IMG/VR virus record: IMGVR_UViG_3300046507_000667
Coordinates: 185,348 to 249,347 of that record
Reading direction: 5' to 3' (one strand)
DNA length: 64,000 bases
Shown here: positions 1-64,000 of the stretch, piece after piece
How the letters are laid out: each line of letters opens with the position of its first letter
How positions within the stretch are numbered: the first letter of the stretch is position 1
Program-made: the position numbers and the translations under genes
Notes under the pieces: generated by a model
Databases searched by the model: none
The model's input: only the letters and a program-made list of their open reading frames with translations
What the model was told of the DNA's origin: nothing

Positions 1-230
1 CCATCGGAGTCTGCATCGGCAAGGATGATGATTTTGTTGAACTTGAGCTTTTCAAGATTAAAGCTACTACCAGTATCACACTTAAGGATAGTAACAATAT
101 CGTCAATTTCATCATTATTTCGCGCTTTATGCGGTTCAAGTCCGAAGACATTTTTCGGCTTTCCTTTCAGTTTATATACTGCCTGAAAACGCTTATCACG
201 AGCATCCTTTACTGTACCGCCAGCCGAATC
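1..230 (-). CDS. gyrB: Type IIA topoisomerase (gyrase B/ParE-like) exon 2, TOPRIM part; runs off the window
   Basis: Minus strand from 230 reads DSAGGTVKDARDKRFQAVYKLKGKPKNV...KIIILADADSDG, which continues the EG-DSA TOPRIM motif of exon 1 and contains the DxDxDG motif. Confidence 0.93.
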
Positions 231-1280
231 CATATGTTAACCCTAGTATCGTTATTACTAAAGTATGTATGATTTAAATTTCTAAATCAATAATATCCCG
301 CTCATATAATTGCTTAATGATAAAAGCAGATGTCATCATTCCATGTAGAGAAGGAACTCGAATTACTTCAATTCCATGCTCTTTGCAAAGTTTAAACTTA
401 GTTTTGTCTCTATTCATTGTCTTTGGAAATTCAGCTTCTCTTCCTTGCTTGGAAATATAATGCTGTTCACCATCACATTCAATAGCTAAGTTGTACTCTG
501 GTAGGAAGAAATCAATCCTAAGACCAAATTCTAGCTTAAGCCAGTCAAAAGTCTTTTCTTCTTCATATACAATTTCAACTTCATCCAGTACTTCTTTAAC
601 TGCAATTGAAGTCTTTGATTTAGTTTGATTACATGGACACCTAGTACCATTATGAAATAAATCAGGACGAGTTTTCCAATCCTTTCCACAGGTCTTATGT
701 CTAAGTAATACATGAGTTTTGTTATTCACATAGCTACTAATTAAAGTATATTCATTTCCTGTCAAATCTTTTAGCTTTTGACTAAATTCTTCAGCAGTAT
801 AACTCCATGATCTATGTGTAGCACACTTGGGACAATTATTCGGTTTTGGTTTAAGAAAATCATAAGGAGACGTGGTTCCCCACTCATGCCCACACTTATT
901 GTGTTTGAGCATAATAGGATCATGATTCCGAATATACTGTCCTAGAACTGTATACTCTTTACCATATCGATCGCTAACTCGTTTACAAAATTCATCATGT
1001 GTAAGTTGTTTTGGCATTACAATTCTCAGTAGTAGAAACTAAGAATCTGTTACACAATCACCCTCTACCGATACATATCTCATGCTTTCACATGAGTTCA
1101 GATCATATCTTCATACTTAGTTTCAAGTATGTCTCCCGTTTCCCCTGCACTTGCAGAGTACGCCTTATGGCTGATCGTTGAACGTTCCTTTTTCAAGGCT
1201 TCGCTGCTGATTGTCCTCATCTTTACATGTTAGGAGTTTCCAGCAATTAGAGAGATTTAATGAGAGCAACTCGGCAGTTT
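231..1280 (-). mobile_element. Group I self-splicing intron in gyrB
   Basis: 5' exon ends in U (GAGGGU) and the intron ends in G; P1 (GAGGGU/GCUCUC) and P10 (GCCGAGUU/GAUUCGGC) both pair; core elements AAUUGCUGGAAAC, AAUCAGCAG, GUUCAACGAUCA and GAAGAUAUGAUCUG are present; splicing restores LVEG-DSAGG. Confidence 0.93.
274..1017 (-). CDS. Intron-encoded homing endonuclease (Vsr/EDxHD-like nuclease with two Cys-containing N-terminal repeats)
   Basis: Two repeats (HNKCGHEW..CPKC, HKTCGKDW..CP) and C-terminal RIDFFLPEYNLAIECDGEQH; lies entirely inside the intron. Confidence 0.8.
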   Translation of the reverse strand: MPKQLTHDEFCKRVSDRYGKEYTVLGQYIRNHDPIMLKHNKCGHEWGTTSPYDFLKPKPNNCPKCATHRSWSYTAEEFSQKLKDLTGNEYTLISSYVNNKTHVLLRHKTCGKDWKTRPDLFHNGTRCPCNQTKSKTSIAVKEVLDEVEIVYEEEKTFDWLKLEFGLRIDFFLPEYNLAIECDGEQHYISKQGREAEFPKTMNRDKTKFKLCKEHGIEVIRVPSLHGMMTSAFIIKQLYERDIIDLEI

Positions 1281-2618
1281 ACCCTCAACGAGATATAGCT
1301 CTGTACGTACACCGTCTTTTTCTTGACAATCTACGAACTTTGAGATATTGGAAAGTGACGTTACAAATGAACCACTTTCTTTCTTCACATTCTCAAGAGC
1401 ACGTTTCTGTGCTAGACGAGACTTAGCTGAAAGAGCAAACTTAGTCGCAAGGATTTTCATTTCCTTTGGACTATTATTCATCCACTCATCTAGCTTTGCA
1501 TTTGTATACGACAATACATGGCCCGCTACATCAGTATTGACAAGCTTCTGTTTAGTCTGTGATGAATATTTCGGATTGAATACGAATACTGATACTACTG
1601 CTTCAAGACCAACGAATACATCTTCATTGTCAATCTTTTCTTTCGTAAGATTCTTTTCACGAACGAATGCAGTTACTTTCTGACTCAATGACCGTTTGAA
1701 ACCAGTCACATGAGTACCACCTTCAGTAGTCTTAATAGTATTGGTAAATGACGTAATATTGTCACTTGCAAAACTATCATTCCAAGTTAAAGCAATTTCA
1801 ATCTTAGTATCATTAATAACTTCTGAGGCAAGAGATACAGGAGCAATGATACCTTTCTTACCTACTGCTTCGGCTAGGAAGTCAGCTACACCTTCCTTGA
1901 AGTTATGAATAATCGGCTTTTCTTGATGACAGCTATGATATTCAACTGTCAAGCCAGAATTAAGTTGTGCAACTTCACGGAGGAATTTGACAATTTCTTC
2001 TTCAATAGGTAAAGTACCTTCCTCAAAGAATTGAGGATTGAATTGGAAGTTGACACGAGTTGAAGACTTCTTATAACGCTTATCAGCTGGTAAAGTAACA
2101 TTTTTCGATACCTTTACCTTCTGCTCATAACCATTATTGAAGGTAATTTCACCCTTATCAGTTCCTCGTTGTGCTTCTACATAAAAGATTGCTGAAAGAG
2201 CATTAACACATGACGCACCAACACCATTTAGACCAGTAGAATATACTGTCTTCTTTTCAAAGTTACGACCAGCATGGAGCTTGCCAAAAATCTTTGATAG
2301 GGTATTGGAACCATCATCTTGCTTATCAAATGGAACACCTCGGCCATTATCATAGACAGAGAAGCTATAGTCATCATGCCGTGTAACAATGATAGCCGTT
2401 GCAAAACCTGCAAGAAATTCATCAACTGAGTTATTGATGATTTCTCGAATAGCTGTCAAATAACCTGCAGAGTCATTTGGACCAATATACATCTGTGGAC
2501 GTACTTGGACACATTCCGGAAATGGAAGTTCTTTAATGTCCTTACCAGTATAGTCATTTGCTACTTTAGTAGCTGCTGCAGCAATAGCCGTTTTTTCTAC
2601 AGACTTAGTACGAGCCAT
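1281..2618 (-). CDS. gyrB: Type IIA topoisomerase (gyrase B/ParE-like) exon 1, GHKL ATPase and transducer domains
   Basis: VRPQMYIG, EIINNSVDE, DNGRGVP, GLNGVGASCVNALS, EGGTHVTGF, ELYLVEG; the KLPSCSH tail in the ORF track is intron sequence. Confidence 0.95.
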
Positions 2619-2770
2619 GAATTTCTACCTTTCAAATATTTATTTTAGCGAATCTGAAGTATAACTACCAAAATAATTAGGACTATAACAATCAGTTCTC
2701 TTTTGCGTTCACGGAGAGTTGTTAGTACCTTTTTGTTACCTTTTTGTGGCATCTTGAACCTATCCTATAT

Positions 2771-3181
2771 TTACTTACCATAGTAAATGTACTTCGGATT
2801 TACTATGAGGGATTCACGAGACATTTTTAGATGATATCCATTGACATATGATCCATCACCACTATAATTATGATCTGGGTAGATAGCTTTTTGAATTAGC
2901 CATTTACGAATAAAATCTGCTAATTCTCCACAATCATCAATAGGGAAAGGAAGCTCTAGAATACTTTTATTATGATGACTTAATTTGTATGGAGCTAAAT
3001 AAAGTAAATGATCTTTATTAGAAATTTCATCAGTACCGAATGAATATACAGTAAGTTTTTGTACTGTATGAAGTACAATGGCACAAGCACTTTCTAAAAC
3101 TTGAAAGTTATCTCCTTGAATATCAAGGATAGTCTGACCACCACTGCTATTCCAACTAAATTCTTTCTTATTCTTAATCAT
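2771..3181 (-). CDS. Hypothetical protein
   Basis: 136-aa ORF co-oriented and tightly packed with neighbours. Confidence 0.7.
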   Translation of the reverse strand: MIKNKKEFSWNSSGGQTILDIQGDNFQVLESACAIVLHTVQKLTVYSFGTDEISNKDHLLYLAPYKLSHHNKSILELPFPIDDCGELADFIRKWLIQKAIYPDHNYSGDGSYVNGYHLKMSRESLIVNPKYIYYGK

Positions 3182-3184
3182 TTA

Positions 3185-3673
3185 TTATTCCAAAGTATCT
3201 GAATTACTATTATCACCAAGCAACTTATTAATATTTACAAGATCTAGAATCTTCTTATAAGTTGTCTTAGCCATATATACTGCACATACTGCATCATCTT
3301 CAACAATACATGGCTCATCTTCCGGTACACAGAAAAATGCAAAGAAAGCCTTAACTCCACTACAGCTTGTAATTTCATTTGCTGGAATGAAACATGACTT
3401 CATCCATGATTGCCAATTGGTACACTCACAATTAGTAGGAACACCTGCAACCATGATTACATCATCCCAACTATTTACTTTAAGATGCTCTAAGGCATCT
3501 TTACAAATCAATGGTTCAGGTTCAACCAAGGCATCTTCTTGGTTTAGTCTAAAATATGGATATGGCGTATCAGTATCATCATTTGCAGGTCTAGCATAAA
3601 ATTCATCAGGGCCATCAGCACCAATGAACTCTTTTTCCTCATCAAGATTGTATTGCTTACCATAGATAGACAT
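3185..3673 (-). CDS. Hypothetical protein (acidic, Cys-containing)
   Basis: 162-aa ORF downstream of an ATATATTAT motif, GGAG Shine-Dalgarno. Confidence 0.75.
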   Translation of the reverse strand: MSIYGKQYNLDEEKEFIGADGPDEFYARPANDDTDTPYPYFRLNQEDALVEPEPLICKDALEHLKVNSWDDVIMVAGVPTNCECTNWQSWMKSCFIPANEITSCSGVKAFFAFFCVPEDEPCIVEDDAVCAVYMAKTTYKKILDLVNINKLLGDNSNSDTLE

Positions 3674-3735
3674 TCAAAACTCCTAGATTTATTCAAATAT
3701 ATAATATATTTACAAAAAAGAAGTTAGATTTAGCT

Positions 3736-3769
3736 AATCCCCTATACCTTTTTACGGGTATAGGGGATT
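3736..3769. terminator. CCCTATAC-family hairpin terminator
   Basis: AATCCCCTATACC...GGTATAGGGGATT. Confidence 0.8.
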
Positions 3770-3774
3770 TACTA

Positions 3775-5268
3775 TCAGATTACAAGTCCTCGACCATATG
3801 GACAATTCTGGATATTTCGTTCAAACCTCTCAGGTACCAACCAGAAGATATTCTGATTAGTCTTCTCTGGAAAGTCTGCTTCCATATCAGTCACTGCCAA
3901 TACTGGAAAACGATTACGAATCTTGTCAAGGTGTTCTAGCCATGATACAAAGCTAGTACCACCACCACCCTTAGTAGCTTTTTGGAGCTTTTCTACTGTG
4001 ATAGAATTCGTAATATCGAAGACTTCATAATGAGCAATTGCAGTATCAACTGCATAGTAATGAATACGATATGAATTGAACGATGCGACAATGCTCAATA
4101 CTTCTCGTACCGTCTCATGCAATTCTTCAAATCGACTACCTGAAGTATCGCACATGAATACGATCTCAATCGTATTAGACTTCATACTCTCAATGTAGAT
4201 TCCATGTGGTAAATAACGACGGTTTGGACGACGCGTTGCTTCTCGCTTGAACTCATTGATGATTGCTTGCTGAAGAATTTGAGTATAACGAACTCGGGAA
4301 TTACGTTTATCGTATTCTTTGACAATAAGCTCGGCACCACCGGAAAGTTTCTCTCCAGACATACGAGCATTCATCACTGCTTTACGAATCACATTATCCC
4401 ATTTACGCATTGCCTCTTTGAACTTTTCAGAGCTACCATTAAACATGTGCTCATGATTATCAAAGCTATCATCATCGCCGAAAGAATCTGAATCAGAATC
4501 TTCTTCACCGGGAGGTTTTTCTTTGATAAGTTCAGCGTAAACTTCTTCAGCCGACATTCCCCTGAATTTTTCATCAAGGCAACAGTCTTCTACAAGCTGA
4601 ATCAAATTCGATTTAGCTCGTGCATCATCTTTGAGAGAGATATTGATTGGATGATCAAGTGCAATATTGATCTTCCGAAAGCCTTTCTTGATTTTCCAAG
4701 TAAGCTTTCCAACTTCTTTTTCATCAATATCATCTTTCTTCAAGAGATCTTCTAGTTCTTTCTTTAGTTCTCGGAAAGCTTTAAAGATCGGACTAGTATT
4801 GACTCGTGCCATATGAAGCAGGGCACAATGTAATACTTCATGAAGATAGACAAAGATACGGTTAGGGGTTGAGATATTGGAGAAGAAATGCTCGTTCCAA
4901 ATGATATTTGTAAAGTCGGTAGCTGCTCGCATTCCCAAATATACTTCAACGATTTCTCCTGTATCTTGATTGTAAACTACATTGAAAGACCGAGTCTTTT
5001 CAAACTTAGTCTTCAATGCATCAAGCAAGATAGAATAAAATCGAAAATTGACTGTGATGATCAATTTGATTTTACTAATCAACTTATCCATTTCATCTTT
5101 AGATAAGAGGACAGGATACTTCTTTTCAAAAGCCTTAAATTCCTCTTCGAAATCTTTACGAAAGACTTCAGCATAAGGAATTTCTACAGATGCATAGGTA
5201 GGCTCTTTCTTCTCTTCTTTTACTTCATCTTGTACTTCTTCTTGTTCAACAACGTTGTCAAGATTCAT
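3775..5268 (-). CDS. Putative metallopeptidase plus VWA-like domain protein (DUF2201-like)
   Basis: HEVLH zincin motif, acidic linker, RRPNRR, MIDAS-like DTSGS and GGGGTSF; adjacent to a MoxR-type AAA gene. Confidence 0.85.
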   Translation of the reverse strand: MNLDNVVEQEEVQDEVKEEKKEPTYASVEIPYAEVFRKDFEEEFKAFEKKYPVLLSKDEMDKLISKIKLIITVNFRFYSILLDALKTKFEKTRSFNVVYNQDTGEIVEVYLGMRAATDFTNIIWNEHFFSNISTPNRIFVYLHEVLHCALLHMARVNTSPIFKAFRELKKELEDLLKKDDIDEKEVGKLTWKIKKGFRKINIALDHPINISLKDDARAKSNLIQLVEDCCLDEKFRGMSAEEVYAELIKEKPPGEEDSDSDSFGDDDSFDNHEHMFNGSSEKFKEAMRKWDNVIRKAVMNARMSGEKLSGGAELIVKEYDKRNSRVRYTQILQQAIINEFKREATRRPNRRYLPHGIYIESMKSNTIEIVFMCDTSGSRFEELHETVREVLSIVASFNSYRIHYYAVDTAIAHYEVFDITNSITVEKLQKATKGGGGTSFVSWLEHLDKIRNRFPVLAVTDMEADFPEKTNQNIFWLVPERFERNIQNCPYGRGLVI

Positions 5269-5270
5269 TT

Positions 5271-6524
5271 TTAGATGGTAATTTCTTGTGCAGTAGTCTT
5301 GATCAAAGAGCAGAATTGCTGACCAAGTTCACTATTACGGATTTCTGGAGTACCAACAATTAGACCAGACAGTTTCGATCCTGTACCTTGATTTACATTC
5401 ATCCAGAATGCAATCTGGAATTCTACTGAACTAAATTGAGCAGTAAATAGAATATCAAGGAACTTCTTAAGAATCACTGTCGGAGTCTTAGTTGTGGTTA
5501 GATGAGCCTTAATACGTGATCCAAGAATATAACTGAATGCATAAACCTTTGTCGAATCTGTAAGATCAAAGTCATGACGATCATCCTTTGAATCATCAAA
5601 GATATTGTCGAGAGTCGGAAGCACATCAAGCAGACTATCAAGCATAGCAATGAATTGATGACCAACGGCATTACCAATAGCTGATGTGACAGTGATTTCA
5701 AGCATACGACGATCATAATCAGCTTGCTTGGAACCAAGATTGCGGTTTGCACCAAACTGAGTTACATCAATATCACCTTCCGTATGATATGGGAAGTTCT
5801 TGCTGATATAAACTTGAGGATCAAGCTTATACAGTTTTGTCATAATATTGAAGAACTTCATATCCCACAACATATCACTCAATGCTGTCCATGTACGACT
5901 GGAAGGAAATGCCACACCTTCATGATTACCATTAAGCAGGTCTTGATAGTTTTCCAAGAATGCTAGAAGTAGCGGATGAATGCCATAGTTATTAGCAAAC
6001 AACAACTTCCAGTGATCCAAATCCATAACCAATTCAGCATGAATCATCCGATTGGTAAGAGGACGTGGCATTGGGAAAGTCATACCGCCAGCTTCATCAG
6101 TATTACCTGCAAGAATGATGATAGTATTTTTGGGAAGAACATACTCATCAATCTTATGGTCAAGAACTAGCTGATATGCCGCCTTCTGTACTGATGGTTC
6201 AGCAAGATTTGCCTCATCAAGAAAGATAAGATAAGTTTCTTCTGAATCTGAAGGAGGCAGGAACTGAGGAGGGAATGTCTCAGTACGACCAGTCTTTTCA
6301 TTAGGGAATGTCAGACCACGAAGATCAATATTATCTTTAGTAGTTAGACGAATGTCAAGTACATTGCTACGCTTAACATTAAGACGATCGGCTAGCTCAC
6401 CAGCAATGATAGCACTCTTACCAACGCCAGCCAAGCCCCAAATCATTACAGCTTTGCCATACTTTGCTGCAAGTTCAATCAGGTCAATCATTTCAATGGG
6501 GTTGACTTTGACGATAGACGACAT
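5271..6524 (-). CDS. MoxR-like AAA+ ATPase
   Basis: Walker A GLAGVGKS, IDLRGL, Walker B IFLDEANLA, LAGN, PLTNRMIH, FPSSRTW. Confidence 0.9.
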   Translation of the reverse strand: MSSIVKVNPIEMIDLIELAAKYGKAVMIWGLAGVGKSAIIAGELADRLNVKRSNVLDIRLTTKDNIDLRGLTFPNEKTGRTETFPPQFLPPSDSEETYLIFLDEANLAEPSVQKAAYQLVLDHKIDEYVLPKNTIIILAGNTDEAGGMTFPMPRPLTNRMIHAELVMDLDHWKLLFANNYGIHPLLLAFLENYQDLLNGNHEGVAFPSSRTWTALSDMLWDMKFFNIMTKLYKLDPQVYISKNFPYHTEGDIDVTQFGANRNLGSKQADYDRRMLEITVTSAIGNAVGHQFIAMLDSLLDVLPTLDNIFDDSKDDRHDFDLTDSTKVYAFSYILGSRIKAHLTTTKTPTVILKKFLDILFTAQFSSVEFQIAFWMNVNQGTGSKLSGLIVGTPEIRNSELGQQFCSLIKTTAQEITI

Positions 6525-6571
6525 TTGTATTACCTTTTATGTAATTAGAAAGGAAAAATAAAAATTGATTC

Positions 6572-6811
6572 TTAATAGATTACTGGATTCAAATGACCAC
6601 TAAGTGATCCAGTTTTCTCAATAGACTCTGCAAATACTGAAAGATCATCGATATACCGGCCATCATAATTTGTGGCAGCAATACCATCTTCAGACCGAGC
6701 ATAAACTTGGAAGATCTCACCTTTCTTATAGACACCATCGTCTTTTTGAAAACGTACTTTTTCACCGATAATGATTGTATTAAGGTCAGCAAGTTTCACA
6801 GCATACTCCAA
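6572..6811 (-). CDS. Hypothetical protein
   Basis: 79-aa ORF after an ATATATTAT motif, upstream of the AAA gene. Confidence 0.65.
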   Translation of the reverse strand: MEYAVKLADLNTIIIGEKVRFQKDDGVYKKGEIFQVYARSEDGIAATNYDGRYIDDLSVFAESIEKTGSLSGHLNPVIY

Positions 6812-6903
6812 TTTATTGAAATTAGGATATTATACAAAAACTATACTAAATATTTCATTAAAATAATATATTCATAATTTAGTTTTTATATTTTCTCATG
6901 CCA

Positions 6904-6915
6904 AACAATTACTTA
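6904..6915 (+). promoter_or_regulatory. Late-type promoter AACA-N6-TA
   Basis: AACA ATTACT TA upstream of the lysis cluster; fits the AR9 nvRNAP consensus AACA-N6-TR. Confidence 0.5.
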
Positions 6916-6975
6916 GTAGTCCTTCACCCAAAAGGTGTTGGAGCAGTTTAATAAGCAATAACATCGGGGCTAGAA

Positions 6976-7299
6976 ATGGATTTGTCCTTGGGTAGAATCT
7001 TAGATGAACTCGTCAATGGTGGACATTCTGCCATTTTGTCGATCGTATTATTAATTGCCGTTATTCTTGGTAATGAAGTTCGTATTTTACGAAAGGAAAG
7101 ATCTTCCCTTTTAGAGCAACAGCTCGCCGATAAAGAAAGACATTTCAAGGCTCTTGATGATTTGAAACAGAGTACCATTGTAAGAAATGAAGAAATGTTG
7201 ACGAAATATCAGGAAGCTTTAAGTAACTCTAATAGAAATTCGGAAAAGGTAAAAGAGATGCTTTCTAACTTAATCATGTTTTTAACGTTGAAGAAATAA
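6976..7299 (+). CDS. Single-TM coiled-coil membrane protein, holin-like
   Basis: Hydrophobic AILSIVLLIAVILG followed by a charged coiled coil; first gene of the lysis-type cluster. Confidence 0.55.
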   Translation: MDLSLGRILDELVNGGHSAILSIVLLIAVILGNEVRILRKERSSLLEQQLADKERHFKALDDLKQSTIVRNEEMLTKYQEALSNSNRNSEKVKEMLSNLIMFLTLKK

Positions 7300-7311
7300 G
7301 GATACCAATGT

Positions 7312-8337
7312 ATGAAATTACCAGACACGGTGTCCAAGGTCTTTGACTTAGTTCAAAGTTTTAAAAATAGGAATAAGAAAAAAATCGAGCCTATTGATTA
7401 TGATGCTTATATGGCAGACTTTCAACGGGAATTAGCAGCATCAGAGAGAAAAGTAGCTGAAAAGCTAGGAACTCAAAAGATATTGCAAGAATTCCATTCA
7501 GTCCATAAGCAAATTGACAATTTGGTTGAATATTTAGGGGAGTGTCTTGTTAATGTTGTAGACACTGAAAATATTCAGAGTGATGATGCCGCAGCAATGA
7601 ATATGCTGAATATTCTAAACTCATCGACCGACTCTATTATAGTTTGTGGCGTAAGTGGTACTATCATTTACGCTAATGCATTAGCTGAACGTCTTCTTCA
7701 AATGTCAGTATCAGAACTTCGTGGTTCTAAAATTACTGAACTATTTCCAGAACGACATGAAGATACATGCAACAGGCTAACCAACCGCCTAGCTGACATT
7801 TCTAAGCAGTTAACGACCAAATCCTTAGATATGTCTGACCAGAATGGTCGCCAAGTTACAATCGTCAACAAAGAAGGAATTGAAATTCCTGTATCAATTA
7901 AGGCATCTACAAACCGACTAAATGGTCAATCAGTTATTTGCTATGCAATTAATCAGATTCCAGTAGTTACCTCTATTATGAGGTCAGAAGCTAGATCTAT
8001 TGAGCAGATTATTAATTCAACTCCAACCAAAGATGGTCTTATTCTTATTAAAGAAGGTAAGATTGTTGGCATGAATGAAACACTACACACCAAACTCTGT
8101 AAAGATATTATGCTAGAGCAATTACGTTCTATGCATGTATTTTATTTATTTCCAAAGAATATTATCAAGGAAATAATGAAGGAGTTTAAGAACCGTTCAT
8201 TAAACACAGTAGTTGCTATTACGGCGGCTAAGGGTAAAATGAATGTAGTCTTGGATGAATACATGCTCAATGGTGATTATGTAAGACAAGTTAAGATTCT
8301 TAACTTAGTTGAACAAGATATTGATTTTGCTATTTAA
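7312..8337 (+). CDS. PAS-domain protein without a recognisable output domain
   Basis: ILNSSTDSIIVCGVSGTIIYANALAERLLQMSVSELRGSKITELFP is a typical PAS N-terminal signature; a second degenerate PAS starts at IINSTPTKDGLILIKEGKIVGMN. Confidence 0.75.
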   Translation: MKLPDTVSKVFDLVQSFKNRNKKKIEPIDYDAYMADFQRELAASERKVAEKLGTQKILQEFHSVHKQIDNLVEYLGECLVNVVDTENIQSDDAAAMNMLNILNSSTDSIIVCGVSGTIIYANALAERLLQMSVSELRGSKITELFPERHEDTCNRLTNRLADISKQLTTKSLDMSDQNGRQVTIVNKEGIEIPVSIKASTNRLNGQSVICYAINQIPVVTSIMRSEARSIEQIINSTPTKDGLILIKEGKIVGMNETLHTKLCKDIMLEQLRSMHVFYLFPKNIIKEIMKEFKNRSLNTVVAITAAKGKMNVVLDEYMLNGDYVRQVKILNLVEQDIDFAI

Positions 8338-8381
8338 TTAGCCCGCGCCGTAGTAACTAACTTCTCGTAAGGAAATCAAAA

Positions 8382-8753
8382 ATGGAAGATAATACAGGCT
8401 CAGTAGAAGTCGTTGAATCAAAGAGATCTTTTCTCGAAACACTTAAATCACAATTCCGTCTACCAGAGATTCAAATTAATTGGTGGAAAGAATTGATTTT
8501 TGCAGTTCCAGTAATCGCTCTAGTATGGGTTGCTCTCCATAATGATGCACCAGCATTTGCCGGTCTTCTAAATGGTGTAGCAGTTTCAGTAGGAAGCTTT
8601 TGGGTTGCTCATGTTGTTCGTAAGCTATTCATTCCTGAGTTTTCTATTACTCGCCTATATCTTAAAGCTGCTGAAGATCCACTCGCATCTGCTGTAACAC
8701 TCTTTGGTATCTTTTATATTACAGGTATCATTGTAGCTGCTGTACACCAGTAA
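8382..8753 (+). CDS. Multi-TM membrane protein, putative holin
   Basis: Three hydrophobic segments; immediately upstream of the transglycosylase. Confidence 0.6.
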   Translation: MEDNTGSVEVVESKRSFLETLKSQFRLPEIQINWWKELIFAVPVIALVWVALHNDAPAFAGLLNGVAVSVGSFWVAHVVRKLFIPEFSITRLYLKAAEDPLASAVTLFGIFYITGIIVAAVHQ

Positions 8754-8762
8754 TTTAGTATT

Positions 8763-8793
8763 CCCCTATACTCCTTAAAAGGGTGTATAGGGG
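8763..8793. terminator. CCCTATAC-family hairpin terminator
   Basis: CCCCTATAC...GTATAGGGG after the holin-like gene. Confidence 0.8.
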
Positions 8794-8822
8794 TTTACAA
8801 CTTATTGTAAAAAACTTCAGGA

Positions 8823-8834
8823 AACACTGGAGTA
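8823..8834 (+). promoter_or_regulatory. Late-type promoter AACA-N6-TA
   Basis: AACA CTGGAG TA between a terminator and the endolysin gene. Confidence 0.5.
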
Positions 8835-8893
8835 ATGAGGGTTGACGGGGACAAACAAGTTCAAGTTAAATTTTTATGTAAGAGGTATTTAAG

Positions 8894-9676
8894 ATGAAAA
8901 AGAAATTAGTAGTACTAGCATTTATTGGGGCTGCTATTTCTGTTTTCGCTCCTAAGTCAAAAGCATATGATGTCATTAAAGACACAGCTTTTCAAAGGAA
9001 TTTTCCAGTATTTAAGCAAGCTTTAAGTAAAGATTGGCCCGACCAAAAGAAGGCAGCTGCATATTTTGCAGGTCAAGCTGAACAGGAATCTTGTGCTTCA
9101 CAAAGCAAATGTTGGAATGAGAAGACAGAAGCTTTTAGCTATGAAGCCATGAAATCAGGCAAAGCTAGAGAATATGGTTTCGGGATCTCACAGATTACCA
9201 TCACCAAATCCTTTGATAATTTCACTGCTCTAAAGAAAGCTAATTCAAACCTAAATGGTTGGACTTTTGATAAGCGTTTTGATGCTGGTTATCAGTTCAT
9301 TGCGATGTTTACCTTAGATCGTCAATGTTACAACCAAGTAAAATTTGCAACTACAGATTATGATCGCTATGCTTTCATGTTCTCTTGTTACAATGGTGGT
9401 TATGGTGGTATCCTTAAAGATCGTGCAGTATGCCGTGCTACCAAAGGTTGTGATCAAGACAAATGGTGGGGACATGTAGAGAAGACTTCTACAAAGTCTA
9501 AAGTACCATCAAAGATCTATGGCGGTCAAAGCATGTTCGATATTAATCGTGCATATCCAAAAAATATCATGCAATTAAGATCGAAGAAGTATGAGCCATT
9601 ACTTCAAGACTATATCAATCCAGAAAAGCCTTCTGGAGCAGCAACTAAGATTGCTTCTACAACAAAAGCAGCATAA
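8894..9676 (+). CDS. Lytic transglycosylase (SLT-like) endolysin with N-terminal signal/SAR sequence
   Basis: MKKKLVVLAFIGAAISVFA signal; catalytic QES, REYGFGISQIT, YNGG, DRAVC..GCD..WWGHVE, INRAYPKNI. Confidence 0.8.
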   Translation: MKKKLVVLAFIGAAISVFAPKSKAYDVIKDTAFQRNFPVFKQALSKDWPDQKKAAAYFAGQAEQESCASQSKCWNEKTEAFSYEAMKSGKAREYGFGISQITITKSFDNFTALKKANSNLNGWTFDKRFDAGYQFIAMFTLDRQCYNQVKFATTDYDRYAFMFSCYNGGYGGILKDRAVCRATKGCDQDKWWGHVEKTSTKSKVPSKIYGGQSMFDINRAYPKNIMQLRSKKYEPLLQDYINPEKPSGAATKIASTTKAA

Positions 9677-9681
9677 TTAAA

Positions 9682-9711
9682 TCCCTATACCCTCGAAAGA
9701 AGGTATAGGGA
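9682..9711. terminator. CCCTATAC-family hairpin terminator
   Basis: TCCCTATACCCTCGAAAGAAGGTATAGGGA followed by a T-rich tract. Confidence 0.85.
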
Positions 9712-9825
9712 ATTTTACGTATTAATGCAATATTTAGTGATATATTATTTGAATGGAATACGAATAGCCATCCGTCGCTATTTGTTGACTGCAATAATTC
9801 TTCTAATTAGGAAAAGGAAAAAGAA

Positions 9826-10344
9826 ATGCCGATCGTGAATTCGAAACCCATGCAGTCGATGCAGTACATGTCGTTTGAATGGGTAATTCACCAGATGGAA
9901 TACTCCGGTCATGTGTTTTATCTGACTGGTAGCCGTGCATTTGGCGGTGCTCGCATTGATTCGGATTGGGATTACTTCACGGAAAACACCGATGAAGTTG
10001 TCAGCCTTCTGAAGCAACTGAACTTTGTTGAGATCAGTAACATGGTAGAATACCATCGTGACAATCAGATCTCTCGTGTGTTTGAACTGGTTACACAGGA
10101 TGCCAAGCACATCCAAGTCCAACTAGTTCGTGACGTCATTGCGAAGAATGAGATTCAGGACACTCTTCTCAATGGTGAAATGCGTGAAGTTCTTCTCAAT
10201 ACTCCGAAAGATCAACGTTCGATCATTTGGAATCTTGCTTACGATGGTTACATGAAAGGCAAGCATCGTGCTTATCGTGAGCAAGCTGAAGAACGCGCAC
10301 GTCTGAAAAAGCAACAACGTCAAGACGAATTCGTGGTAAGTTAA
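9826..10344 (+). CDS. Small Pol-beta superfamily nucleotidyltransferase
   Basis: YLTGSRAFG-x5-SDWDY motif; own promoter motif and terminator. Confidence 0.75.
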   Translation: MPIVNSKPMQSMQYMSFEWVIHQMEYSGHVFYLTGSRAFGGARIDSDWDYFTENTDEVVSLLKQLNFVEISNMVEYHRDNQISRVFELVTQDAKHIQVQLVRDVIAKNEIQDTLLNGEMREVLLNTPKDQRSIIWNLAYDGYMKGKHRAYREQAEERARLKKQQRQDEFVVS

Positions 10345-10354
10345 ACGAATTGAA

Positions 10355-10385
10355 TCCCTATACCTTCTTTATGAGGGTATAGGGA
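10355..10385. terminator. CCCTATAC-family bidirectional terminator
   Basis: Between convergent ORFs ending at 10344 (+) and 10409 (-). Confidence 0.85.
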
Positions 10386-10408
10386 GTTCTTTTCATCTTG
10401 TTTTTTTT

Positions 10409-10732
10409 TTACCTTACTCGATAAGGCTTTTGAGTAAGAGTACCATAACCTACAGATTTTTGCATATAACTACGAAGACGTGCTTTCTTTTCTTCAATAT
10501 CTTGACGATTGCCAATACGTGAAGTATCAATGCCTGTTTCTTCTAGTAATTCGAGTACAGCTAATTGGTCGTTAATTTCTCTAATACATCGATCAATATT
10601 GGTACCTTGATCCGGATTAGCTGGATCTACGTTATCTTCACCAAAACGAGCAATCTTACCGACAGCTTGTGATGTTTCACCTGCTTCTTCAGATAAACAC
10701 GTCCAGAGTAGTTCTTTATAGTTCATGTGCAA
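10409..10732 (-). CDS. MazG-like NTP pyrophosphohydrolase
   Basis: LSEEAGETSQAVGK...REINDQLAVLELL, matching the EExxE...ExxD pattern. Confidence 0.75.
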   Translation of the reverse strand: MHMNYKELLWTCLSEEAGETSQAVGKIARFGEDNVDPANPDQGTNIDRCIREINDQLAVLELLEETGIDTSRIGNRQDIEEKKARLRSYMQKSVGYGTLTQKPYRVR

Positions 10733-10815
10733 TATTCCTTAAAAATAAAAGACTTTACTAATTAAATGTCTTAGAATATTACACTCGGATCATACAAAAA
10801 ATAAAAGAATAGTAG

Positions 10816-10856
10816 ATTACCCCCTATACTCCCATTTAAGGAAGTATAGGGGTAAT
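10816..10856. terminator. CCCTATAC-family hairpin terminator
   Basis: ATTACCCCCTATACT...AGTATAGGGGTAAT. Confidence 0.8.
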
Positions 10857-10859
10857 CAA

Positions 10860-11084
10860 TTAAGCTCGCGCCGAAGCTATTTGTTTCATAGCTTGACGTT
10901 CATGTTCTCTTTTCTTTGCAGCACAATCTTGATCTTTGAATGTATGTGCTTTGATGACAATGAGTTCATTGCCATTTTCATCTACAATTTTAAGCTTATC
11001 GCGAATTTCTTTTACTACTCGACAGATACCAACAGCAGGTTGTTGTGCCAAAGGAGAGAGCTTGACAAACGATACAGATTTCAT
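10860..11084 (-). CDS. Hypothetical protein
   Basis: 74-aa ORF between a promoter motif and a terminator. Confidence 0.6.
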   Translation of the reverse strand: MKSVSFVKLSPLAQQPAVGICRVVKEIRDKLKIVDENGNELIVIKAHTFKDQDCAAKKREHERQAMKQIASARA

Positions 11085-11151
11085 CTTAATTTAATAATGA
11101 AGTGGTTGATATCAAGAATAATATATATCCTTGATATCAGGTTGGTTACTA

Positions 11152-11640
11152 TTAATCAGCTTTCTTGGTATCAGACGCTAGTTCTGGATTAGTACTGCAA
11201 TTTTCACCACGTCGATAAACTTCTTGCTTACGATATGGTAAGAATCCACAAAACTCATACTGATTTACGGTAGTATTTGACATCAGGTCTACTGCCTTTG
11301 AGATGTATGCAGCTACGCCAAAAGGACGAATTACCATAATACCGTCTTTAATAAGCTGCTCAATTGCACGACTAGTAGGAGTACTAAAGAAAGCTACCTT
11401 GCCCACTACTACCTTATTGATTTCATTAAATTCTAGCTCTTTAATTTGGAATACACTATCTTCAATAGAAGGAGCAAATTCATTAGTAAAACGAGCAGGT
11501 AGTTCTGATACACCAACTATACCATTTGGATGCTTTTTATTAAATTCATCAATGGCTTTCTTCAATACTTCAGTTGGATAGATTACACCATTTACATTAG
11601 GTTTATCAGCATGAAGTACTGAATGAAGAGTGAATTCCAT
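11152..11640 (-). CDS. Prohead-protease-like protein (T4 gp21-like N-terminus), probably catalytically inactive
   Basis: LHADKPNVNGVIYPTEVLKKAI resembles the gp21/S77 N-terminal motif; the GELxHP and GVSSRG catalytic motifs are not conserved. Confidence 0.5.
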   Translation of the reverse strand: MEFTLHSVLHADKPNVNGVIYPTEVLKKAIDEFNKKHPNGIVGVSELPARFTNEFAPSIEDSVFQIKELEFNEINKVVVGKVAFFSTPTSRAIEQLIKDGIMVIRPFGVAAYISKAVDLMSNTTVNQYEFCGFLPYRKQEVYRRGENCSTNPELASDTKKAD

Positions 11641-11643
11641 TTA

Positions 11644-13002
11644 TTATCCTTTCACAATAAGAAGTTTGGATACTGCTCGGGTACAGGCCGTATATAACCA
11701 ACGTCGATGAAACGCTTGGTCGCCTAACCGTTCCTCATATACCATCAATTTGTCATATGATGAACCTTGAGATTTGTGGCAAGTAATGCAGTAGCCAAAA
11801 TCCATCTGATAGATATTTTCTTCTTTAGTAAAACCACCGACAATATGAGGTTCATCCTTGTACTTAGTGTACATATTGTCACGAGGAAGAATGGCCTTTA
11901 TTAGACGTTCTTCACCATTATCGCCTCTTAACCTAATAAAATGACGATGACTTTCACTTTGAGCTAAATTAGAATAGTCTTCACCAGAAGTCCATTGTTG
12001 ACCATTGAATACCATATACATCTGTACATTTGACAGACCAATGAGCTTTTCACCCATATATGGCATCTTTTTAACATCATACCCATGTACTTTACGCATA
12101 TGAGTATTGACATTCTTACGAGTCTCATTCTTACCACAAATAATCTGATCAACATACTTCATCATCTTATCAGTGATTTCATCAGCAGATGCTTTAAAGA
12201 CACCGGGACCATATTGACCAAATGGAATCGGTTTACCTTCTCGGATATCTAATGAAAGTCTAATAATTGGTGAGTCTAATGCCTGACGATGGATTTCAGT
12301 AAGCCTATCTTCAGCTTTAACCATGAAATCCTTATCATCAGGATCATTACTAATAGCAGGTAACTGACCTGAGTCACCTACATAGAGTACAGGGATACCG
12401 AATGATTCAATATCCTTACGCATCTTGCTATCGACCATTGATGCTTCATCAACGACGATTAATGAATAAGCATTTCGTACATCATTAGCTGAACGACGTA
12501 CAAAGATTGGCATCATTGCAGATGGATCTTCTAATTCATAGAAAAGCGAATGGATACTGGTAGCTTCAACACCACGCTTTTGAAGAACAAGAGCAGCTTT
12601 CCATGTGAATGTACACACTGCAATATTCTTTTCCTTCATATACGAAGGAAAGGTTTCTTGTGCCGTATTCAAGAAGTATGAGATAACAGCAGTCTTACCA
12701 GTACCAGCAAAACCTGCTAGACGCCTAAATGGAGTACGAGAATTTGGATTCTCATATAACCATTTAAGGATATTTTTTACTGCACCATATTGTTCATCAG
12801 ATAGAGTAAGGTTATACTCTGGTAGCTGAAGAACACGAGTCATCTTACCAAAATCAAAAGTTTCAGTAGGATTATAACTACCATAGGGTGATAGAACATC
12901 TTCTATCTTGAAAGATGCACTACCTTCAAAGAATTTAGCTTCAATATCTCTATTAGCATTCTTATTGACCTTTGGCATTATAGGTAGTGGTTTCAATACC
13001 AT
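11644..13002 (-). CDS. dda: SF1B helicase (Dda/RecD-like)
   Basis: AGFAGTGKT, TSIHSLFY, IVVDEASMV, VGDSGQLP, LTEIHRQ, YCITCHKSQGSSY, YTACTRA. Confidence 0.88.
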   Translation of the reverse strand: MVLKPLPIMPKVNKNANRDIEAKFFEGSASFKIEDVLSPYGSYNPTETFDFGKMTRVLQLPEYNLTLSDEQYGAVKNILKWLYENPNSRTPFRRLAGFAGTGKTAVISYFLNTAQETFPSYMKEKNIAVCTFTWKAALVLQKRGVEATSIHSLFYELEDPSAMMPIFVRRSANDVRNAYSLIVVDEASMVDSKMRKDIESFGIPVLYVGDSGQLPAISNDPDDKDFMVKAEDRLTEIHRQALDSPIIRLSLDIREGKPIPFGQYGPGVFKASADEITDKMMKYVDQIICGKNETRKNVNTHMRKVHGYDVKKMPYMGEKLIGLSNVQMYMVFNGQQWTSGEDYSNLAQSESHRHFIRLRGDNGEERLIKAILPRDNMYTKYKDEPHIVGGFTKEENIYQMDFGYCITCHKSQGSSYDKLMVYEERLGDQAFHRRWLYTACTRAVSKLLIVKG

Positions 13003-13043
13003 TATAATTCCTGATTTATTTGTATAATTATATGTATCTTTTA

Positions 13044-13430
13044 CTAAATCAATCCAAGAAGCTTTAAAGATTCTTCGTATTTTGGTGGAAGCTTGAAATT
13101 GTTTTCAACTCTAACACGAAAACTATAATGCATCTCTCTTTTGATTACATCTTTTTCGAATTGAAAGCTAGATGAATCTAACTCTACAAGAATGGATGCA
13201 ATCTTCATGCTATGAGTAGTACTAACATCAAACTTTTTGTAACCACTATTTTTTAATTTCGTTTCTAGATCAATTAGTAAAATGCTGATAATATGCTGCC
13301 ATGCATCATCAGCTGTAATGAATAACTGATTATCGTGAGTACTAGATTTTTCTTTATGTTTTTGATGATTTAATTCTTCAGTTGCTTTGAATGTTGTAAC
13401 TTCAGTAGTTGTTTTTTGAATAGCGTACAT
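13044..13430 (-). CDS. LP...LKLLG family paralogue (cluster 1)
   Basis: LFITADDA; ends KLPPKYEESLKLLGLI. Confidence 0.8.
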   Translation of the reverse strand: MYAIQKTTTEVTTFKATEELNHQKHKEKSSTHDNQLFITADDAWQHIISILLIDLETKLKNSGYKKFDVSTTHSMKIASILVELDSSSFQFEKDVIKREMHYSFRVRVENNFKLPPKYEESLKLLGLI

Positions 13431-13804
13431 TAGTTTTTTCCCACATTGTATCCATGAAGCTTTAAAATATTTAAAGCATCTTCTGGAATGGTATACATGC
13501 CAACTCCAACAGTAACTGTAATTTGAATTTTAGCATTGGAATCAGGTCTTGCAAGGACAATATGGAAGACACCTCCCATTGAATATTCTTCTTCAATGAA
13601 ACCATCTTGAAAGATTTCACCTTTAATGACTTTTTCTTTGATTTTATGAGCTACTTTAGATAACTCTTCTCTAGCTTGTTCTGGACTAAAGTAGAAGGTA
13701 GAATGATTGTGCCTAGCTTTAGGCTGCATTTCCTCTACTACTTTCTTATTAGGAGTATCAATCTCACGATACCATTGTGTTTCTGAAGAAAGAATATACA
13801 TCAT
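13430..13804 (-). CDS. LP...LKLLG family paralogue (cluster 1)
   Basis: YFSPEQA; TIPEDALNILKLHG. Confidence 0.8.
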   Translation of the reverse strand: MMYILSSETQWYREIDTPNKKVVEEMQPKARHNHSTFYFSPEQAREELSKVAHKIKEKVIKGEIFQDGFIEEEYSMGGVFHIVLARPDSNAKIQITVTVGVGMYTIPEDALNILKLHGYNVGKN

Positions 13805-13805
13805 T

Positions 13806-14183
13806 TTAAGCCTCTATTAGTAGATCAAGCATCTTAAGAGCATTCATATATTCTTCTGGTAGTTGATAATTCCTTTTTTCAATCTCAACAGCAACTACGA
13901 GATTATTCAATGGATTATCATAGTCAATAGTTCTTTGATTTTCATCTCTGACTAATACTGTTGACCATTCTCTATTAGTAACTTTGATGACAGGCCATTG
14001 ATATGGTAACAAATATAGCACTTTGATCTTTTCTACCTCAGCCGCCATTTCTTCTTCCATCTTCTTATGGGCTATTTCTAAGGTAGGACAGATAAGTTCA
14101 CACGCTCTATAAAAAATTCTTTTGGTATCTTGAGCTTTACCAGATCGAGCTAGTGTATGACACTGTACAATTATTCTATACAT
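13806..14183 (-). CDS. LP...LKLLG family paralogue (cluster 1)
   Basis: Start moved to the ATG at 14183 (MYRIIV), coupled to the upstream stop; CPTLEIA; QLPEEYMNALKMLD. Confidence 0.78.
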   Translation of the reverse strand: MYRIIVQCHTLARSGKAQDTKRIFYRACELICPTLEIAHKKMEEEMAAEVEKIKVLYLLPYQWPVIKVTNREWSTVLVRDENQRTIDYDNPLNNLVVAVEIEKRNYQLPEEYMNALKMLDLLIEA

Positions 14184-14718
14184 TGATAGGATATGACCAC
14201 TGAAGAAGAGTTTGACGTTGCCGAGAACGACATTCAAGATCACCCGGTTTACATGCAGCTTGAATTTGAGCTACATGGCGCTTAATACTTAGCCATCGAT
14301 TAATCTGAATCTTATCAGTTTCTGGTTCTCGCCTTCCATAATAAAGACGACAGTACCATTGCATCCAACCTCTTGGATCATTACCATAAATCCAACCATT
14401 CTCTTGCCACTCTTTAAGAGACTTACGAGCTACTAATCCAAAATAGTTTAGTGAGGGATCTCCATGATCACCTTTAGCTTCTTTAGCATGAGTAAACCAG
14501 TTTGAAGGAAATTCATGATGACAATCTCTCATGTATTTACCTTCAAATACTCCCATTTCTAGCATTTGTTTAGGAGTAAAAGCTGGATTGAAATTAGGGT
14601 ATTGCTTTTTGATATCTGATAGATCGCCTTCTGGCATCACCAATTCATATGAATAATTCTTTTGCATCTTATCATTCACATGAATAATCCTACTTCTACT
14701 CTCTAAAAAGATTGCCAT
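14176..14718 (-). CDS. Conserved hypothetical protein (FTPKQMLEMGVF...DPRGWMQWYCR family), unrelated to the flanking array
   Basis: Trp/Arg-rich motifs that I recall from a widespread uncharacterised family of large viruses and bacteria. Confidence 0.75.
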   Translation of the reverse strand: MAIFLESRSRIIHVNDKMQKNYSYELVMPEGDLSDIKKQYPNFNPAFTPKQMLEMGVFEGKYMRDCHHEFPSNWFTHAKEAKGDHGDPSLNYFGLVARKSLKEWQENGWIYGNDPRGWMQWYCRLYYGRREPETDKIQINRWLSIKRHVAQIQAACKPGDLECRSRQRQTLLQWSYPINV

Positions 14719-15072
14719 TTATTCACCTAAAAGCACTAATTTATTAATGATTACATCAGGAAGTCTATGGTGTTTCATATTGATATAGACTGTACAATCT
14801 TTACTACATTCTTCTTCTTTACCACCTTCATATCTTTGAATAAATACTTCTTGATATGTAATTACAATAGTGGTAGGTGTTTGCCGTATTTTTTTATTTC
14901 TTATATTTGGATTATCTACAATATCATCAATCCAAGTATCTAGTGCATATTTCCAAGCAGCATCTTCTTCAGTAAATAATTGAGGAAGATGAAGCTCTAG
15001 AAATTGCTGAGAATTTGGATTATTTGCTGTCTTAGCATAACCATAAGCAGCTAATGCATATACCGTGTTCAT
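14719..15072 (-). CDS. LP...LKLLG family paralogue (cluster 1)
   Basis: LFTEEDAA; RLPDVIINKLVLLGE. Confidence 0.8.
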   Translation of the reverse strand: MNTVYALAAYGYAKTANNPNSQQFLELHLPQLFTEEDAAWKYALDTWIDDIVDNPNIRNKKIRQTPTTIVITYQEVFIQRYEGGKEEECSKDCTVYINMKHHRLPDVIINKLVLLGE

Positions 15073-15464
15073 TATTCTCCTAATAGCATAAGCTTATTAA
15101 TGATTAAATCTGGAAGAACATGGATTCTTATTCTAAAACGAATTTCACATGGAACTATTTGAGAAAAACATTCTGCAGGAGATCCATCTTCTGGAAGTGT
15201 GGCTCTATTAAGCCAATCCATATAGCATACATTTACCGCCATTGGACCTCTAAGAATTTTGAATTCTTTTCCAGTATTTTGTGTTTTAATAAGCTTTGGT
15301 GCCCACTCTTTTTCACAAAAATCTAATGCTTCATCAAAATCTAAAAATAGTTGTGGATGGTTATATATACTATTTGTACTAATATCAAGTATAGGTAATC
15401 CTACTCCTTTAGCTATAGTTGCTTGTATTGCAATTACTTCATGTTTTGGATCATGCATACTCAT
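15072..15464 (-). CDS. LP...LKLLG family paralogue (cluster 1)
   Basis: LFLDFDEA; VLPDLIINKLMLLGE. Confidence 0.8.
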   Translation of the reverse strand: MSMHDPKHEVIAIQATIAKGVGLPILDISTNSIYNHPQLFLDFDEALDFCEKEWAPKLIKTQNTGKEFKILRGPMAVNVCYMDWLNRATLPEDGSPAECFSQIVPCEIRFRIRIHVLPDLIINKLMLLGE

Positions 15465-15798
15465 TCAATCCTAAAATCTGAAGAACTCCTTTTACTTCTT
15501 CAGAAATTTCCATTTTTTGAATAGTAAAAAATGTAATATATCGCCATTGAATTCCACTAACTACTTGAAGCCAAGTTACAAAGCCACCAGTCTTATTTCT
15601 AATTTTTGATATTTCAGAAACATTTTCTTCTAACTTTGCTTCATCAAATTCTAGTTCCATTAATCCGTCAGAAACTGCATTCATTGCTGACTGTTTAGTA
15701 GTAAATAGTTGCTTACGAATTTTAGTACTAAATGGAACGCTAGTTGTATCAAACTGCTCTGGAGTACAACGACGACGTTCGACAATTATGATATACAT
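15451..15798 (-). CDS. LP...LKLLG family paralogue (cluster 1)
   Basis: LFTTKQSA; EISEEVKGVLQILGL. Confidence 0.78.
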   Translation of the reverse strand: MYIIIVERRRCTPEQFDTTSVPFSTKIRKQLFTTKQSAMNAVSDGLMELEFDEAKLEENVSEISKIRNKTGGFVTWLQVVSGIQWRYITFFTIQKMEISEEVKGVLQILGLNEYA

Positions 15799-16199
15799 TA
15801 AAGTAATCCCATTAATTTTAAAGCACTTTCCATTTCAGAAGGAAGATCTACTTTATCCCATGTTAGAATTGCAGTAAATTCAAATTCTTCTTTTATTTGT
15901 TTATAATTTGCTAGAATAAATTTATCATATACTGTTGGAGAATTAGATAAATCTTTCTTTTTTAATGCTACTAAATCTAATGCTTTCCATCTAAAATTAA
16001 AAGCATTGGCATTTGGAGAAGGTTTATTAAAAGAAATAAGATCTTCTTTTGTTTTAGCATAACGTATTAAAATCTCAGCAATTTTTGATTCAGCAAATTC
16101 CTGTGCTTGATCTTTAGTTACAAATAATGGAGAGTAATTTGATTTATCAAATGGAAGTTTATTGTCACTTCTATATAAAGCTTTATTTACAATCCACAT
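15798..16199 (-). CDS. LP...LKLLG family paralogue (cluster 1)
   Basis: LFVTKDQA; DLPSEMESALKLMGLL. Confidence 0.8.
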   Translation of the reverse strand: MWIVNKALYRSDNKLPFDKSNYSPLFVTKDQAQEFAESKIAEILIRYAKTKEDLISFNKPSPNANAFNFRWKALDLVALKKKDLSNSPTVYDKFILANYKQIKEEFEFTAILTWDKVDLPSEMESALKLMGLL

Positions 16200-16534
16200 T
16201 AACTTACTCCATCTTCACCATGTCCCATTAGAGTAAGTAGATTATCTAGTTGAGGACCAAGATGCATTGGTTTAATAGTATATTCAAGATGCAATATAGC
16301 TTTCTCATCATGCTTACTATGCTTTAGATTTGCTCTAATTTCAAGTATTGGATGAGGTGCAATGTAATCTATTATTTCCCGATGCTTTACATGAGGAACA
16401 TGCATTGCAATATTCGCATGAATAGCTGCTTTAGCCTCTGGAATTGAATCAAAAAGATTATTAAAAGAATTAGCAAAGCTGATAAGACCATCGCTATCAC
16501 GCTTTACCATATGTACGCCATATTGAATAATCAT
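16199..16534 (-). CDS. LP...LKLLG family paralogue (cluster 1)
   Basis: LFDSIPEA; HLGPQLDNLLTLMG. Confidence 0.78.
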   Translation of the reverse strand: MIIQYGVHMVKRDSDGLISFANSFNNLFDSIPEAKAAIHANIAMHVPHVKHREIIDYIAPHPILEIRANLKHSKHDEKAILHLEYTIKPMHLGPQLDNLLTLMGHGEDGVS

Positions 16535-16830
16535 GACCGAAGTTCCTCTGGTAGCTTAAGTCCACCAATAATATGATACGTTCTATTGATTTTCCAATTA
16601 TTGCTAATTTCAATATCAATAGAAGCTGCTGAACCAACAATTTTTAGTCTTGCTCGATTCTCATCAATTTTAGTTTTTAATTCATATGAAACTTTCTTGA
16701 TATAATGGGGAAATACAACTTCTCTAATATAGTTTGCAGCAGAAGCTTGATCTAAAAAAGTTTGCTTTTCAATATCAAAATCAATCTGTGGCTTATCTTT
16801 TTCTTTCGAATAGCTTAAAATAACAAACAT
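16531..16830 (-). CDS. LP...LKLLG family paralogue with truncated C-terminal motif (cluster 1)
   Basis: TFLDQASA; ends KLPEELRS-stop. Confidence 0.7.
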   Translation of the reverse strand: MFVILSYSKEKDKPQIDFDIEKQTFLDQASAANYIREVVFPHYIKKVSYELKTKIDENRARLKIVGSAASIDIEISNNWKINRTYHIIGGLKLPEELRS

Positions 16831-16932
16831 AGATTTCTCTAAAAATAATGAAAAATAAAGAAAAAAGTAGCTCTCTTACGAGCTACTCACAAGTCTGGCC
16901 ATTACTTGTTTTGGTACTACTTTTGTATTACC

Positions 16933-17418
16933 TTACAGGACAGTTTCGAAACCGACCCGAGGTGTATATTTTTTAATATAGAAAAGCACCTTCCGAATTG
17001 CTGCTAATGCTGCTACCTTGCAAACCCCCGACATGGATTCATAACGAGTAAACCGAAGTTTACCCAGATCCTCATTCTGGTATTTCAGATCCAGAAAACC
17101 TACTAACCGCATATTTGTAGGAGTCAGGAGCCAAAATTCTTCATAGAGGCCAATATCAGGTACTTCGTTGATAGATGGCTTATGAAGATTCATATGCCTA
17201 TCATCTGGTGAGTAGATGAAGGCAATCCCTGTCATGCGAAATGCATCTTGTGCAGTTCGGGTCTTTAGATTCAAAGACCAACCATGAAGGGCTTCCGCCA
17301 AAGACGGAGCTACACAGATACGCTTGGTAGCTACGTCCTCCCCGGTGGCGCAAAACATCGGTACTCTTGGAATAAATTCACAGTTGCTTCCAAGATATTT
17401 GGTGCTGATGTGATACAT
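16933..17418 (-). CDS. Hypothetical protein, possible ADP-ribosyltransferase-like fold
   Basis: YHIS...FIPRVP...ED..TKRICVAPSL...EEFWL pattern; the fold assignment is inference. Confidence 0.45.
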   Translation of the reverse strand: MYHISTKYLGSNCEFIPRVPMFCATGEDVATKRICVAPSLAEALHGWSLNLKTRTAQDAFRMTGIAFIYSPDDRHMNLHKPSINEVPDIGLYEEFWLLTPTNMRLVGFLDLKYQNEDLGKLRFTRYESMSGVCKVAALAAIRKVLFYIKKYTPRVGFETVL

Positions 17419-17514
17419 TAAGTTTGATCTCTTTTTTAGTAAATCACAGGTACATCAACGAGGTACTACATTATTATAATATATTTATATTTCTCTTTTT
17501 GATTCTAAAATAAA

Positions 17515-18435
17515 ATGGCAAACGATTTAAAGGCAATTGTACCAATTACCACTAGTGGAAGAAAAAGAGCAGTAGTTATCCGCCGTGATGACCCAATGCT
17601 TCAGGGTCGGATTGGTGTATTAATTCCTGAACTAATGCCTTTTGCAGATCCAAATAGTGCAGATTCTCTTGAGGTAGCAGAGAATATTGATCCAAGTTTA
17701 GCAGCTAATAAAGACATCAAACCATTAATTCCATCTAAAGTAGTTACTACAAACTATGTCTGGGCTAGACCGCCTAAAGATAGTAAAGGCTCATATGATG
17801 TTCCATATAAAGGACAAACTGTGTGGGTAGAGATGGAAGATGGCGATCCATCTAAATTATACTATATGACTACTGGACCTTCACTAAATGGTGAAACTCC
17901 ACCAGTAGATCAAATTAGTGATACTAATTCAGCATACAATGCTGCTAGAAAGCCTAATATTACTATTCTCAAGTCATGGGCCGATGGTTCAATCATGTAC
18001 TATAATGAGAATGGTGATACTCGTGAATTTGTAGTTAAATTTGCAAATCAAGCAGGTATTACTGTAGCTGACAATGGATCAGACAAAAAAGTCGAGTTTA
18101 GAACAGCTAGGAATGACTTCTGTACTTTGAATGAAAAAGAGCAGAATATTACTATTCAGACTGCTGGTGGACACTCAGCTATTCTAGATGATAAGAACAA
18201 AGCTATCACTACAAAATCTAGTGGAGGTCACAGTGTCAAACTAGATGATGGCGGCTCTAATATTAGTATTGATTCTTCTGGTGGACATTCATTAACTATG
18301 GATGATGGTGGTGGAAATGTTACTATCAAAGAAAAGTCAGGCAATACTCTTATTATGAATGCTGGAGGAATCCAAATGACTGGTAATGGTGGTGCTAAGA
18401 TGACTATGAAGGATGGTAAAGTTTTATTTAACTAA
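17515..18435 (+). CDS. Baseplate central spike / gp5-VgrG-GpV-like protein
   Basis: OB-fold DDPMLQGRIGVLIP...VPYKGQTVWVEMEDGDP plus beta-helix repeats TAGGHSAILDD, SSGGHSVKLDD, SSGGHSLTMDD. Confidence 0.8.
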   Translation: MANDLKAIVPITTSGRKRAVVIRRDDPMLQGRIGVLIPELMPFADPNSADSLEVAENIDPSLAANKDIKPLIPSKVVTTNYVWARPPKDSKGSYDVPYKGQTVWVEMEDGDPSKLYYMTTGPSLNGETPPVDQISDTNSAYNAARKPNITILKSWADGSIMYYNENGDTREFVVKFANQAGITVADNGSDKKVEFRTARNDFCTLNEKEQNITIQTAGGHSAILDDKNKAITTKSSGGHSVKLDDGGSNISIDSSGGHSLTMDDGGGNVTIKEKSGNTLIMNAGGIQMTGNGGAKMTMKDGKVLFN

Positions 18436-18457
18436 AAAAAACAACGAAGTTCATAAA

Positions 18458-18487
18458 CCCCTATACCCCCGAAAGGAGGTATAGGGA
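18458..18487. terminator. CCCTATAC-family bidirectional terminator
   Basis: Between convergent ORFs ending at 18435 (+) and 18506 (-). Confidence 0.85.
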
Positions 18488-18505
18488 GTTTTACAAACTA
18501 ACTAC

Positions 18506-19378
18506 TTACTTTGCAAACTTGGATTGCAATGCAGTAAGTGATTCAGCCGATGGTGCTGTTACGGCCTTCTTTGTCGTCTTCTTTGCAACTGCCTTCTTAA
18601 CAGGAGCTTTTACTACAACTGCTTCAGCTTCTGCCGCAGCCTCAACTACATCACTGATTTCTTCAGCGATATTGAGTGCAGGTGCTTCAACCTTCTTAGC
18701 AGGAGCCTTCTTCTTTGCAGGAACCTTCTTAGCTACTGAAACAGCATCGGTAACAGTTTCTGCTTGGACTTCAGCTTCTTGAACTGTTTCTGCCTTTTCT
18801 TCAGCAAATACCTTTGCAACCTTCACAGGCTTTTCTGCTTGCTTATTATAAGGCTTCTTTGCATACGGTTGCTTTGCTGCAGGCTTCTTATTGAATTGAG
18901 TTGCCGGATCAAAATTCTTATTACCAGCAAAGTTCCAATTGCTTGGGAACCCTTCAAATTCAACGATGGTATCAGGAATATTACGAATATTCGATACCAG
19001 ATACTGACCAAGAACGCTTGCACCAAGAACATGTACTTCAACTTCTTCATTCGTAAGAGCAGCAAGTTCAGTAACAGTCTTGATAAGACCGAATACCAAG
19101 AAGTTATTGACGATTGTTTCAGGAGTGAAAGTACGTTCAATAACTTCAGTTGAACTTGTATTACCGTAGTTACGGCTACGTTCATTAATTACCTTCATAC
19201 CACCATCAAGCTGCTGCTTGAACATGTTACGCATGAAAATAGGAAGACGACGACCATCACCGTGAAATGGTGACAGAGTAATGGCATCTGCAGGAATACC
19301 AGCAACTTCAGCAGCGTAGTGAACGACGAGTTTCAGTTTTTGGTTGATAGCAGCATTAGTCATTTTAGATAAATCCAA
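18506..19378 (-). CDS. Hypothetical protein with histone H1-like Lys/Ala/Pro-rich C-terminal tail
   Basis: AKKVPAKKKAPAKK and APVKKAVAKKTTKKA repeats; own promoter motif. Confidence 0.7.
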   Translation of the reverse strand: MDLSKMTNAAINQKLKLVVHYAAEVAGIPADAITLSPFHGDGRRLPIFMRNMFKQQLDGGMKVINERSRNYGNTSSTEVIERTFTPETIVNNFLVFGLIKTVTELAALTNEEVEVHVLGASVLGQYLVSNIRNIPDTIVEFEGFPSNWNFAGNKNFDPATQFNKKPAAKQPYAKKPYNKQAEKPVKVAKVFAEEKAETVQEAEVQAETVTDAVSVAKKVPAKKKAPAKKVEAPALNIAEEISDVVEAAAEAEAVVVKAPVKKAVAKKTTKKAVTAPSAESLTALQSKFAK

Positions 19379-19483
19379 GTTAGTTTGTATTTGAATAGAA
19401 GGGGTACTACAAATAGGAGCTTTGAATACTATATTGGTATTGTGCTCACTAAAATAATATATACTTATTCAGTAAGTTAAATT

Positions 19484-19822
19484 TTACAAAACACCAGTAC
19501 GACGGAATTGCAATACCTTGTCAAGCATAATACAAAGCTTATTATCTTCAGTAAGCTGACGACGACGATCTGTATTTGGTACTACTTGTTTACCTTCATA
19601 GACTTGCAGCATGTTAATATCCTTATAACCCGGATATTGATCATACTGTTCTTGAGTGTAAATGAATGAAATTACATCATATTCGATTCCACCTTCAATA
19701 GTGAAACGAACTTCTTCATTGAATTCAATAAGAATAGGCTTCTTATGCTCAGTATTAATTGTATCATGGAGCTTTAAAAGACCAAGACTATCGGTTACTG
19801 CAATAAGTTCTGGAAGACGCAT
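19484..19822 (-). CDS. Hypothetical protein
   Basis: 112-aa ORF at the end of the cluster-2 operon; lacks the family motif. Confidence 0.7.
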   Translation of the reverse strand: MRLPELIAVTDSLGLLKLHDTINTEHKKPILIEFNEEVRFTIEGGIEYDVISFIYTQEQYDQYPGYKDINMLQVYEGKQVVPNTDRRRQLTEDNKLCIMLDKVLQFRRTGVL

Positions 19823-19824
19823 TT

Positions 19825-20244
19825 TTATCCTAGAAGTTTAAGTTTATTTGCAATTACTGGTGGAAGCTCAAGCATATGTATAGTCCAATATGCCGGATTG
19901 GTACAATTTTTCAAATTTCTAAAAATGAAATCCGCTGAAAGACTACCACTAAATTCAGCCCAACCATTATTACGAAAGAATAAATGAATCAGATTACCTT
20001 CATGAATTGCTTTGTATTTAGGGGCATATTCTTTCCATTCTTCTTCAATGTCTTCAAAAAATGGAATAAGCTGTGATTCTAAGATATGCTTTTTATAAAC
20101 ACGAGATAAAATATCGTTTACTGCCTCTTGATATGTAGCATAACCGCATTCTTTTCCATCTTCATTACAAACTGTTTCTTGACTTGTTAGTTTTCCTTGG
20201 TTATTAAGCTCATACTGTCTTACATAGTAAATTTCAGTATTCAT
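19825..20244 (-). CDS. LP...LKLLG family paralogue (cluster 2)
   Basis: GYATYQEA; ELPPVIANKLKLLG. Confidence 0.8.
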   Translation of the reverse strand: MNTEIYYVRQYELNNQGKLTSQETVCNEDGKECGYATYQEAVNDILSRVYKKHILESQLIPFFEDIEEEWKEYAPKYKAIHEGNLIHLFFRNNGWAEFSGSLSADFIFRNLKNCTNPAYWTIHMLELPPVIANKLKLLG

Positions 20245-20245
20245 C

Positions 20246-20593
20246 TTATAATCCTAGCAAACTAATGGTATTGACTAATTCTAAAGGAAGTTCAATTTCT
20301 TTGATATTGAAATAGAACTTATTTTCATCTGAACTGTAATCTTGATATTCATTTTCTTTATACTTGATTACAAAATTTCTTTCATCAGAAGAATTGAAAA
20401 GAGAAAACTTTTCTTCATCTAGTTCACTACCAATAGAAAGAGTCATTCTTACTTTGGGATAAAGTACTTCCCTAATAAATTTGACAGCATCTTCTAGTTT
20501 TAGAAAACTACGATAATGCCAAATATTATCTGCTTTAGTAAGATCATGTAGCTTACTAATTGGAGCATTCTCCATTATTGCAAAGATATTCAT
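20246..20593 (-). CDS. LP...LKLLG family paralogue (cluster 2)
   Basis: SFLKLEDA; ELPLELVNTISLLGL. Confidence 0.8.
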   Translation of the reverse strand: MNIFAIMENAPISKLHDLTKADNIWHYRSFLKLEDAVKFIREVLYPKVRMTLSIGSELDEEKFSLFNSSDERNFVIKYKENEYQDYSSDENKFYFNIKEIELPLELVNTISLLGL

Positions 20594-20961
20594 CCAAGTA
20601 CTTTGAGCTTATTAGCTACTGCTTGTGGAAGGTAAATTTCTTCTATATCGAACCAATATTTGACACAATCTGTAGTTATTCTTTTTACATCTAATGTCTT
20701 AAGATCTAAATTTGGATGGTATTCTATTGCAGCCGTATCTGAATTGACTCCATATACAGGCAAGAAATCTACATATCGCATCTTTCCTAAACTATCTTTA
20801 ACCATCCTGTCAATTGTAGCTGGAATCCATAATTCCTTAATAGCTGTCATTGCATCTTCAACAGTTTCAAAACTAATTAGATTAGTCGTTCCAGGAAGAG
20901 GTAAAATTGCAGACAGTTTTGAAAGAGTTCCATTACCTTTCACTACAAATACTTTTTCCAT
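20590..20961 (-). CDS. LP...LKLLG family paralogue (cluster 2)
   Basis: SFETVEDA; YLPQAVANKLKVLG. Confidence 0.8.
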   Translation of the reverse strand: MEKVFVVKGNGTLSKLSAILPLPGTTNLISFETVEDAMTAIKELWIPATIDRMVKDSLGKMRYVDFLPVYGVNSDTAAIEYHPNLDLKTLDVKRITTDCVKYWFDIEEIYLPQAVANKLKVLG

Positions 20962-21275
20962 TATGATAATACTTCTATAAAAGGAATTAATTCGGTAGGT
21001 GCTCTAAGTTTACTAATAATGTATGTCAATACAACTCTATTTTGTGAAGAACCATAGTGCTTATGTGATAGCATTATAAAACGATAGCAATTTGACCCTT
21101 CAGTGGTGTGCATCTCGTATTTTTCATTTACATGAGATTTTTTCCATTCTTCAAAACGCCATTCAATTTCTTTTATGCATTCTTCTACAGTCAATGCTGA
21201 AAAGCTATGATCAACATCCGGTTCTTTATAAGGAGGTCGAACTACTTCAAGAAAATAGATGTATTTCTTCGTCAT
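20961..21275 (-). CDS. LP...LKLLG family paralogue, divergent (cluster 2)
   Basis: SALTVEEC; RAPTELIPFIEVLS. Confidence 0.65.
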   Translation of the reverse strand: MTKKYIYFLEVVRPPYKEPDVDHSFSALTVEECIKEIEWRFEEWKKSHVNEKYEMHTTEGSNCYRFIMLSHKHYGSSQNRVVLTYIISKLRAPTELIPFIEVLS

Positions 21276-21634
21276 AGTACCTTAAGGATATTTGAAACTT
21301 CTTTTGGATAAGGCATCTTACCATAGCTATAAGAAAACATGCATGCTTCCTTATGATACATAGTAACATTAGTTGACATTAGCTCAGATACATGAATAAC
21401 TTGCTTATTGTTTACTAGATCATAACTATTGTAATTTTCATTTTTCTTTGAAAAATAATCCTTTTCATCATGCTGTACACCAATAACAGCATGCTTTTCA
21501 ATATCACCAAGAATTGTCTTTCGATGAAAATCTCTTACAAACTCATCTAGTTTTTCTTTGCTGGTGAAGGTTGCTGTAGCAATCTCTTCATAACCCATAC
21601 AAGCTTCAAAGTACCACAAAAATTCGCTATCCAT
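21272..21634 (-). CDS. LP...LKLLG family paralogue (cluster 2)
   Basis: TFTSKEKL; PYPKEVSNILKVL. Confidence 0.75.
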   Translation of the reverse strand: MDSEFLWYFEACMGYEEIATATFTSKEKLDEFVRDFHRKTILGDIEKHAVIGVQHDEKDYFSKKNENYNSYDLVNNKQVIHVSELMSTNVTMYHKEACMFSYSYGKMPYPKEVSNILKVL

Positions 21635-21975
21635 TACATACCTAAAAGAGTTAATTGATTAGCTATAATGTCTGGCATTGGAAGCTTGCCCATGATATAC
21701 CTTCCAATTTCAGTATCGGCATACATAACTGTAAATGTTGTATGTGCATTCCAGTCATTACAACTAATTGAATTAGTTTTAAATCTATAGTCGTTTAGAT
21801 CAGTATCTTTGTTAAATTTCCTTTTTATTTTACTTTGATGAGCAAGAATAATCTCTTTATATTTCTTCTGTCGAGCATCATCATACTCATCAATTGTAAG
21901 AAAAGTACGTTTATCTACCTTTGGATGATCAAAAGCTTCAGTATGAATGATATAATAGATTAATCTATCAGTCAT
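21634..21975 (-). CDS. LP...LKLLG family paralogue (cluster 2)
   Basis: TFLTIDEY; PMPDIIANQLTLLGM. Confidence 0.8.
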   Translation of the reverse strand: MTDRLIYYIIHTEAFDHPKVDKRTFLTIDEYDDARQKKYKEIILAHQSKIKRKFNKDTDLNDYRFKTNSISCNDWNAHTTFTVMYADTEIGRYIMGKLPMPDIIANQLTLLGM

Positions 21976-22333
21976 TACTCATTCCTAAAAGCTTAAGTTG
22001 ATTAGATATTTCTTCTGGAAGCTCAATATACCTGATATATATTCTATTGATAGTTTCAGTCTTAGTATCAACTGTAATTTGACCAGAATATGGATCTTTA
22101 CAACGAAAGATTCGATACGCAAACTCATCTCGACCTGCTTCAGTTTCTACATCATAGTCAGATCGAGATAGTTTGTGAGTGTTATATGGTTTTTTATTAT
22201 TACCTTCGATATCCTTAGCAATAATAAGCTCTGCAGCTTTCATAGCTGCTTGATTAGCTTCATCCATTGTGATAAAGCTTTTCTGAACTGACTCAGGACT
22301 GGCTTTGATTTGAATATTCCAAATTGATTTCAT
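21968..22333 (-). CDS. LP...LKLLG family paralogue (cluster 2)
   Basis: SFITMDEA; ELPEEISNQLKLLGM. Confidence 0.8.
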   Translation of the reverse strand: MKSIWNIQIKASPESVQKSFITMDEANQAAMKAAELIIAKDIEGNNKKPYNTHKLSRSDYDVETEAGRDEFAYRIFRCKDPYSGQITVDTKTETINRIYIRYIELPEEISNQLKLLGMSND

Positions 22334-23160
22334 ACACGATGACGGAAAGAGATTTTAGTATCAAAACCATGCTGAAGGATCTTTTGTTTATTATCTACTT
22401 CAGCAGGTGGCTCTTTATCGGGTGAAGTATTAATTACGTTCTGAAAGTAAGCAGTAATACACTTATACATTGAATCTGCATCAATGAACTTAGGAAGACC
22501 AAGTTCTGCAAGATTTGGAATGTATCGATAGATATCATACTGCATATCCAAACGACTTTCTTTAGAATCTTTGTAATTTTGAATCAAAAATACAGGCTGT
22601 TTAAGCTGACGACTGATTTCATCAAGCAATGGATGAGTCTTAAGACTTACCATATCAATACAAGTTTGCTCATAATCAATCAATCGACGGCGATTTTCAT
22701 AACGCTGCTTCTTATGATTATATACAGTATTATGATGCCATACTCGTTGATAAGTCTTTGGAGTGGTATCGGGAAGAATCAATTCACATTTGACCAATTC
22801 ACTATAGTTATCACGAACTTTGACTACAGGAAAGATATTACCACAGATAGAAATCCAACCATAGTAGCCGTCATGAATTTGATCACGATTGGAATAATAA
22901 TCATTATGGAAATGACTAAACCACATCTGTTCCATATTTCTTGCATTCTCAACGAATACAGGAACTACCGAATTCCATTCTCCTTCACGATACTTTTCAT
23001 ACATTTCCTTTTCTTTCTTAGTCTGAGGCCAACTACTCTTCGGTTTATTTCCACGTTGGATCAGATCAATCCGATTATACACAATATTAGTGTCTACACC
23101 GTATACATGAGCCAAGTAATCGTAATAGTCTTTGTTTGCTGAACTAGTATTGATTTTCAT
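22330..23160 (-). CDS. Conserved hypothetical phage protein
   Basis: DYYDY..YGVD..IVY.R N-terminus and DNKQKILQHGFDTKISFRHR C-terminus recalled from many phages; first gene of the cluster-2 operon. Confidence 0.75.
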   Translation of the reverse strand: MKINTSSANKDYYDYLAHVYGVDTNIVYNRIDLIQRGNKPKSSWPQTKKEKEMYEKYREGEWNSVVPVFVENARNMEQMWFSHFHNDYYSNRDQIHDGYYGWISICGNIFPVVKVRDNYSELVKCELILPDTTPKTYQRVWHHNTVYNHKKQRYENRRRLIDYEQTCIDMVSLKTHPLLDEISRQLKQPVFLIQNYKDSKESRLDMQYDIYRYIPNLAELGLPKFIDADSMYKCITAYFQNVINTSPDKEPPAEVDNKQKILQHGFDTKISFRHRV

Positions 23161-23338
23161 ATGGTTCTCTATAGTACAAAGGGGAATTTAAGGGGTTTAA
23201 ATAATTTAATATATTTATTTATATTTTAAACTATTTAAAATCTTTACATAAAAATAATATATTTACAAATTCTATATTAAATTATTTAAAATTTTAAACA
23301 GTTTAAACCTTTTAATAGAAGATTTAAGGAATTTTAAA

Positions 23339-24076
23339 ATGGTTAAAAAAATTAAAAAGGTTGTGGATGATACTTTAATCGACACATCCTTAGTTATCGA
23401 AGCACCTAAAAGACCTGAGCCGGACGAAGAGGAATTTGATCCTACAAAATCCATCAAAGTAGACATTGATAATCTGGAACCAGATGACGACAATATTGAG
23501 ATTTTAGGAAAAAATCAACAATATTCATTGACGATGTATCTTGACAAAAATGTCGATGCATCTACATATGTAAAGTTTATCAAAGCTTGTGAACGAGGAA
23601 TTCGTTCTAATGAAGATTATAAGCTTTATTTAGATTCTTTACGTGAATTGGATTTCTTTTGTCAAGATGCTTTCTTATCAAAGATTACATCAATGGATGC
23701 TGAAATTCAAATTCATCACCATCCTCTTACATTATATTCTATTACTTCAGCTATTGTCTCTAAGATGTTAGACTCTGGAGAAAAGGTATCATCATTTATT
23801 GTAGCTGATCGAGTTCTTAATCTACATTTTACCAATCAAGTTGGTCTGACTCCATTGACAGTTACCAATCATGAATTAGCCCACATGAACCAATTGAAGC
23901 TTCAACGTAGGCAGATCTTTGGTAATTGGGAGAAGTTCTTTGAGGAACATCGTGGTTATTTCAATGATTACGATAGAGAAGTAGTAAAGACTCTAGTAGA
24001 ACGTGTTAGGATTGAACGTTCAGATGATACTGTAAAGCAAATCGGTTATTCTAAGAAGGAGCAAGAAAATGGCTGA
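23339..24076 (+). CDS. HNH-like (His-Me) protein, paralogue 1
   Basis: GIRSNEDYKLYL...EIQIHHHPLTLY...VGLTPLTVTNHELAH. Confidence 0.6.
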   Translation: MVKKIKKVVDDTLIDTSLVIEAPKRPEPDEEEFDPTKSIKVDIDNLEPDDDNIEILGKNQQYSLTMYLDKNVDASTYVKFIKACERGIRSNEDYKLYLDSLRELDFFCQDAFLSKITSMDAEIQIHHHPLTLYSITSAIVSKMLDSGEKVSSFIVADRVLNLHFTNQVGLTPLTVTNHELAHMNQLKLQRRQIFGNWEKFFEEHRGYFNDYDREVVKTLVERVRIERSDDTVKQIGYSKKEQENG

Positions 24077-24779
24077 AGAAAGTAAAGCAGTACCATATAG
24101 TAAATTTCAGCCTGACTTTGACTACTATGGTAAACCAGCATTCTATGCAGAAATGCAGCTTCTTGACAATGAGAAGAATAAAGAAAAATTCGTTAAATCT
24201 ATTGAACGAGCTATCCGTACCTCTCCAGAATATAGAAACTACATTAAATATCTAAAGACTGAGGCATTACTTAACTACTGTGTACTTATGGGAGCAATGC
24301 CTGAAGAAGTTGCACAGAAACTTAAGATTGAAATGCACCACTGTCCAATTACACTTTATGATCTAGTAGATACAGTTCTTATTAAATATCTAGTATTGGA
24401 CAAGCCTTTCACACGTCTATCAATTGCTAATGAAGTAATGGATGCGCACTTCATGTCTAATATTGGTATCGTGCCAATGACTGTAACTGCACATCAGATG
24501 GCTCATAAAGGTGTAAAACTTATTAAACCTACTGATATCTTTGGTAATTTCCATCGATTTTTAGAACAATATGAAAACTTTGTACCAGAGGAAACTCGTA
24601 GTAAAGTTGCTGGACTCCTAGCTCTTAAGTCTGAATTTGTCGAAACTATTCGAGAGAATGTATTGACTGTAGATGAGAAGTTATTCATTGAAGATGATCT
24701 AAAGAATTATTATCGTCTAGAGTTTAATATGGAGCCTCAAGAAGTTTCTGAGGATGAAGAAAAAGAAAACGATGACTGA
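24069..24779 (+). CDS. HNH-like (His-Me) protein, paralogue 2
   Basis: AIRTSPEYRNYI...KIEMHHCPITLY...IGIVPMTVTAHQMAH. Confidence 0.6.
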   Translation: MAEESKAVPYSKFQPDFDYYGKPAFYAEMQLLDNEKNKEKFVKSIERAIRTSPEYRNYIKYLKTEALLNYCVLMGAMPEEVAQKLKIEMHHCPITLYDLVDTVLIKYLVLDKPFTRLSIANEVMDAHFMSNIGIVPMTVTAHQMAHKGVKLIKPTDIFGNFHRFLEQYENFVPEETRSKVAGLLALKSEFVETIRENVLTVDEKLFIEDDLKNYYRLEFNMEPQEVSEDEEKENDD

Positions 24780-24785
24780 TTATAC

Positions 24786-24815
24786 TCCCTATACCCTCGA
24801 AAGAAGGTATAGGGG
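24786..24815. terminator. CCCTATAC-family bidirectional terminator
   Basis: TCCCTATACCCTCGAAAGAAGGTATAGGG, identical to the 9682 copy; convergent genes. Confidence 0.85.
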
Positions 24816-24827
24816 ATTAATTGGCTA

Positions 24828-25190
24828 TCAGTTCGGATGTCTGATGAAAGATCGATCAAACTGCATATCAAGCCTATGTTTCATGCTTTTAAATTTCTCA
24901 TACTTAAGCAGATCCATATTAACTATCGTCATCTCAAATAATTGTGTAATTTCTTCGATGATGAAGTCAGCATCTAACTTTACAAAATCCTCTACCGGGA
25001 TTTTGACCTCTGGTTCTCTCTTTATTGTAAGTACACCTGTACCAAAGGTAGTATCATTATGAAACTGGACGTATATGGTCTGATTTTTATAAGCAGCTTC
25101 TATCAACCTGACTGCCTCATGTGCTGGACATATGAGACAGATAGTTTTCAGGTAGTCTGCTTTAGTACGTGTGTATTCGTACTCAACCAT
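24828..25190 (-). CDS. Hypothetical protein
   Basis: 120-aa ORF between a promoter motif and a bidirectional terminator. Confidence 0.7.
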   Translation of the reverse strand: MVEYEYTRTKADYLKTICLICPAHEAVRLIEAAYKNQTIYVQFHNDTTFGTGVLTIKREPEVKIPVEDFVKLDADFIIEEITQLFEMTIVNMDLLKYEKFKSMKHRLDMQFDRSFIRHPN

Positions 25191-25266
25191 GATAATCCTT
25201 TCCTTTATTAGATGAATTACTGGGTACTACAAATTTATAATATATTCATAAATACAATGCTAGTAC

Positions 25267-25278
25267 AACAGTTTAGTA
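25267..25278 (+). promoter_or_regulatory. Late-type promoter AACA-N6-TA
   Basis: AACA GTTTAG TA, 22 nt before ORF 25301. Confidence 0.55.
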
Positions 25279-25300
25279 TATTGAAAATATGAGGTAACTT

Positions 25301-25705
25301 ATGAACTGGAAGTTTTGGGAAAAGAAGAAAGTTGAAGAAACTGTAGACTACAGTCCATCACCGGGTACTCGCTTTGTCAATACTAATTTTGAAGAGCATA
25401 CCAAAGCATTATTTTTTCTAATTGGACATGAAGTAAAGCTAATTCATAGTCGAATCAATTTAGCTCATGATCCTAAAGTTATCTTTCGTGATAGGCAAGT
25501 AGTCACTTATGTAAGTGAAGCCTTTCAGAAAATTGATGCAGCTATTGCTGAACCACATCGCCGTCTTCTATTAATGTACTTTACTAAAGATTCACTGGAT
25601 AACCTAATCCAAGAAACTCTAGTAGCTCAATTAGTACAACGTGGTATTGATATCAATGCTGCAGTAATTGAAGGTGATAATAACGAAGAATCTAAGGATT
25701 TATAA
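25301..25705 (+). CDS. Hypothetical protein (late-type promoter upstream)
   Basis: 134 aa, GAGG Shine-Dalgarno, AACA-N6-TA at 25267. Confidence 0.75.
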   Translation: MNWKFWEKKKVEETVDYSPSPGTRFVNTNFEEHTKALFFLIGHEVKLIHSRINLAHDPKVIFRDRQVVTYVSEAFQKIDAAIAEPHRRLLLMYFTKDSLDNLIQETLVAQLVQRGIDINAAVIEGDNNEESKDL

Positions 25706-25716
25706 AAAAAAAATAA

Positions 25717-25749
25717 GCTCCCTTAAGATCATATAGACCTTAAGGGAGT
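25717..25749. terminator. Bidirectional hairpin terminator
   Basis: CTCCCTTAAG...CTTAAGGGAG flanked by A and T tracts between convergent genes. Confidence 0.75.
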
Positions 25750-25750
25750 T

Positions 25751-26536
25751 TTATAAAAATATTTCACATAAAGGAATTATAATATTCCGATAGTTCCACA
25801 TAATATCCACATTACTAATATTGTCATCATCAATATGGTCGGAATATGTGGTACAATTAACTAAGGACTCTTTTAGTTTGAATCCATTAAGTGCTGAAAG
25901 TTCTTTATAATAGTTATTAGTTAGATCTAGTGTTACATATGCATGGCGAAGTTCAGCTAAATGCTTTGCTACTCTTTTCTTACTATTGGCAATCTCTGCT
26001 ATCTTCATTAAAGTAAAGATTTCTTCAACTAAAGTTTCTTCATACGAATCAATTGGAAGACCTTTAGCTAAAGTAGCACCTGTTTTACCATTATAATAAA
26101 ACTCAAGTTTACCAATTTTAAGATAGCTGCTAAAAGTGCCACGATTTGTGAACTTAACTGTCTTAAACTTAGTACGCTTGACTGTAGATGAATGGAATGT
26201 AATCGAGTCCTTTTTAATAGCAATTACATTACCTTCCTCTATGTCATTTAGAGTGATAAAAGCACCAATATATTTTTGAAAGCCTTCATGAAGCTTTTTA
26301 GTGAACTCAGTATTTTCTTTAGCATAATTACCTAAGATAATTTGCTTCTCTTTCTTAGATGCTAAACTAAGTTCTTCTAATATATCTTCATCATCAATTA
26401 GTTTTTCAGACAAAGCTACATTATAGCCGCCACTAGCAATATCATATTCATGAATTATCTTATTTCTAAGATATCTCACATCGCTGCTATAAATTAAAGG
26501 GAACAGCATTTCTGCCTCCAAGTATCTTGCTATCAC
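25751..26536 (-). CDS. Putative family-B DNA polymerase palm-like protein (small)
   Basis: HEYDIASGG (motif A DxxS-like) and IAIKKDSITF (motif C-like) within 261 aa; true start may be the Met at 26509. Confidence 0.5.
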   Translation of the reverse strand: MIARYLEAEMLFPLIYSSDVRYLRNKIIHEYDIASGGYNVALSEKLIDDEDILEELSLASKKEKQIILGNYAKENTEFTKKLHEGFQKYIGAFITLNDIEEGNVIAIKKDSITFHSSTVKRTKFKTVKFTNRGTFSSYLKIGKLEFYYNGKTGATLAKGLPIDSYEETLVEEIFTLMKIAEIANSKKRVAKHLAELRHAYVTLDLTNNYYKELSALNGFKLKESLVNCTTYSDHIDDDNISNVDIMWNYRNIIIPLCEIFL

Positions 26537-26631
26537 ATAAATAATATATGCTTAATTATTTCTTTGTATAGAGAATTTTTTCTGTGCTCCGGTAAAGAAT
26601 TTGAATTAACCTTGATAAATATATTATATAT

Positions 26632-27066
26632 TTGAAGGAAACTTCAATAACTTTTAACAAGGATAAGAAAATGACCACTGGTATTACACTATTCAATATG
26701 AGTATTGGGATTTCAATTTTGGTATTAGGTAGTATTGCTTTGCTTTGTGCATTTCTATATTGTGCATTAATGGGTTCTGTAAATCAACTGAAGAAGGCAG
26801 CAAACTTCTTTGCAATTTCCGCCATTATCCTTGCATGTATCGGAATGCTAATTAATTTTGCACATGCAGGACAGCAGTATTATGAGAATACTAAGTTTCT
26901 AAAAACTAATCATATTCATAATTGTGTAGAATATGATGTACAAAAGAAGCTATTTAATTTTGGGGAAGATAGCCAAGTTGTTGTACCTGGTATGAAATCA
27001 TTTCGCTGCCAGAATACTATCAATGGAAATGATGTAATTGTAGTATCAACCGCAATTAACCTATAA
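26632..27066 (+). CDS. Membrane protein (2 TM)
   Basis: Two long hydrophobic segments; true start probably at MTTG. Confidence 0.7.
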   Translation: MKETSITFNKDKKMTTGITLFNMSIGISILVLGSIALLCAFLYCALMGSVNQLKKAANFFAISAIILACIGMLINFAHAGQQYYENTKFLKTNHIHNCVEYDVQKKLFNFGEDSQVVVPGMKSFRCQNTINGNDVIVVSTAINL

Positions 27067-27083
27067 GAACTCTTAGGAAAGTT

Positions 27084-28436
27084 ATGCTCAAGGTAGAACC
27101 ACGAAATCTGAATGAAGATGTTGATCTAACAAAACTAATTACAAACCCTAATCCGCTTGAGTCGGATTATGTCACATTCAATCAGGATGGAGTATTCTCT
27201 CAATCAATTTTTGGTAGCCTATCTAATTCAGTTGACTGGTCTTGCCATTGTGGAAGTCTAGTTGGTGAATTTAATAAGGGTATTGAGTGTCATAGCTGTG
27301 GTCATCCAGTCGCATTTAAAGGACTGATGATGGAACGTGAAGGTTGGATTGATATGGTTGATCCAGTCATCCATCCACTATTCTATCGATATATTAAGAA
27401 GGTCGTAGGTGGAACTGCACTAGAAAAGATTATCAATTATCGTGCAGAAATCAAGGTTGAGGGTCTTCCAATTGATCCTCCTATTGAACCACCATATGCA
27501 AGTATCGGTATGGGAGCATTGATTGAGAATTTTGAAGAGATTCTTAATCACTTCCTAGAAAAGAAAAATCAGAAATTCTATAAAGAATATAAGTTCATTG
27601 TTGATAATATTGACAAGGTATTCATTCAATACCTTCCAGTTATTAATAGTCGTCTTCGTCCTGCTATCCTAGTAGATGGTGAATTCAGCTTTGATGCTAT
27701 TAATAATCTATACAATCAGCTGATCCAGAATAGTAATCTATTGAAGAGTCTGTCAACTCCAGAGCGGATTCCTCTCAATATTTATGCATTGCAGTATAAG
27801 AATCAGAAACTTGTCAACGAGATCTATGACACTATTACTTCTAACCTATCTTCCAAAGAAGGTTATATTCGTAGCACTCTTTTCGGTAATCGTCTTAATT
27901 TCACTTCTCGTTGTGTCATCACCCCTCTGGACGGAAGCTACGACATTGATGATATTGTCATCCCTTACAATGCCGCACTAGAACTATTAAAGCCTCAAGT
28001 ACTTCGTCGTCTAGCAAATCTAAAAAAATGCACATTGACGGCAGCTACAGAGATCTTTAATAAGGCTGTACTAGAGTTTGATAGTCTTGTTTACAAGATT
28101 ATGATCGATATCATTGAGAATGGTAATGTCCGGATGCTTCTTAATCGAAATCCATCGATTAATCTGGGTTCAATTCTTATGGTAAAGATTGCTGGTATTA
28201 AGAGAGACATGTCAGATCTTACTGTATCTCTACACAATCTAATCTTAAAGCCTATTGGTGGCGATTATGATGGTGACGTTCTTAACTTCATCTTGCTATA
28301 TGGTCAAGAATTCATCGATCTATTTGCTAAGTTTAAGCCTTCCCATATTATGATTGATATGGATAATGGTACCTTTAATAAGGCATTCCTGCCAGCTAAA
28401 GACACCATTCTTGGTCTAGAGAGTCTATTCAATTGA
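27084..28436 (+). CDS. rpoC: Non-virion RNA polymerase beta' subunit, N-terminal part (AR9 gp270-like)
   Basis: DGVFSQSIFG, CHCG..CHSCG zinc site, LRPA, GNRLNFTSRCVITP, LNRNPSI, catalytic GDYDGD. Confidence 0.92.
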   Translation: MLKVEPRNLNEDVDLTKLITNPNPLESDYVTFNQDGVFSQSIFGSLSNSVDWSCHCGSLVGEFNKGIECHSCGHPVAFKGLMMEREGWIDMVDPVIHPLFYRYIKKVVGGTALEKIINYRAEIKVEGLPIDPPIEPPYASIGMGALIENFEEILNHFLEKKNQKFYKEYKFIVDNIDKVFIQYLPVINSRLRPAILVDGEFSFDAINNLYNQLIQNSNLLKSLSTPERIPLNIYALQYKNQKLVNEIYDTITSNLSSKEGYIRSTLFGNRLNFTSRCVITPLDGSYDIDDIVIPYNAALELLKPQVLRRLANLKKCTLTAATEIFNKAVLEFDSLVYKIMIDIIENGNVRMLLNRNPSINLGSILMVKIAGIKRDMSDLTVSLHNLILKPIGGDYDGDVLNFILLYGQEFIDLFAKFKPSHIMIDMDNGTFNKAFLPAKDTILGLESLFN

Positions 28437-28531
28437 TAGAATTTATTTCTAATGCTTGGACTGCCTTTTGTTATGTCTGGACATGGATAACTCTTCCAAT
28501 CGCAATATTTTACTTACTTAATAGATAATAA

Positions 28532-28563
28532 ATAGGGTAACTGTCTTCGGACGGTTACCCTAT
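28532..28563 (+). terminator. Hairpin with UUCG loop after the beta' gene
   Basis: ATAGGGTAACTGTC-TTCG-GACGGTTACCCTAT. Confidence 0.75.
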
Positions 28564-28581
28564 ATTCTTTCAGGAAATACA

Positions 28582-29265
28582 ATGAGCGTCTATGCAGAAG
28601 TCTTTTCTCGTGATTCTACTTTTAATAATATTATCACAATTCATCCAGAAGCAATTTGTAATAATCTTGATGAAATCTATAAGATGATTGATATTGTCAA
28701 GCGATTGATAAATGTTCGTCTTGAATTTATAGATGTTAATGAAAAGAATGTAAGTATTGATGATCGCACAAAGACAATGATCATCAAGAATATGGGATTG
28801 ACTTTCCATGATGGTTCTCGATACCTAGTACCACAAATTGTTGGAAATCATTATGGTGCTTTGGTATATGATGATCTTCGTGATGATCGTAGTAAGAAAG
28901 TTCGTAGTGCTATTATTGGACAACTTCTACAGCAACTAGAAAACTTTAAATCACAACTTGAATATGTAGGTGAACGAGCATTAGTCATTGATGATGACAA
29001 TATTCAAGATATGATTGCAGTTGTTATTCAAATTGAAGATAGTAAGCTTCTTGATTTGAAAGGTACTGAAGACTTTTCACTATATGAAGGAAACTTCGAA
29101 TTTGATGAGCTTGAATTGTTTCTTCAAGATGGTATTAAGGTAATCATCAAAGATCAATACTTTGGTGATCCTGGATTGCTTACATGGGAACGATTGACAG
29201 AAGACCATAAGCAAAATGTAAAGTATTCGATTACTGAACGTCTTCGTGAAATTATCGGAGTATGA
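28582..29265 (+). CDS. Hypothetical protein
   Basis: 227-aa ORF, first of a tightly packed plus-strand run. Confidence 0.75.
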   Translation: MSVYAEVFSRDSTFNNIITIHPEAICNNLDEIYKMIDIVKRLINVRLEFIDVNEKNVSIDDRTKTMIIKNMGLTFHDGSRYLVPQIVGNHYGALVYDDLRDDRSKKVRSAIIGQLLQQLENFKSQLEYVGERALVIDDDNIQDMIAVVIQIEDSKLLDLKGTEDFSLYEGNFEFDELELFLQDGIKVIIKDQYFGDPGLLTWERLTEDHKQNVKYSITERLREIIGV

Positions 29266-29677
29266 AATGATTGTACGTCGTTATCTTTCCAACCTTTTCC
29301 GTGATTGCTATCAAATTATTGATGGTATTCCACAAGAAAATATTGTGTCTCGTTTTGGTCGTCATGATGAGACACATAAAAGCTTTGCAGAATGGATTTA
29401 TCTATTCTTTTATCTGATTGAATTTCCAAATGAAAAGTATAATGAACTTCCTTGGAATGTCAGTGCATTTAAAACTATTGATGATGTCATCGAGCGGTAT
29501 TCAAAATATACACCTAGTACAGTTCCGGGTATGATCCATATGAGACTCAATCAGTTGTATATTGCTGATCATCATGATAAGGATCAAATTCTAATGTATT
29601 TTAAAGACATTATTCGTATCACAGATAGTTATGAACGCTGTCAACAATTGAAACCTGAAAATGAACTTACTCAGTAA
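29246..29677 (+). CDS. GIP family paralogue 1
   Basis: YQIIDGIPQENI...SFAEWIYLFF. Confidence 0.72.
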   Translation: MKLSEYEMIVRRYLSNLFRDCYQIIDGIPQENIVSRFGRHDETHKSFAEWIYLFFYLIEFPNEKYNELPWNVSAFKTIDDVIERYSKYTPSTVPGMIHMRLNQLYIADHHDKDQILMYFKDIIRITDSYERCQQLKPENELTQ

Positions 29678-29918
29678 TTATCACTACCTTTTTACTATTC
29701 CTCTCTTTGGGGCAATAGTTCTCTTTGCAATCTTTTATATCTGGATAGCAGTCGATTGCTATAAAGGTAAAGCTACATCAGGTCTTATTTGTGGTAGGAA
29801 AGGAAGTATTAAAGATGCACTAATCCTTCCTTTAGCTCTCTTTGCATTCGTATTTTTAGCTATAGTTCCTATTGTAATTGCAGCAATTCAAAAACTATTC
29901 AAATCACAAGGAAAGTAA
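29661..29918 (+). CDS. Small membrane protein (2 TM)
   Basis: Two hydrophobic segments. Confidence 0.65.
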   Translation: MNLLSNYHYLFTIPLFGAIVLFAIFYIWIAVDCYKGKATSGLICGRKGSIKDALILPLALFAFVFLAIVPIVIAAIQKLFKSQGK

Positions 29919-29920
29919 TC

Positions 29921-30160
29921 ATGCGTCTCGTTTATGCAGAAGATAATCTGAAGCACAAGAAAGGTGAAGAAGTTAAGATTTATGATATCGTAACTGGTCA
30001 TAACTTTCATAAGAATGGTGAAGTTCTTCATATTGAGAAGCCTAGGCATGGTGGATCTACTGGTCGAGTCTATATTAGCTATGATTCAGGTGCTACTCAA
30101 AGTGGATACTTTCCTTCAGTAATCGATGCAAAATGGATTGAGCGTGAGGATCAAGAATAA
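29921..30160 (+). CDS. Small beta-rich (SH3-like) hypothetical protein
   Basis: EEVKIYDIV...STGRVYI...YFPSVIDAKW; resembles the next ORF. Confidence 0.65.
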   Translation: MRLVYAEDNLKHKKGEEVKIYDIVTGHNFHKNGEVLHIEKPRHGGSTGRVYISYDSGATQSGYFPSVIDAKWIEREDQE

Positions 30161-30162
30161 AA

Positions 30163-30390
30163 ATGAATATTAAACTCATTTCATCCATTAACCAACAAGA
30201 AATCAAGGTTGGTGATACAGTTCAGCGTCATTCAGCTATTATGGATATCAAAGTACCAGTAAAAGTTAATGGTATTAAGTATCCTGATGCAAGCCTTAAA
30301 GGTGGTTTGATTAGTGTACAGAGTGACCATTCACCTTTCAGCAATCTAGTTACTGAAAAAGAAATTGATGTTGAATGGTGTGTATCATAA
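30163..30390 (+). CDS. Small beta-rich (SH3-like) hypothetical protein, likely paralogue of the previous ORF
   Basis: QEIKVGDTV...KGGLISV...KEIDVEW. Confidence 0.6.
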   Translation: MNIKLISSINQQEIKVGDTVQRHSAIMDIKVPVKVNGIKYPDASLKGGLISVQSDHSPFSNLVTEKEIDVEWCVS

Positions 30391-30809
30391 TGGCAGTCCA
30401 TCCTCCAATCGTAGATAATCTCAAGCTATCTAATACTAATAGACTACTTGGAGATTTCTTTGAAATCCTTTCAGGGATTCCAGATAAAAACATTGCAACT
30501 CCTTTGAATGAACATGATTGTCATAAGAATTTCAAAGGTAAGCAAATCAAGAGTCTTAAACTAACTCCTTGGCAATGGTTCATGATGTTCCATTTCCTTA
30601 AGGATTATAAAGAAAAACCAGAAACTCTTGATGTAATGCATGCTTGCTATTCTGAAAAACACTGGAGAGATGCTGAAACCCTCAAGGATTTTCTGAATGC
30701 AGCTAAAGCAATTTATCAAATGAATCTAATTGGTAGCGGTAAGTCTGTAAAACAGTCTTATCTAGAAGCTGCCAGAATGTCATTCAATCTTACTAAAGTA
30801 GACTATTAA
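30375..30809 (+). CDS. GIP family paralogue 2
   Basis: FEILSGIPDKNI...LTPWQWFMMF. Confidence 0.72.
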   Translation: MVCIIMAVHPPIVDNLKLSNTNRLLGDFFEILSGIPDKNIATPLNEHDCHKNFKGKQIKSLKLTPWQWFMMFHFLKDYKEKPETLDVMHACYSEKHWRDAETLKDFLNAAKAIYQMNLIGSGKSVKQSYLEAARMSFNLTKVDY

Positions 30810-30812
30810 ATC

Positions 30813-31277
30813 ATGAAGAAAGAACTCGGTGCCAAAGTTATTCGTATTCATTCAATTCTAGCAGGTATTCCATCAAAGAATATCAGTCTTGATGTAGATG
30901 TAGAGACTAATAGTCTAAGTCAGCTAACTCCCTATTTTAAGATTCCTGTCATTATTCGGAAAGATAAGGATATTAGCAAGCTGGTTCTTCTTCCTTCAGA
31001 ATGGATTAAGATCTATTCATGTATTCGTAAGAATGCATTAAAGTCTTCTCCAAAGGGTATTGCTGATCTTATTGTTGATCTAGATATTACTACTGCACCA
31101 GCTTGGGATACTCTTGATCTAGGTGTAGAAGATACCTACCACTATACTGAAGCAGAAATCCGTTGGATTATGGCTACTCTTATGGAGCAGCCTGAAGCTA
31201 AGATCCGTTCTGCCAAGTCATATGTATTGAAAGAACTTCAAAACTTCTGTAAAGAACGAGGATTCAATAAAAAATGA
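30813..31277 (+). CDS. GIP family paralogue 3
   Basis: HSILAGIPSKNI...LLPSEWIKIY. Confidence 0.72.
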   Translation: MKKELGAKVIRIHSILAGIPSKNISLDVDVETNSLSQLTPYFKIPVIIRKDKDISKLVLLPSEWIKIYSCIRKNALKSSPKGIADLIVDLDITTAPAWDTLDLGVEDTYHYTEAEIRWIMATLMEQPEAKIRSAKSYVLKELQNFCKERGFNKK

Positions 31278-31699
31278 TTAAGAAACCTGAAACTATTGAA
31301 GAATTTCGTCAGTTCCTTATTGCTTGCTATCAGGTAATTAGTGGTATTCCATCAGGTCAAATCTGTATGGATGTCAATACTCTTCATAAGTACGATCTAC
31401 CTGATCCCGGTCCTGATCATGCTGAATTCATTAAGGAAGTAACTCTTCACCCTAATGAATGGCTACATCTTTACTTCTTCAATGAGGGAGGTGAAAATGA
31501 TCATCTGACAGTACCTGAAAATCTCCAAGAAGTAGATATTAGTGATGTCTATCTAAGTAATCTACTTAATGGATTGGGTACTGGAGCATTTGATCTTAAT
31601 CTTACTATTTATGAAGAAAAAACTAACAAATCTCACAAAGATATCTTTCTAAATCGTATGAAAGCTACACTAACATCACTCGATAAAATTAACATTTAA
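31274..31699 (+). CDS. GIP family paralogue 4
   Basis: YQVISGIPSGQI...LHPNEWLHLYF. Confidence 0.72.
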   Translation: MIKKPETIEEFRQFLIACYQVISGIPSGQICMDVNTLHKYDLPDPGPDHAEFIKEVTLHPNEWLHLYFFNEGGENDHLTVPENLQEVDISDVYLSNLLNGLGTGAFDLNLTIYEEKTNKSHKDIFLNRMKATLTSLDKINI

Positions 31700-31728
31700 A
31701 AACTTTCTTTCATGTTTATATCGATCAT

Positions 31729-31843
31729 TTAACTTTTAAGGATTTCTGATTTCCCTAGGAGTAACATGAGATTAGATGCGGCCTGATGAACCGCTTCTGT
31801 TCATAGTTCCTTTGTTGGGCATGATCCTTTCCTAAGAAGTTAA
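31729..31843 (+). ncRNA. Candidate structured RNA (long irregular stem-loop)
   Basis: Nested pairings 31729-42/31830-43, CCC/GGG, GGA..AUGA..UAGA/UCUG..UCAU..UCC and GCGG/CCGC; G-U pairs favour the plus strand; no ORF. Confidence 0.35.
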
Positions 31844-31847
31844 GTTC

Positions 31848-31876
31848 TCCCCTATACCTTTACCGGGTATAGGGGA
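31848..31876. terminator. CCCTATAC-family hairpin terminator
   Basis: TCCCCTATACC...GGTATAGGGGA followed by a T tract. Confidence 0.8.
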
Positions 31877-32026
31877 ATTTTTCGTTTTCGTCTTCTTTTT
31901 TGTCAAACTGTGGTAATACCTAAGTCGTAAATATATTATAAATATGAGGCCGTTTTAACACAGGTCTCTCCTGTAATACTTTCTAGTAATACTATCTATA
32001 ATGGAAATACGACGGAGGATTTACCG

Positions 32027-32728
32027 ATGGCTATCAGGCAACACCACATGACATTGAAGTACAAACGAATGACGCTGTATGGTAATACAGATGTTAAGCC
32101 ATCAAGTAATTCTGGATTTACTTGTGGAACTCTTCCTTCTTTGATGGAAATGCTAGGAGGGTCACATCACGATGAAAGAAATGACCAATTTACTGAATCT
32201 GCACCTCATCTGCTGGTCAAGCTAGTTGGTGGTATCAGTAATGTCAATTATCTTCCCGGTAGCCTTGTTGATATATTAGAGACAAAGCTTCATAAAGAAA
32301 ATATCGATATCACCCGTCTTGTAAGAAAGTACGTATACTGGCTGTTAACAGACGATCAACATGGATTAATATATAATATGCCCATGCTCGCCTGTGATTA
32401 TAAGTCTGTAAGAAATTATGCCTTATTTGTGCTAGCACGTAATAAGAATAAGATCTTTGATGGTGGTGTCATCCAATCTTCTGAATGGCTTAGCTTTGAT
32501 GCTCGTTCTATTTGCGAAAAAGCAGGTTTACAAGCTATTCAGAATAGTGTTGAACTGTTACTCAATTGCTCATTTGAAGTCGGTAAGGCTTCGGATGATT
32601 TGTATTCATTTCAGCTGAGAAGTCAACGAGGTATTACACCTCAACAAGTTGAATTAAAGCTTGAGCAGTATAGGAACGTGAAAGTCGAATGTCTTATTGC
32701 ACTACTGAAAGCCGAACTACAAATGTAA
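32027..32728 (+). CDS. Hypothetical protein
   Basis: 233 aa, GGAGG Shine-Dalgarno, own promoter motif (31931) and terminator (about 32736). Confidence 0.75.
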   Translation: MAIRQHHMTLKYKRMTLYGNTDVKPSSNSGFTCGTLPSLMEMLGGSHHDERNDQFTESAPHLLVKLVGGISNVNYLPGSLVDILETKLHKENIDITRLVRKYVYWLLTDDQHGLIYNMPMLACDYKSVRNYALFVLARNKNKIFDGGVIQSSEWLSFDARSICEKAGLQAIQNSVELLLNCSFEVGKASDDLYSFQLRSQRGITPQQVELKLEQYRNVKVECLIALLKAELQM

Positions 32729-32793
32729 AAAGAATAGGTCTTCTTCCAGAAATGGGAGAAGACCTAATTTACGTATCTTTTTTGAAAAAGTGA

Positions 32794-32894
32794 ATATATT
32801 ATTTATTTGGTCGTGCCAAAGAACTGCACTAGATATTTCTTGACAATTTTCTCATCTTAGAGTACTCAAAAGAGTATTTTAGGATGAGAAAATT
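32794..32894 (+). ncRNA. Candidate small RNA or leader: promoter motif followed by a 23-bp hairpin
   Basis: ATATATTAT at 32794-32802; stem 32845-32867/32872-32894 fully paired with three G-U pairs on the plus strand. Confidence 0.35.
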
Positions 32895-32984
32895 ATGAAA
32901 TCGTATTATTTTTTGTTTATTTTTACAAAAGTTTGAAATTTTTATACATATTTATAGAGATTTCCTATCACTGGAGAAAGCTTT

Positions 32985-34328
32985 ATGGACCTTAAAGAGA
33001 AAAGGTTAGTTGCAACAAAGTATGATATTAACGTAACAAATGCCCTTTATAGTAGTATTCTAGGCTTAGTTACTGATTATCTAACGAAACTATTCCCTCC
33101 TAATTATCTTGCATATATTTACGTAGGAAATAGTATTGCTGCGCTAACTGAATCAAATCTAGATGACGATACTAAGATGGTTAAGGATAATCCTAACTTT
33201 AGTATCAAAATGAATTATGCTCCACAAGATTCTTCTTTTAATGGAGACCCATTCTTAATGGGTAATATGCTAGTATGGCGTGATGTCCATGCCTATAAAC
33301 ATGCATATTCTAGAATTCTTGCTGATTTTAATGAGCAGGTATTTATTAGTGGATTCGAAACTAGAGCAAAGCATAGTTTTGATATCACTGTCACTGTAAA
33401 TACTGAAATGGAGGCATTAAACCTACAGGGTTTCCTTCGCCAGAAATTAGGTATTAATAGACCTTACTTCCTAAATCGTAGATTTATTGAAGTTCCTCTA
33501 CCAAAATCATTAATTGGAGCTATTGCTGCAGTTAAAGGCTTTGATTTTACTACTCCACAGAACGTTCAAGACTTTAATAGGTACCTAGATGGTATTGCTG
33601 ATGGAGTTGTTACCTATAAAAAGCATTCTATCTCAGGTAAATACCTATATTTTTATAAATATTGTGCAAATTTACTATTTAGAGTAGAAGGTTTTGATGA
33701 TATCGATACTCAACGTGAAGGTAAAGTAATTACTTCTAGTTCAGTCAAATTTACTTGCAGTGTAGAATATAATAATCATCAATCTTTCATCTCAGAATGC
33801 TATAAGGTATACCAACCTACATTCACAGATGAAGATTTTGTCCTAGGTGACAATGAAGTTGGAGCTATTATTCATTGGGCAACTAACTTTGTAGTCCAAG
33901 AACAACTTCCTGATGGTAGAAAATGTATTGCTAAGATTGAAGTAGTAACTGACGTCAATACACCCTTAGATTCTACCTGCTTTAAACCTGAACTTGCATC
34001 AATTATTATTAAATATATTGAAGCACTTAAAGTAGCACCCATTCCAGATGGTACAACAGATACTGATCCATTTCAAGTGGTCAATTCTAAGGTCAAATTA
34101 ATGGTCTTTAGAGATACTGTACCATTAAAATTAAACGATGATTTTACTATTGATTGGAATACTTATACCATCAATATTAATAATCCTCGATATAATTATG
34201 AATATCGTATTTTTATCTATGTTCCGATGAGTGAAGTAGGCGCACTTGCCGCAAGTCAACCTATTAAAGGTGACACCATTGGTAATGCTCTGATTGAAGA
34301 TACAGATCCTTCAGAAAGCAACATATAA
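32985..34328 (+). CDS. Probable virion structural protein
   Basis: 447 aa, beta-rich, first of a plus-strand late-type cluster; no specific motif recognised. Confidence 0.55.
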   Translation: MDLKEKRLVATKYDINVTNALYSSILGLVTDYLTKLFPPNYLAYIYVGNSIAALTESNLDDDTKMVKDNPNFSIKMNYAPQDSSFNGDPFLMGNMLVWRDVHAYKHAYSRILADFNEQVFISGFETRAKHSFDITVTVNTEMEALNLQGFLRQKLGINRPYFLNRRFIEVPLPKSLIGAIAAVKGFDFTTPQNVQDFNRYLDGIADGVVTYKKHSISGKYLYFYKYCANLLFRVEGFDDIDTQREGKVITSSSVKFTCSVEYNNHQSFISECYKVYQPTFTDEDFVLGDNEVGAIIHWATNFVVQEQLPDGRKCIAKIEVVTDVNTPLDSTCFKPELASIIIKYIEALKVAPIPDGTTDTDPFQVVNSKVKLMVFRDTVPLKLNDDFTIDWNTYTININNPRYNYEYRIFIYVPMSEVGALAASQPIKGDTIGNALIEDTDPSESNI

Positions 34329-34331
34329 ATA
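34320..34331 (+). promoter_or_regulatory. Late-type promoter AACA-N6-TA
   Basis: AACA TATAAA TA before ORF 34375. Confidence 0.5.
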
Positions 34332-34374
34332 ATATAGATTTTCAAGTTTTCATAACTTACATGGAATACTAATA

Positions 34375-36180
34375 ATGTCATACTCCGATGCTGAAAGCGC
34401 TTTGGGAATTAAGAATTTCCGAAGAGACCTAGCTGGTCTAGTATATCCATTATCTCAAATGAAGCCCATTGATTTCAATGTGGATGATAAAGATGATGAG
34501 AAAACATATAATGATCGCTTTAAACAAATTGCAGCTGCTCTTCGCTACTGTTTCAGTGCTGCTGGAGACATTGCAATTCGAGATAAGCGCTATCTAGCTA
34601 CATTTTTTGCTGGTTATGCTAATCCATTGACATCGAATACTTACAAGTATGCCGATAAGACAATGTATAAGAGCATGACTAACTTCGATTATAATGGAGT
34701 ACCCATTACATTTACCAAGCCAATGATTGAATATAGAATCAATACATTTGGCACTCTTGACTTCTCAGCAGTTTATACATGGGTCTTCAAGAATGGTAAG
34801 TTAATGGATCCAAGTCAGTATACTCTTTTGAATACTGCCTATGGTGTTAAGTGTTTTATTGCTGATACTTTAGTTGCTAATAATGATGAAATTAGTATCG
34901 TTATTAATCGCATCTATAACGTAAGTAAAGATCACTATACTTATACTTCAACAACAGCAGGTTCGTCATTAACACTGATCATTCCAGTAAGTCAGCTAGG
35001 TACTTTCTATCACCAGAAATACCTTAAGCTATTTATTGAACGTGGTAATGATCCTAAGTTATCATTCTATGAAATTGATCAAGCTAACTGTGATTGGCAG
35101 ATTGATGTAACTGGACAGAATGTAAAATTAGAGATTCGTAATCTTACTAGTGGTTCTACTGGACCATTCCGAGTAGGAGATATTTTCCATGTAGTCAACA
35201 CAGTCTACTTTTGGGAATATCATAATACTAATCTTACTACTCCTGCTACTGGTTCATGGACAGATACTAAGCAAGATGAGATTGAACTAATCGAAATTTA
35301 TAATGGTAGTAAATGGAGACCAGTTCCATTCTATTTCATTGAAGATTTTGATGTTTTCTTTGATGGTTTCTTACTAATTCCCGGTGAGCATTATACAATC
35401 ATCAAGGGTGGTAATGATTTCTCTACATATAAGATTAAATTCTTATTTACACCTGCTCCAGGTACCAAGCATTCTGTTCATATTTGGAAGAATGAAGCCT
35501 GTGCAGATGATAGAGACACCATCATTGTACGTTCAGATCTAGATTCTCATGGTATGGTAGTAGCCTCAGACTACACTGTTGTACCAGTAATGACAAATCT
35601 TGGTCATCCATTCCTAAATAATAAGTATATCGGTAACGCTCGTCTAGAAGAAAAGCATCGTCGTGTACTTCATGTGAATGATGTTACAGATACTACAAAT
35701 TTCAACTATAAAGTTCGTCTTTTAAATACAATTGACATTGAACAAGTAGTTGACTTTGTTGTAGATAATCTATCAGAATTCGACATTGTTGGTGAGTGGA
35801 TTGGTACTGATACTCTAGTAAATCAAATTTACGCTAATAAGTATCCCGCCATTACAGTTGATCCAAATAATAAGAGTTTTGAAGAAACTAATCCTACTTG
35901 GACTTTCTACGACGTTCTTACTGCAGCAGTTGAGCAATATCGTGTCATTAAAGCCTTCTATGAATCGAAGCTTAATGCATATACTGCTGGTGCTGGTAAT
36001 CTTAATACTAATACTACTTCGGTAGAAGCTCTAGGATTCCCATTAAGTAATATTGCTAGTGAACCTAATGATATTACTGGTAATGAGCTACTCGTTCTTG
36101 ACTCGAATATGGCACAGTCTGCTGCTATGGTTATCGATTCAAGTAAGATTTATAGTACAAGAACTACACCTATTAATTAA
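34375..36180 (+). CDS. Probable virion structural protein
   Basis: 601 aa, Thr/Asn/Tyr-rich with Ig-like segments (DVFFDGFLLIPGEHYTII); AACA-N6-TA at 34320. Confidence 0.55.
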   Translation: MSYSDAESALGIKNFRRDLAGLVYPLSQMKPIDFNVDDKDDEKTYNDRFKQIAAALRYCFSAAGDIAIRDKRYLATFFAGYANPLTSNTYKYADKTMYKSMTNFDYNGVPITFTKPMIEYRINTFGTLDFSAVYTWVFKNGKLMDPSQYTLLNTAYGVKCFIADTLVANNDEISIVINRIYNVSKDHYTYTSTTAGSSLTLIIPVSQLGTFYHQKYLKLFIERGNDPKLSFYEIDQANCDWQIDVTGQNVKLEIRNLTSGSTGPFRVGDIFHVVNTVYFWEYHNTNLTTPATGSWTDTKQDEIELIEIYNGSKWRPVPFYFIEDFDVFFDGFLLIPGEHYTIIKGGNDFSTYKIKFLFTPAPGTKHSVHIWKNEACADDRDTIIVRSDLDSHGMVVASDYTVVPVMTNLGHPFLNNKYIGNARLEEKHRRVLHVNDVTDTTNFNYKVRLLNTIDIEQVVDFVVDNLSEFDIVGEWIGTDTLVNQIYANKYPAITVDPNNKSFEETNPTWTFYDVLTAAVEQYRVIKAFYESKLNAYTAGAGNLNTNTTSVEALGFPLSNIASEPNDITGNELLVLDSNMAQSAAMVIDSSKIYSTRTTPIN

Positions 36181-36189
36181 GGAATAAAC

Positions 36190-37131
36190 ATGGCAGCTTT
36201 TCAAGATACTTATGTCTTTAAGCAAATTGGTCTAGGTATTAATCTAGATCGTATTGCAGAAATTAATTCAAATCTAGAAGCAGCTAAGATTAAACCTGCT
36301 GACCTTGAAGCCATTACATCTGATATTAAGCATAAGATCAATGTATATGGTAAAGAAGTTATTCTAGATGAACTAGAAACTGGCAAAACCATTATGGTAT
36401 ATGCTCCACGAGTTCAATTACCTGTGTGGGCATTAGTTGATCCAAAGGGTCAAGTTATTTCAGTAGCTAACGTATTTGGTGCTGCTAATTTTACACCAGA
36501 TAAGCCAGTTAATATTCAGCAACCACGTAAGATTTATACACTTGCTTTGATGGCCTACGTTGTTCGTAAGTTTTATGAATATCGTAAGCAGATTACTCAA
36601 AATAATCAATTTAATACTGCTGCTGGTAAGATTTACGTTCGATTCTTTGCTCGTATTCTTGATGTACTCTATACAGTATCATCAAGTCCAATCCAGATGT
36701 CAGGTGTTGAATTCGTTCTAGGTAAGTTCTTCTCACGTTACATTGTTGAACGTACAAACCTTTCACCAGACTTTGAAAATAACTTTGCTCATAGTATTAC
36801 AAGCAAAGGCCGTGATACAACTATCACTGCACTAATTGAAACTACTAAGGGTTTCACTGATGAAGATTATTCAAGCCTAGACAAGTTTGTAGCTGCTCTA
36901 GCTAGAGAATTTACTCTTCTTCGTCAGGCTGATACAAATACAATCCTACGTCGTTTCATCTCAATGTATGGTGAGAAATCACTATTAATGATTGAAAACT
37001 ACCAGTACTTCATTGGATATACTCTCTCAGCAGTATATTCAGGTAGCCTTATTAAAGACTTTGCATATGAGTCTACAATGGGTAATGATGGAGCAAAGGT
37101 AGCACAGCTTTATCTTAATATCGTTAAGTAA
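36190..37131 (+). CDS. Hypothetical protein, probably virion-associated
   Basis: 313 aa, AAGGA Shine-Dalgarno, same operon as the previous gene. Confidence 0.55.
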   Translation: MAAFQDTYVFKQIGLGINLDRIAEINSNLEAAKIKPADLEAITSDIKHKINVYGKEVILDELETGKTIMVYAPRVQLPVWALVDPKGQVISVANVFGAANFTPDKPVNIQQPRKIYTLALMAYVVRKFYEYRKQITQNNQFNTAAGKIYVRFFARILDVLYTVSSSPIQMSGVEFVLGKFFSRYIVERTNLSPDFENNFAHSITSKGRDTTITALIETTKGFTDEDYSSLDKFVAALAREFTLLRQADTNTILRRFISMYGEKSLLMIENYQYFIGYTLSAVYSGSLIKDFAYESTMGNDGAKVAQLYLNIVK

Positions 37132-37137
37132 ATTAAT

Positions 37138-37169
37138 TCCCTATACCTTCTGAAAAGAGGGTATAGGGG
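37138..37169. terminator. CCCTATAC-family bidirectional terminator
   Basis: Between convergent ORFs ending at 37131 (+) and 37242 (-). Confidence 0.85.
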
Positions 37170-37241
37170 TTATTTACAAAAAAAAAAGAAAGTAAAAGAA
37201 AAGGATCTAGAAACCCAAAGGCTCCTAGATCCATATATCAA

Positions 37242-38753
37242 TTACTTCTTCTTGAGAAACTTCATCAATGTATCAATATGCCCATCAATAACAGTTGATA
37301 CCGGGAACTTAGGAATCTCTGATTCTTTCTTATACAGATTCAGTTCAGCCTTATCCCTTGCATGATAGTTAGAGATATCGAAGAATGTCGAAGCGTGAAG
37401 AATAGCAGCATCTTCATAAGTCATCTTACTAAGACTATTGCTACGATTACGATCACATACATTGATAAACAGCGTACTATATGCTTGGTTAATTACATCA
37501 ATAATTAATTGCTTAGCCTTTACGTAACGACGACGGCAATCAAGCATTTCAAGCAGTGGTTGATAATCACTACCAATAATACATTCTTCGGCAAATGGAG
37601 CAAGTGTTACTGGAAGTACAATAGTAGGAATACCATAATCAGATACCAGACTATTGAAATAATAGTTTTCCGTAGCTAGCTGAGTATGCTTAAGGAAACT
37701 TACCTTCCTGCTATGCTTCTTAGTAATCCCATTAAGGTACATTTCACGCATTTCTTCCTTAATAGTTTCAATACTATCCTCTGCTTTAGAACACCATACA
37801 GAAGCAATCTGGACTAGAGCCTTACTAGCCTCAGTACCAAGATTAACGCCACGCTTACGAAGCTCCTTATAATATTTAAGATCACCAAGAGTTACATTAG
37901 CTACCTTATCCTTAAGAACGAATGCAAATTCCCTATCTTTCATTCGAGCCTTAAAGATGTCAACTAATTCATTCTTGAATTCAAAACTATCTAGACTATA
38001 TGGGACAAAGAGAGTATGCTGACCGTTGAGTACGTTAACATCATACAATCGATATAAGAGATTTTGAATTTCTTGAGCAGTATTATCATATTTCTCTAGG
38101 AATGAATCGACAATAGCTTCCATAATCATCCTATGGAGCATATTACCTTTATATCGAGTCTCACGAACTTCACTTGCTGGTAGAGCTAGGATATTATAAC
38201 CGAAATCCTTTACTACGATCACTTTAACCTCATCATCAATATCAAGACGATGATGATGAATGTAGTGATCAAGCAATACCTTAATGATACCTGGAACCTT
38301 CAATGCATGAATATAATCACGACCTAGCTTTTCAAGTTTAGCATAGTCAATCAGCTTACTCTTAGCTCGGTATTCATCAAAGGTAGTAATATCACCCTTA
38401 GCATCCAATCCCATAAAACGAAGAATAGCTCGCTCAATAAAGGGAATAGGATCTACTTTACCACAAGTAACGTGATCAATATATCGCAACAAGATTTCAA
38501 TATCGAATGTACGATTAAAGAAAGCTGTACGATTATCCCTATCTGATTCAAATGCTAGAATCTGAAGATTATCTGGATCTAGGTTAGTATGTTGTAATAC
38601 TGACTCCGAATAGTCTCCCAGATCCTTAAGGGTACGAAAATGTGTATCCCATAGAGCATATGTAATATCTACACCATCTACATTATTCAGGAAACTCCAC
38701 GGTGCTTTCTTAGTCGTCTTCTTTGCTGCAGGTTTAAAGTTTTTATCTGTCAT
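37242..38753 (-). CDS. Hypothetical protein
   Basis: 503-aa mostly helical ORF. Confidence 0.8.
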   Translation of the reverse strand: MTDKNFKPAAKKTTKKAPWSFLNNVDGVDITYALWDTHFRTLKDLGDYSESVLQHTNLDPDNLQILAFESDRDNRTAFFNRTFDIEILLRYIDHVTCGKVDPIPFIERAILRFMGLDAKGDITTFDEYRAKSKLIDYAKLEKLGRDYIHALKVPGIIKVLLDHYIHHHRLDIDDEVKVIVVKDFGYNILALPASEVRETRYKGNMLHRMIMEAIVDSFLEKYDNTAQEIQNLLYRLYDVNVLNGQHTLFVPYSLDSFEFKNELVDIFKARMKDREFAFVLKDKVANVTLGDLKYYKELRKRGVNLGTEASKALVQIASVWCSKAEDSIETIKEEMREMYLNGITKKHSRKVSFLKHTQLATENYYFNSLVSDYGIPTIVLPVTLAPFAEECIIGSDYQPLLEMLDCRRRYVKAKQLIIDVINQAYSTLFINVCDRNRSNSLSKMTYEDAAILHASTFFDISNYHARDKAELNLYKKESEIPKFPVSTVIDGHIDTLMKFLKKK

Positions 38754-38786
38754 GGTAAATAGTTTATTGATCTTTAATTATTTAGT

Positions 38787-40079
38787 TCAACGATATTGAC
38801 GAATGGCAGAATACAAAATAGAGGCATTCTGAAGGATTTTATTACGATCTGCAAAATCAATCAGTTTTGACAATAATTTTCGATAGCTACCACTCTGTAG
38901 GACATCATATAGATTCTCTGCCGGTACATTATCGCTCAAATGCTTATAAATATAGCGATATGAATTAATACTATGCTCTAGACCGTAAGTTTCTTTAAGT
39001 GGAATTAGATCCTTAATATAATTATCAATCAATTCCAGAATCTTATCTTTATTAAATACGTCTAGTACATGCTTACGGACAGTATTATCGAATGCTGCTG
39101 AGTGGTAAATCTTATGGTCAGTCAGTTTAGGATTTCGTTTCTTTGTCTCTACTAGATATTCGTCAATCAATGAAAGATGACTACCAATAGTCTCAAGTTC
39201 AATAATGAGTCTATTTACTGTGGCTTCAAAAATATAATTCGAAGAGTTATCAGAATCAATATCTTGATCTAGAAGCTGTTTACTAAGATTCAATAGATAA
39301 TCGTACTTACCCTGCAGATTTAGACCTGCATAATTCACTACCATTGGTTTGATTTCTTCTAGAATGGCTTCTGTAAGTTTACGATGGTTATACATCGTTT
39401 GATAATGCTTACGGAATTTATCTACTACTCCATCCTTAAGAACTACACAGTGCCAATTGTCCTTGAGCCAGAATTTCTTATCTTTGTTGGTGGCTACATT
39501 GAAGGCTGATTGAGAAATGATATTGAGTGTAGATGTACGGAACCTAGGTAGGGTTATGAATGGGGACTCTACTACCTTATCTACGATATATTTAGGAATA
39601 TAGAATTTGCAACGTTCATCTACTTCTAGAGTATTATTGATTGGATTATACTTGTAGATAAAGATTTGAAATTCATCACCGTATTCTTTGACAGGACCAG
39701 TTTCTCCTACGCTATGTGGCTGATAGGGACCGTATTCTAGGAATTCAGGAGTAGGAATACCGGAACCTAGAATCTTACTGATGAAGAGCGGATTGCTCTC
39801 CATGATATGCTTTTCTAGCATTTGAAGATTTTCAAGAGCATTGTGATAAGCGGCAATAGCTTTGGTACCTGACTTATTTTCCCATGCTTCTTTAATCTTA
39901 CCAGCGGCTAGTTCACTGAATGGAGCTAAGAGATCAGTCTTAGTCCAGATATAGGAACCTTTGAAGTTAGGCTTACCTTGACTGAAATCTAGTGCGATAT
40001 CTTGCTTAGTGTCAGTAAGCATTTCATTGATACGTTCTACTAGATGTGCAAGTTTAAAATTGTTAAATAGGTTTTTCAT
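38787..40079 (-). CDS. Hypothetical protein
   Basis: 430-aa ORF after an ATATATTAT motif. Confidence 0.8.
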   Translation of the reverse strand: MKNLFNNFKLAHLVERINEMLTDTKQDIALDFSQGKPNFKGSYIWTKTDLLAPFSELAAGKIKEAWENKSGTKAIAAYHNALENLQMLEKHIMESNPLFISKILGSGIPTPEFLEYGPYQPHSVGETGPVKEYGDEFQIFIYKYNPINNTLEVDERCKFYIPKYIVDKVVESPFITLPRFRTSTLNIISQSAFNVATNKDKKFWLKDNWHCVVLKDGVVDKFRKHYQTMYNHRKLTEAILEEIKPMVVNYAGLNLQGKYDYLLNLSKQLLDQDIDSDNSSNYIFEATVNRLIIELETIGSHLSLIDEYLVETKKRNPKLTDHKIYHSAAFDNTVRKHVLDVFNKDKILELIDNYIKDLIPLKETYGLEHSINSYRYIYKHLSDNVPAENLYDVLQSGSYRKLLSKLIDFADRNKILQNASILYSAIRQYR

Positions 40080-40235
40080 AATTAATCCTTAAGTGAATTG
40101 GATACTCAATTGTACTTCAAATATATAATATATGCACTAAGGATATTTCAAATTTACAAAAAAAAAAGATCCCGTTTTACCGGGATCGAAACCTTATCCT
40201 CGGGGTCTAGCCGATAGGACAGGCGTTATCATTCT

Positions 40236-40724
40236 TTAGGCTGCAACCGAGATCCACTTCTTGCTAACCATCTTATCGAACGTAAGACGATTGCCACGAG
40301 TGAATTCACCATGCGATTCAAAGCAACGATCCTTGATGAAGGATTCTTTATTGCTCACGAACTCTTCCAACTTCTTATAGAAGAATTCTGCTGCATGATT
40401 TTCTACGGTACGACCAGTTGCCATCGAAATCCAACCACGAGCCAGAAAACCTTGACGCTTCTTGGCTTCAATAGTCAATTGGAAAATGGCATTCAGCGGT
40501 TCGATTGCGATATGGTACATGCCGTCATCCTTCAATTCCTTGGTGACTCGGCAGACCATATTGTTGACTTCGAAGTAACCATGAAGCTTGCCTTTCATGA
40601 CGAGCTTCATGCACTTATCTGCCAACTTGAAATGGTTAATCGCATCTTTTTTCTTCTTGTCAACTTCCGGCTTTGCAGCAATGATAGCGAAAGTGGACTT
40701 AGCGATTTGGGCGATCTTCGACAT
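40236..40724 (-). CDS. Hypothetical basic protein
   Basis: 162 aa, AAGGA Shine-Dalgarno, followed by hairpins. Confidence 0.75.
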   Translation of the reverse strand: MSKIAQIAKSTFAIIAAKPEVDKKKKDAINHFKLADKCMKLVMKGKLHGYFEVNNMVCRVTKELKDDGMYHIAIEPLNAIFQLTIEAKKRQGFLARGWISMATGRTVENHAAEFFYKKLEEFVSNKESFIKDRCFESHGEFTRGNRLTFDKMVSKKWISVAA

Positions 40725-40823
40725 GATACTTTTTTCCTTTACGATTAATTAATATTAGAATCCACGATATATTTATTCGTGGTCATGAAGAAAATATATA
40801 CTTAAATCGCCCTTTGATACGCT

Positions 40824-41429
40824 TTATTGCACAATAAGATGATCTACTGTCTTATTGATAGTTACATTCATTTCAATATGAAGAATATTCATATCAATAG
40901 AATTAACAACTCGCTTCTTTTTAGCAGGTGCCTTAAAAGCTTGCTTAGGAGTTCCTGGTGTTAGAGCAATATCTGAATCTAGTTCATAGCCTTCACCTTC
41001 GTCATCATTCTGACTATGACGTTTTACAAGAGCTTTAATGATATCATCTTTTACAAAGGTATCATGTGCTATATGAAAATTCTGGAGTTCAACTTGAACA
41101 CCATCAATCAAAGCACGTTCTAGTACATCTCTAAAATTGTAAAGAATGATTGCAAAAACCTCAAAATTATCACGATAACCTTGAGTCCTTAGTTGGTCAT
41201 GAACTGACTCAATAATACGATTCCAATTATTGAGCCATTGTTCAGAACTAACATGCTTCGATAGTTGACGAAGAGTATGAGCAACTACTTGAATATTAGC
41301 ATTCAAACAATGATAACTATTATGCAAACGAAGATTGAATGTAATATTATTTACTGCATCTGATTCATCATGAGCAAAACTACCATTAGGCATTTCAATA
41401 GGCTTGAATGGAATTTGATTGTCAGACAT
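40824..41429 (-). CDS. Hypothetical protein
   Basis: 201-aa ORF. Confidence 0.75.
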   Translation of the reverse strand: MSDNQIPFKPIEMPNGSFAHDESDAVNNITFNLRLHNSYHCLNANIQVVAHTLRQLSKHVSSEQWLNNWNRIIESVHDQLRTQGYRDNFEVFAIILYNFRDVLERALIDGVQVELQNFHIAHDTFVKDDIIKALVKRHSQNDDEGEGYELDSDIALTPGTPKQAFKAPAKKKRVVNSIDMNILHIEMNVTINKTVDHLIVQ

Positions 41430-41446
41430 GATTTATTTCCTTAGAA

Positions 41447-41638
41447 TTAGAGATTAAAAATAATACCAGTAGATGCCATCATTACTGCAAGCTTAAGCAT
41501 CATTGGAGAATGCTTAATTTGTGGAAGATCTGTATGTTGTAAGCATTTTTCTTTAGGTTCAATCTTCCACATATAGCAATAACCCTCTGGATCATTACTA
41601 TTTCTATACTTACACGTTTCGCAATTATTTAAGACCAT
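41447..41638 (-). CDS. Small Cys-rich hypothetical protein
   Basis: Start moved to 41638 (MVLNNCETCKY..GYCYMW..EKCLQH). Confidence 0.55.
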   Translation of the reverse strand: MVLNNCETCKYRNSNDPEGYCYMWKIEPKEKCLQHTDLPQIKHSPMMLKLAVMMASTGIIFNL

Positions 41639-42398
41639 TTTTGAGTAGGAAACATTGTTCAGCATACTTACGAATAATATTGGCACCTTGCTCAGTCTGT
41701 TCTTTGCACTGCTGAACTAGATCATCTTTGAATCCGGATAGGTCATAAGTTGACCAAAATTCTGCACCAAAATGTCGGTACCCATTATCAACCTCATCTT
41801 GGGTTGGAATCCGACCATCTTGTGAAAAACCTGCCCAACCTAGTAGACGAATACGGCCCATCGTAAGCATAGCATCAAATAGCTGTGCATTACGGACAAT
41901 ATCATCTTCTTCTAGAACTCCAGGAATCTTTTCATCAAGATTCATTCCGGTAAGTTGGAATGCCTTGACTACTAGACCGTCTGAAATATCCATTGATCCA
42001 TCACCATGCTTAAAAGCTTTAGCCATATTAGCACGCATGGCCAGATCTTTCATAATTAGCATAAGTAGTTCAGACATTTCTTGTTCTGGAGTCTTACCTG
42101 CTGATACGAATGACATAGCACCGAACCAACGAGTAATCAGACGTGAGAAGATACGTCCATCTGGAAGCTTATAAGAAATGGTGATTGGGTAATCGCTTTT
42201 ATCTTGACGATCTGATTCAGATGTAACACAAACGATCTGATATTCTTTACCAGATTTGTCATGCTTCCACCAATATCCTGGCTTTAGATAAGCTAGGTCA
42301 TACTCATGACTATTATCTTCGGCATCTTGAACTGTAACTAGTTCAGCAGCAAGCTTAGGACGAAAACGAGGATAAGGTGCTTTGAATTCTTTTTTCAT
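41625..42398 (-). CDS. Hypothetical protein with N-terminal DUF1653-like SH3-type domain
   Basis: PGYWWKHDKSGKEYQIV...ISYK..DGRIFSR pattern. Confidence 0.55.
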   Translation of the reverse strand: MKKEFKAPYPRFRPKLAAELVTVQDAEDNSHEYDLAYLKPGYWWKHDKSGKEYQIVCVTSESDRQDKSDYPITISYKLPDGRIFSRLITRWFGAMSFVSAGKTPEQEMSELLMLIMKDLAMRANMAKAFKHGDGSMDISDGLVVKAFQLTGMNLDEKIPGVLEEDDIVRNAQLFDAMLTMGRIRLLGWAGFSQDGRIPTQDEVDNGYRHFGAEFWSTYDLSGFKDDLVQQCKEQTEQGANIIRKYAEQCFLLKNGLK

Positions 42399-42403
42399 GA
42401 TTA

Positions 42404-42814
42404 TTAATCTGGAAGATATGAAACGTGAATGTAAATGGTAACTCGCGCTTTCTTGGTATCTGCTAATTCTTCTATACGAAATGAGTAATCACACTCATTG
42501 ATGATATAACCTTCTTTATGGAATACTGACTTTACCTTTTTATCAAGCATTTCTTTTACTGCAGTTTCAATGATGTCAATACTATCTTCAATAGTCTCTT
42601 CATGACTGAGATCAAGAGACATAACCTCTAAAAATCCATCAGAGACATTGCAAATAAATTCAAGTTGAATATCTCTCGAATAATTATCCAATGCAATATC
42701 TTTTTGCTTACGCCATTCACGCTCAAACTTCATTTGGAAGTCTGAAAGAACACAGGTACGCTTTTCGTATTCTTCAGCAAGTTCTTTTGCTGATTGAATG
42801 AAATATAGGTCCAT
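42404..42814 (-). CDS. Hypothetical protein
   Basis: 136-aa acidic ORF. Confidence 0.7.
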   Translation of the reverse strand: MDLYFIQSAKELAEEYEKRTCVLSDFQMKFEREWRKQKDIALDNYSRDIQLEFICNVSDGFLEVMSLDLSHEETIEDSIDIIETAVKEMLDKKVKSVFHKEGYIINECDYSFRIEELADTKKARVTIYIHVSYLPD

Positions 42815-42819
42815 TTTTA

Positions 42820-43188
42820 TTATTCCTTACTAATAAGAAGACGTGAGCTAAGCCAATCAATCTGAAATACCATTGGAACCTTTGGATCATCTTTAATCTT
42901 AACTCCGATAATTCGTTGATCAAGTTCATGAGGTATATTTACAAAACTAATTATTTCTGGTTGAAATTCCTTACCAACTTTACTAAGCTTTGGATCATCT
43001 ACAATATCTTTAAGGCGTTGAATTGCATCTCCGATAACATCCATCTGAGGACGATATCCTAGAACTTCTGTAATGAAATGATGAAGGGTATTAATATCTT
43101 CAACCGGATCGTAATTAGTAGACATTTTAAAATGTATAAGAAAAAGAAATGAGACTATCAAGAAAAAATTAGGTGAAATTATTTTCAC
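42820..43188 (-). CDS. Hypothetical protein
   Basis: 122-aa ORF; true start probably at MSTNY. Confidence 0.65.
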   Translation of the reverse strand: MKIISPNFFLIVSFLFLIHFKMSTNYDPVEDINTLHHFITEVLGYRPQMDVIGDAIQRLKDIVDDPKLSKVGKEFQPEIISFVNIPHELDQRIIGVKIKDDPKVPMVFQIDWLSSRLLISKE

Positions 43189-43203
43189 CTAATCTTATAT
43201 CAT

Positions 43204-43899
43204 TTAACAAGCTTCAAGTTTCATTTCATCTTTATCGATGATCATGACACCTGATGAAAGAACGGCGCAAATTGACATTCGTACGTGATTAGCCTCATCT
43301 TTATTTATTAGCTGTGCATCATCACGATTTTCAGACCATCCAACAATGCTATTTTCAATACCTGTATAGTATCGGCGACCAAATTTAAGGGTCACATATT
43401 GATCTGCAAAGACTTGGATACGAGCTTTCCACAATTCAAAGTGATCATAACGCGCATTACTATTATATTGGAAGATTAGGCTGTCGTAATCACTTAGTCC
43501 AGTAGTTCCAAAGATATCAGTAATATCATTGAAATTGATATGGAATATATCAGCAAGAGCATCATATCCATCGCCGGAAGATGGTACTTTATCTTGATTG
43601 GGTCTACCAAGTACAATAATCTTTCCAGCATTTTCAGGCGATAATGCATCATAAGGAGCAACATAAAGCTTTAGACCACGTTGTTGCCACTTTTTAAATT
43701 GAGCTAACCAACCTGCAGCACAAGCCACTGTACCACATACAGGTTCTTCAGCATCTGCAATCTTTTCTTGTTCTTCTTTTGAAAGTCTTTGATCAACCCA
43801 TTGATTGAGCCAAAGCTTCTTACCTTTCTCAATAAGTGGGGTAATATCAGCTACAGCTTCACGTAGAAGAGAGATTGTGCTGAAATAGTAAGTCATCAT
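43204..43899 (-). CDS. Hypothetical protein with CGTVACAAGW motif
   Basis: Motif recalled from many uncharacterised phage proteins. Confidence 0.7.
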   Translation of the reverse strand: MMTYYFSTISLLREAVADITPLIEKGKKLWLNQWVDQRLSKEEQEKIADAEEPVCGTVACAAGWLAQFKKWQQRGLKLYVAPYDALSPENAGKIIVLGRPNQDKVPSSGDGYDALADIFHINFNDITDIFGTTGLSDYDSLIFQYNSNARYDHFELWKARIQVFADQYVTLKFGRRYYTGIENSIVGWSENRDDAQLINKDEANHVRMSICAVLSSGVMIIDKDEMKLEAC

Positions 43900-43976
43900 A
43901 ATACTTTTCCTTAAGTATTAAAATATTAATGGTTACTTCACTAAAATAATATATCCCTAAAATAACCATTAATAAC

Positions 43977-44006
43977 TCCCCTAACCCTCTTTTGAAGGTT
44001 AGGGGA
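43977..44006 (-). terminator. CCCTAACC variant hairpin terminator
   Basis: TCCCCTAACC...GGTTAGGGGA after ligA. Confidence 0.8.
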
Positions 44007-44012
44007 TTATGA

Positions 44013-46010
44013 TTACTTCAGAAGATCAATCATCTCTTGCACAGAGATAATTTTTACACCTAGATTGGCAGCATCACGATTCTTGCCAGTACCGGAAGTA
44101 GTGTCATTAGTAACTAGATAATCTGTCTTAGCAGTTACCTTGCCAACTAATGAATGACCTTTCTCAATCAAGAATTTCTTTAGATCATCCCGAGTAGTGA
44201 ATGGATCAGAACTACCAGTAGTACAAAACTTAAGAGCCTTAAAGTCAGCTGCTCGCTCTTGTTTAGTTTGGATAACCTTAATAGGATTACCTGAGAATAA
44301 GAATTTGATATCATCAAAATTCTCAGTTAGACCTTTCTTAAGAGCATTAATCGTTTCAGTACCAACCTTTTCAATCTTAGTTAATTCATTAAGCTTCTTA
44401 TTTTGATAAAGATCAATGATTTCATCCATTGTATATTCACGAAGAATAGTCAATGCTCGACCTTTACTAATAAGATCAATATTCAAACTACCGAGAATCT
44501 GATAGTCTGAAGTTCCATTTTCCTTTAGATCACAGAACCAAGTCTTGAACTTAGTTAGAGTCGATGTACCACAACCTTCAATCTTTGGTAATTCATTATA
44601 GTTGAAAGTAAATAGATCACCGACATTAGAGACTAGGTTAGCTTCAACCATCTTGCGAATTGTCTCTAGATCAATGAACTTACCTTCAGTACCTTTAATG
44701 AACTTAAGAATGCTACCAACTTGATTTAAAGGACACTTCTTATTATCACAGAATAGGAATACTTCATTTTCATCTGTATATAGCTCTTCACCACATTTAT
44801 GACAGAAGTTAGGAGCCTCATATTTTTTATATAGTCCTACTGCATCCTTATTACGCTTCTCATGATCATCATAAAGTTCTACATATCCTAGAACGTCATT
44901 GGATAGTTTAAACTTAATCCTATCACCTTGCTTTAGACCTAACTCATTGAATCGAGCATAGTTGGCAAGAGATACCTTTTGATAGGTATTACCAAAGATC
45001 TTGATTGGAGTGAACCAGACTCGTGGAGTAAAGGTAGCAGTAAAGCCCTCACATAGCCAATCCATATTAGTTACTATAACTTCACGCTCAATAGCAGGAA
45101 ATTTAAGAGCAGTTGCAAAGTTAGGTTCATTATTGGTATAGCCAAGTTTGTTACGATCTGCCTGAATTGCTGATTCAATTACTAGACCATCACACATGAC
45201 ATCTAGTACTTTACGATCAAATCGTGCTTCAGTTAGATAGTTATAGCTTTCCTCAATATCATCAATAGTTACTTCTTCATGAATCTCCTCATAAGCAAGA
45301 TTCTGAATACTATTGATGTATTGAATTTCTTCTTCACGGCTAAGAACTACATCTTTACCCTTCATTCGAAGAGGAACTAGGGTTACATATTTAAATAGAT
45401 GAGCATTCTCTGTAGTGAATACACCAGCCATTGCATTACGTGGATTTTTGTAAGGTGTTTCTACTTCTTTATTCAACTCATCAAAATTACTAAATTGGAG
45501 TACGGCTTCATATCCAATAGCATAGTCAAAGCCAGTATCAATCAAAGGAATATGTTTGACATTAGCTTTAAATAGCGCTGTAAGATCTTTACCTTTACCA
45601 TCCTTACCACGAGTTAGTGCTTTATGAATTACATTACGACCAGCACTAACTACAGTTTCTACGGTAATTGAATATCCATCAAACTTCAATGAGCAGTATA
45701 GCTTATTTGGGTTAACTTTCTTTTTTCGTAGCCATTCTCTCAAATCATCCATTGACTGACATTTCGAAAGAGTACCAGCAAAATCAGAATAAGAATGATC
45801 GAGATCAAGAGTCGTACCGATCTTGACTGCCGCACCAACCGGTAATTTCTTACCAGATACCATTTCATATTGCCGAGCCATTTTGTCATAATCGTCATCC
45901 TGAATATCAGAAATGCCATTATTATAATACTTATCAGCTTGGTCAAGAAGAAACTCCTCAAGAGCTTCAATTGTAAATTCACCATGAGGAGTATGAATTA
46001 GCTTTGACAT
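44013..46010 (-). CDS. ligA: NAD-dependent DNA ligase
   Basis: YYNNG..DIQDDDYD, KFDG active site, RGKDGKG, PRNAMAG, DGLVI, ALKFP, zinc finger, HhH, C-terminal BRCT (FCTTGS..VTAKTDYLV). Confidence 0.95.
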   Translation of the reverse strand: MSKLIHTPHGEFTIEALEEFLLDQADKYYNNGISDIQDDDYDKMARQYEMVSGKKLPVGAAVKIGTTLDLDHSYSDFAGTLSKCQSMDDLREWLRKKKVNPNKLYCSLKFDGYSITVETVVSAGRNVIHKALTRGKDGKGKDLTALFKANVKHIPLIDTGFDYAIGYEAVLQFSNFDELNKEVETPYKNPRNAMAGVFTTENAHLFKYVTLVPLRMKGKDVVLSREEEIQYINSIQNLAYEEIHEEVTIDDIEESYNYLTEARFDRKVLDVMCDGLVIESAIQADRNKLGYTNNEPNFATALKFPAIEREVIVTNMDWLCEGFTATFTPRVWFTPIKIFGNTYQKVSLANYARFNELGLKQGDRIKFKLSNDVLGYVELYDDHEKRNKDAVGLYKKYEAPNFCHKCGEELYTDENEVFLFCDNKKCPLNQVGSILKFIKGTEGKFIDLETIRKMVEANLVSNVGDLFTFNYNELPKIEGCGTSTLTKFKTWFCDLKENGTSDYQILGSLNIDLISKGRALTILREYTMDEIIDLYQNKKLNELTKIEKVGTETINALKKGLTENFDDIKFLFSGNPIKVIQTKQERAADFKALKFCTTGSSDPFTTRDDLKKFLIEKGHSLVGKVTAKTDYLVTNDTTSGTGKNRDAANLGVKIISVQEMIDLLK

Positions 46011-46066
46011 GAAAGTCCTTTCCTGTAGTTATATTAATCTACTTCAAATTAATAATATATCCTTGA

Positions 46067-47005
46067 TTAGAATTTTGTGAAGACTACATTGGATCTACTA
46101 ATTTGAGGTGTAAAAGCTACATAGTGCTTATCGATTTCAAAAGTAATACATGAAATTGATTGCTGAAACTCTGGATGATCTTCAATATACTGCTTATAAT
46201 TTTCACGTAAATAAGCAAGCAATGTTTCTCTTACATCATCCTTGTGATCATCTAGCTCAATATTAGTTCGTACATCTAATAACCATGCAAAACCTAGCTC
46301 AGTCACAGTTGGTTCATTACCAATTTTATAAGACCAAGCAGCATCACCCTTATATTCAGTAGATTTATACCAAAGCTTTACATCACTAGCAGTAGATTGT
46401 TTATACATATGCTGTGCTAGATCAGTACGCATATAATCTAGTAATGGCATATACAATTCACTTGCTTTCATCCTAAATTCATGGGATTTAGGATCAACTT
46501 CTACTGTCTTAAAGAACTTCTTATTTGGAGTAATACGGATATTCAGTCCTACATAGAACTGCTCTTCTTTATTATCTTCTGTAAGATTCATTTCTTCAAG
46601 ATTATGCATTTGTGCATCATCTATATGCTGTAATTCATTATATAATACACTTAGACCACTAGCATAGTGATAATGTTCTGGAGATTGAAAATTTGTACCA
46701 TACTCATAATCTTTCTCTTTAATAAAGTAATGCTTAAAGTCTCTGCTATTTAGAAGGATATTGTTACCTTCAATAAATAAATTACCATTTAAGAGAATGC
46801 ATGTACTTTGGGCAAATGTATCTACTGTAACGACTAACTGACTATTTCCTGCCTCATCTTGTATCCATTTGGCATTCAGGCTTTTAATCTGAGATTGGAG
46901 AAGAATAAGTAACTGCCAACCAAACTGAATTCGTTTCAGTGTAGTCTTAATTTTCCATACAAATTTAGAAAAAAATAAAAAGTGATTCTTCTTATCTGAA
47001 GCCAT
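46067..47005 (-). CDS. Hypothetical protein
   Basis: 312-aa ORF. Confidence 0.75.
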   Translation of the reverse strand: MASDKKNHFLFFSKFVWKIKTTLKRIQFGWQLLILLQSQIKSLNAKWIQDEAGNSQLVVTVDTFAQSTCILLNGNLFIEGNNILLNSRDFKHYFIKEKDYEYGTNFQSPEHYHYASGLSVLYNELQHIDDAQMHNLEEMNLTEDNKEEQFYVGLNIRITPNKKFFKTVEVDPKSHEFRMKASELYMPLLDYMRTDLAQHMYKQSTASDVKLWYKSTEYKGDAAWSYKIGNEPTVTELGFAWLLDVRTNIELDDHKDDVRETLLAYLRENYKQYIEDHPEFQQSISCITFEIDKHYVAFTPQISRSNVVFTKF

Positions 47006-47072
47006 ATGGCCTCCTATGTAATAGAAAAGGGATATACTGCCATTTTTACATAGACAGTATATCCCGTTGTTA

Positions 47073-49016
47073 TTATTCTACTTCACTTTCAGACGTCTTT
47101 ACAACCTTAACACCGATACCATTAAACATTGCACGTACTGACTGTGCAGCATTCGATGCATCGATATCTTGATCAATTTCAATAGATTCTAAAGTTTTTA
47201 CATCCTTCTGTAGAAGAGTCCGAATCATATTTTGTCGATTGGTACGACTTGATGAATATGCCTTAAGGAACTTATCAACTGTCTCCGGTTGCTCAAGCAA
47301 AGCAAAGTTAAAATATTCCTGTTCGCCAAATTTGATAGGATTTGAATTGAAAAGTGCATTTCCCTTTTTGTACTTATCATTATTCTTATACGGCACATCT
47401 AGCAGACTTGTCATTTCCGCCGCTCGTGCAGAGAACTTACCTGCTGGTACGTGCTTAAGCATGATAAAATACATATCACCAATAACGAGCTTATCTTCAA
47501 CTCCCTTGAATTTAATCTTTTCTACAGGGAACCGAGTATACAAGTCTTCCATGAGTTGAGGTGTTGAATTCTCATAGAATGGTGGTTGATGGATAAGAAT
47601 ACCATGCTCTTTAGCCTCTTCAAGCCACAAAGCAAGTACTTCATTCTCGCCATCATCAGTGTCAATGATATTCTCTTGGATGAACTGACCATACTTCGGA
47701 CAGACCATTTCATAGAATGTCATAATTTCACTGAGAAGCTTCTCATCATCATCTTTATTCTCACGGATGATATAGTCTGCAATGAAGTTTAATTCTTGCT
47801 CAAAACACTGAGCCAGATTCATACGACCAATAACACCTAGAGAATTCAGTGCAATATCAGCACGATGGAGACCATCTTCTGACATAGGCATTTCATCATC
47901 AGGTACAATTTTCGAGATAACACCCTTATTGCCGTATCGACCAGTAAGCTTAGCACCTACAGCTAGTGGAACATCAATAATGACTGTTACACGGACTACA
48001 ATACCTTCAAATTCACGCTTATCGAAGCTAAACTTGATTTCAGGATTCTTATAGTCTTTAGCTTTCTGGTACCAATAAGATAGATCCTCACTTAGCTTAC
48101 TACCTGCTTTCTTGTATTTTTCCACAAGATTAATAAGCTTAGTATAAATCTTATCTTGGGTATCAGCAATCTCTTTAAAATAGCTATTGTATGCTAAATC
48201 TAGCTCTTCTAGAAGATTACAGAATACTTCGATATCAGTAACAGTACCTGATGCATAGAATGGAGTATCATTAGGATTTACCTTACGAAACTCTGTATCA
48301 CGCATTTCATCTAGCATTGTACTATAGTTAATCCGACGACGAGCAGCTAGAATACCGCCAGTAATCTTTTCACCAATACGAGGAATACCTTTATAAACTT
48401 CTTTGGTACCTAGAAGATTAATTAAGATATCATTCTGATTAAGAACGATATCGAAGATCTGAACTTGCTGGTGACCATATTTCTCTGAAGCAGATTGACC
48501 AATGACAATACCATCTTCATAGGTAAGACCGTGAAATGGAATGAATACTGACTTGAGATTATTCCCAAACTTAAGGTTCAGGTTTTCATCATACATACCA
48601 TTCTTATAAATCCAGTCACCTTCAGCAATTGTATTACCTTTGACTACTTCTGTTTCATTTAGTTCTTGTTCAAAGCCATAAGTTTCAGTAAGATTCTTAG
48701 CCTTGGTCCAATTGATGATATTATATTCATCACCATCAAAAGTAATGATTAGCTTATGATTCTGATTAAATTCAAGAATCTCCATAATCTGAAGATCTTT
48801 CTTTGCAATCTTAAGACCAGTAGAATACTTACCGATCTGCTTTTCAAAACGAGTAAATACCTTTGGTGGTTCAGCACCTTTATATACAAGAAGCTGACCT
48901 TGATGACTAGTAAACATATTGACTCGACCACCATCACAGTGATTGACATTGGGAATCAGTAGTTCTTCTGCCAAGAATGAATGATCTAAAATTTCTTTTG
49001 TTGGTGTATCTGACAT
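47073..49016 (-). CDS. rpoB: RNA polymerase beta subunit, C-terminal part (non-virion, AR9 gp089-like)
   Basis: RVNMFTSHQGQ, GNNLKSVF, YEDGIVI, GAKLTGRYGNKGVISKI, LGVIGRMN, GKFSAR, KFGEQE. Confidence 0.92.
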   Translation of the reverse strand: MSDTPTKEILDHSFLAEELLIPNVNHCDGGRVNMFTSHQGQLLVYKGAEPPKVFTRFEKQIGKYSTGLKIAKKDLQIMEILEFNQNHKLIITFDGDEYNIINWTKAKNLTETYGFEQELNETEVVKGNTIAEGDWIYKNGMYDENLNLKFGNNLKSVFIPFHGLTYEDGIVIGQSASEKYGHQQVQIFDIVLNQNDILINLLGTKEVYKGIPRIGEKITGGILAARRRINYSTMLDEMRDTEFRKVNPNDTPFYASGTVTDIEVFCNLLEELDLAYNSYFKEIADTQDKIYTKLINLVEKYKKAGSKLSEDLSYWYQKAKDYKNPEIKFSFDKREFEGIVVRVTVIIDVPLAVGAKLTGRYGNKGVISKIVPDDEMPMSEDGLHRADIALNSLGVIGRMNLAQCFEQELNFIADYIIRENKDDDEKLLSEIMTFYEMVCPKYGQFIQENIIDTDDGENEVLALWLEEAKEHGILIHQPPFYENSTPQLMEDLYTRFPVEKIKFKGVEDKLVIGDMYFIMLKHVPAGKFSARAAEMTSLLDVPYKNNDKYKKGNALFNSNPIKFGEQEYFNFALLEQPETVDKFLKAYSSSRTNRQNMIRTLLQKDVKTLESIEIDQDIDASNAAQSVRAMFNGIGVKVVKTSESEVE

Positions 49017-49034
49017 GAATCTCTTTCCTAAGAA

Positions 49035-49583
49035 TTATTCTGAATCGATTGCACTGCCAAGACTTTCTGCCATTTGCTCATCAAAATCCATAATACCCAT
49101 TTTAACAAGTTTGGTTTCAGTAAAGCCAAGTTTATCAAATTCTACTTGAATTTCTTCTACATACTTAGCATCAACTGTAGATTCAATGTAATTAAGATAA
49201 TGACGAATCCATTCATTACGATTAAGATAATGAATATCTTCAGTAGCCATAGCAATATCTTTGGCTAGAAAAGTCACACAGTGAATAGAATTCTTTGATT
49301 CCTTATTATGAACAGGAAATCCCATTGGTTCATACTTAGCTTTTCCATTATTATGAGCTAAAGTATGAATTGGGCTTACAATTTTGATTGTACCTTTTTG
49401 CAATTGCTCTTGTAGTGTATAAGGACTATCTAGATGCCCAATAACAACAGTACATGTTGGTAGATGCATAAATGTAACAAGCTGCATCTTATGATTAATC
49501 ATTGACATTGAATGCTCATCACTACCAGTGAGAATATTGATTTTATTATAAGCATTCTTAATAATCAATTCATTGCGGCGCAT
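49035..49583 (-). CDS. Hypothetical protein
   Basis: 182-aa ORF after an ATATATTAT motif, upstream of the beta-C gene. Confidence 0.7.
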   Translation of the reverse strand: MRRNELIIKNAYNKINILTGSDEHSMSMINHKMQLVTFMHLPTCTVVIGHLDSPYTLQEQLQKGTIKIVSPIHTLAHNNGKAKYEPMGFPVHNKESKNSIHCVTFLAKDIAMATEDIHYLNRNEWIRHYLNYIESTVDAKYVEEIQVEFDKLGFTETKLVKMGIMDFDEQMAESLGSAIDSE

Positions 49584-49663
49584 TTTCTTTTCCTTAGTAT
49601 AGAGAAATAGATGTTACTGCTACACTAAGATAATATATTCATAATTTTACAATAAAAAAAGAG

Positions 49664-49732
49664 AAAGGATCTTCAGTAGGGAAGTCTTGGGAGATCTATA
49701 GGTAGAATCCCCACTGTCCTAATAGATCCTTT
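49664..49732 (-). terminator. Long irregular hairpin terminator
   Basis: AAAGGATCT/AGATCCTTT closing stem, inner CAGTAGGGA/TCCCCACTG stem, U tract on the minus strand. Confidence 0.65.
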
Positions 49733-49749
49733 CCTTAAGGAGAATTCAG

Positions 49750-50418
49750 TTACCTCTTCATCGTTCTCCTATTGGAAGATCCGGAAGATGACTTATTGTT
49801 GTCATCTTGCCTTGATCTAGATGAGGAAGATGATGATTTATTACTATCATTTTGCTGTCGATTACCCATTTCTTTTTGAGCAATCTTTATTGCAGCCTCT
49901 TCAACTTGTGATCGTCTTCCTCGATGGTGTGGGATTTCTCCTTTTTGAACCATCTGCTCTGCCATCTTTTTGACGTTATCATCGTCGTTCTTTGTTGAAC
50001 GCCCTCTTGATGAATTTTCTTGAGTATTGGAGCCGGAACTAGCATTGCTTTGACTAGATTGCCGTCGTTGTGAAGTATTATCATTTCGACTATTGCTATC
50101 ACTTGAAGCTCGCTTATCCACTGGTGCAGTGTTGGGATCTCTAGCTCCTTCATTTGATAGCCCCTTAGATACATTTCTAGCTATTTTAACAGCTTCACTA
50201 TGACTAATAGAATGATTATTTACTACTTGACCCTCAATCCCTTTGACGATCGTTTCTACATGCTGTGGTAATTCTTTAATCTTTGCTGTTGAGGCTATCA
50301 TTTCTTTTGCAGTTTCAATCGCAATACCAGTTCGCTTAGCGATTTCTGGATTGTGAGCAACTGCACGGAACAACCTGCTTTGCGCTTGGGATCGAATAGG
50401 CATGGTGTACTCCTTCAT
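49750..50418 (-). CDS. Protein with short conserved N-terminal helical module and long disordered S/N/R/D-rich tail
   Basis: MPIRSQAQSRLFRAVAHNPEIAKRTGI N-terminus; low-complexity C-terminal half. Confidence 0.7.
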   Translation of the reverse strand: MKEYTMPIRSQAQSRLFRAVAHNPEIAKRTGIAIETAKEMIASTAKIKELPQHVETIVKGIEGQVVNNHSISHSEAVKIARNVSKGLSNEGARDPNTAPVDKRASSDSNSRNDNTSQRRQSSQSNASSGSNTQENSSRGRSTKNDDDNVKKMAEQMVQKGEIPHHRGRRSQVEEAAIKIAQKEMGNRQQNDSNKSSSSSSRSRQDDNNKSSSGSSNRRTMKR

Positions 50419-50517
50419 GAATAGACTATATTATTTACAGCATTAATATAATATATTCATAAAAGAATTCAGTTTACAATGAAAAAAAGGAAGGGTAACT
50501 AGTACCCTCCACCAACA

Positions 50518-50958
50518 TTAGTCGTGTTGTCTTGCACCTACATATGAATTGTATTCAGCAACCCATTTTTCAGTAAGACTTCTATGAATTGAATCTGTAA
50601 AGTCTACAACTCGATGCATAGGTATATCTATTGAATATTGACGAACAGTTTTAAGACGGCCATCCTCATCAGCATAGGGTGATTCTTTAGGTTTGATCTC
50701 ACAATTAGCATCAAACTCATCTGTAGTCATTTCAAATGGAAGATGAATTTGAAGCGTACCACATACTTCTAGATCAGCTAAATTGGCAATAGCTACATGG
50801 CCAAAGTAATACTTACCTTTACCTAGATTGACTAGAATGACTGTGATGTCATCTTCATCATCAATCTTCATAATCTTTGGCAATTCAATTGAAGCTAGAT
50901 TAATCTTATTTGGATTATCACCATATTCTACAATTTGACTATTCATCTTGACCACCAA
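50518..50958 (-). CDS. Hypothetical protein
   Basis: 146-aa ORF. Confidence 0.7.
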   Translation of the reverse strand: MVVKMNSQIVEYGDNPNKINLASIELPKIMKIDDEDDITVILVNLGKGKYYFGHVAIANLADLEVCGTLQIHLPFEMTTDEFDANCEIKPKESPYADEDGRLKTVRQYSIDIPMHRVVDFTDSIHRSLTEKWVAEYNSYVGARQHD

Positions 50959-51385
50959 TATATTTTAAGATTTCTTTAGACAACCAAACTGCATTAAATT
51001 GATCTTCACGAAACTTCCAACGACGACGAAGAGTTACCTTATCCCAATAAATAATACCATCACGCCTTTCAATTGTACTAGGTTTAGATTCAACACCTAG
51101 AGCAAATGCTTGCTTAGTGACAATATATTTTGGAGTAACCTTTACAATCTCTAATTCAAACCCATTAAGAGATTGATAGTTACCAGAGCCAAATACAGCT
51201 ACAGAAGTTGGAAGCTTTACTTCTTTCTTAGGTACTACCATTGATAGAGTCTTTCTAGTATTTGGAACTACTTCAGAAAGATCTGTTTCAATAAATTTAG
51301 GATTATTAGTATTATTTACTTCAACATCTTGTGATTTTTGTTGTGCTTGCAAGAATGCCAATTGCATTGCATTTAGTTCACTCAT
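50939..51385 (-). CDS. Hypothetical protein
   Basis: 148-aa ORF. Confidence 0.7.
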   Translation of the reverse strand: MSELNAMQLAFLQAQQKSQDVEVNNTNNPKFIETDLSEVVPNTRKTLSMVVPKKEVKLPTSVAVFGSGNYQSLNGFELEIVKVTPKYIVTKQAFALGVESKPSTIERRDGIIYWDKVTLRRRWKFREDQFNAVWLSKEILKYIGGQDE

Positions 51386-51410
51386 TTCTTATAATCCTTA
51401 GTAAAGAAAG

Positions 51411-51442
51411 AACCCTAATACCGATAATTTGGTATTAGGGTT
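51411..51442 (-). terminator. Hairpin terminator after recA/uvsX
   Basis: AACCCTAATACC...GGTATTAGGGTT. Confidence 0.8.
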
Positions 51443-51449
51443 ATATTAC

Positions 51450-52667
51450 TTATTCTTCTTCGCCGAATTCTTCAGCTAGTTCATTTTCACTTGATGAACC
51501 ATCAAGTTCAGTATACTTATCTTGAACGAATCCACTATATACTTCATTAATAACGCTATTGAATGCTTCTTGGAAGCCTTCATCTGAATTATATAGGTAA
51601 ATAAATTGCTTCTGCGTGAACTTCCACTCTTCATGACCCTTCAATGAGAAACCTGATTTACCACCACCTACTAGGAAACCATTTTCCTTCAAGTGCATGA
51701 AGTTAGCAAGAACGTTACTAAAGCCTTTCTTAGCAGTAAGAATAAACTTCTCACGGCTATTATTGAAGCCTGAACGTGTCTTAATAAAGCGGACATCAGT
51801 AGCACGACCTTCAATCTGAAGATCCTTATCGGCCTTCATTTCAGCGCCAGAAGTAAGCTTGAATACATATGAAGGCATAAACGACCAGCAGTTACCGCCC
51901 GGTAGATTCTCATCATCACCAAGACCAGGAAGTTGAACCTTACGTGGAGCGTAAGCATTCGTATTGATCTTTGTAGTGATGTGATTAATTGCTAGAATCG
52001 TAATATTGTATTGCTCAAGAATCGATACAACTGATGTGAGCATTGCCTTATTAGATGCTGCCATCTTACCCGGAATCATATTATTATCAAGATCAGGATT
52101 CTCAACAACTTCCTTTGGCTTCATTGCTGGTACTGAGTCCAGAATGACGATGGTAGGAGGATAAATCTTGATTGTATTGCCCTTAAAGTCGAGCCACTCA
52201 ACCATATCCTTTGCTGTAAGCTTCTTCTTCATTTCCGCAATATCGAAAATGAGTTTCTTGAAGAATTCAGTAGTAAGATCAATCTGATTAAAGATTGTAA
52301 AGGTATTATGATACTCTTCTTCTGAACAGCCAGTAATCTGACGTAGACGTGCTTCAGGATTATTTAGACCACGTTCGAAGTCACAATATACAATGTCGCC
52401 ATTTAGTGGTGATGCCATTGCCCATGCAATTTGAGCAATTAGAGTTGATTTACCACCTTGTGAGTTACCAATTGCCTCAATGATCTTACCCATTGGTAGA
52501 CCAAGATTAAGGAATTCTTCACCATCTTCATTGATACAGATCGTTGCACAACGATAATCAATGATATCAAAACCGGTCTGAATTGAAAGTGCTTCAGTAA
52601 CAGAGCCTGGAAGAATTTTAACTTCCTTCTTTTGCTTTTCTTGAAGACTCTTCTTTAGAATACCCAT
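51450..52667 (-). CDS. uvsX: RecA/UvsX-like recombinase
   Basis: IQTGFDIID, Walker A GNSQGGKST, DFERG, ILDSVPAM, ILAINH, LPGG, FIKTR. Confidence 0.9.
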   Translation of the reverse strand: MGILKKSLQEKQKKEVKILPGSVTEALSIQTGFDIIDYRCATICINEDGEEFLNLGLPMGKIIEAIGNSQGGKSTLIAQIAWAMASPLNGDIVYCDFERGLNNPEARLRQITGCSEEEYHNTFTIFNQIDLTTEFFKKLIFDIAEMKKKLTAKDMVEWLDFKGNTIKIYPPTIVILDSVPAMKPKEVVENPDLDNNMIPGKMAASNKAMLTSVVSILEQYNITILAINHITTKINTNAYAPRKVQLPGLGDDENLPGGNCWSFMPSYVFKLTSGAEMKADKDLQIEGRATDVRFIKTRSGFNNSREKFILTAKKGFSNVLANFMHLKENGFLVGGGKSGFSLKGHEEWKFTQKQFIYLYNSDEGFQEAFNSVINEVYSGFVQDKYTELDGSSSENELAEEFGEEE

Positions 52668-52684
52668 AGCTCACTTTTCCTAGT

Positions 52685-53077
52685 TTATAAACATAATGAA
52701 ACGGTACCAAGGATCGGTGTAGCTAAGTCATCCAAATCAGAGACTGTTGCCACAACCATAAGAACCTTTGATTTCCGCAAAATGGAATTTTCACTTTCCG
52801 TATTATTTCCATGTTGCAAAATCGAAACAACTCGGTCCATGGTTGAATTTGCAAGCTCAGTAATCATTTCCGGCATTGATGATTGAACATCAGGTGCAAA
52901 TGAAAATAAGGATGTCATAATACAATCCATATTATCATTCAATACCTTAAAAGAAACGTCAAATACCTTCCCTACAGGTCGATGAAGAAATTCTTGAGCT
53001 AGTTTTACAGTACCCCAAGCACCATGTTTTTCATTTTGAACGACCATGCGATGGAAGATAGTATTATTCAACATCAT
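52685..53077 (-). CDS. Hypothetical protein
   Basis: 130-aa ORF. Confidence 0.65.
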   Translation of the reverse strand: MMLNNTIFHRMVVQNEKHGAWGTVKLAQEFLHRPVGKVFDVSFKVLNDNMDCIMTSLFSFAPDVQSSMPEMITELANSTMDRVVSILQHGNNTESENSILRKSKVLMVVATVSDLDDLATPILGTVSLCL

Positions 53078-53098
53078 AGTTTCCTAATATTAGAAGAT

Positions 53099-54007
53099 TT
53101 ATGGTTGCTTACGAATCATTGGATACGACGACATTAGCATTGCATGAGGACCATATAAGAAGTTTTGTAGGTTTCTCTCAAAATCCTTTATTGCTTTACT
53201 ACGACTAGGTTCTATTGATTCAGGTTCAAGCCTAACCATATCCATTGGCATCATTCCATAAATACCAGCACTTATTGCTTCGATATTTGGAAATTGACGA
53301 TCCATTATCAATTGATAAATAATGACATAGTAAAGTTTGCTTACATCATCAATCAGTAAGAAATCTTTTGGTACATCAAAAGTATCAAGAAACGCTTCCA
53401 TAATATCACCGGAAGTATTTTCTGTATGATCAAACTCTGCTGCAATATACTCAATCATTGGTTGACGTTCTTGATTGAGATCAAATGGATCAGAAATATG
53501 AAACTCGATCCAGTAATGAATTAAAAGGTCAATCACTTGCTCTTTAGTTGACTTTGAAGCACTTTGAAGACTTTGTGGTAGCTGACGATTCCAACTATTC
53601 AATTCAATAAGAAATTCTCGATCAGCTAGGTCACTGAGAATTCGAAAGCACTTGAAATATACATCATAGAATACAATGAAACTGCATACATATGATTCAA
53701 TATACATGAAATGACAATGGTTGAGATCTTCATCCATCATCTTATCAATATATGCAATAGACTCTGTAATATCAGTGATATCTGCATCAGTAAGGATGGT
53801 AGCTTCACCCTCAATGAATTTAGTAACTAAACCATTTAGACCTGTGAAATCATCACAGGTATGCATGAATCGTTTAAGATGCTGATAGTAGAAGTCTTCA
53901 AAAGCTGACATATTAGTCACTCCTGAATAATCTACACGACCATGAAATACGTCAAGTAAAGACTGGAACGGAATTGGTAGTTCTTCTTTATTCATATTAG
54001 TATCCAT
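53099..54007 (-). CDS. Hypothetical protein (acidic, helical)
   Basis: 302-aa ORF. Confidence 0.75.
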   Translation of the reverse strand: MDTNMNKEELPIPFQSLLDVFHGRVDYSGVTNMSAFEDFYYQHLKRFMHTCDDFTGLNGLVTKFIEGEATILTDADITDITESIAYIDKMMDEDLNHCHFMYIESYVCSFIVFYDVYFKCFRILSDLADREFLIELNSWNRQLPQSLQSASKSTKEQVIDLLIHYWIEFHISDPFDLNQERQPMIEYIAAEFDHTENTSGDIMEAFLDTFDVPKDFLLIDDVSKLYYVIIYQLIMDRQFPNIEAISAGIYGMMPMDMVRLEPESIEPSRSKAIKDFERNLQNFLYGPHAMLMSSYPMIRKQP

Positions 54008-54051
54008 ATTTAGTCAAAAAAGAAACCGTGGTTAAATCCACGGTCTCTATA

Positions 54052-54249
54052 CTACCAGAGATTAGGTACCTTTACTCGTCTTTCACCTGGAAGGTAGGTA
54101 TTAAGACCTTTTACAATTCTTTCAATTTCTCTAAATTTTATAGAAAGATTCTCATATTTCTTACTAAGATCGTCATTCCTTTTTCTAAGAGTTATGATTT
54201 CTTGCTCTAGCTGCTCATTGCTTTTTGGCATAGCTGAAAAATGGTTCAT
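54052..54249 (-). CDS. Small coiled-coil protein
   Basis: Heptad pattern EQLEQEIITLRKRNDDLSKKYENLSIKF; likely start MPKS at 54231. Confidence 0.6.
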   Translation of the reverse strand: MNHFSAMPKSNEQLEQEIITLRKRNDDLSKKYENLSIKFREIERIVKGLNTYLPGERRVKVPNLW

Positions 54250-55003
54250 CTTTCCAAGTTAGTGAATCAAAGACCAAGAAATCAATCTTAGTTTTGGTAG
54301 TATTACAACCTAGAGTATTATTAACATTAATAAAATACTGATACAGATCACCAACTCCAGTATACTTGACAACCTCATTGAATCTTTCATCAGGTGTCTT
54401 AGTCATATCAATGATACGAATAAACCGTTGTTCGATTGGAAGATTCTGATCAAAAGCATCACTAAAGTCTTTACCGCCAAGTGCCCACTGAGTGAACAAA
54501 AGATCTACTACATCAATAAGATCCATACGGGAAGAGACATCAAGTTGATGATACTGAGCCTTTTCTTCGAAACCAACAGGAACTTTATTATCATGCTTTT
54601 GAAGCTCACCATCGATCCAAATACGATACGAATTTACATTCGGATCATACAAAATATCTGATTGTACTTCTTCATATACAGTAAAAATACGTCGAATATT
54701 TGCTTCTTGCTTCTTAAAATCATGAGCAAGGTAAGCGATTGCATCTAGGAGGCTAAATACTTTAGTCTGCTCAAATGAATCAGCAAACTGTTCCATGATA
54801 TTATTGAAAACAGTATCTTCAGTATTACCAATTTCCTTCATATTAGTGAAGAAAAGACCATTGGGTCGTAAGGTAATTAGATAATCAAAGTAACCTGCTA
54901 GAAGATCTAGCCTTTGATTATATGCTGAAAAATCTGTAATACCATAACGATCGGACGATGCTTTAATCTCTTTTACATCTACATCGTTAAAGATAGCTTG
55001 CAT
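54215..55003 (-). CDS. Hypothetical protein, tandem paralogue B
   Basis: Aligns by eye with 55075..55863 (QSDI.YD..Y.RIWID, W.LG..DF, FDSLTWK). Confidence 0.78.
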   Translation of the reverse strand: MQAIFNDVDVKEIKASSDRYGITDFSAYNQRLDLLAGYFDYLITLRPNGLFFTNMKEIGNTEDTVFNNIMEQFADSFEQTKVFSLLDAIAYLAHDFKKQEANIRRIFTVYEEVQSDILYDPNVNSYRIWIDGELQKHDNKVPVGFEEKAQYHQLDVSSRMDLIDVVDLLFTQWALGGKDFSDAFDQNLPIEQRFIRIIDMTKTPDERFNEVVKYTGVGDLYQYFINVNNTLGCNTTKTKIDFLVFDSLTWKDEPFFSYAKKQ

Positions 55004-55037
55004 GATTTATTTTAGAAGAATAAAGAAAAAAATAAAT

Positions 55038-55066
55038 ACCCTAACCCTCTTTTTGAAGGTTAGGGT
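55038..55066 (-). terminator. CCCTAACC variant hairpin terminator
   Basis: ACCCTAACCCTCTTTTTGAAGGTTAGGGT, nearly identical to the 43977 copy. Confidence 0.8.
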
Positions 55067-55074
55067 TTATCACG

Positions 55075-55863
55075 TTACTTCCAAGTCAGTTGATCGAAAA
55101 TGATTTCATCGAGACCTTGAGCTTCTCGATTAACATCTGGCTCATCATCAACCCAGATTCCATCAATAAACTTACCTCGAATATAGAAGTGAGCAACACC
55201 TGAATGTTTAGCTACTTGTACGAATCGCTCTACTTCTGATTTATTCATATCAATGTTATTAACATAATCACTGATATTATCTTTACGGAATGAAGCAAAG
55301 TCATGTTGACCAAATGCCCATGAGTAGAGAATACCATCAGCAATTTCTAGGAAACTCATTGCACTTAGATTTTCTACTGTTGCACGATCTTGACTTAGCT
55401 CAGATTCACTATTCCTCATTGTGAGGATAGTATCAATCCATTGGCGGTAGCATTGCTTTTCTTCATCCCATACAATATCACATTGAATCTCGTCATGATA
55501 TGTGAAATGATGTCGATGATTTGCCAATGGATGACGGAATTCGCCATCTAGATATTGAAGGACTTGTAGAACGCCGTCTACTTGGTCTTCATCTAGGTTA
55601 TGGTTATTATCTACAATAATATCCAAGATGGATTGATGGTCTGGTGTCTTATACTCTTTTACCATTCCCATGAAAACACCATCTGGTTTTGCTTTAACTA
55701 CTTTTGCTACATATGCAAGTAAGAGTTCTAGTTTCTCTAGATATTTTTTCTTATCAGTCTTAATGTCAATACCAGTGATAAACATCTGATCAACAGATTC
55801 TTCGCTCGATACTAGCAGAGTCATTTCTCTTCCTTTTCCTTTAAGTATTAGTGCGATAGGCAA
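55075..55863 (-). CDS. Hypothetical protein, tandem paralogue A
   Basis: QCDIVWD..CYRQWID, WAFGQHDF, FDQLTWK. Confidence 0.78.
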   Translation of the reverse strand: MPIALILKGKGREMTLLVSSEESVDQMFITGIDIKTDKKKYLEKLELLLAYVAKVVKAKPDGVFMGMVKEYKTPDHQSILDIIVDNNHNLDEDQVDGVLQVLQYLDGEFRHPLANHRHHFTYHDEIQCDIVWDEEKQCYRQWIDTILTMRNSESELSQDRATVENLSAMSFLEIADGILYSWAFGQHDFASFRKDNISDYVNNIDMNKSEVERFVQVAKHSGVAHFYIRGKFIDGIWVDDEPDVNREAQGLDEIIFDQLTWK

Positions 55864-55897
55864 ATTACTTTACCTATCACATTAATAATATATCCTT

Positions 55898-56959
55898 TCA
55901 TTTGAGTTTAAACACTTTTTCTTTTATTTTGTCCTTGCTTACCCCAAAGTCTTTTTCTTTCTTAAACGTATTATAGTGAATACGAATAGAATTAAAGTTA
56001 TCGTAATCCAAGATAAACTTATAGTAATCTAGATCAACATCATTATCCGAATACATATCAAGATTCATGCTTAGGAATCCAAGTCGTCTTAGCATTTTTA
56101 CCACTAATAGAAATGACTTACCATTAGCACTACAAAAGACTGTATCTTTAGACTTTTCTTTGTCATAAAGATTTAGCCATACTGAAGTAATATCCATAAC
56201 ACCTTCAGTTAAGACTAAATTCAAAGTTGGTGACAGTAGATCTAGTTCACCACCAATTGTATAGATTTTACTACCTATATCAAATGGTCTATTCATTGAC
56301 TCAGTATAGTAACGTCGTCCACTATGATGATCTTGAGTGTGTCGAAAACCCATATAGTTAGTATCCATTGATAGAAATCCCAATGAATACTTCTCTAAGA
56401 AAGTTCTCAAGCTAGCCAAACCATTTGACTGCTCATAATACTCTTTTAGATGCTCCATTTCATTCAATTTCATAAAAGAATTCAATGAAGTAACTATCTT
56501 TAAATCTTCTAGATCTTGCATCGTTAAATCAACACCCATTCGATCTACTAAATATTCGATCTTGTCTCGATAATGCTTCTTACCTAGACTAATTGGAGGT
56601 CTCTTAAAACGTTTCTTTTCTAGAAATGGGTTATCAGTATCACTGACATAACGACCTGTATCTCTTAAAGTCTTTTTAGAAGTCTTACCAATTCGATTGA
56701 TTAGATCTTGGTCATCAACTTCCATATCTCTAAGAGATCCATTATTCAAGAATCCCTTAGTATTGCAACGCTGGCAATAAAAAGCAAATGGACTGGTAGT
56801 GGAGATATATAAGTGAGCATGTGTTAAATCATTCTTCGAGTCACCACAATATGGACACCGAATAATCAACTCACTACCAGAAGTATTACGATAAACTACT
56901 TTACTATTAGACCTTAGGTTTTGCTCGAACTCAACTAGTAAGCTTGAGCTATCTGACAT
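55898..56959 (-). CDS. DNA primase (T4 gp61-like, zinc-binding domain plus TOPRIM)
   Basis: RCPYCGDSK..HLY..FYCQRC; LTEGVMDITSV; YSDND. Confidence 0.8.
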   Translation of the reverse strand: MSDSSSLLVEFEQNLRSNSKVVYRNTSGSELIIRCPYCGDSKNDLTHAHLYISTTSPFAFYCQRCNTKGFLNNGSLRDMEVDDQDLINRIGKTSKKTLRDTGRYVSDTDNPFLEKKRFKRPPISLGKKHYRDKIEYLVDRMGVDLTMQDLEDLKIVTSLNSFMKLNEMEHLKEYYEQSNGLASLRTFLEKYSLGFLSMDTNYMGFRHTQDHHSGRRYYTESMNRPFDIGSKIYTIGGELDLLSPTLNLVLTEGVMDITSVWLNLYDKEKSKDTVFCSANGKSFLLVVKMLRRLGFLSMNLDMYSDNDVDLDYYKFILDYDNFNSIRIHYNTFKKEKDFGVSKDKIKEKVFKLK

Positions 56960-57228
56960 CAGGGATTACCATAGTCTTCACGGAGATCTTCTTGCATATC
57001 ATGGAAACCATCATTGAAGTTTTCACGTACAAGTTCAACGACTTCATTGGTTTCTACATCGCCTTCAATATTTGCTGCAAGGATATTTACAACAGCAAGA
57101 ATTTGCTCATCGGTGATAAGCCAATTGTTCAACCAATCCCTAATTGAATGCTTTGAAAAGCGGTACTTAGGAAGAGTTTCATCATCACAAACAATGATAT
57201 CATCAGGGTTAGTAATAACAGTACTCAT
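56959..57228 (-). CDS. Hypothetical protein
   Basis: Start moved to 57228 (MSTVITNPDD), directly after the upstream stop. Confidence 0.65.
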   Translation of the reverse strand: MSTVITNPDDIIVCDDETLPKYRFSKHSIRDWLNNWLITDEQILAVVNILAANIEGDVETNEVVELVRENFNDGFHDMQEDLREDYGNP

Positions 57229-57229
57229 T

Positions 57230-58696
57230 TTATAGTTGCTCCACATAATTAAGGATTTCGACCATTGCTGATTTAATACTGATTTCCTTGGTAGGCTGAT
57301 AAGGCTCACCATTAGGTAGATTATACTCAGCAAAGTCTGTATTGATAACTTCACCAATAAATTGAGTAATCACTGTAATATCAGCTTTGGTATCGAGATG
57401 CTTATACTTATCGGCAATATTCTTAAAGACAGATGATTCTTTAATCTCTAAGAAATTCTTACCACGAGTAAAATTGTGTTTGATGGTATGCTTTGGTACT
57501 GGCTTACCAAGAAGAATATAGCTAATAAATGGATAGTTATTACGTTCAAACCATTCTTTTGCAATAAGAACTACCTTAACATAGTCCTCTTTATTCATCA
57601 TATAAGAATCAATTCCTTTACCAATCTGATTTGAGATAAAGAAATTGAGAATTTTGGTTTGCCCTGTATGAATGTCAATATGCTTCTTATAATAATCAAA
57701 TAGTGCAGGATCGACATACTTCATATTACGATCAATGAAGTTAGCGATATCTTCACGCATCAATACAATTTGAAGCTCACTAGATGTCTTCAGTAGTTTC
57801 TGTTCAACCTTTACAAAAGGATTGGAAGCATCTGAATCAGTCTTAGTAATACTCAGTGGCTTATAGGTTAACCGGAAGTTAGCAGTAAAATTGTATTCAA
57901 TTTGTTTCTTAATAACAACGTGAAAGAATGAGACAATTGACTTATTAACATCAAGCTTTGGAAGAATACTTGTCAATACATTACGATGGATTTCAATAGC
58001 CATTGTCTTATCATTGATAGATAAATTCTTCAAATAAGACCACATGACCTTATCAGAATACAATGTATTTGCTACTGCTGTTTCAACAAACTTCTGAATC
58101 TTGATGACTAGATCCAGTGGTTCACCATCATCATCAAAGTTGAACTTCTGGAGAATATGGTGGACAACTTCTAGAAAGAGTGTATCTTCTTTACGAATAT
58201 TATGTACTGCCATGAAATGACAGAGAAGAGGAATCACAGTCCGGAAAAGGATTGCAGAACCAATAATTCGCTTTGCATAGGAATCTTTGAACTGCAATTG
58301 ATTGTCTTTAGAAGGACTTTCAATAGTGATTTGATAATTCTCTTCAACGTAATCATAAATAGATTGAATTAGAGGTTCATCCTCAATAATATAATCACGA
58401 ATTGCTTCTGCAAGACGGATACGATCTTCTTGGCTATCACCATATTCACCTTGGTCCAGTAGCCCCTTGATAGTCAAATATGTTTCTGCAAGATGTGGGT
58501 TCTTTCCCAAAAAAGTATTTACATCGTCAATGAAAATATCAATTGACTTATGGAAAACACGCTTCTTAAGAAAGCTAAATCCAAACGACACGGTATCCAA
58601 AAGGCTTTCATCGGAGATATGTCCTTCAAAAACTTTATTCTTGAAGTCGATGTTGACAATTTTGTCTCCGTTGTGTGTTACAAATTTAGCGGCCAT
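57230..58696 (-). CDS. Sigma-like promoter-specificity subunit of the non-virion RNAP (AR9 gp226 / phiKZ gp68-like)
   Basis: LFRTVIPLLCHF, YSDKVMWSYLKNLS and ILPKLDVNKSIVSFFHVVIKKQIEY..TYKPL match my recollection of AR9 gp226; lies two genes from the chaperonin, as gp226 does from gp228. Confidence 0.75.
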   Translation of the reverse strand: MAAKFVTHNGDKIVNIDFKNKVFEGHISDESLLDTVSFGFSFLKKRVFHKSIDIFIDDVNTFLGKNPHLAETYLTIKGLLDQGEYGDSQEDRIRLAEAIRDYIIEDEPLIQSIYDYVEENYQITIESPSKDNQLQFKDSYAKRIIGSAILFRTVIPLLCHFMAVHNIRKEDTLFLEVVHHILQKFNFDDDGEPLDLVIKIQKFVETAVANTLYSDKVMWSYLKNLSINDKTMAIEIHRNVLTSILPKLDVNKSIVSFFHVVIKKQIEYNFTANFRLTYKPLSITKTDSDASNPFVKVEQKLLKTSSELQIVLMREDIANFIDRNMKYVDPALFDYYKKHIDIHTGQTKILNFFISNQIGKGIDSYMMNKEDYVKVVLIAKEWFERNNYPFISYILLGKPVPKHTIKHNFTRGKNFLEIKESSVFKNIADKYKHLDTKADITVITQFIGEVINTDFAEYNLPNGEPYQPTKEISIKSAMVEILNYVEQL

Positions 58697-58753
58697 GCTT
58701 TTCCTAATTAAAAGATTTATTAAAGTACGTCAATATTATAATATATTTATACT

Positions 58754-59650
58754 TTATTTTTTAACTTTGTTATTAACTTTATTATTCAACTTATTGTCAA
58801 CTTTGTTATTGACTGTAAAGTTAGCTTTATTTTTACCAGTATTGGTAACTGAAATACCTTTCTTAGAACGATTCTTTCTACCCTTCTCAAGATGATCCAA
58901 ACCAGCAGTGATAGTCTCTTTAGGAGCCTGTCGTGCTATACGTTTAGCCTTCTTTTCTGCAATTTTTGTATGCTCCGCAGCAGTTTTAGCTTTATTGTAT
59001 TCTTCTAACTTAGTGACAGAAGAAGGTACACTTTGCTTAAATTTAATCTTATTTAGCGGAACCATCGATGTAGCATAAGCACTTCGATCTAATAGATGAT
59101 TATCTTTAAGATAAATCAGTGCAAAAGTAATGCTCTTTTCAAAGAACATGATTGCATCTGGGTTACGCTTTTCTGGATAAGTATCTAGTGCTTTCTTAGC
59201 AAGCTTATCTTTCAAGAACTCAATTAAGAGATCATGAAAATTGAAAATATAAGCATATGTAAAGTTAAATGATGGGCCATTCGTAAAGAAACGAATATTG
59301 TAAGTAGTCAATGATGTTGGAGTTCCTTCAACTTCTTGAAACTCAAATACGACATCATAGAATAGATCATCATAAGATTCTGAAGGTACTTTGACAGTTA
59401 CAAAGATACTTGAGGCTACTCTAAAATAACTATGGGCAAATTTCTTACCCCTTCTTAGCATATTAGCAAGTTTTGATCTAATAGAATCAAGATAAAGCTT
59501 TGCTTGAGCTGAGGCATTTCCAGGATTGCCTGTTGGATTAGTAAGGAAAGAATTTACAGTAAATGTCTTAGGAACTTTCTTTTCATTCCCAATGGTCTGT
59601 AAATCTTTTGGACTTACTTTACCTATAGGCGCTGCATTCGGCTGAGCCAT
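58754..59650 (-). CDS. Hypothetical protein with basic C-terminal tail
   Basis: 298 aa; FFTNGPSFNFTYAY; tail NNKVDNKLNNKVNNKVKK. Confidence 0.75.
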   Translation of the reverse strand: MAQPNAAPIGKVSPKDLQTIGNEKKVPKTFTVNSFLTNPTGNPGNASAQAKLYLDSIRSKLANMLRRGKKFAHSYFRVASSIFVTVKVPSESYDDLFYDVVFEFQEVEGTPTSLTTYNIRFFTNGPSFNFTYAYIFNFHDLLIEFLKDKLAKKALDTYPEKRNPDAIMFFEKSITFALIYLKDNHLLDRSAYATSMVPLNKIKFKQSVPSSVTKLEEYNKAKTAAEHTKIAEKKAKRIARQAPKETITAGLDHLEKGRKNRSKKGISVTNTGKNKANFTVNNKVDNKLNNKVNNKVKK

Positions 59651-59665
59651 AATTATAACACCTAA

Positions 59666-59715
59666 AATGAAAAAATCCCGATATATTCCTATTGTTAGTT
59701 GGAATATATCGGGAT
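59666..59715 (-). terminator. Hairpin terminator after groEL
   Basis: ATCCCGATATATTCC...GGAATATATCGGGAT with an adjacent A tract. Confidence 0.75.
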
Positions 59716-59735
59716 TAGAATTACATCAATTTGTA

Positions 59736-61649
59736 TTAAAGGGACAATTGATTTGAATTAAGTAGTAGACCTACAATAGAGAATGATGCCCTTAAAATTT
59801 CAAGGTCTGTCTCTACTGGAGCTAAAACTGAAGTAGTTGTAATACTTTCAATTTCATCATTTACAATATTAAGAATCTTTGGGAAGCTCTTAGCATTGCA
59901 TTCAATTTCACCTACACTTAGTTCAATTGAATCTTCATAGAATGTATTAACCTTAGTTGGCATATCATTGATATATGATAGCCATGCCTCATAATCATTC
60001 TCTGCATCTGTCGGCATATCACGATTCTCAAATGGAATCATAGCTAGACTAACGTATGCAATAATTAAATCATTAATAACGTTCCATGCACACATATCTT
60101 CATTGTATTTATATAGATTCAATGATGGATCTACTTCATACAATGCTTTAAGAGTAATCAATGCATACAATGGAACAACGTTACCACCCATTGTATAACC
60201 ATTACGCATTACTGACTGACAAGCTAAAACTGAATCTTCTACTAGTTCTTTGATAGAAGTCTTTTCATCTTCAGTACGTCCACCAACAAAGATAGTTGAA
60301 TGAACACCTACTAGACTTGCTAGACGATTACGTAACTGACCACGCTTAATGATTAGATTCTTGGAAGTCTCATCAAGTTCTTTCTGAATATCAGCCATAC
60401 GTTTAGTATATGCTTCAGTACTCATACGAACTCCAGCACCAGTTTCAAATAATACTCCTTGAGGAGTAATAGTAACTTTACGTGCATTACCAATAAATGA
60501 GCCAAGATCCATATCTTTAATATTGTCTGGAGATACTTGTGAAAGACCTAATGGGTCAGTCTTAATATAAGCTGCCAAATCAAGGAATTTCTCATTAGCA
60601 TCATTACTTTCTAGACTTTCTGTCTTAAGATAGTATACTGAAAGTTCTTTAGCTAAGAATGATTCCTGTACAATCTTTTGAATAATTTCAGCTTGATATA
60701 CATCAGCAATAACTACGATTGGAGGAAGCTTTCCATCCTTACCATTAGCCACTACAGACATATTAGCTTTGATACCATCCACAATCTTTGAATGGAAATC
60801 GAAAAATTCATAACCTTGTAAGATCATAGGGTTCTCTAGCTCTACTGAAGTCTCTGACTTAAATAGAGAAGGATGAACCATACTTAATGCAGTAGTATGA
60901 TAGCCATAACGATTATTGATCTTAAGACCTTCATTATCGTCTGGAGCAAGCTTGATAGCTACTACTGAATGTGAGCTAAGAGTTGACATAAGTTGTGCAA
61001 CTTCTTGACCAATACTCTTATCATTATTATTTGATAAGGTTGCTACAGTAGTTAGAATACGAAGCTTATCTTCTTGTGACAATTCATCAAGTCGATATGT
61101 ATAATAGCGCTTAATGATAGTCTCTAGATCTTTTTGAAGCAGGTCTAAAAATGATACAAACTGCTTACGAGTACGGAAAGTATCTAGAATACTTTGATCA
61201 TTTTCATCAAATGTATCTTTGAGTACTTTATATACTTCATTAGCTGCCAGAATAGCTGATGTTGAACCATCACCAACCTTTTGTACTAGATTAGATGAAA
61301 TACTCATCACTAAACGATAGATAGTATCAGCACTAATGGTTGGAATCTTCATTGACTTAAGGATAGCTAAACCATCCTTAGTTACTAATTGCTCACCACC
61401 TTGACGAATTACTGTATTCGCACCATATGGACCATATGATTTACGAAGTACATCTGAAATTTCTTGAAGAACCTTTGATGTATTGTCGGTAAGAGTTTTA
61501 GCATCAAACATGTTCTCAATAAGCTTACTCTTAGTAGACTCTGTCTTGACAATTTCACCTGCAGGGGTATCATTAAAGTCAATGTCAGATAGCTTATTTT
61601 CTGCTACTAGTTCACGAATGAATGCTTTAATAGCTGCCTTGATAGTCAT
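59736..61649 (-). CDS. groEL: GroEL-like phage chaperonin
   Basis: LRKSYGPYGANTVI, VTKDGLAIL, VGDGSTSA, IFVGGRTEDE, EDSVLACQS, GGNVV. Confidence 0.88.
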   Translation of the reverse strand: MTIKAAIKAFIRELVAENKLSDIDFNDTPAGEIVKTESTKSKLIENMFDAKTLTDNTSKVLQEISDVLRKSYGPYGANTVIRQGGEQLVTKDGLAILKSMKIPTISADTIYRLVMSISSNLVQKVGDGSTSAILAANEVYKVLKDTFDENDQSILDTFRTRKQFVSFLDLLQKDLETIIKRYYTYRLDELSQEDKLRILTTVATLSNNNDKSIGQEVAQLMSTLSSHSVVAIKLAPDDNEGLKINNRYGYHTTALSMVHPSLFKSETSVELENPMILQGYEFFDFHSKIVDGIKANMSVVANGKDGKLPPIVVIADVYQAEIIQKIVQESFLAKELSVYYLKTESLESNDANEKFLDLAAYIKTDPLGLSQVSPDNIKDMDLGSFIGNARKVTITPQGVLFETGAGVRMSTEAYTKRMADIQKELDETSKNLIIKRGQLRNRLASLVGVHSTIFVGGRTEDEKTSIKELVEDSVLACQSVMRNGYTMGGNVVPLYALITLKALYEVDPSLNLYKYNEDMCAWNVINDLIIAYVSLAMIPFENRDMPTDAENDYEAWLSYINDMPTKVNTFYEDSIELSVGEIECNAKSFPKILNIVNDEIESITTTSVLAPVETDLEILRASFSIVGLLLNSNQLSL

Positions 61650-61684
61650 TGATTCTTTCCTAAATTTTTATGAGTAAATAAATA

Positions 61685-61717
61685 GCCCGAACTTCTTGTC
61701 TAATAAGAAGTTCGGGT
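61685..61717 (-). terminator. Hairpin terminator after the frameshift extension
   Basis: CCCGAACTTCTT...AAGAAGTTCGGG. Confidence 0.75.
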
Positions 61718-61721
61718 ATTT

Positions 61722-61979
61722 TTAAGTTCTCTTTCGTTGTTGTTCTTTCATCGCATCTTCTTCAGCTTTCTTCTTTTCTTTAAGATAATCAATCTGAGCA
61801 GTAGTCAGATCATTTAAGAAAGGGATTGGAATCTGGAGAAGTTCAGAGAGTGACATCCGACCTTGAAATAAATCCAAAGTAGATACCACTCCCTTTAGCT
61901 GCATCTTATAGAATTCTTCTGATGTAGCTTCTGCCTCAGCAACTACTTCAATTATACCGAAGTTGCTTCGGCGATAGCG
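61722..61979 (-). CDS. C-terminal extension reached by -1 frameshift from the upstream gene (includes the 61722..61904 ORF)
   Basis: The -1 frame is open from the slippery site: RYRRSNFG...EEFYKMQLKGVVSTLDLFQGRMSLSELL. Confidence 0.7.
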   Translation of the reverse strand, partial: RYRRSNFGIIEVVAEAEATSEEFYKMQLKGVVSTLDLFQGRMSLSELLQIPIPFLNDLTTAQIDYLKEKKKAEEDAMKEQQRKRT

Positions 61980-63361
61980 AAAAAAAGCAGACTTGTAATA
62001 TCTACGTCAATATTTTCAATTAGCTTCTTGCAAGTATCACCAGCACAATTAAAAGCAGGAATACGATACTGTACTCGATATTGACGAATACGATCGCTAA
62101 TTGCCTTATTTAGTACCTTTAGATCACCTGCTGAAAGATTAGCGATTGAAGGTAGAATCTGATGAATATCAGAAACTTCGTAGTATCGAACTTGACCACG
62201 GCTAAATGCTTCAACATCTGGCACCATGATTTGCTTGATATACTTGTGAAGAACGATAATTTCATCTTCGAACTTACCAGCAAACTTTTGTGTCAGACTC
62301 ATATTGTCTAGCATACGCTGTAGTGTTGGCGTAAGTAGTTCAATAACGATACGTGAATCTGGAAGAATAATACGCTTGGTCTTAGCTACCATTGAGTTAC
62401 TTAGGAACTCACGACCACGGTTTACACCTTGAAGAACATCAGCAACATATGTACCAGCTTTTTCTTGATCGACTACTTCAATTAGAGTGTCTGGTAATAG
62501 CTTGATGTTGTTTTTCGCAGCACAATGGGGACATTGCACAGTGTATTCTGTAGCTTGAGGGAAAGTAGGATAGTAGATACCATACAGAAGTGTTTCATAA
62601 TCTTCATCCGCAGTTACGTTCAGAAAATCAGCAAATTTCATTGAACCAACTGATGTTTCTGCAATTTTAGAGAAAACTAGCTTTAGTAGCTTAATTGTCT
62701 GATCGTAAGGAGTTCCACGGAAATTACGAACTGCAATCTTATCGTTATTATTCAGTGCCTTAAATGAAAGACGATAGCCACTCTTTAGAGCAATAACAGG
62801 GAATGATGGTGATGCATCAATTGTGTTAATGATCTGCAGTTGTTGTTGAATTGGTAGTGGATTATCGGCTTTAACAGGTACAATGGCATCTACGTCCACT
62901 GATACATTATTAAGAATATTCCTAACCTTATCAACTTGAGCACCAGCACCTTGAGCTTTGCGCTGTGCAAATAGCTCTTGCATTGCATCTAGTAATAGAT
63001 TAACTACTTCCATACGGTTAGGATCTTTTTCATCAGCCTCAACATCTTCAGCTAGAGTAGCTTCAAGAGTTGGCTTGACTTCTGCCTTAACAGGAGTAGC
63101 GGGTATGGCTGGAATTACAGCTACTGGATCAATGGTAGTTGATTGAACAGCAGTGCTTACTGGTTGTGCTAGTTCTTGTGGCAATGTAGTTGATGATTGC
63201 TGTGCAATTGCTTCTTGAGCTTGTTGTACTGCCATCTGTTCAGGAGTCAGATCAGCATCACTAATAGCTGTTGTTGGTGCAGCTACTTGACCGGGAGTCT
63301 GAAGTGAACTGATTAGGTCTGTGACTGAACCAAATGATTGATTTTCCATAATTCTTTCCAA
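61952..63361 (-). CDS. Baseplate hub / tail assembly chaperone (T4 gp26-like) with low-complexity N-terminus
   Basis: YETLLYGIYYPTF...YTVQCPHC..N, LLTPTL, FNCAGDTCKK; follows a gp25-like gene. Confidence 0.65.
   Translation of the reverse strand: MERIMENQSFGSVTDLISSLQTPGQVAAPTTAISDADLTPEQMAVQQAQEAIAQQSSTTLPQELAQPVSTAVQSTTIDPVAVIPAIPATPVKAEVKPTLEATLAEDVEADEKDPNRMEVVNLLLDAMQELFAQRKAQGAGAQVDKVRNILNNVSVDVDAIVPVKADNPLPIQQQLQIINTIDASPSFPVIALKSGYRLSFKALNNNDKIAVRNFRGTPYDQTIKLLKLVFSKIAETSVGSMKFADFLNVTADEDYETLLYGIYYPTFPQATEYTVQCPHCAAKNNIKLLPDTLIEVVDQEKAGTYVADVLQGVNRGREFLSNSMVAKTKRIILPDSRIVIELLTPTLQRMLDNMSLTQKFAGKFEDEIIVLHKYIKQIMVPDVEAFSRGQVRYYEVSDIHQILPSIANLSAGDLKVLNKAISDRIRQYRVQYRIPAFNCAGDTCKKLIENIDVDITSLLFFAIAEATSV
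61957..61985 (-). promoter_or_regulatory. Programmed -1 ribosomal frameshift signal
   Basis: In-phase T TTT TTC heptamer (61985-61979), 7-nt spacer, CCGAAG-CAA-CTTCGG hairpin (61971-61957). Confidence 0.75.
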
Positions 63362-63453
63362 AGAAGTTATTGTGATACGATAGGAGAAACAGACTTCGAC
63401 TAATTTGAAGTTCGAATTCTGAGTCTCCTACCAAAATGTGATAAAAGTTCTTA

Positions 63454-63957
63454 TTAGATATAAATCTGTGAAACTAAGCTACCAGATCTTGTCACATTAC
63501 CATCTACTGTGATAGCGAATGCATTTGAGCTATTAAATTGTGTATTAGTATTCTTTAGCTGAAAAATGATTGCTACTTTATTTCGATCGGTAATCTGAGG
63601 ATTTGGTGTTAAAGTAAAATCAACGATTTGATCGGTTGGAAGCCATATATCAATTTGACTTTGAATAGCTTGCTTGAGATCTGAAAGAGTAATACTATCA
63701 GCAATTTCCATTAGATAGTTACGGATACCAACCCCCATACTTGGTGCTGCAGGATTGGTACCACGTTCCATTAATAGTAAATCTCTCAAGCGGAAAGCTA
63801 ATGCAATGTAATCTGAGTATGTTTGTGTTTGATTGAATGCATTCATAGTGAAAGAAATTTCATCTTTCAATGCTTCAGTCTGTGCATCTGTAAATACATT
63901 GCTAAATGTAGCTAAAGTAGAAGCAATCGACGCATTAGGAGAGATTGGTGCTGGCAT
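63454..63957 (-). CDS. Baseplate wedge protein (T4 gp25 / GpW-like)
   Basis: RDLLLMERGTNPAAPSMGVGIRNYL...IQSQIDIWLP. Confidence 0.75.
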   Translation of the reverse strand: MPAPISPNASIASTLATFSNVFTDAQTEALKDEISFTMNAFNQTQTYSDYIALAFRLRDLLLMERGTNPAAPSMGVGIRNYLMEIADSITLSDLKQAIQSQIDIWLPTDQIVDFTLTPNPQITDRNKVAIIFQLKNTNTQFNSSNAFAITVDGNVTRSGSLVSQIYI

Positions 63958-63958
63958 A

Positions 63959-64000
63959 TCACTGCTCGTCTAGATTGATTTTACGATGATGATCTTCATC
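63959..64000 (-). CDS. 3' end of an upstream gene (partial)
   Basis: Open frame DEDHHRKINLDEQ-stop abutting the gp25 start (TGATATG). Confidence 0.45.
   Translation of the reverse strand, partial: DEDHHRKINLDEQ

What the first reader, a model, noticed from the sequence alone, without database searches (positions are those of the whole stretch)
231..1280. Group I intron inserted in the catalytic TOPRIM motif of a phage gyrase B gene
Seen in sequence: exon 1 stops at LVEG (GGU) and exon 2 resumes DSAGG at 230. P1 (GAGGGU/GCUCUC) carries the U-G splice pair, P10 (GCCGAGUU/GAUUCGGC) pairs across 8 nt, and the intron ends in G. P7 is a compensated variant, GAUCA/UGAUC (1172-76, 1101-05), of the usual GACUA/UAGUC. 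Established: phage group I introns favour conserved motifs of DNA-metabolism genes. Inference: gyrB is an uncommon host gene, and the ORF track mis-calls it as truncated.
Basis: partly seen in the sequence, partly recalled or inferred. Interest (0 to 1): 0.6.

Follow-up and report, generated by a model that had tools for sequence, protein, structure and literature searches.

The report
Group I intron splitting phage gyrB
A jumbo phage's DNA gyrase B-like gene is interrupted, exactly at the catalytic glutamate of its TOPRIM domain, by an ordinary phage-type self-splicing group I intron carrying a homing nuclease. The element is a well-known kind, but the gene and the site it occupies appear to be undescribed.

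Summary
Window 231-1280 (minus strand) is a 1050-nt group I intron (Rfam RF00028, 77.8 bits, E 3e-19). It sits between ...LVEG (last codon GGU) and DSAGG... of a GyrB-like type IIA topoisomerase gene in a 249-kb jumbo phage from rhizosphere metagenomes.

P1 with its U-G pair, the 8-bp P10, the terminal G and the compensated P7 (GAUCA/UGAUC) are all at the stated coordinates. Seven orthologous introns at the same codon, including an unannotated one in Yersinia phage phiR1-37, show compensatory changes in P1, P3, P6, P7, P7.2 and P9. Intron-less alleles and a family profile read straight across the junction.

The 247-aa intron ORF is a Vsr-like (EDxHD, I-Bth0305I-type) homing endonuclease with zinc treble-clef modules. 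It is not an HNH enzyme, as public records label its relatives.

The site is common in this clade: 21 of 32 nearest GyrB relatives break there, and others break at two or three further conserved motifs. The genome holds about seven more introns.

Splicing and homing are inferred, because no RNA data exist. Verdict: real, a new member of a known kind, of modest interest.

The parts
1281..2618 (-). gyrB-like exon 1 (446 aa: GHKL ATPase + transducer, ending ...YLVEG; the E is the TOPRIM catalytic glutamate)
   Evidence: Pfam HATPase_c and DNA_gyraseB. phrog_543 positions 6-444. 55.8% identical to phiR1-37 g311.
1..230 (-). gyrB-like exon 2, first 76 codons (DSAGG...ADADSD). It continues beyond the window to genome position 184510, 356 aa in all.
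   Evidence: Pfam Toprim from profile position 8. phrog_543 positions 445-576. Translation of L009:663-1730:-.
231..1280 (-). Group I intron, 1050 nt, subgroup IA-like (P7.1 and P7.2 present)
   Evidence: RF00028 at 77.8 bits. Orthologues at the same codon in seven other phages.
1281..1287 (-). P1 exon strand UGAGGGU; U1281 is the 5' splice-site U of the U-G pair
   Evidence: Invariant GAGGGU in 8 of 8 orthologues. The pair U1287:A1261 covaries (AU 3, UA 2, UG 2, CG 1). Intron-less alleles use GGA or GGG for this glycine.
1261..1267 (-). Internal guide sequence GCUCUC(A), the 3' strand of P1
1268..1275 (-). P10 intron strand GCCGAGUU; it pairs with exon 2 bases 230-223
   Evidence: 8 bp, chance about 0.006. 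L024 has GCUGAAUU/GACUCAGC, a C-G to U-A compensation against a synonymous exon site.
1250..1255 (-). P3 5' strand UCUCUC
   Evidence: Pairs with 1137-1132. All 6 pairs show both-sides changes and none is broken among 8 sequences.
1132..1137 (-). P3 3' strand GGGAGA
1205..1245 (-). P4-P5 domain (P4 1245-1240 / 1210-1205)
1182..1204 (-). P6/P6a hairpin
   Evidence: Hairpin kept with different sequences in all 8 orthologues.
1172..1176 (-). P7 5' strand GAUCA
   Evidence: Three compensated versions among the orthologues: GACUA/UAGUC (6), GAUUA/UAAUC (1), GAUCA/UGAUC (this one). All give 5 Watson-Crick pairs.
1101..1105 (-). P7 3' strand UGAUC
1143..1171 (-). P7.1 (1171-1162) and P7.2 (1158-1143) hairpins between P7 and P3'
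   Evidence: P7.2 covaries.
1112..1131 (-). P8 hairpin
1079..1096 (-). P9 hairpin with GAAA loop
1018..1078 (-). P9.1 region upstream of the ORF, with a GGUGAUUGU motif shared with L019 and L015
   Evidence: the 'rest' strings. The fold here is not significant on its own.
274..1017 (-). Intron-encoded homing endonuclease, 247 aa: two zinc treble-clef/CapR-like modules plus a C-terminal Vsr-like (EDxHD-type) nuclease domain
   Evidence: Pfam DUF4379 and CapR. phrog_559 at 1e-61. AlphaFold pLDDT 91.9. Foldseek top hit 3r3p, I-Bth0305I. Invariant D169, E180, G183, H186, D204, K207.
240..264 (-). P9.2 hairpin after the ORF, loop AUAACGA
   Evidence: A hairpin with a UAACGA-type loop is conserved in L019, L020, L022 and L023.
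231..231 (-). Terminal G (omega G) at the 3' splice site
   Evidence: The intron ends in G in 8 of 8 orthologues.

Best explanation
Window 231-1280 (minus strand) is a mobile, self-splicing group I intron of the common phage IA type. It is inserted between the second and third residues of the TOPRIM motif E-G-D-S-A-G-G of the phage's GyrB-like type IIA topoisomerase subunit.

Proposed splicing mechanism. In the pre-mRNA, the last seven exon bases (UGAGGGU) pair with the guide sequence GCUCUCA to form P1. A free guanosine bound in P7 (GAUCA/UGAUC) attacks after U1281. P10 (GCCGAGUU with GAUUCGGC) then holds exon 2, the terminal G231 enters the same pocket, and the exons are ligated. This restores ...LVEG-DSAGG... 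and an 802-residue protein. That protein works with the GyrA-like subunit encoded just downstream. Without splicing, translation stops seven codons into the intron and no TOPRIM domain is made.

Proposed homing mechanism. The ORF between P9.1 and P9.2 encodes a Vsr-like (EDxHD-type) homing endonuclease. It would cut intron-less gyrB alleles of co-infecting relatives near the VEG/DSAGG coding sequence, so that repair copies the intron in.

Shown: the RNA architecture, its covariation, the exon continuity, the fold of the nuclease, and the spread of the element among relatives.

Inferred: catalysis of splicing, nuclease activity and its target.
For: Model and fold:
- RF00028 at 77.8 bits, E 3e-19.
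- The single-sequence fold gives all core helices, z = -3.9.

Orthologues and covariation:
- Eight orthologous introns lie at the identical codon, all with GAGGGU|, GCUCUC and a terminal G.
- RNAalifold recovers P1, P3, P4, P5, P6, P7.2 and P9. 25 of 44 pairs carry compensatory changes, and P3 is 6/6 with none broken.
- P7 has three compensated variants.
- P10 is 8 bp, chance about 0.006.
- The wobble base of the Val codon covaries with the guide sequence.
- All intron-bearing alleles use GGU for Gly, while intron-less ones use GGA or GGG.

Exon continuity:
- The exons abut at phrog_543 positions 444|445.
- They abut to the base in intron-less records.
- An intron-less 781-aa relative exists.

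Endonuclease cycle and lineage:
- ORF-less versions of 204-330 nt (L020, L022, L023, L024, L025) sit beside ORF-bearing ones (own, phiR1-37, L019), as expected of a homing cycle.
- The nuclease model's best structural match is I-Bth0305I, then Vsr.
- The partner GyrA-like gene is present.
- The core is about 75% identical to introns of Staphylococcus and Bacillus myophages.
Against: There is no RNA evidence. No RNA run holds the sequence, so the ligated junction has not been seen.

The four DNA metagenomes laid on the region all keep the intron, and no intron-less allele was seen in that population. Current mobility is therefore unproven.

The nuclease's catalytic motif was mapped only through invariant columns and a fold match of moderate strength (E 4e-4, TM 0.71 on the target).

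Exon 2 is preceded in frame by AUG (233-231). Separate translation is therefore not formally excluded in this phage.
Confidence: 0.88

Rival explanations
1. Genes in pieces without splicing. The insertion permanently splits gyrB, and the two halves are translated separately and assemble, as in T4 gp39/gp60 with mobA or Aeh1 NrdA with mobE.
For: Exon 2 is preceded in frame by AUG, with a weak purine run upstream. Five of eight orthologues end in AUG and one in UUG. Public records annotate two CDSs. Split phage topoisomerase and RNR genes are known (PMC2988022).
Against: The break separates the catalytic Glu from the rest of the TOPRIM fold. L024 and L025 end in UAG, so exon 2 has no adjacent start there, yet the RNA core is kept. 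Covariation of exon wobble bases with the guide sequence and of P10 makes sense only if P1 and P10 form. The complete ribozyme core is conserved.
Confidence: 0.04
2. Decayed intron. The ribozyme no longer splices and gyrB is a pseudogene in this phage.
For: P7 departs from the usual GACUA/UAGUC. There is no RNA evidence.
Against: The P7 change is fully compensated. All core pairs are intact. Both exons are open and conserved. Strain differences in the exons fall on third codon positions where checked (216, 213 and 210). The GyrA partner is intact at 833 aa.
Confidence: 0.05
3. A splicing-competent but immobile intron. The ORF is a relic or has another role, and the intron is now inherited only vertically.
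For: All four metagenomes with the phage carry the intron, and no empty site was seen. 21 of 32 relatives are already occupied at this site, so few targets remain.
Against: The ORF is intact. All invariant catalytic residues are present. The one strain difference seen in the ORF is synonymous, at the invariant D204 codon (read). The ORF is 48-52% identical to those in phiR1-37 and L019 at the same intron position, while other orthologues have lost it. That pattern fits an ongoing gain-and-loss cycle.
Confidence: 0.25

Closest known systems
Phage group I introns of the T4 td/nrdB/sunY, SPO1 and Twort type (subgroup IA2), in DNA-metabolism and structural genes
   Same: Same core: P1-P10 with P7.1 and P7.2, a U-G 5' splice site and a terminal G. 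The consensus J8/7-P7 reads GAAGAUAU(A/G)(G/A)UC. The core is about 75% identical over 170 nt to introns of Staphylococcus and Bacillus myophages. Like them, it is inserted at a highly conserved catalytic motif and carries a homing endonuclease ORF in a peripheral loop.
   Different: The host gene (gyrB-like type IIA topoisomerase) and the site (TOPRIM E-G|D-S) are not among those I could find described. The ORF lies 3' of the core, between P9.1 and P9.2. P7 carries a doubly compensated variant.
The orthologous, unannotated intron in Yersinia phage phiR1-37 (g311 | g312-g313 | g314)
   Same: Same codon, same P1 and guide sequence, and RF00028 at 69.8 bits. The ORF is at the same place and 48.6% identical. 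The exons are 56% and 40% identical.
   Different: P7 is the usual GACUA/UAGUC. P10 is only about 3 bp. The P7.1-P7.2 region is larger. The record lists the pieces as separate genes and calls a 30-codon CDS (g312) inside the ribozyme core.
I-Bth0305I, the EDxHD homing endonuclease family (PDB 3R3P; PMC3239194)
   Same: Encoded in a phage group I intron. The C-terminal Vsr-like nuclease domain is the best structural match. The order is N-terminal DNA-binding region followed by C-terminal nuclease. Acidic and His residues are invariant.
   Different: The N-terminal region is two zinc treble-clef/CapR-like modules (Pfam DUF4379, CapR; DUF723 in relatives), not NUMOD/helix-turn-helix motifs. Sequence similarity is too low for HMMER to find the PDB entry.
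T4 gene 39 / gene 60 topoisomerase split with mobA and the 50-nt bypass
   Same: A mobile endonuclease element has invaded the large subunit of a phage type II topoisomerase at a functionally critical region (PMC2988022).
   Different: In T4 the gene is truly split and rescued by subunit assembly and ribosome hopping. Here a ribozyme should restore one continuous mRNA.

Membership tests
Group I intron (Rfam RF00028) | Covariance-model score above the curated threshold | tested here: met
   77.8 bits against 50, E 2.9e-19, full-length match 1-253.
Group I intron (Rfam RF00028) | P1 formed by the 5' exon end and an internal guide sequence, with a U-G pair at the splice site | tested here: met
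   GAGGGU/GCUCUC in 8 of 8 orthologues. The flanking pair covaries with the Val wobble base.
Group I intron (Rfam RF00028) | Conserved core P3-P8 and P4-P6 with the P3/P7 pseudoknot, supported by covariation | tested here: met
   P3 has 6 of 6 pairs compensated and none broken. P4, P5, P6 and P9 are recovered. P7 has three compensated variants.
Group I intron (Rfam RF00028) | Terminal G and P10 aligning the 3' exon | tested here: met
   G231. P10 is 8 bp (p about 0.006), with one compensated exon/intron change in L024. P10 is weak (3-5 bp) in five orthologues.
Group I intron (Rfam RF00028) | Removal restores an uninterrupted reading frame colinear with intron-less homologues | tested here: met
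   phrog_543 positions 444|445. The exons are contiguous in MT835476, MT836192, CAKLQH020000026, L026 and AR9.
Group I intron (Rfam RF00028) | Guanosine-dependent self-splicing | not testable with these tools
   No RNA run holds the sequence.
Subgroup IA2 (phage type) | Extra P7.1 and P7.2 hairpins between P7 and P3' | tested here: met
   Hairpins at 1171-1162 and 1158-1143; P7.2 covaries. No subgroup-specific model was available, so the subgroup call is by anatomy only.
EDxHD (I-Bth0305I-type) homing endonucleases | Vsr-like nuclease fold in the C-terminal domain | tested here: met
   Foldseek rank 1-2 is 3r3p (E 4e-4, probability 1.00, TM 0.71 on the target); rank 3-4 is Vsr. The model has pLDDT 91.9.
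EDxHD (I-Bth0305I-type) homing endonucleases | Composite catalytic motif E, D, x, H, D | tested here: inconclusive
   D169, E180, H186, D204 and K207 are invariant, and D182 is in the majority, among 35 homologues. Residue-by-residue mapping onto I-Bth0305I was not done.
EDxHD (I-Bth0305I-type) homing endonucleases | N-terminal NUMOD / helix-turn-helix DNA-binding region | tested here: not met
   The N-terminus matches zinc treble-clef DUF4379 and CapR modules instead. Two alpha+beta repeats appear in the model.
EDxHD (I-Bth0305I-type) homing endonucleases | Cleaves the intron-less allele next to the insertion site | not testable with these tools
   -
HNH homing endonucleases (the label given to relatives in RefSeq and PHROGs) | HNH/beta-beta-alpha-metal catalytic motif | tested here: not met
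   No HNH family in Pfam even at E 10. The catalytic domain folds like Vsr.
GyrB / type IIA topoisomerase B subunit | GHKL ATPase, transducer, TOPRIM and GyrB C-terminal domains, with an A-subunit partner | tested here: met
   HATPase_c and DNA_gyraseB in exon 1, and Toprim in exon 2. DNA_gyraseB_C in orthologous exon 2. A GyrA-like 833-aa frame lies downstream. Whether it supercoils (gyrase) or only relaxes or decatenates was not testable.

The most novel reading that the evidence does not exclude
The GyrB gene of the phiR1-37-like and PBS1-like jumbo phages may be a previously undescribed multi-site homing hot spot. At least four distinct group I intron insertion points were seen, each at an invariant motif: VEG|DSAGG, DADS|DG, DxDxDG|K and RFKG|. 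Some genomes carry up to two at once. The introns belong to one lineage shared with Firmicute myophages. They carry a Vsr-like endonuclease family with zinc treble-clef DNA-binding modules, which the databases mislabel as HNH. If so, topoisomerase expression in these phages depends on one or two ribozyme reactions.
Probability: 0.5. Interest if true: 0.45.

Novelty: new member of a known kind. Interest (0 to 1): 0.33.

Why it matters
The finding corrects gene models. The two 'truncated' gyrB pieces here are one gene, and so are those in phiR1-37, Internexus, BpSp and about 28 metagenomic relatives. A called CDS inside the ribozyme (phiR1-37 g312) is probably spurious.

It adds type IIA topoisomerase, at its TOPRIM catalytic motifs, to the list of phage genes colonised by group I introns.

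It shows that one intron lineage is shared between jumbo phages of Gram-negative hosts and myophages of Firmicutes.

It identifies a large, mislabelled branch of Vsr-like homing endonucleases with a different DNA-binding module. Such enzymes are of practical interest as site-specific nucleases.

It does not reveal a new kind of mechanism.

Tried and rejected
- DNA search against phage records: megablast of the region found nothing.
- IMG/VR scan with exon 1: only two distant, intron-less relatives.
- RNA evidence: no RNA run holds the stretch. Laying four DNA metagenomes showed the intron in all and no intron-less joint. The one joint reported (1211 to 1794, with 494 other letters between) comes from a paralogous intron's conserved core, not from this locus.
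- Sequence search of the intron ORF against the PDB: nothing with the single sequence, and only non-significant DUF559/AbaSI matches with a profile. The fold search was needed to place it.
- Rfam at E <= 0.001 missed L023's site-A intron and the site-B introns of Internexus and BpSp, although their core motifs are plain by eye. The Rfam counts are therefore lower bounds.
- My first regex for P3 mis-anchored in L015 and L025. The alignment-based count supersedes it.
- The phiR1-37 genome paper (J Virol 2012) is not held, so I cannot say whether it mentions the intron. The phiR1-37 RNA-seq paper does not.
I did not use the large representative protein search or the complex predictor, because neither was needed.
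- Rejected readings: an intein (the insertion has stops in the host frame and is an RNA-model match), and an HNH endonuclease (no motif, different fold).

Full report
WHAT IS THERE

The window is bases 185348-249347 of a 249,347-bp virus record with direct terminal repeats and 35% G+C. It occurs in several rhizosphere metagenomes.

On the minus strand, an ORF called as 1257-2618 encodes the GHKL ATPase and transducer domains of GyrB (Pfam HATPase_c, DNA_gyraseB). It reads ...ELYLVEG and then seven unrelated codons to a stop. From 230 downward the frame DSAGGTVKD...ADADSDGKHI... opens and runs 356 codons beyond the window's edge. It matches Toprim from profile position 8.

Against the phage topoisomerase profile phrog_543, the first piece covers positions 6-444 and the second starts at 445. 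In intron-less records the two pieces match adjacent bases: 22771|22772 in MT835476, 4873|4872 in MT836192, and 37780|37781 in CAKLQH020000026. A GyrA-like 833-codon frame lies just downstream.

All protein tests were made exon by exon.

THE INTERVENING 1050 BASES ARE A GROUP I INTRON

Rfam's RF00028 matches 1079-1306 end to end at 77.8 bits (threshold 50, E 2.9e-19). It is the only Rfam family above threshold in the 64-kb window.

- P1 is GAGGGU (1286-1281) with GCUCUC (1267-1262), with U1281-G1267 at the splice site.
- P10 is GCCGAGUU (1275-1268) with GAUUCGGC (230-223). That is eight contiguous pairs directly 5' of the guide sequence, expected by chance about 0.6% of the time.
- The last intron base, 231, is G.
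- P7 is GAUCA (1176-1172) with UGAUC (1105-1101).

The 210-nt core alone folds into P1, P3, P4, P5, P6, P7.1, P7.2, P8 and P9 in canonical order at -62.4 kcal/mol, z = -3.9. The two hairpins between P7 and P3' mark it as IA-like, the usual phage type. I could not run subgroup-specific models.

COMPARATIVE EVIDENCE

The nearest known phage is Yersinia phage phiR1-37. Its g311, g313 and g314 correspond to exon 1 (55.8% identity), the intron ORF (48.6%) and exon 2 (39.9%). The gap holds an RF00028 match of 69.8 bits. Neither GenBank nor RefSeq annotates an intron there, and g312 is a 30-codon CDS called inside the ribozyme.

A word search with exon 1 found a clade of metagenomic relatives. I fetched contigs for eight of them. 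Six of the seven site-A contigs hold an intron at exactly the same codon; the seventh, L021, ends just after exon 1. With phiR1-37 and this phage, that gives eight orthologous introns. Five of the six score above threshold in Rfam, and the sixth (L023) is recognisable by eye.

All eight orthologues share GAGGGU|, GCUCUC and a terminal G. RNAalifold on their alignment recovers P1, P3, P4, P5, P6, P7.2 and P9. 25 of 44 pairs show compensatory double changes, and P3 has all six pairs compensated with none broken.

P7, which a nested-structure program cannot draw, exists in three fully paired versions: GACUA/UAGUC (six), GAUUA/UAAUC (L022) and GAUCA/UGAUC (this phage).

Two further observations tie the exons to the ribozyme:
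- The wobble base of the Val codon before GAG GGU covaries with the base after the guide sequence (AU 3, UA 2, UG 2, CG 1).
- All eight intron-bearing alleles spell Gly as GGU, whereas intron-less alleles use GGA or GGG.

L024 changes P10 from GCCGAGUU/GAUUCGGC to GCUGAAUU/GACUCAGC, a C-G to U-A swap involving a synonymous Ser codon. P10 is short (3-5 bp) in five orthologues, so the long P10 here is a lineage feature, not a constant.

THE INTRON ORF

Positions 1017-274 encode 247 residues between P9.1 and a conserved 3' hairpin (P9.2, 264-240, loop AUAACGA).
- Pfam sees a zinc treble-clef (DUF4379) and a CapR-like module in the N-terminal half and nothing significant in the C-terminal half.
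- PHROGs places it in phrog_559, labelled 'HNH endonuclease'.
- An alignment of 35 homologues has invariant D169, E180, G183, H186, D204 and K207.
- The AlphaFold model (pLDDT 91.9) shows two alpha+beta repeats followed by a compact domain.
- The best PDB matches of that model are the catalytic domain of I-Bth0305I (3r3p; E 4e-4, TM 0.71 on the target) and then Vsr.

I-Bth0305I is the prototype of the EDxHD homing endonucleases. It is also intron-encoded in a phage, with a C-terminal Vsr-like nuclease but NUMOD motifs in its N-terminus (PMC3239194). This protein is therefore best described as an EDxHD-type nuclease with a different DNA-binding module. It is not an HNH enzyme.

The ORF is present at the same intron position in this phage, phiR1-37 and L019. 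It is absent from the 204-330-nt orthologues L020, L022, L023, L024 and L025. That is the usual pattern of endonuclease gain and loss.

HOW COMMON

Of the 32 nearest GyrB cluster representatives (at least 40% identity):
- 21 end within nine residues of (V/C/A)EG (site A);
- six end just after DxDxDG (site B);
- one ends after RFKG (site C);
- three are full length;
- one is a fragment that reads through site A.

L022, L024 and L025 carry a second intron downstream, after CDADCDG, after ADADS and after RFKG respectively. The Bacillus jumbo phages Internexus and BpSp have an unannotated intron at site B, while AR9 has none.

The phage's own genome has four further RF00028 matches above threshold and three weaker ones. 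They lie in three RNA-polymerase beta-like genes, a portal-like virion gene, terL, DNA polymerase and a DnaB-like helicase. Several carry endonucleases of the same family.

The ribozyme core is about 75% identical over some 170 nt to introns in Staphylococcus and Bacillus myophages.

WHAT IS NOT SHOWN

No RNA run contains the sequence. Contigs of four DNA metagenomes all keep the intron and ORF, with a few mostly synonymous differences, and show no empty site. Splicing, endonuclease activity and present-day mobility are inferences from conserved anatomy.

The alternative that the two halves are translated separately is unlikely. It would part the catalytic Glu from the rest of the TOPRIM fold. 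Two orthologues (L024, L025) end in UAG, not in a start codon. The exon-intron covariation would also have no explanation.

COMPARISON AND VERDICT

This is a canonical phage group I intron with a homing endonuclease. It works like the T4, SPO1 and Twort introns, and it passes every membership test that sequence can address.

Three things are new, as far as the searchable literature shows: the host gene, the site, and the finding that this gene is colonised at several catalytic motifs across a clade of jumbo phages. The phiR1-37 genome paper could not be read.

I rate it a new member of a known kind, of modest interest. It is mainly valuable for correcting gene models and endonuclease labels.

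Noticed in passing
Own genome outside the window: G000:C1 105854-106085(+), 12509-12752(-), 44243-44442(+), 65382-65663(+), 72871-73021(-), 37451-37645(+), 174466-173352(-): Seven further group I intron matches, four above the Rfam threshold. They interrupt or abut three multisubunit-RNAP beta-like genes, a portal-like virion protein gene, terL, DNA polymerase and a DnaB-like helicase. Several carry endonucleases of the same phrog_559 family, placed 5' of or inside the core rather than 3' of it.
   Followed up: partly
L022:5304-, L024:5321-5576, L025:5981-6303; proteins P0007, P0023, P0024, P0026, P0027, P0028, P0030: Relatives' gyrB carries additional introns at other invariant motifs: after DxDxDG, after ADADS (two codons earlier), and after RFKG in the GyrB C-terminal motif. 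Some genomes have two introns in the one gene.
   Followed up: partly
L028:2747-3126 (Bacillus phage Internexus) and L029:3262-3531 (phage BpSp): gyrB is annotated as two CDSs. The gap has plain group I core motifs (AAUUGCUGG, AAUCAGCAGC, GUUCAACGACUA, GAAGAUAUAGUC) at the DxDxDG site, yet Rfam reported nothing at E <= 0.001.
   Followed up: partly
L015:2513-2605 (phiR1-37 g312): A 30-codon 'hypothetical protein' CDS lies wholly inside the ribozyme core of the phiR1-37 intron and is probably not a gene. g313 is labelled HNH in RefSeq, but its homologue here has a Vsr-like fold.
   Followed up: partly
L022:4869-5072: This 204-nt orthologous intron has only three bases (CUC) where P8 should be, and phiR1-37 and L023 have only AAAGGAUU there. 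In phiR1-37 that strand can pair with AAUCCUUU upstream of P3'. It is unclear whether these are P8-less or rearranged cores.
   Followed up: no
window 240-264 and 231-239 (-), and the same places in L019, L020, L022, L023: The 3' hairpin keeps a UAACGA-type loop, and an AACA(U/C) motif sits 4-6 nt before the terminal G in six of eight orthologues. The likely role is a tertiary contact or P9.0, but no partner was identified.
   Followed up: no
window 1027 and 406: Strain differences in other metagenomes: at 1027, G to A on the coding strand changes the purine run (GAGA) 8 nt upstream of the endonuclease start codon. At 406, the change is synonymous in the codon of the invariant D204.
   Followed up: partly
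window 3739-3778 (-): A perfect 11-bp G+C-rich hairpin (weak match to NsiR1, E 0.76) lies between two minus-strand genes. It looks like an intrinsic terminator rather than an sRNA.
   Followed up: no
whole genome: Kinship with phiR1-37 and PBS1/AR9 (multisubunit RNAP genes, GyrB clade) raises the question of whether this phage also has deoxyuridine in place of thymidine in its DNA. This was not examined.
   Followed up: no

What the first reader, a model, noticed from the sequence alone, without database searches (positions are those of the whole stretch)
6904..9711. A PAS sensor protein embedded in the lysis cassette: possible signal-controlled lysis
Seen in sequence: a late-type promoter (6904), a single-TM coiled-coil protein, a 341-aa protein with an N-terminal coiled coil and one clear plus one degenerate PAS domain but no kinase, GGDEF or HTH output, a 3-TM holin-like protein, then a signal-bearing transglycosylase. 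Established: PAS domains sense small molecules, redox or light and act through protein contacts. Inference: the PAS protein may bind the neighbouring membrane proteins and act as a ligand-gated holin/antiholin switch coupling lysis timing to cell state. I do not know of a described PAS-regulated phage lysis module.
Basis: partly seen in the sequence, partly recalled or inferred. Interest (0 to 1): 0.75.

Follow-up and report, generated by a model that had tools for sequence, protein, structure and literature searches.

The report
Phage PAS protein beside lysis genes
A soil jumbo phage encodes a two-PAS-domain sensor-type protein, always paired in its relatives with a small membrane protein, that in this phage lies directly in front of the holin-like and cell-wall-cutting genes, so signal-controlled lysis is plausible but unproven.

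Summary
The four ORFs are real. They are a 107-aa single-TM/helical protein, a 341-aa protein with two PAS folds and no output domain, a 123-aa multi-TM holin-like protein, and a signal-peptide-bearing family-1 lytic transglycosylase. The "late promoter at 6904" could not be confirmed.

The cluster is two separate modules:
- Module A is the 107-aa protein plus the PAS protein. It matches g302/g301 of Yersinia jumbo phage phiR1-37 and four metagenomic lineages, where the partner is about 210 aa with one divergent PAS-like domain. The canonical PAS (aa ~88-215) is unique to this phage.
- Module B is the 123-aa protein plus the transglycosylase. It matches phiR1-37 g290/g289, annotated endolysin.

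In phiR1-37, A and B lie about 19 kb apart, separated by tail-fibre genes and terminators. Here that block is absent and no hairpin follows the PAS gene, so A looks co-transcribed with the holin-like gene. In one other lineage, module A directly abuts a SAR lysozyme.

A lysis-timing role for the pair is therefore plausible (about 0.4) but circumstantial. No ligand is known, the co-folding run gave no answer, and no member matches a characterised holin or antiholin significantly. Verdict: partly supported, a new variant of known kinds, moderate interest.

The parts
6856..6871 (-). Copy of the genome's oriented promoter-like motif (ATATATTAT-N5-TG). It points at the divergent 79-aa gene (6572-6811), not at the cluster.
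   Evidence: Orientation statistics over 32 sites; PWM of 56 sites; exact match on the minus strand only.
6976..7299 (+). 107-aa bitopic membrane protein of the g302 family. TM at aa ~18-33, then a helical, charged tail. The positive-inside rule predicts N-out/C-in. Holin-like architecture.
   Evidence: ORF; hydropathy and charge; homologs of 107-109 aa next to every g301-like gene; phiR1-37 g302 E 1e-12; weak PHROG holin/spanin hits, E 0.005-0.07; ESM-Atlas Holin_BhlA lead.
7312..7572 (+). N-terminal helical region (aa 1-87) of the PAS protein. Amphipathic first helix plus long helices, modelled with low confidence.
   Evidence: AF2 secondary structure and pLDDT.
7573..7956 (+). PAS1 (aa ~88-215), a canonical PAS domain unique to this phage's copy. 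Cys153 sits in the alignment column where 17 of 29 homologs have the His that matches FixL's proximal heme ligand.
   Evidence: Pfam above gathering; 906 HMMER hits, mostly multi-PAS kinases; nearest solved sequences are the heme-PAS domains FixL and 10jx, at weak E 0.06-0.09; column counts; only PAS_9 hit in the genome.
7984..8301 (+). PAS2 (aa ~225-330), a divergent PAS fold. This is the domain shared with the ~210-aa g301-like proteins.
   Evidence: HMMER hits P0040, P0051, P0086 and P0134 to aa 212-337, E 2e-11 to 2e-7; alignments; AF2 pLDDT above 90 with beta2-alpha-beta3 topology; tandem-PAS Foldseek hits.
8382..8753 (+). 123-aa membrane protein with 2-3 TM segments (g290 family). Probable holin of the endolysin.
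   Evidence: 41% identity to the L002 and phiR1-37 g290 proteins, always directly upstream of the LT gene; hhalign to holins annotated beside this LT family in phages MW2 and Sonora, E 4.7e-4; one member hits PHROG holin 8226, E 0.0014; ESM-Atlas nearest cluster 'putative Holin'.
8763..8793 (+). Strong hairpin between the holin-like gene and the LT gene. It is a copy of the recurrent CCCTATAC...GTATAGGG element and may act as a partial terminator or attenuator.
   Evidence: Sequence; RNA fold -23.1 kcal/mol, z -4.1; phiR1-37 annotates a stem-loop at the same position.
8894..9676 (+). 260-aa Sec-exported family-1 lytic transglycosylase (g289 family), the probable endolysin. Signal peptide aa 1-24 (8894-8965). 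Invariant Glu65-Ser66, G-F-G-x-x-Q and Y-N-G-G motifs.
   Evidence: PHROG 669 endolysin, E 6e-16; family alignment; AF2 and Foldseek hits to MltF, MltC, Slt70 and MltE; 56% identity to phiR1-37 g289 'endolysin', and the family is annotated endolysin or SAR endolysin transglycosylase in 141 phage records; only copy in the genome, which has no PF00959 or PF01510 gene.
9682..9711 (+). Terminator-like hairpin that closes the cluster.
   Evidence: Scan; fold -18.5 kcal/mol, z -5.1.
9740..9755 (+). Exact copy of the oriented promoter motif serving the next gene (9826-10344). It marks the start of a new transcription unit.

Best explanation
SHOWN. The cluster joins two evolutionarily independent modules of phiR1-37-like jumbo phages.
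- Module A is 6976-8337. It is a conserved bicistron: a 107-aa bitopic membrane protein (g302 family) and a cytoplasmic protein with a helical N-terminus and a divergent PAS domain (g301 family). In this phage the soluble partner carries an extra canonical PAS domain.
- Module B is 8382-9676. It is a holin-like membrane protein (g290 family) and a signal-peptide-bearing lytic transglycosylase endolysin (g289 family).
- In this genome the variable tail-fibre block that separates A and B in phiR1-37 is missing. So is the hairpin that ends module A in phiR1-37 and L007. The 107-aa, PAS and holin-like genes therefore appear to be one transcription unit, followed by hairpin, LT gene, hairpin.

INFERRED. 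The 107-aa protein inserts N-out/C-in. Its cytoplasmic helical tail docks the helical N-terminus of the PAS protein, forming a membrane-tethered cytoplasmic sensor. This pair acts on the timing of membrane permeabilisation. One reading is that the 107-aa protein is a BhlA-like holin or co-holin gated by the PAS partner. Another is a cytoplasmic antiholin-type regulator comparable in logic to T4 RIII. Either way it sets when the exported transglycosylase is unleashed. The added PAS1 would give this phage an extra small-molecule or redox input.
For: - The pair is adjacent in every lineage found: the window, L006, L007, L009/L010 and phiR1-37, with L008 cut at its end.
- Synteny with phiR1-37 runs g305-g304 | g302-g301 ... 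g290-g289-g286-g285, and g291-g300 have no homolog in this genome.
- A terminator or hairpin follows g301 in phiR1-37 and the 214-aa gene in L007, but nothing follows the PAS gene here.
- In L006 the stop of the 217-aa gene overlaps the start of a SAR-type T4-family lysozyme. That is the position a holin/antiholin normally holds.
- K+R counts are 0-2 before the TM and 4-5 after it in all five family members. This predicts a cytoplasmic tail.
- There are weak full-length PHROG 'holin' hits for 2 of 5 members and an ESM-Atlas Holin_BhlA lead.
- The PAS protein has no signal peptide or TM, so it is cytoplasmic.
- The LT is the only plausible soluble endolysin in the genome.
Against: - In three lineages the pair is followed by virion or tail-fibre genes, not lysis genes.
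- In phiR1-37 the pair is an autonomous unit about 19 kb from g290/g289.
- No member has a significant match to a characterised holin, antiholin or spanin.
- A dedicated holin-like gene already accompanies the LT.
- Co-folding of the pair gave no answer.
- phiR1-37 RNA-seq places g302/g301 in the 'constitutive' class at low to moderate levels, not in a distinct late class (PMC4848604 Table S2).
- No ligand is identified.
Confidence: 0.4

Rival explanations
1. Module A is a membrane-associated sensor or regulator with a function unrelated to lysis, such as superinfection exclusion, host take-over signalling or control of another membrane process. Its position beside the holin/endolysin here is a by-product of losing or relocating the tail-fibre block. 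The extra PAS is a lineage-specific accretion.
For: - A and B are separated by about 19 kb and by terminators in phiR1-37.
- L007 and L009 show the same A-then-tail-fibre order.
- Relatives of module B lack any PAS gene.
- The pair is not annotated as structural or as lysis-related in phiR1-37.
- Uncharacterised stand-alone PAS proteins occur in other phages without any known lysis link.
Against: - A second, independent juxtaposition exists with an unrelated exported muralytic enzyme (L006 SAR lysozyme, overlapping codons).
- In the window the pair appears co-transcribed with the holin-like gene.
- The 107-aa protein has holin-like architecture.
Confidence: 0.35
2. Module A helps tail-fibre or virion morphogenesis at the membrane. 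It would be an assembly factor heading the tail-fibre operon, not a lysis regulator.
For: In phiR1-37, L007, L008 and L009 the genes immediately downstream are tail-fibre or virion structural genes in the same orientation.
Against: - The window's genome keeps the pair although the phiR1-37 tail-fibre block has no homolog there.
- A terminator separates g301 from g300 in phiR1-37.
- PAS plus a TM anchor is not a known chaperone architecture.
- g301 and g302 are not flagged as virion proteins in the phiR1-37 record.
Confidence: 0.1
3. The 107-aa protein is an i-spanin (Rz-like: N-terminal TM plus periplasmic coiled coil), placed upstream of holin and endolysin as in YuA-like phages. The PAS gene is an unrelated insertion.
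For: - Weak PHROG Rz-like spanin hits, E 0.04-0.07.
- In phages MW2 and Sonora the same LT family is preceded by i-spanin then holin.
Against: - No lipobox ORF (o-spanin) in any plus-strand frame of 6700-9900.
- The positive-inside rule predicts the opposite topology in all family members.
- hhalign to the Sonora i-spanin finds nothing, E 0.89.
- A separate spanin-like trio (TM-coil protein, membrane protein, lipoprotein) lies at genome 1.9-3.1 kb.
- The conserved partner of the 107-aa protein is a cytoplasmic protein.
Confidence: 0.05

Closest known systems
Yersinia jumbo phage phiR1-37 genes g302/g301 and g290/g289
   Same: - g302 is homologous to the 107-aa protein (E 1e-12, full length).
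- g290 is 41% identical to the 123-aa protein.
- g289, annotated endolysin, is 56% identical to the LT.
- Flanking genes are the same: the g304 ATPase and the g286 Dda-like helicase.
   Different: - g301 is 210 aa with one divergent PAS-like domain. It is not detected by Pfam PAS_9 and matches only weakly.
- The two pairs lie about 19 kb apart with tail-fibre genes and terminators between them.
- All four phiR1-37 proteins are functionally uncharacterised. g289 is only annotated.
T4 lysis-inhibition system (holin T with antiholins RI and cytoplasmic RIII)
   Same: The logic is alike: a small bitopic membrane lysis protein whose triggering is modulated by a separately encoded partner, including a cytoplasmic one (RIII). 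This comparison rests on my own knowledge; T4 lysis inhibition is also invoked in PMC4848604.
   Different: No sequence or fold relationship was found. RIII and RI have no PAS domain. In T4 the signal is superinfection sensed in the periplasm, not a cytoplasmic ligand.
BhlA-type holins (Pfam Holin_BhlA) / PHROG 9316 'holin'
   Same: About 70-110 aa, a single N-terminal TM, and a helical charged C-terminal tail. ESM-Atlas feature similarity is 0.91. PHROG 9316 E is 0.005-0.008 across nearly the full length.
   Different: No Pfam Holin_BhlA hit, even at E up to 10. The similarity falls below any significance threshold. BhlA proteins are known from Gram-positive prophages.
Holin-LT endolysin cassettes of YuA-like phages (Bordetella MW2, Stenotrophomonas Sonora)
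   Same: The LT endolysin family is the same (38-42% identity). It is preceded by a ~111-115-aa three-TM holin that aligns to the g290 family by profile (E 4.7e-4).
   Different: Those cassettes begin with i-/o-spanins. They have no PAS gene and no g302-like gene.
VqmA-Phage of vibriophage VP882
   Same: A phage-encoded PAS-domain receptor that couples a small-molecule signal to the decision to lyse (PMC8284805, listed).
   Different: VqmA-Phage has a DNA-binding HTH output and works transcriptionally in a temperate phage. The protein here has no output domain and is paired with a membrane protein in a jumbo phage.
FixL / DosP-type heme PAS sensors
   Same: They are the nearest solved relatives of PAS1 by sequence (1d06 FixL at E 0.057; 10jx heme-PAS at E 0.086) and are among the top structural matches.
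   Different: The E-values are weak. The proximal-His column holds Cys153. There is no kinase or phosphodiesterase output. Heme binding is untested.

Membership tests
PAS domain superfamily | Match to a Pfam PAS-clan model above the gathering score | tested here: met
   PAS1: PAS_9 35.5 vs 27 bits, PAS 34.4 vs 22.6, PAS_4 27.2 vs 23.1. PAS2 is not detected by Pfam.
PAS domain superfamily | Five-stranded antiparallel beta-sheet flanked by helices (beta2-alpha-beta3 order) | tested here: met
   The AF2 model has this topology in both domains at pLDDT above 90. Foldseek hits to tandem-PAS structures reach E 1e-12.
PAS domain superfamily | Bound cofactor or ligand (heme, flavin, other) | not testable with these tools
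   The only lead is that Cys153 replaces the FixL-type proximal His.
phiR1-37 g302/g301 gene pair | Sequence homology of the small membrane protein | tested here: met
   BLASTP E 1e-12, 28% identity over the full length. Metagenomic members are 29-33% identical.
phiR1-37 g302/g301 gene pair | Homology of the soluble partner | tested here: met
   Metagenomic members match aa 212-337 at E 2e-11 to 2e-7. For g301 itself the match is weak (E 2e-4 pairwise; hhalign E 0.001 and 0.06).
phiR1-37 g302/g301 gene pair | Conserved position, divergent from the MoxR-like ATPase | tested here: met
Holin (functional class), 123-aa protein | Small membrane protein encoded directly upstream of the endolysin in relatives | tested here: met
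   Seen in the window, L002, L003/L004 and phiR1-37.
Holin (functional class), 123-aa protein | Significant homology to a characterised or curated holin family | tested here: inconclusive
   No Pfam or PHROG hit for the window protein. Family-level hhalign E 4.7e-4 at probability 33%. One member hits PHROG 8226 at E 0.0014.
Holin (functional class), 123-aa protein | Charged cytoplasmic C-terminal tail | tested here: not met
   The protein ends two residues after the last hydrophobic segment.
Holin (functional class), 107-aa protein | Lethal, timed membrane lesion that releases or activates the endolysin | not testable with these tools
   Only architecture and context are available.
Family-1 lytic transglycosylase (SLT/GH23-like) endolysin | Lysozyme-like alpha-helical fold with a catalytic Glu-Ser motif, G-x-x-Q and Y/A-N-x-G motifs | tested here: met
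   Invariant E65 (with S66), G95-F-G-x-x-Q100 and Y166-N-G-G. Foldseek hits to MltF, MltC, Slt70 and MltE.
Family-1 lytic transglycosylase (SLT/GH23-like) endolysin | Match to Pfam SLT (PF01464) | tested here: not met
   No Pfam hit. The PF01464 genome scan finds only the 2096-aa virion-type ORF. PHROG 669 'endolysin' matches at E 6e-16.
Two-component spanin (Rz/Rz1) | Adjacent, overlapping or embedded outer-membrane lipoprotein gene | tested here: not met
   No lipobox ORF in any plus-strand frame of 6700-9900.
Two-component spanin (Rz/Rz1) | N-in/C-out topology with a periplasmic coiled coil | tested here: inconclusive
   The positive-inside rule favours N-out/C-in in all five members. This is a prediction only.
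One-component PAS transcription factors (e.g. VqmA-Phage) | DNA-binding output domain | tested here: not met
   No HTH or other output domain by Pfam or in the model.

The most novel reading that the evidence does not exclude
phiR1-37-like jumbo phages carry a previously unrecognised lysis-control device: a BhlA-like single-TM holin or co-holin whose cytoplasmic tail is held by a PAS-domain partner acting as a ligand- or redox-gated cytoplasmic antiholin. In this rhizosphere phage the device has gained a second, canonical (possibly heme- or thiol-based) PAS input and has been fused transcriptionally to the holin/exported-transglycosylase pair. Lysis timing would then be set by the metabolic state of the infected cell.
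Probability: 0.2. Interest if true: 0.8.

Novelty: new variant of a known kind. Interest (0 to 1): 0.5.

Why it matters
How phages set their lysis time in response to host physiology is understood for only a few systems, such as T4 lysis inhibition and quorum-sensing switches in temperate phages. No sensor-domain protein is known to act directly on a holin.

This work defines a small, conserved and uncharacterised gene pair, a membrane anchor plus a PAS-type protein. One member, phiR1-37 g302/g301, is in a cultivable phage, so the hypothesis can be tested directly.

Even if the pair proves unrelated to lysis, it would be a phage-encoded membrane-tethered PAS module of unknown role. The analysis also gives a holin/endolysin assignment for phiR1-37-like jumbo phages, where lysis genes are poorly defined.

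Tried and rejected
- Megablast and tblastn of the region, the PAS protein, the 107-aa protein and P0051 against the phage collection found nothing.
- The word-index search found no close homolog of the PAS protein. The same search with the ~210-aa family profile recovered only known members.
- IMG/VR and JGI metagenome scans with the PAS protein, the LT and the family alignments A1 and A3 gave no confirmed locus.
- I tested whether the 216/220-aa proteins upstream of the holin-like gene in L004 and L002 are PAS-protein homologs. They are not. They follow a tail fibre and look like fibre-associated genes.
- A profile search of the LT family against PDB sequences gave only insignificant MltF hits. 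The fold search settled its identity.
- Complex prediction for the PAS protein plus the 107-aa protein returned 'no answer' and is not used as evidence.
- Pfam scans of the 107-aa family gave no Holin_BhlA hit, and scans of the ~210-aa family gave no PAS hit.
- PAS1 as a recent duplicate of PAS2 is rejected: 24% identity over 41 aa, E 0.02.
- I could not reach the full L007 and L009 contigs to locate their endolysins, because those records are not held.
- No sigma-70-type promoter faces the cluster, and no plus-strand copy of the phage motif does either.
- Sequencing-run search: the region is held by several rhizosphere metagenome DNA runs and no RNA run is shown to hold it.


Full report
**What the window is**

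The window is the last 64 kb of a 249,347-bp IMG/VR virus record with direct terminal repeats. The same sequence occurs in several rhizosphere metagenome DNA runs. GC content is about 35%. Its closest cultured relative is the Yersinia jumbo phage phiR1-37.

**Checking the observation**

The four plus-strand ORFs exist exactly as described: 6976-7299 (107 aa), 7312-8337 (341 aa), 8382-8753 (123 aa) and 8894-9676 (260 aa).

The 341-aa protein:
- It passes four Pfam PAS-clan models above gathering over aa ~100-209, and nothing else matches. There is no kinase, GGDEF or HTH domain.
- An AlphaFold2 model was built on a composite alignment of family C-terminal domains and PAS segments of the best HMMER hits. 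Its mean pLDDT is 83.
- The model has a poorly defined helical N-terminus and two confident PAS-topology domains, aa 88-215 and ~225-330.
- Foldseek's best PDB hits are all tandem-PAS proteins (PpsR, DosP, FixL PAS-A/B, CLOCK/BMAL1, HIF/ARNT), aligned over 250-340 columns.
- This is the only PAS_9 match in the genome.

The 107-aa protein has one strongly hydrophobic segment and a helical tail. The 123-aa protein has two strong and one weaker hydrophobic segment.

The 260-aa protein:
- It has a classical signal peptide, with an A-x-A|Y-D/N-V site conserved among relatives.
- It has invariant Glu65(-Ser66), G-F-G-x-x-Q and Y-N-G-G motifs.
- It models at pLDDT 86.5 as a family-1 lytic transglycosylase. 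MltF, MltC, Slt70 and MltE are the top hits.
- It matches PHROG 669 'endolysin' at E 6e-16.

The one element I could not confirm is the 'late-type promoter (6904)'.
- Words around 6904 are not over-represented in the genome.
- The genome has one very sharp promoter-like element, TTAnRR-ATATATTAT-N5-TG. It has 56 sites, with TG at fixed spacing in 55 of them.
- That element is strictly oriented. It never occurs in the 'wrong' orientation between co-directional genes.
- The spacer has one exact copy (6856-6871), but on the minus strand, serving the divergent 79-aa gene. No plus-strand copy with up to 2 mismatches faces the cluster.
- A further exact copy at 9740 serves the next gene. It lies just after a strong hairpin at 9682-9711. 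The cluster's downstream boundary is therefore well defined, while its promoter is unknown.

**What the four genes are: two modules**

The PAS protein has no close homolog among 5.8 billion proteins or in the phage and IMG/VR collections. An exhaustive HMMER search gave 906 hits.
- Almost all are multi-PAS sensor kinases that match aa ~85-215 (PAS1).
- Four small proteins of 205-217 aa match only aa ~212-337 (PAS2), at E 2e-11 to 2e-7.
- On their contigs each of these is immediately preceded by a 107-108-aa gene. The one exception is L008, whose contig starts 60 nt upstream of the gene.
- Those products are co-linear homologs of the window's 107-aa protein, at 29-33% identity.

In phiR1-37 the same pair is g302 (109 aa; E 1e-12) and g301 (210 aa). 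g301 matches only weakly, through its N-terminal motif and the first strands of a PAS-like domain. The pair is placed divergently from the MoxR-like ATPase g304, as in the window.

The conserved unit is therefore 'small bitopic membrane protein plus cytoplasmic helical/PAS-like protein'. The canonical PAS1 is an addition unique to this phage. It is not a recent copy of PAS2 (E 0.02).

The other two genes form a second unit.
- The 123-aa protein is 41% identical to the protein directly upstream of the LT homolog in L002 and to phiR1-37 g290.
- The LT is 56% identical to g289, annotated endolysin. It belongs to a family annotated endolysin or 'SAR endolysin transglycosylase' in 141 phage records.
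- By profile-profile comparison the g290 family aligns across all hydrophobic segments with the holins annotated beside this LT family in phages MW2 and Sonora. The E-value is 4.7e-4 at probability 33%, which is suggestive but not conclusive.
- One g290-family member hits a PHROG holin at E 0.0014.
- The genome has no T4-type lysozyme or amidase_2 gene. Its only Pfam-SLT and M15 domains sit in giant virion-type ORFs at 117-123 kb. The 260-aa LT is thus the best endolysin candidate.

**How the two modules relate**

In phiR1-37 the order is g304 | g302-g301-terminator-g300...g291 (about 19 kb of tail-fibre genes)-g290-stem-loop-g289-terminator-g286 helicase. L007 and L009 also have virion or tail-fibre genes after the pair. 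L002 has a tail fibre before its g290/g289-like pair.

In the window's genome g291-g300 have no homolog at all, while g305, g304, g302, g290, g289, g286 and g285 are co-linear. Module A's own terminator hairpin is present in phiR1-37 and L007 but absent here: the 44-nt spacer after the PAS gene does not fold (z +1.0). The first strong hairpin comes after the holin-like gene at 8763-8793 (-23 kcal/mol, z -4.1).

In this phage the pair therefore seems to be transcribed together with the holin-like gene. The 'PAS protein embedded in the lysis cassette' is a lineage-specific juxtaposition, not a conserved cassette.

One further lineage (L006) points the same way. There the 217-aa gene's stop overlaps the start of a T4-family lysozyme with a Gly/Ala-rich N-terminal SAR-type segment. 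That is exactly where a holin/antiholin would be expected.

**Mechanism (inference)**

- All five 107-aa family members have 0-2 Lys/Arg before the TM and 4-5 in the 15 residues after it. This predicts N-out/C-in, so the helical tail would be cytoplasmic.
- The PAS protein has no signal peptide or TM and is therefore cytoplasmic too.
- Relatives begin with a conserved amphipathic helix followed by G-x-G-G.
- The 107-aa protein resembles single-TM holins in architecture, but only weakly in sequence. PHROG 9316 'holin' scores E 0.005-0.008 for 2 of 5 members. There is an ESM-Atlas Holin_BhlA lead and no Pfam support.
- I consider it most likely (about 0.4) that the pair forms a membrane-tethered sensor that modulates membrane permeabilisation, and thus the action of the exported LT. 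PAS1 would add an extra input.
- Co-folding gave no answer.

On the ligand:
- The nearest solved sequences to PAS1 are the heme-PAS domains FixL and 10jx, at weak E 0.06-0.09.
- The column holding the FixL-type proximal His in 17 of 29 aligned homologs is Cys153 here, with His149 one turn earlier.
- Which FixL histidine is the proximal ligand rests on my own knowledge of FixL.
- This is a lead for heme or thiol chemistry, nothing more.

**Rivals**

- A non-lysis membrane function, with accidental adjacency (0.35).
- A role in tail-fibre or virion morphogenesis (0.1).
- The 107-aa protein as an i-spanin (0.05). Several findings weigh against this:
  - No lipobox ORF lies in the cluster.
  - The predicted topology is the opposite one.
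  - hhalign to the Sonora i-spanin finds nothing.
  - A spanin-like trio lies elsewhere in the genome.

**Literature**

- The phiR1-37 RNA-seq study lists g302, g301, g290 and g289 in the 'constitutive' class at low to moderate read counts, with a sigma-70-type promoter upstream of g302. It notes that lysis control in this phage is unexplained (PMC4848604).
- The 2026 receptor-binding-protein paper does not mention these genes.
- PAS proteins are present in other phages, including Atu_ph07, Bacillus phage G gp214 and stand-alone PAS proteins of uncultured phages. All are uncharacterised.
- The studied example is VqmA-Phage of VP882, which has an HTH output (PMC8284805).

**Verdict**

The conserved partner of the PAS protein is the single-TM protein, and a lysis role is plausible but rests on context in two of six lineages. 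I rate it a new variant of known kinds, with interest 0.5.

Noticed in passing
window 3694, 6856, 9740, 17469, 19447, 23247, 25230, 26534, 26619, 31931, 32794, 40118, 43939, 46045, 49623, 50441, 55878, 58731 (exact sites): A sharply defined, strictly oriented promoter-like motif, TTAnRR-ATATATTAT-N5-TG. It has 56 sites genome-wide, almost all intergenic, with TG at fixed spacing in 55 of 56. It is probably the phage's own promoter class, comparable to the 'PHIRE' promoters annotated in phiR1-37.
   Followed up: partly
window 8763-8793, 9682-9711, 10355-10385: A recurrent hairpin with a conserved stem, CCCTATAC...GTATAGGG. The 8-mer GTATAGGG occurs 57 times in the genome counting both strands. 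It marks gene or operon ends. Two near-identical copies flank the 172-aa ORF 9826-10344, which also has its own promoter motif and so looks like a self-contained inserted unit.
   Followed up: partly
L019:391-810, 821-1243, 1246-1593 (genome 1890-3092, outside the window): A spanin-like trio: a 139-aa N-terminal-TM/coiled-coil protein, a 140-aa DUF3307 membrane protein (PHROG 2470, E 6e-27) and a 115-aa lipoprotein with an L-L-T-G-C lipobox. These may be the phage's i- and o-spanins. No profile confirms this.
   Followed up: partly
L020:503-700 (-) (genome 25102-25299): A 65-aa proline-rich lipoprotein candidate (V-L-T-A-C lipobox), reminiscent of an Rz1-type o-spanin. Its neighbours show no TM/coiled-coil partner.
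   Followed up: partly
whole genome vs phiR1-37: The phiR1-37 tail-fibre block g291-g300 has no detectable homolog anywhere in this genome, while the flanking genes are co-linear. The receptor-binding apparatus has evidently been replaced wholesale, which fits a different (rhizosphere) host.
   Followed up: partly
L011 (genome ~123.0-123.3 kb) and L015 (genome ~117.2-117.4 kb): A Pfam SLT domain inside a 2096-aa ORF and a Peptidase_M15_3 domain inside a 430-aa ORF. These are probably virion-associated cell-wall-degrading proteins used at entry, like phiR1-37 g083/g084.
   Followed up: no
window 7768-7770 (Cys153 of the PAS protein): Cys occupies the alignment column where most PAS1 homologs have the His that matches FixL's proximal heme ligand. 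His149 lies four residues upstream. This may indicate thiolate-heme or redox-thiol chemistry, or loss of cofactor binding.
   Followed up: partly
window 10409-10732 (-) and 11644-13002 (-): A MazG-like NTP pyrophosphohydrolase (PHROG 4856, E 9e-13) and a Dda-like helicase (55% identical to phiR1-37 g286) lie just downstream of the cluster. phiR1-37 is reported to carry dU-substituted DNA (title of PMC12697855, seen). I did not examine whether this phage does too.
   Followed up: no
phiR1-37 g331 (PMC4848604 Table S2): phiR1-37 has a second 'lytic murein transglycosylase' gene, g331, that is expressed early at very high level. It is not a member of the g289 family by profile. Whether this phage has a counterpart was not tested.
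   Followed up: no

What the first reader, a model, noticed from the sequence alone, without database searches (positions are those of the whole stretch)
13044..22333. Sixteen-member tandem family of divergent small proteins with a shared C-terminal LPxxxxNxLKLLG motif
Seen in sequence: nine ORFs in 13044-16830 and seven in 19825-22333, each about 100-140 aa, translationally coupled by overlapping stop/start codons. All share an N-terminal aromatic-hydrophobic strand (MY.I), an F-x-T/S-x-E/D-E/D-A motif (FITADDA, FVTKDQA, FETVEDA, FITMDEA) and a terminal helix (LPPKYEESLKLLG, LPDVIINKLVLLG, LPPVIANKLKLLG, LPEEISNQLKLLG, MPDIIANQLTLLG), while the middles show no evident similarity. Both clusters lie in operons downstream of the early motif (17476, 23254). 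Inference: a constant docking helix plus a hypervariable surface is the architecture of an adaptor or effector library. Members could bind different host targets (defence proteins, regulators) and deliver them to one common partner, or hetero-oligomerise through the tail. This is the best candidate for an undescribed system in the window.
Basis: partly seen in the sequence, partly recalled or inferred. Interest (0 to 1): 0.85.

Follow-up and report, generated by a model that had tools for sequence, protein, structure and literature searches.

The report
Orphan tandem small-protein family, jumbo phage
An uncultivated giant phage related to Yersinia phage phiR1-37 carries two tandem arrays, 16 genes in all, of a previously undescribed small soluble protein with conserved ends and a fast-changing middle; it is probably a diversified host-interaction repertoire, but nothing yet shows what it binds.

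Summary
The ORFs are real. All are on the minus strand and tightly coupled. The C-terminal motif LPxxhxNxLKLLG is far beyond chance. The N-terminal motifs give only weak statistical signal. Leave-one-out tests recover 13 of 16 members; m02, m08 and m13 rest on position, size and eye, and m09 has lost most of the tail.

AlphaFold gives one compact fold (b-b-a-b-b-b-a) with no convincing PDB or viral match. There is no Pfam, PHROG, NCBIfam or PADLOC hit. A profile search of 1.84 billion proteins returns only this phage and near-identical metagenome contigs. phiR1-37, the closest isolate, has none.

Orthologues evolve 2-9 times faster (dN/dS 0.18-0.54) than neighbouring genes, with identity valleys in gene middles and a sharp mosaic breakpoint near one gene junction.

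The conserved motifs sit at helix caps, so they look fold-determining. The LLG codons also supply the next gene's Shine-Dalgarno. The "early motif" is the general phiR1-37-type promoter, which does not indicate timing.

Best reading: a new, lineage-specific, diversifying multigene family, probably host-interaction proteins. The docking-helix adaptor idea is neither supported nor excluded.

The parts
13044..13430 (-). m01, 128 aa, tail LPPKYEESLKLLG
   Evidence: Leave-one-out HMM E 1.3e-6. Orthologues in L003 and L004 are 83% identical, dN/dS 0.32 overall and 0.06 in the tail.
13430..13804 (-). m02, 124 aa, tail IPEDALNILKLHG. Weak member.
   Evidence: Not recovered by any leave-one-out test. 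The L003 orthologue is 71% identical, dN/dS 0.18.
13806..14183 (-). m03, 125 aa from the ATG (the ORF runs up to a GTG at 14243), tail LPEEYMNALKMLD
   Evidence: Tail PSSM leave-one-out score 18.2, above all decoys. The L003 orthologue is only 48% identical, dN/dS 0.54.
14176..14718 (-). Non-member 180-aa gene interrupting cluster 1. It belongs to a widespread conserved hypothetical family.
   Evidence: No family HMM hit. 454 homologues at 57-66% identity and 63 unrelated metagenome loci. 96% identical to the L003 orthologue, dN/dS 0.11.
14719..15072 (-). m04, 117 aa, tail LPDVIINKLVLLG. This is the modelled member.
   Evidence: AF2 pLDDT 89.4, pTM 0.75, topology b-b-a-b-b-b-a. phmmer pair with m05, E 1e-9.
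15072..15464 (-). m05, 130 aa, tail LPDLIINKLMLLG
15451..15798 (-). m06, 115 aa, degenerate tail ISEEVKGVLQILG
   Evidence: Full-length leave-one-out E 4.1e-5. The tail alone is not recovered.
15798..16199 (-). m07, 133 aa, tail LPSEMESALKLMG
   Evidence: (E 1.3e-3)
16199..16534 (-). m08, 111 aa, tail LGPQLDNLLTLMG. Weak member.
   Evidence: Not recovered in leave-one-out tests.
16531..16830 (-). m09, 99 aa, first gene of cluster 1. The tail is cut after LPEELRS by the stop that overlaps the m08 start.
   Evidence: leave-one-out E 4e-3
16865..16888 (-). Terminator-like hairpin between the 161-aa gene and m09
16933..17418 (-). 161-aa gene heading the cluster-1 transcription unit. Has homologues in phiKZ-like phages.
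   Evidence: phrog_25542 E 6e-13; 38% identity to Pseudomonas phage PA7
17476..17487 (-). Phage promoter core TAAATATATTAT
11644..13002 (-). Dda/RecD-like helicase, 41 nt downstream of m01, same strand, with no promoter motif between
   Evidence: 55% identity to phiR1-37 g286
19825..20244 (-). m10, 139 aa, tail LPPVIANKLKLLG
   Evidence: leave-one-out PSSM 28.3
20246..20593 (-). m11, 115 aa, tail LPLELVNTISLLG
   Evidence: phmmer pair with m12, E 8e-6; leave-one-out E 1.5e-7
20590..20961 (-). m12, 123 aa, tail LPQAVANKLKVLG
20961..21275 (-). m13, 104 aa, degenerate tail APTELIPFIEVLS. Weak member. A mosaic breakpoint lies at about 21235-21260.
   Evidence: Not recovered in leave-one-out tests. 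The L075 orthologue is 71% identical with dS about 1.0, next to m14 at 97%.
21272..21634 (-). m14, 120 aa, tail YPKEVSNILKVL
21634..21975 (-). m15, 113 aa, tail MPDIIANQLTLLG
   Evidence: phmmer pair with m16
21968..22333 (-). m16, 121 aa, tail LPEEISNQLKLLG. This is the modelled member.
   Evidence: AF2 pLDDT 75. It has the same terminal elements as m04, and residues 51-67 are low-confidence. Leave-one-out E 1.2e-8.
22330..23160 (-). 276-aa gene heading the cluster-2 operon. Its stop overlaps the m16 start.
   Evidence: phrog_4243
23254..23265 (-). Phage promoter core TAAATATATTAT upstream of the 276-aa gene
19484..19822 (-). 112-aa non-member gene closing cluster 2. Its Shine-Dalgarno is supplied by the LLG codons of m10.

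Best explanation
Shown:
- The genes are a lineage-specific multigene family in an uncultivated jumbo phage of about 249 kb, distantly related to phiR1-37. The 16 members lie in two co-oriented arrays.
- Adjacent genes are each other's closest relatives, which points to old tandem duplications.
- Each member is a soluble single-domain a/b protein of about 100-140 aa, with predicted topology b1-b2-a1-b3-b4-b5-a2.
- Orthologues in related contigs diverge fast. Part of that divergence is mosaic, with identity valleys in gene middles and higher identity at gene junctions.

Inferred, structure:
- The conserved pieces are the elements that define the fold: the N-terminal hairpin, the FxTxEDA helix cap, the last strand, the LP helix start and the amphipathic terminal helix with its Gly cap.
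- The LLG codons also provide the ribosome-binding site that couples translation to the next gene.
- The region between a1 and b5 varies in length and sequence and is the diversified surface.

Inferred, function:
- The members act as stoichiometric binders of host proteins, in host take-over or counter-defence, each recognising a different or variant target.
- They are held in a tightly coupled array so that the whole repertoire is made together.
- A shared docking partner is not required by the data.
For: Family is real.

Common confident fold: (pLDDT 89.4 for m04).

Soluble: no 19-residue hydrophobic window above 1.6. pI is mostly 4.9-6.5.

Genes are under selection yet fast-evolving: dN/dS is 0.32, 0.18, 0.54, 0.19, 0.18 and 0.22 in members, against 0.06 for the helicase and 0.11 for ORF180. 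The tails are more constrained than the middles.

Mosaic pattern: nucleotide identity falls to 0.44-0.64 in gene middles and is 0.82-0.89 at junctions. Identity steps from about 97% to about 68% at about 21235-21260.

Orphan status: no Pfam, PHROG, NCBIfam or PADLOC hit. Only self and near-identical relatives appear among 1.84e9 representatives. The family is absent from all 1143 six-frame ORFs of phiR1-37.

Motifs sit at secondary-structure boundaries: one search read.

Shine-Dalgarno inside the LLG codons.

Precedent: giant phages do carry large tandem paralogue families whose copy number varies, for example SPN3US family B (PMC5694885).
Against: - There is no functional, expression or interaction data. 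The phage is known only from metagenomes.
- Fold searches give nothing with E below 1e-3 in the PDB (TM at most 0.32), and only uncharacterised viral proteins in BFVD (TM at most 0.5). No known inhibitor or anti-defence fold supports the functional guess.
- Known phage anti-defence genes are rarely paralogous arrays (own knowledge).
- The terminal helix keeps E4, N7 and L11 on the face opposite its hydrophobic stripe. A purely structural role does not obviously require that.
- The two AF2 models share one alignment, so their agreement is not independent.
- Raised dS in gene middles shows that part of the 'fast evolution' is recombination between old alleles, not necessarily positive selection.
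Confidence: 0.45

Rival explanations
1. Adaptor or effector library. The C-terminal helix is a constant docking element for one shared partner, either a host or phage machine or other family members. The variable body selects different cargo.
For: - The tail is the most conserved element across both clusters.
- It is under stronger purifying selection than the rest.
- The helix carries conserved residues on a second face, E4/N7/L11, besides the hydrophobic 5/9/12 stripe.
Against: - The helix is modelled as an integral, confident part of the domain directly after the last strand, not as a tethered peptide.
- P at the helix start and G at its end are ordinary capping residues.
- The G codon is also constrained as the Shine-Dalgarno of the next gene.
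- m09 lacks most of the tail, and m06 and m13 have degenerate tails, yet all remain intact ORFs.
- No candidate partner was identified.
Confidence: 0.15
2. Packaged internal or ejection proteins. The family is loaded into the capsid and injected with the DNA, as with the T4 internal proteins or SPN3US head paralogue family B. The conserved end acts as a capsid-targeting or anchoring element.
For: - In giant phages the known large tandem paralogue families are head proteins with very variable copy number (PMC5694885).
- T4 internal proteins are small, hypervariable between relatives and share a short constant terminal signal (own knowledge; also summarised in PMC5694885).
- The phiR1-37 helicase orthologue, whose counterpart here follows cluster 1, rises late in infection.
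Against: - There is no homology to SPN3US family B, whose members are 275-498 aa.
- The conserved element is C-terminal, not an N-terminal cleavable signal.
- phiR1-37 protease sites read LQE|S and LTE|E. The family has no conserved such site, and two members have no [SAGTL]xE at all.
- The proteins are mildly acidic or neutral, not DNA-condensing.
Confidence: 0.15
3. Subunits of one homo- or hetero-oligomeric assembly. The paralogues co-assemble through the terminal helix into a mixed complex, and tight translational coupling ensures co-production.
For: - Strict coupling and a shared Shine-Dalgarno-in-tail architecture.
- Two-faced conservation of the terminal helix.
Against: - Sixteen very divergent subunits (12-30% identity), with orthologues at 48-97% identity between close relatives, is not the pattern of a co-evolving complex.
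Confidence: 0.1
4. The tail is a sliding-clamp-binding peptide of the QL[SD]LF / QLxLxL type, so the family competes for the host beta clamp.
For: m15 and m16 read QLTLL and QLKLL near the C-terminus. Phage proteins that bind the clamp are known (own knowledge).
Against: - Q occupies that position in only 2 of 15 tails; K, A and I are as common.
- The segment is predicted helical and packed, not an extended flexible peptide.
- The distance to the C-terminus varies from 0 to 7 residues.
Confidence: 0.03

Closest known systems
SPN3US head 'paralog family B' (gp83, gp138-154, gp161, gp237), with 2 members in phiKZ
   Same: A large, mostly tandem, paralogous family in a giant phage that carries phiKZ-type split RNA polymerases. 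Copy number is very variable between relatives and the function is unknown (PMC5694885).
   Different: No sequence similarity. Members are 275-498 aa rather than 99-139 aa. They are proven virion head proteins, whereas the location of this family is unknown.
T4-type internal proteins (IPI, IPII, IPIII and the variable IP loci) with the capsid-targeting sequence
   Same: Small proteins in tandem, hypervariable between close relatives, sharing only a short constant terminal element. At least IPI is a counter-defence protein (own knowledge).
   Different: The constant element there is an N-terminal peptide of about 10 residues, cut off by the prohead protease at (L/I)xE. Here the conserved element is a C-terminal helix plus fold-core motifs, and no conserved cleavage site exists.
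Multigene families of large eukaryotic DNA viruses (poxvirus ankyrin/PRANC proteins, ASFV MGF360/505)
   Same: Tandem expansions of one scaffold with diversified surfaces, linked to host range and immune evasion. In the PRANC case a constant C-terminal module docks on one host partner.
   Different: Unrelated folds and hosts. No F-box or ankyrin signal in Pfam. A shared partner is not shown here.
Arrays of small coupled genes of unknown function in phiR1-37 (g001-g044, g182-g186, g317-g324, g339-g366)
   Same: Same genome style: long runs of overlapping genes of 60-140 aa behind the ATATATTAT promoter.
   Different: None of those matches this family (best E 0.3). They were not tested here for similarity to one another.

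Membership tests
Any curated protein family (Pfam-A, PHROGs v4, NCBIfam, PADLOC) | Profile match at or near the curated threshold | tested here: not met
   There are no Pfam hits below E 0.017, and all of those are far under the gathering score. PHROGs gives only two stray hits, E 0.0024 and 0.0099, in single members. NCBIfam gives none. PADLOC gives one stray hit at E 0.029.
T4 internal proteins / capsid-targeting-sequence system | Conserved N-terminal targeting peptide of about 10 residues | tested here: not met
   The conserved element is C-terminal. The N-terminal signal is weak.
T4 internal proteins / capsid-targeting-sequence system | Prohead-protease cleavage site ((L/I)xE in T4; LQE|S and LTE|E in phiR1-37) at a conserved position | tested here: not met
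   Sites are scattered and not aligned. m08 and m15 have none.
T4 internal proteins / capsid-targeting-sequence system | Presence in the mature capsid and ejection into the host | not testable with these tools
   The phage is known only from metagenome contigs.
SPN3US paralog family B | Sequence homology detectable by profile search | tested here: not met
   The family HMM against 13 SPN3US members (gp142-gp154) gives best E 1.2 with a negative bit score.
Longin / roadblock-type a/b domains (same b-b-a-b-b-b-a order) | Structural superposition with a significant score | tested here: inconclusive
   TRAPP/sedlin, Ykt6 longin, FLCN-FNIP and Rag C-terminal domains appear among the hits, but with E of 0.04 or more and TM 0.2-0.3.
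Beta-clamp-binding-motif proteins | QL[SD]LF or QLxLxL in a flexible terminal peptide | tested here: not met
   Q is at the required position in 2 of 15 tails. The segment is predicted as a packed helix.
Adaptor families with a constant docking module (PRANC/F-box-like logic) | One shared partner bound through the constant module | not testable with these tools
   No multimer prediction or interaction data were available. Only two structure jobs were allowed.
Tandemly expanded, diversifying viral multigene family (the kind this is filed under) | Paralogy, tandem arrangement with nearest neighbours most similar, purifying selection with elevated rate, lineage restriction | tested here: met

The most novel reading that the evidence does not exclude
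The arrays are a cassette-type repertoire. A constant scaffold and C-terminal helix plug every member into one shared partner or into each other. The middles are exchanged between co-circulating phages by recombination at the conserved gene junctions. This would give the phage a shuffling library of target-specific adaptors or inhibitors against host defences, a phage counterpart of the docking-module multigene families of poxviruses.
Probability: 0.12. Interest if true: 0.8.

Novelty: new variant of a known kind. Interest (0 to 1): 0.5.

Why it matters
[quoted passage not shown] Sixteen copies of one orphan fold is therefore an unusual investment: about 5.8 kb, or 2.3% of a 249-kb genome.

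The family combines three features:
- a conserved scaffold;
- a middle that diverges 2-9 times faster than neighbouring genes;
- mosaic exchange near gene junctions.

That is the signature expected of a repertoire engaged with variable host targets. If partners can be found, it would give a tractable example of how giant phages diversify host-interaction proteins.

The dual use of the conserved LLG codons as the next gene's ribosome-binding site is a caution. Part of a 'protein motif' in coupled arrays can be held by the mRNA.

Tried and rejected
- Megablast of the region against 50,697 phage records, and tblastn of m16 at E up to 10, found no match.
- The search for related loci with the family alignment failed because no stretch was conserved enough.
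- The helicase in IMG/VR found only the source contig.
- A helicase alignment in metagenome contigs found nothing.
- ORF180 as bait gave 63 loci. None carries family members, so it is an unrelated widespread gene.
- The whole phiR1-37 genome was fetched and scanned with full-length and tail profiles and a regex. Nothing was found.
- An HMM against PDB sequences gave best E 6.3.
- Foldseek against PDB and BFVD gave no informative match.
- Homology to SPN3US paralog family B was rejected.
- A conserved prohead-protease site was rejected.
- The clamp-binding motif was rejected.
- Nucleotide-level conservation as the sole cause of the tail motif was rejected. Leu codons vary and synonymous changes accumulate in the tails. 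CTT use in tails (48%) is only slightly above the genome level (36%).
- The 13 SNPs against the 99.88%-identical contig L002 were uninformative. Only one falls in the family: I to R in the m13 tail.
- Literature searches for tandem paralogue families in jumbo phages returned little beyond the SPN3US paper.

Full report
**Source**

The window is the terminal 64 kb or so of a 249,347-bp viral contig, IMGVR_UViG_3300046507_000667. GC content is about 35%. Its Dda/RecD-like helicase (11644-13002, minus strand) is 55% identical to g286 of Yersinia phage phiR1-37, which is by far the closest isolate. The window also encodes a split RNA-polymerase beta-like subunit and a protein shared with phiKZ-like phages. 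It is therefore an uncultivated jumbo phage of the phiR1-37 type.

**Check of the observation: ORFs**

The ORF list shows sixteen ORFs of 99-139 aa on the minus strand at the stated coordinates. Nine are in 13044-16830 and seven in 19825-22333. Junctions are 1-14 nt overlaps or 1-nt gaps.

The first block also holds a tenth gene, 14176-14718 (180 aa). It is not a member. It belongs to a widespread conserved hypothetical family with 454 homologues at 57-66% identity, some named from Alphaproteobacteria MAGs. It occurs in 63 unrelated metagenome loci, none of which has family members nearby.

**Check of the observation: is it a family?**

- Single-sequence searches link only three adjacent pairs: m04/m05, m11/m12 and m15/m16.
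- Leave-one-out profiles recover 12 of 16 members at E below 0.01. Across the sixteen runs only two decoys scored at all; one reversed sequence reached E 0.0021, close to the left-out m07 at E 0.0013.
- A profile of cluster 1 and a profile of cluster 2, which are independent sets, align over 25 tail columns with E 2.8e-6.
- A leave-one-out PSSM of the 12-13-residue tail puts 9 of 15 tails above all 2252 non-members and decoys.
- Taken together, 13 of 16 members pass at least one non-circular test.
- m02, m08 and m13 do not. They are members only by position, size, coupling and an eye-level motif.
- m09 ends at LPEELRS, so most of its tail is missing.

The N-terminal motifs are much weaker. Cross-cluster profiles of the first 60 residues give no individually significant hit, only enrichment: 5 of 9 cluster-1 members are in the top 14 of 2079 sequences.

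**The 'early motif'**

T[AG]AATATATTAT occurs 13 times in the window against 3 expected. It usually lies in intergenic DNA ahead of genes on either strand. Its core ATATATTAT is the core of the promoters annotated in phiR1-37.

In phiR1-37, RNA-seq confirmed 56 such promoters and found no sequence difference between early and late ones (PMC4848604). Genes behind them are mostly constitutive, and the helicase orthologue is classed as late. The motif is therefore a promoter, but it says nothing about timing.

A terminator-like hairpin (16865-16888) lies between promoter 17476 and cluster 1, with no recognisable promoter after it. Cluster 1 runs on into the helicase gene without a promoter motif between them.

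**Structure**

With the 19-sequence family alignment, AlphaFold2 models m04 with pLDDT 89.4 and pTM 0.75 as b1-b2-a1-b3-b4-b5-a2. It models m16 with pLDDT 75, with the same terminal elements and a low-confidence middle at residues 51-67. The two models share one alignment, so their agreement is not independent.

I read the motifs against the m04 model:
- FxTxEDA sits at the b2-to-a1 junction and has the form of an S/T-x-x-E helix N-cap.
- LP sits at the b5-to-a2 junction, with the Pro at the helix start.
- The final G closes the helix.

These are the local signals that very diverged homologues of one fold typically retain.

Foldseek finds nothing with E below 1e-3 in the PDB, and TM is at most 0.32. 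Longin, roadblock, PAS and CaMKII-hub type a/b domains appear only as weak topological echoes. BFVD gives only uncharacterised phage and giant-virus proteins, with TM at most 0.5.

The proteins have no hydrophobic segment long enough for a membrane span. They are mostly mildly acidic.

**The tail in detail**

Anchored on the Pro, the counts over 15 tails are: L10 at position 1, P13 at 2, E7 at 4, a hydrophobic residue at 5, N11 at 7, L13 at 9, K8 at 10, L10 at 11, L12 at 12 and G12 at 13.

On a helical wheel, positions 5, 9 and 12 form one hydrophobic stripe. Positions 4, 7 and 11 (E, N, L) lie on the opposite face. One face presumably packs on the sheet. The other could contact helix a1 or a partner, and I could not inspect coordinates to decide.

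The codons of LLG (TTA or CTA followed by GGA or GGT) form AGGA or AGGT 4-8 nt before the next ATG at most junctions. Where the tail is longer, another Gly or Glu codon does the same job. So the terminal Gly and its fixed distance from the stop are also constrained by translational coupling.

The rest of the tail is conserved at protein level. Leu codons vary, and between orthologues the tail accumulates synonymous but few non-synonymous changes. In the last 25 codons of m01 there are 7.0 synonymous against 2.0 non-synonymous differences.

**Distribution**

- There is no curated family match.
- A profile search that reads all 1.84 billion representative proteins returns 16 hits. Fifteen are the window's own members or variants (P0004, P0005, P0007, P0014) whose contigs are 85-99.9% identical at nucleotide level. 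The sixteenth is a repetitive 1586-aa protein that looks spurious.
- So there are no further members elsewhere in this genome and none in any other known lineage, within the reach of a weak profile.
- All 1143 six-frame ORFs of the complete phiR1-37 genome were scanned. The best E is 0.3.

**Evolution**

Three short contigs from other samples carry orthologues: L003, L004 and L075. L002 is the same phage at 99.88% identity.

| Gene | dN/dS | Amino-acid identity |
|---|---|---|
| m01 | 0.32 | 83% |
| m02 | 0.18 | 71% |
| m03 | 0.54 | 48% |
| m13 (partial) | 0.22 | 71% |
| m14 | 0.18 | 97% |
| m15 | 0.19 | 96% |
| helicase | 0.06 | 95-96% |
| ORF180 | 0.11 | 96% |

The genes are thus under purifying selection, so they are real genes, but they evolve several times faster than their neighbours.

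Divergence is mosaic. In L075, identity steps from about 97% (m15, m14) to about 68% at 21235-21260, just inside m13. dS jumps from about 0.1 to about 1.0.

In L003, nucleotide identity falls to 0.44-0.64 in the middle of each member and is 0.82-0.89 at the junctions. dS is also higher in the middles.

This points to recombination between diverged alleles, with the better-conserved junctions as likely crossover zones, on top of any selection. Gene order (ORF180, m03, m02, m01, helicase) is kept in the relative. No paralogue pair exceeds about 33% identity. The expansion is therefore old, and present-day change is by sequence turnover rather than copy-number change, as far as the short contigs show.

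**Interpretation**

Shown: an orphan, tandemly expanded, fast-diversifying family of small soluble proteins with one predicted fold.

Inferred: the conserved ends are mainly the fold's core plus a coupling signal, and the variable segment between a1 and b5 is the functional surface.

My preferred function is a set of direct binders of host proteins, in take-over or counter-defence. This rests on analogy and on the evolutionary pattern, not on any match, so confidence is 0.45.

A packaged internal-protein role is a serious rival at 0.15, for two reasons:
- The only large tandem paralogue families described in related giant phages are head proteins (SPN3US family B, 20 members; PMC5694885).
- T4 internal proteins show the same 'constant terminal signal plus hypervariable body' logic.

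Against it:
- There is no homology to SPN3US family B, whose members are 275-498 aa.
- The conserved element is at the C-terminus, not the N-terminus.
- No conserved protease site exists.

A clamp-binding-motif reading was considered and rejected.

**Verdict**

The family is new. The kind of thing, a lineage-specific multigene family in a giant phage, is known but poorly understood.

Interest is moderate. It is a clean, testable orphan family with an unusual copy number and a clear diversification signature, but there is no mechanistic evidence yet.

Noticed in passing
window 14176-14718 (-): A 180-aa gene sits inside cluster 1 and belongs to a widespread, well conserved hypothetical family of about 168 aa. 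It has 454 homologues at 57-66% identity; the few named ones are bacterial MAGs (mostly Alphaproteobacteria such as Sulfitobacter, Actibacterium, Rickettsiales and Sneathiella, plus Pseudomonas marincola). A separate scan found 63 metagenome contigs encoding relatives at 41-68% identity. It has no Pfam, NCBIfam or PHROG model. It is 96% identical between relatives, while the family genes on either side diverge to 48%.
   Followed up: partly
window, 13 sites (e.g. 3701, 17476, 23254, 26616, 31928, 58738): The promoter-like motif T[AG]AATATATTAT, usually followed 5 nt later by TG, occurs 13 times against 3 expected. It has the same ATATATTAT core as the promoters annotated in phiR1-37. It lies ahead of genes of all kinds, so it does not mark an early class.
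   Followed up: yes
window, gene junctions in 13002-16830 and 19822-22333: The Leu-Leu-Gly codons of the conserved tail (TTA or CTA, then GGA or GGT) form the AGGA/AGGT Shine-Dalgarno of the next gene, 4-8 nt before its ATG. Part of a protein motif is thus also an mRNA signal.
   Followed up: yes
window about 21235-21260, against L075; and 13440-14200, against L003: There is a sharp mosaic breakpoint, about 97% to about 68% nt identity, just inside the 5' end of m13. Identity valleys occur in the middle of m01-m03, with peaks at the junctions. Both suggest allele exchange between co-circulating relatives.
   Followed up: partly
window 23339-24076 (+) and 24069-24779 (+): This is a second tandem paralogue pair (245 and 236 aa, both phrog_12252, function unknown). 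It is transcribed divergently from the cluster-2 promoter region. The second one contains an internal MPEEVAQKLKI stretch that is the best-scoring non-member match to the tail PSSM, probably by chance.
   Followed up: partly
window 16865-16888 (-): A terminator-like hairpin with a T-run lies between the 161-aa gene and the first gene of cluster 1. No promoter motif follows it. Cluster 1 would therefore depend on read-through or on an unrecognised promoter.
   Followed up: partly
window 18506-19378 (-): A 290-aa ORF (TTG start) has a C-terminal half that is a Lys/Ala/Pro/Val-rich low-complexity stretch (pI 9.3). It is reminiscent of histone-H1-like DNA-binding tails. No PHROG hit.
   Followed up: no
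window 17515-18435 (+): A 306-aa ORF between the two clusters, on the opposite strand, ends in repeated GGHS-x-(I/K/T)-(L/M)-DD units. These look like a beta-helical spike of a cell-puncturing device. No PHROG hit.
   Followed up: no
window 16933-17418 (-) and 11152-11640 (-): The 161-aa gene heading cluster 1 has homologues (38% identity) in phiKZ-like Pseudomonas phages. The 162-aa gene after the helicase weakly matches a head-maturation-protease PHROG (E 2e-5). This recalls the truncated protease paralogues described in giant phages.
   Followed up: no
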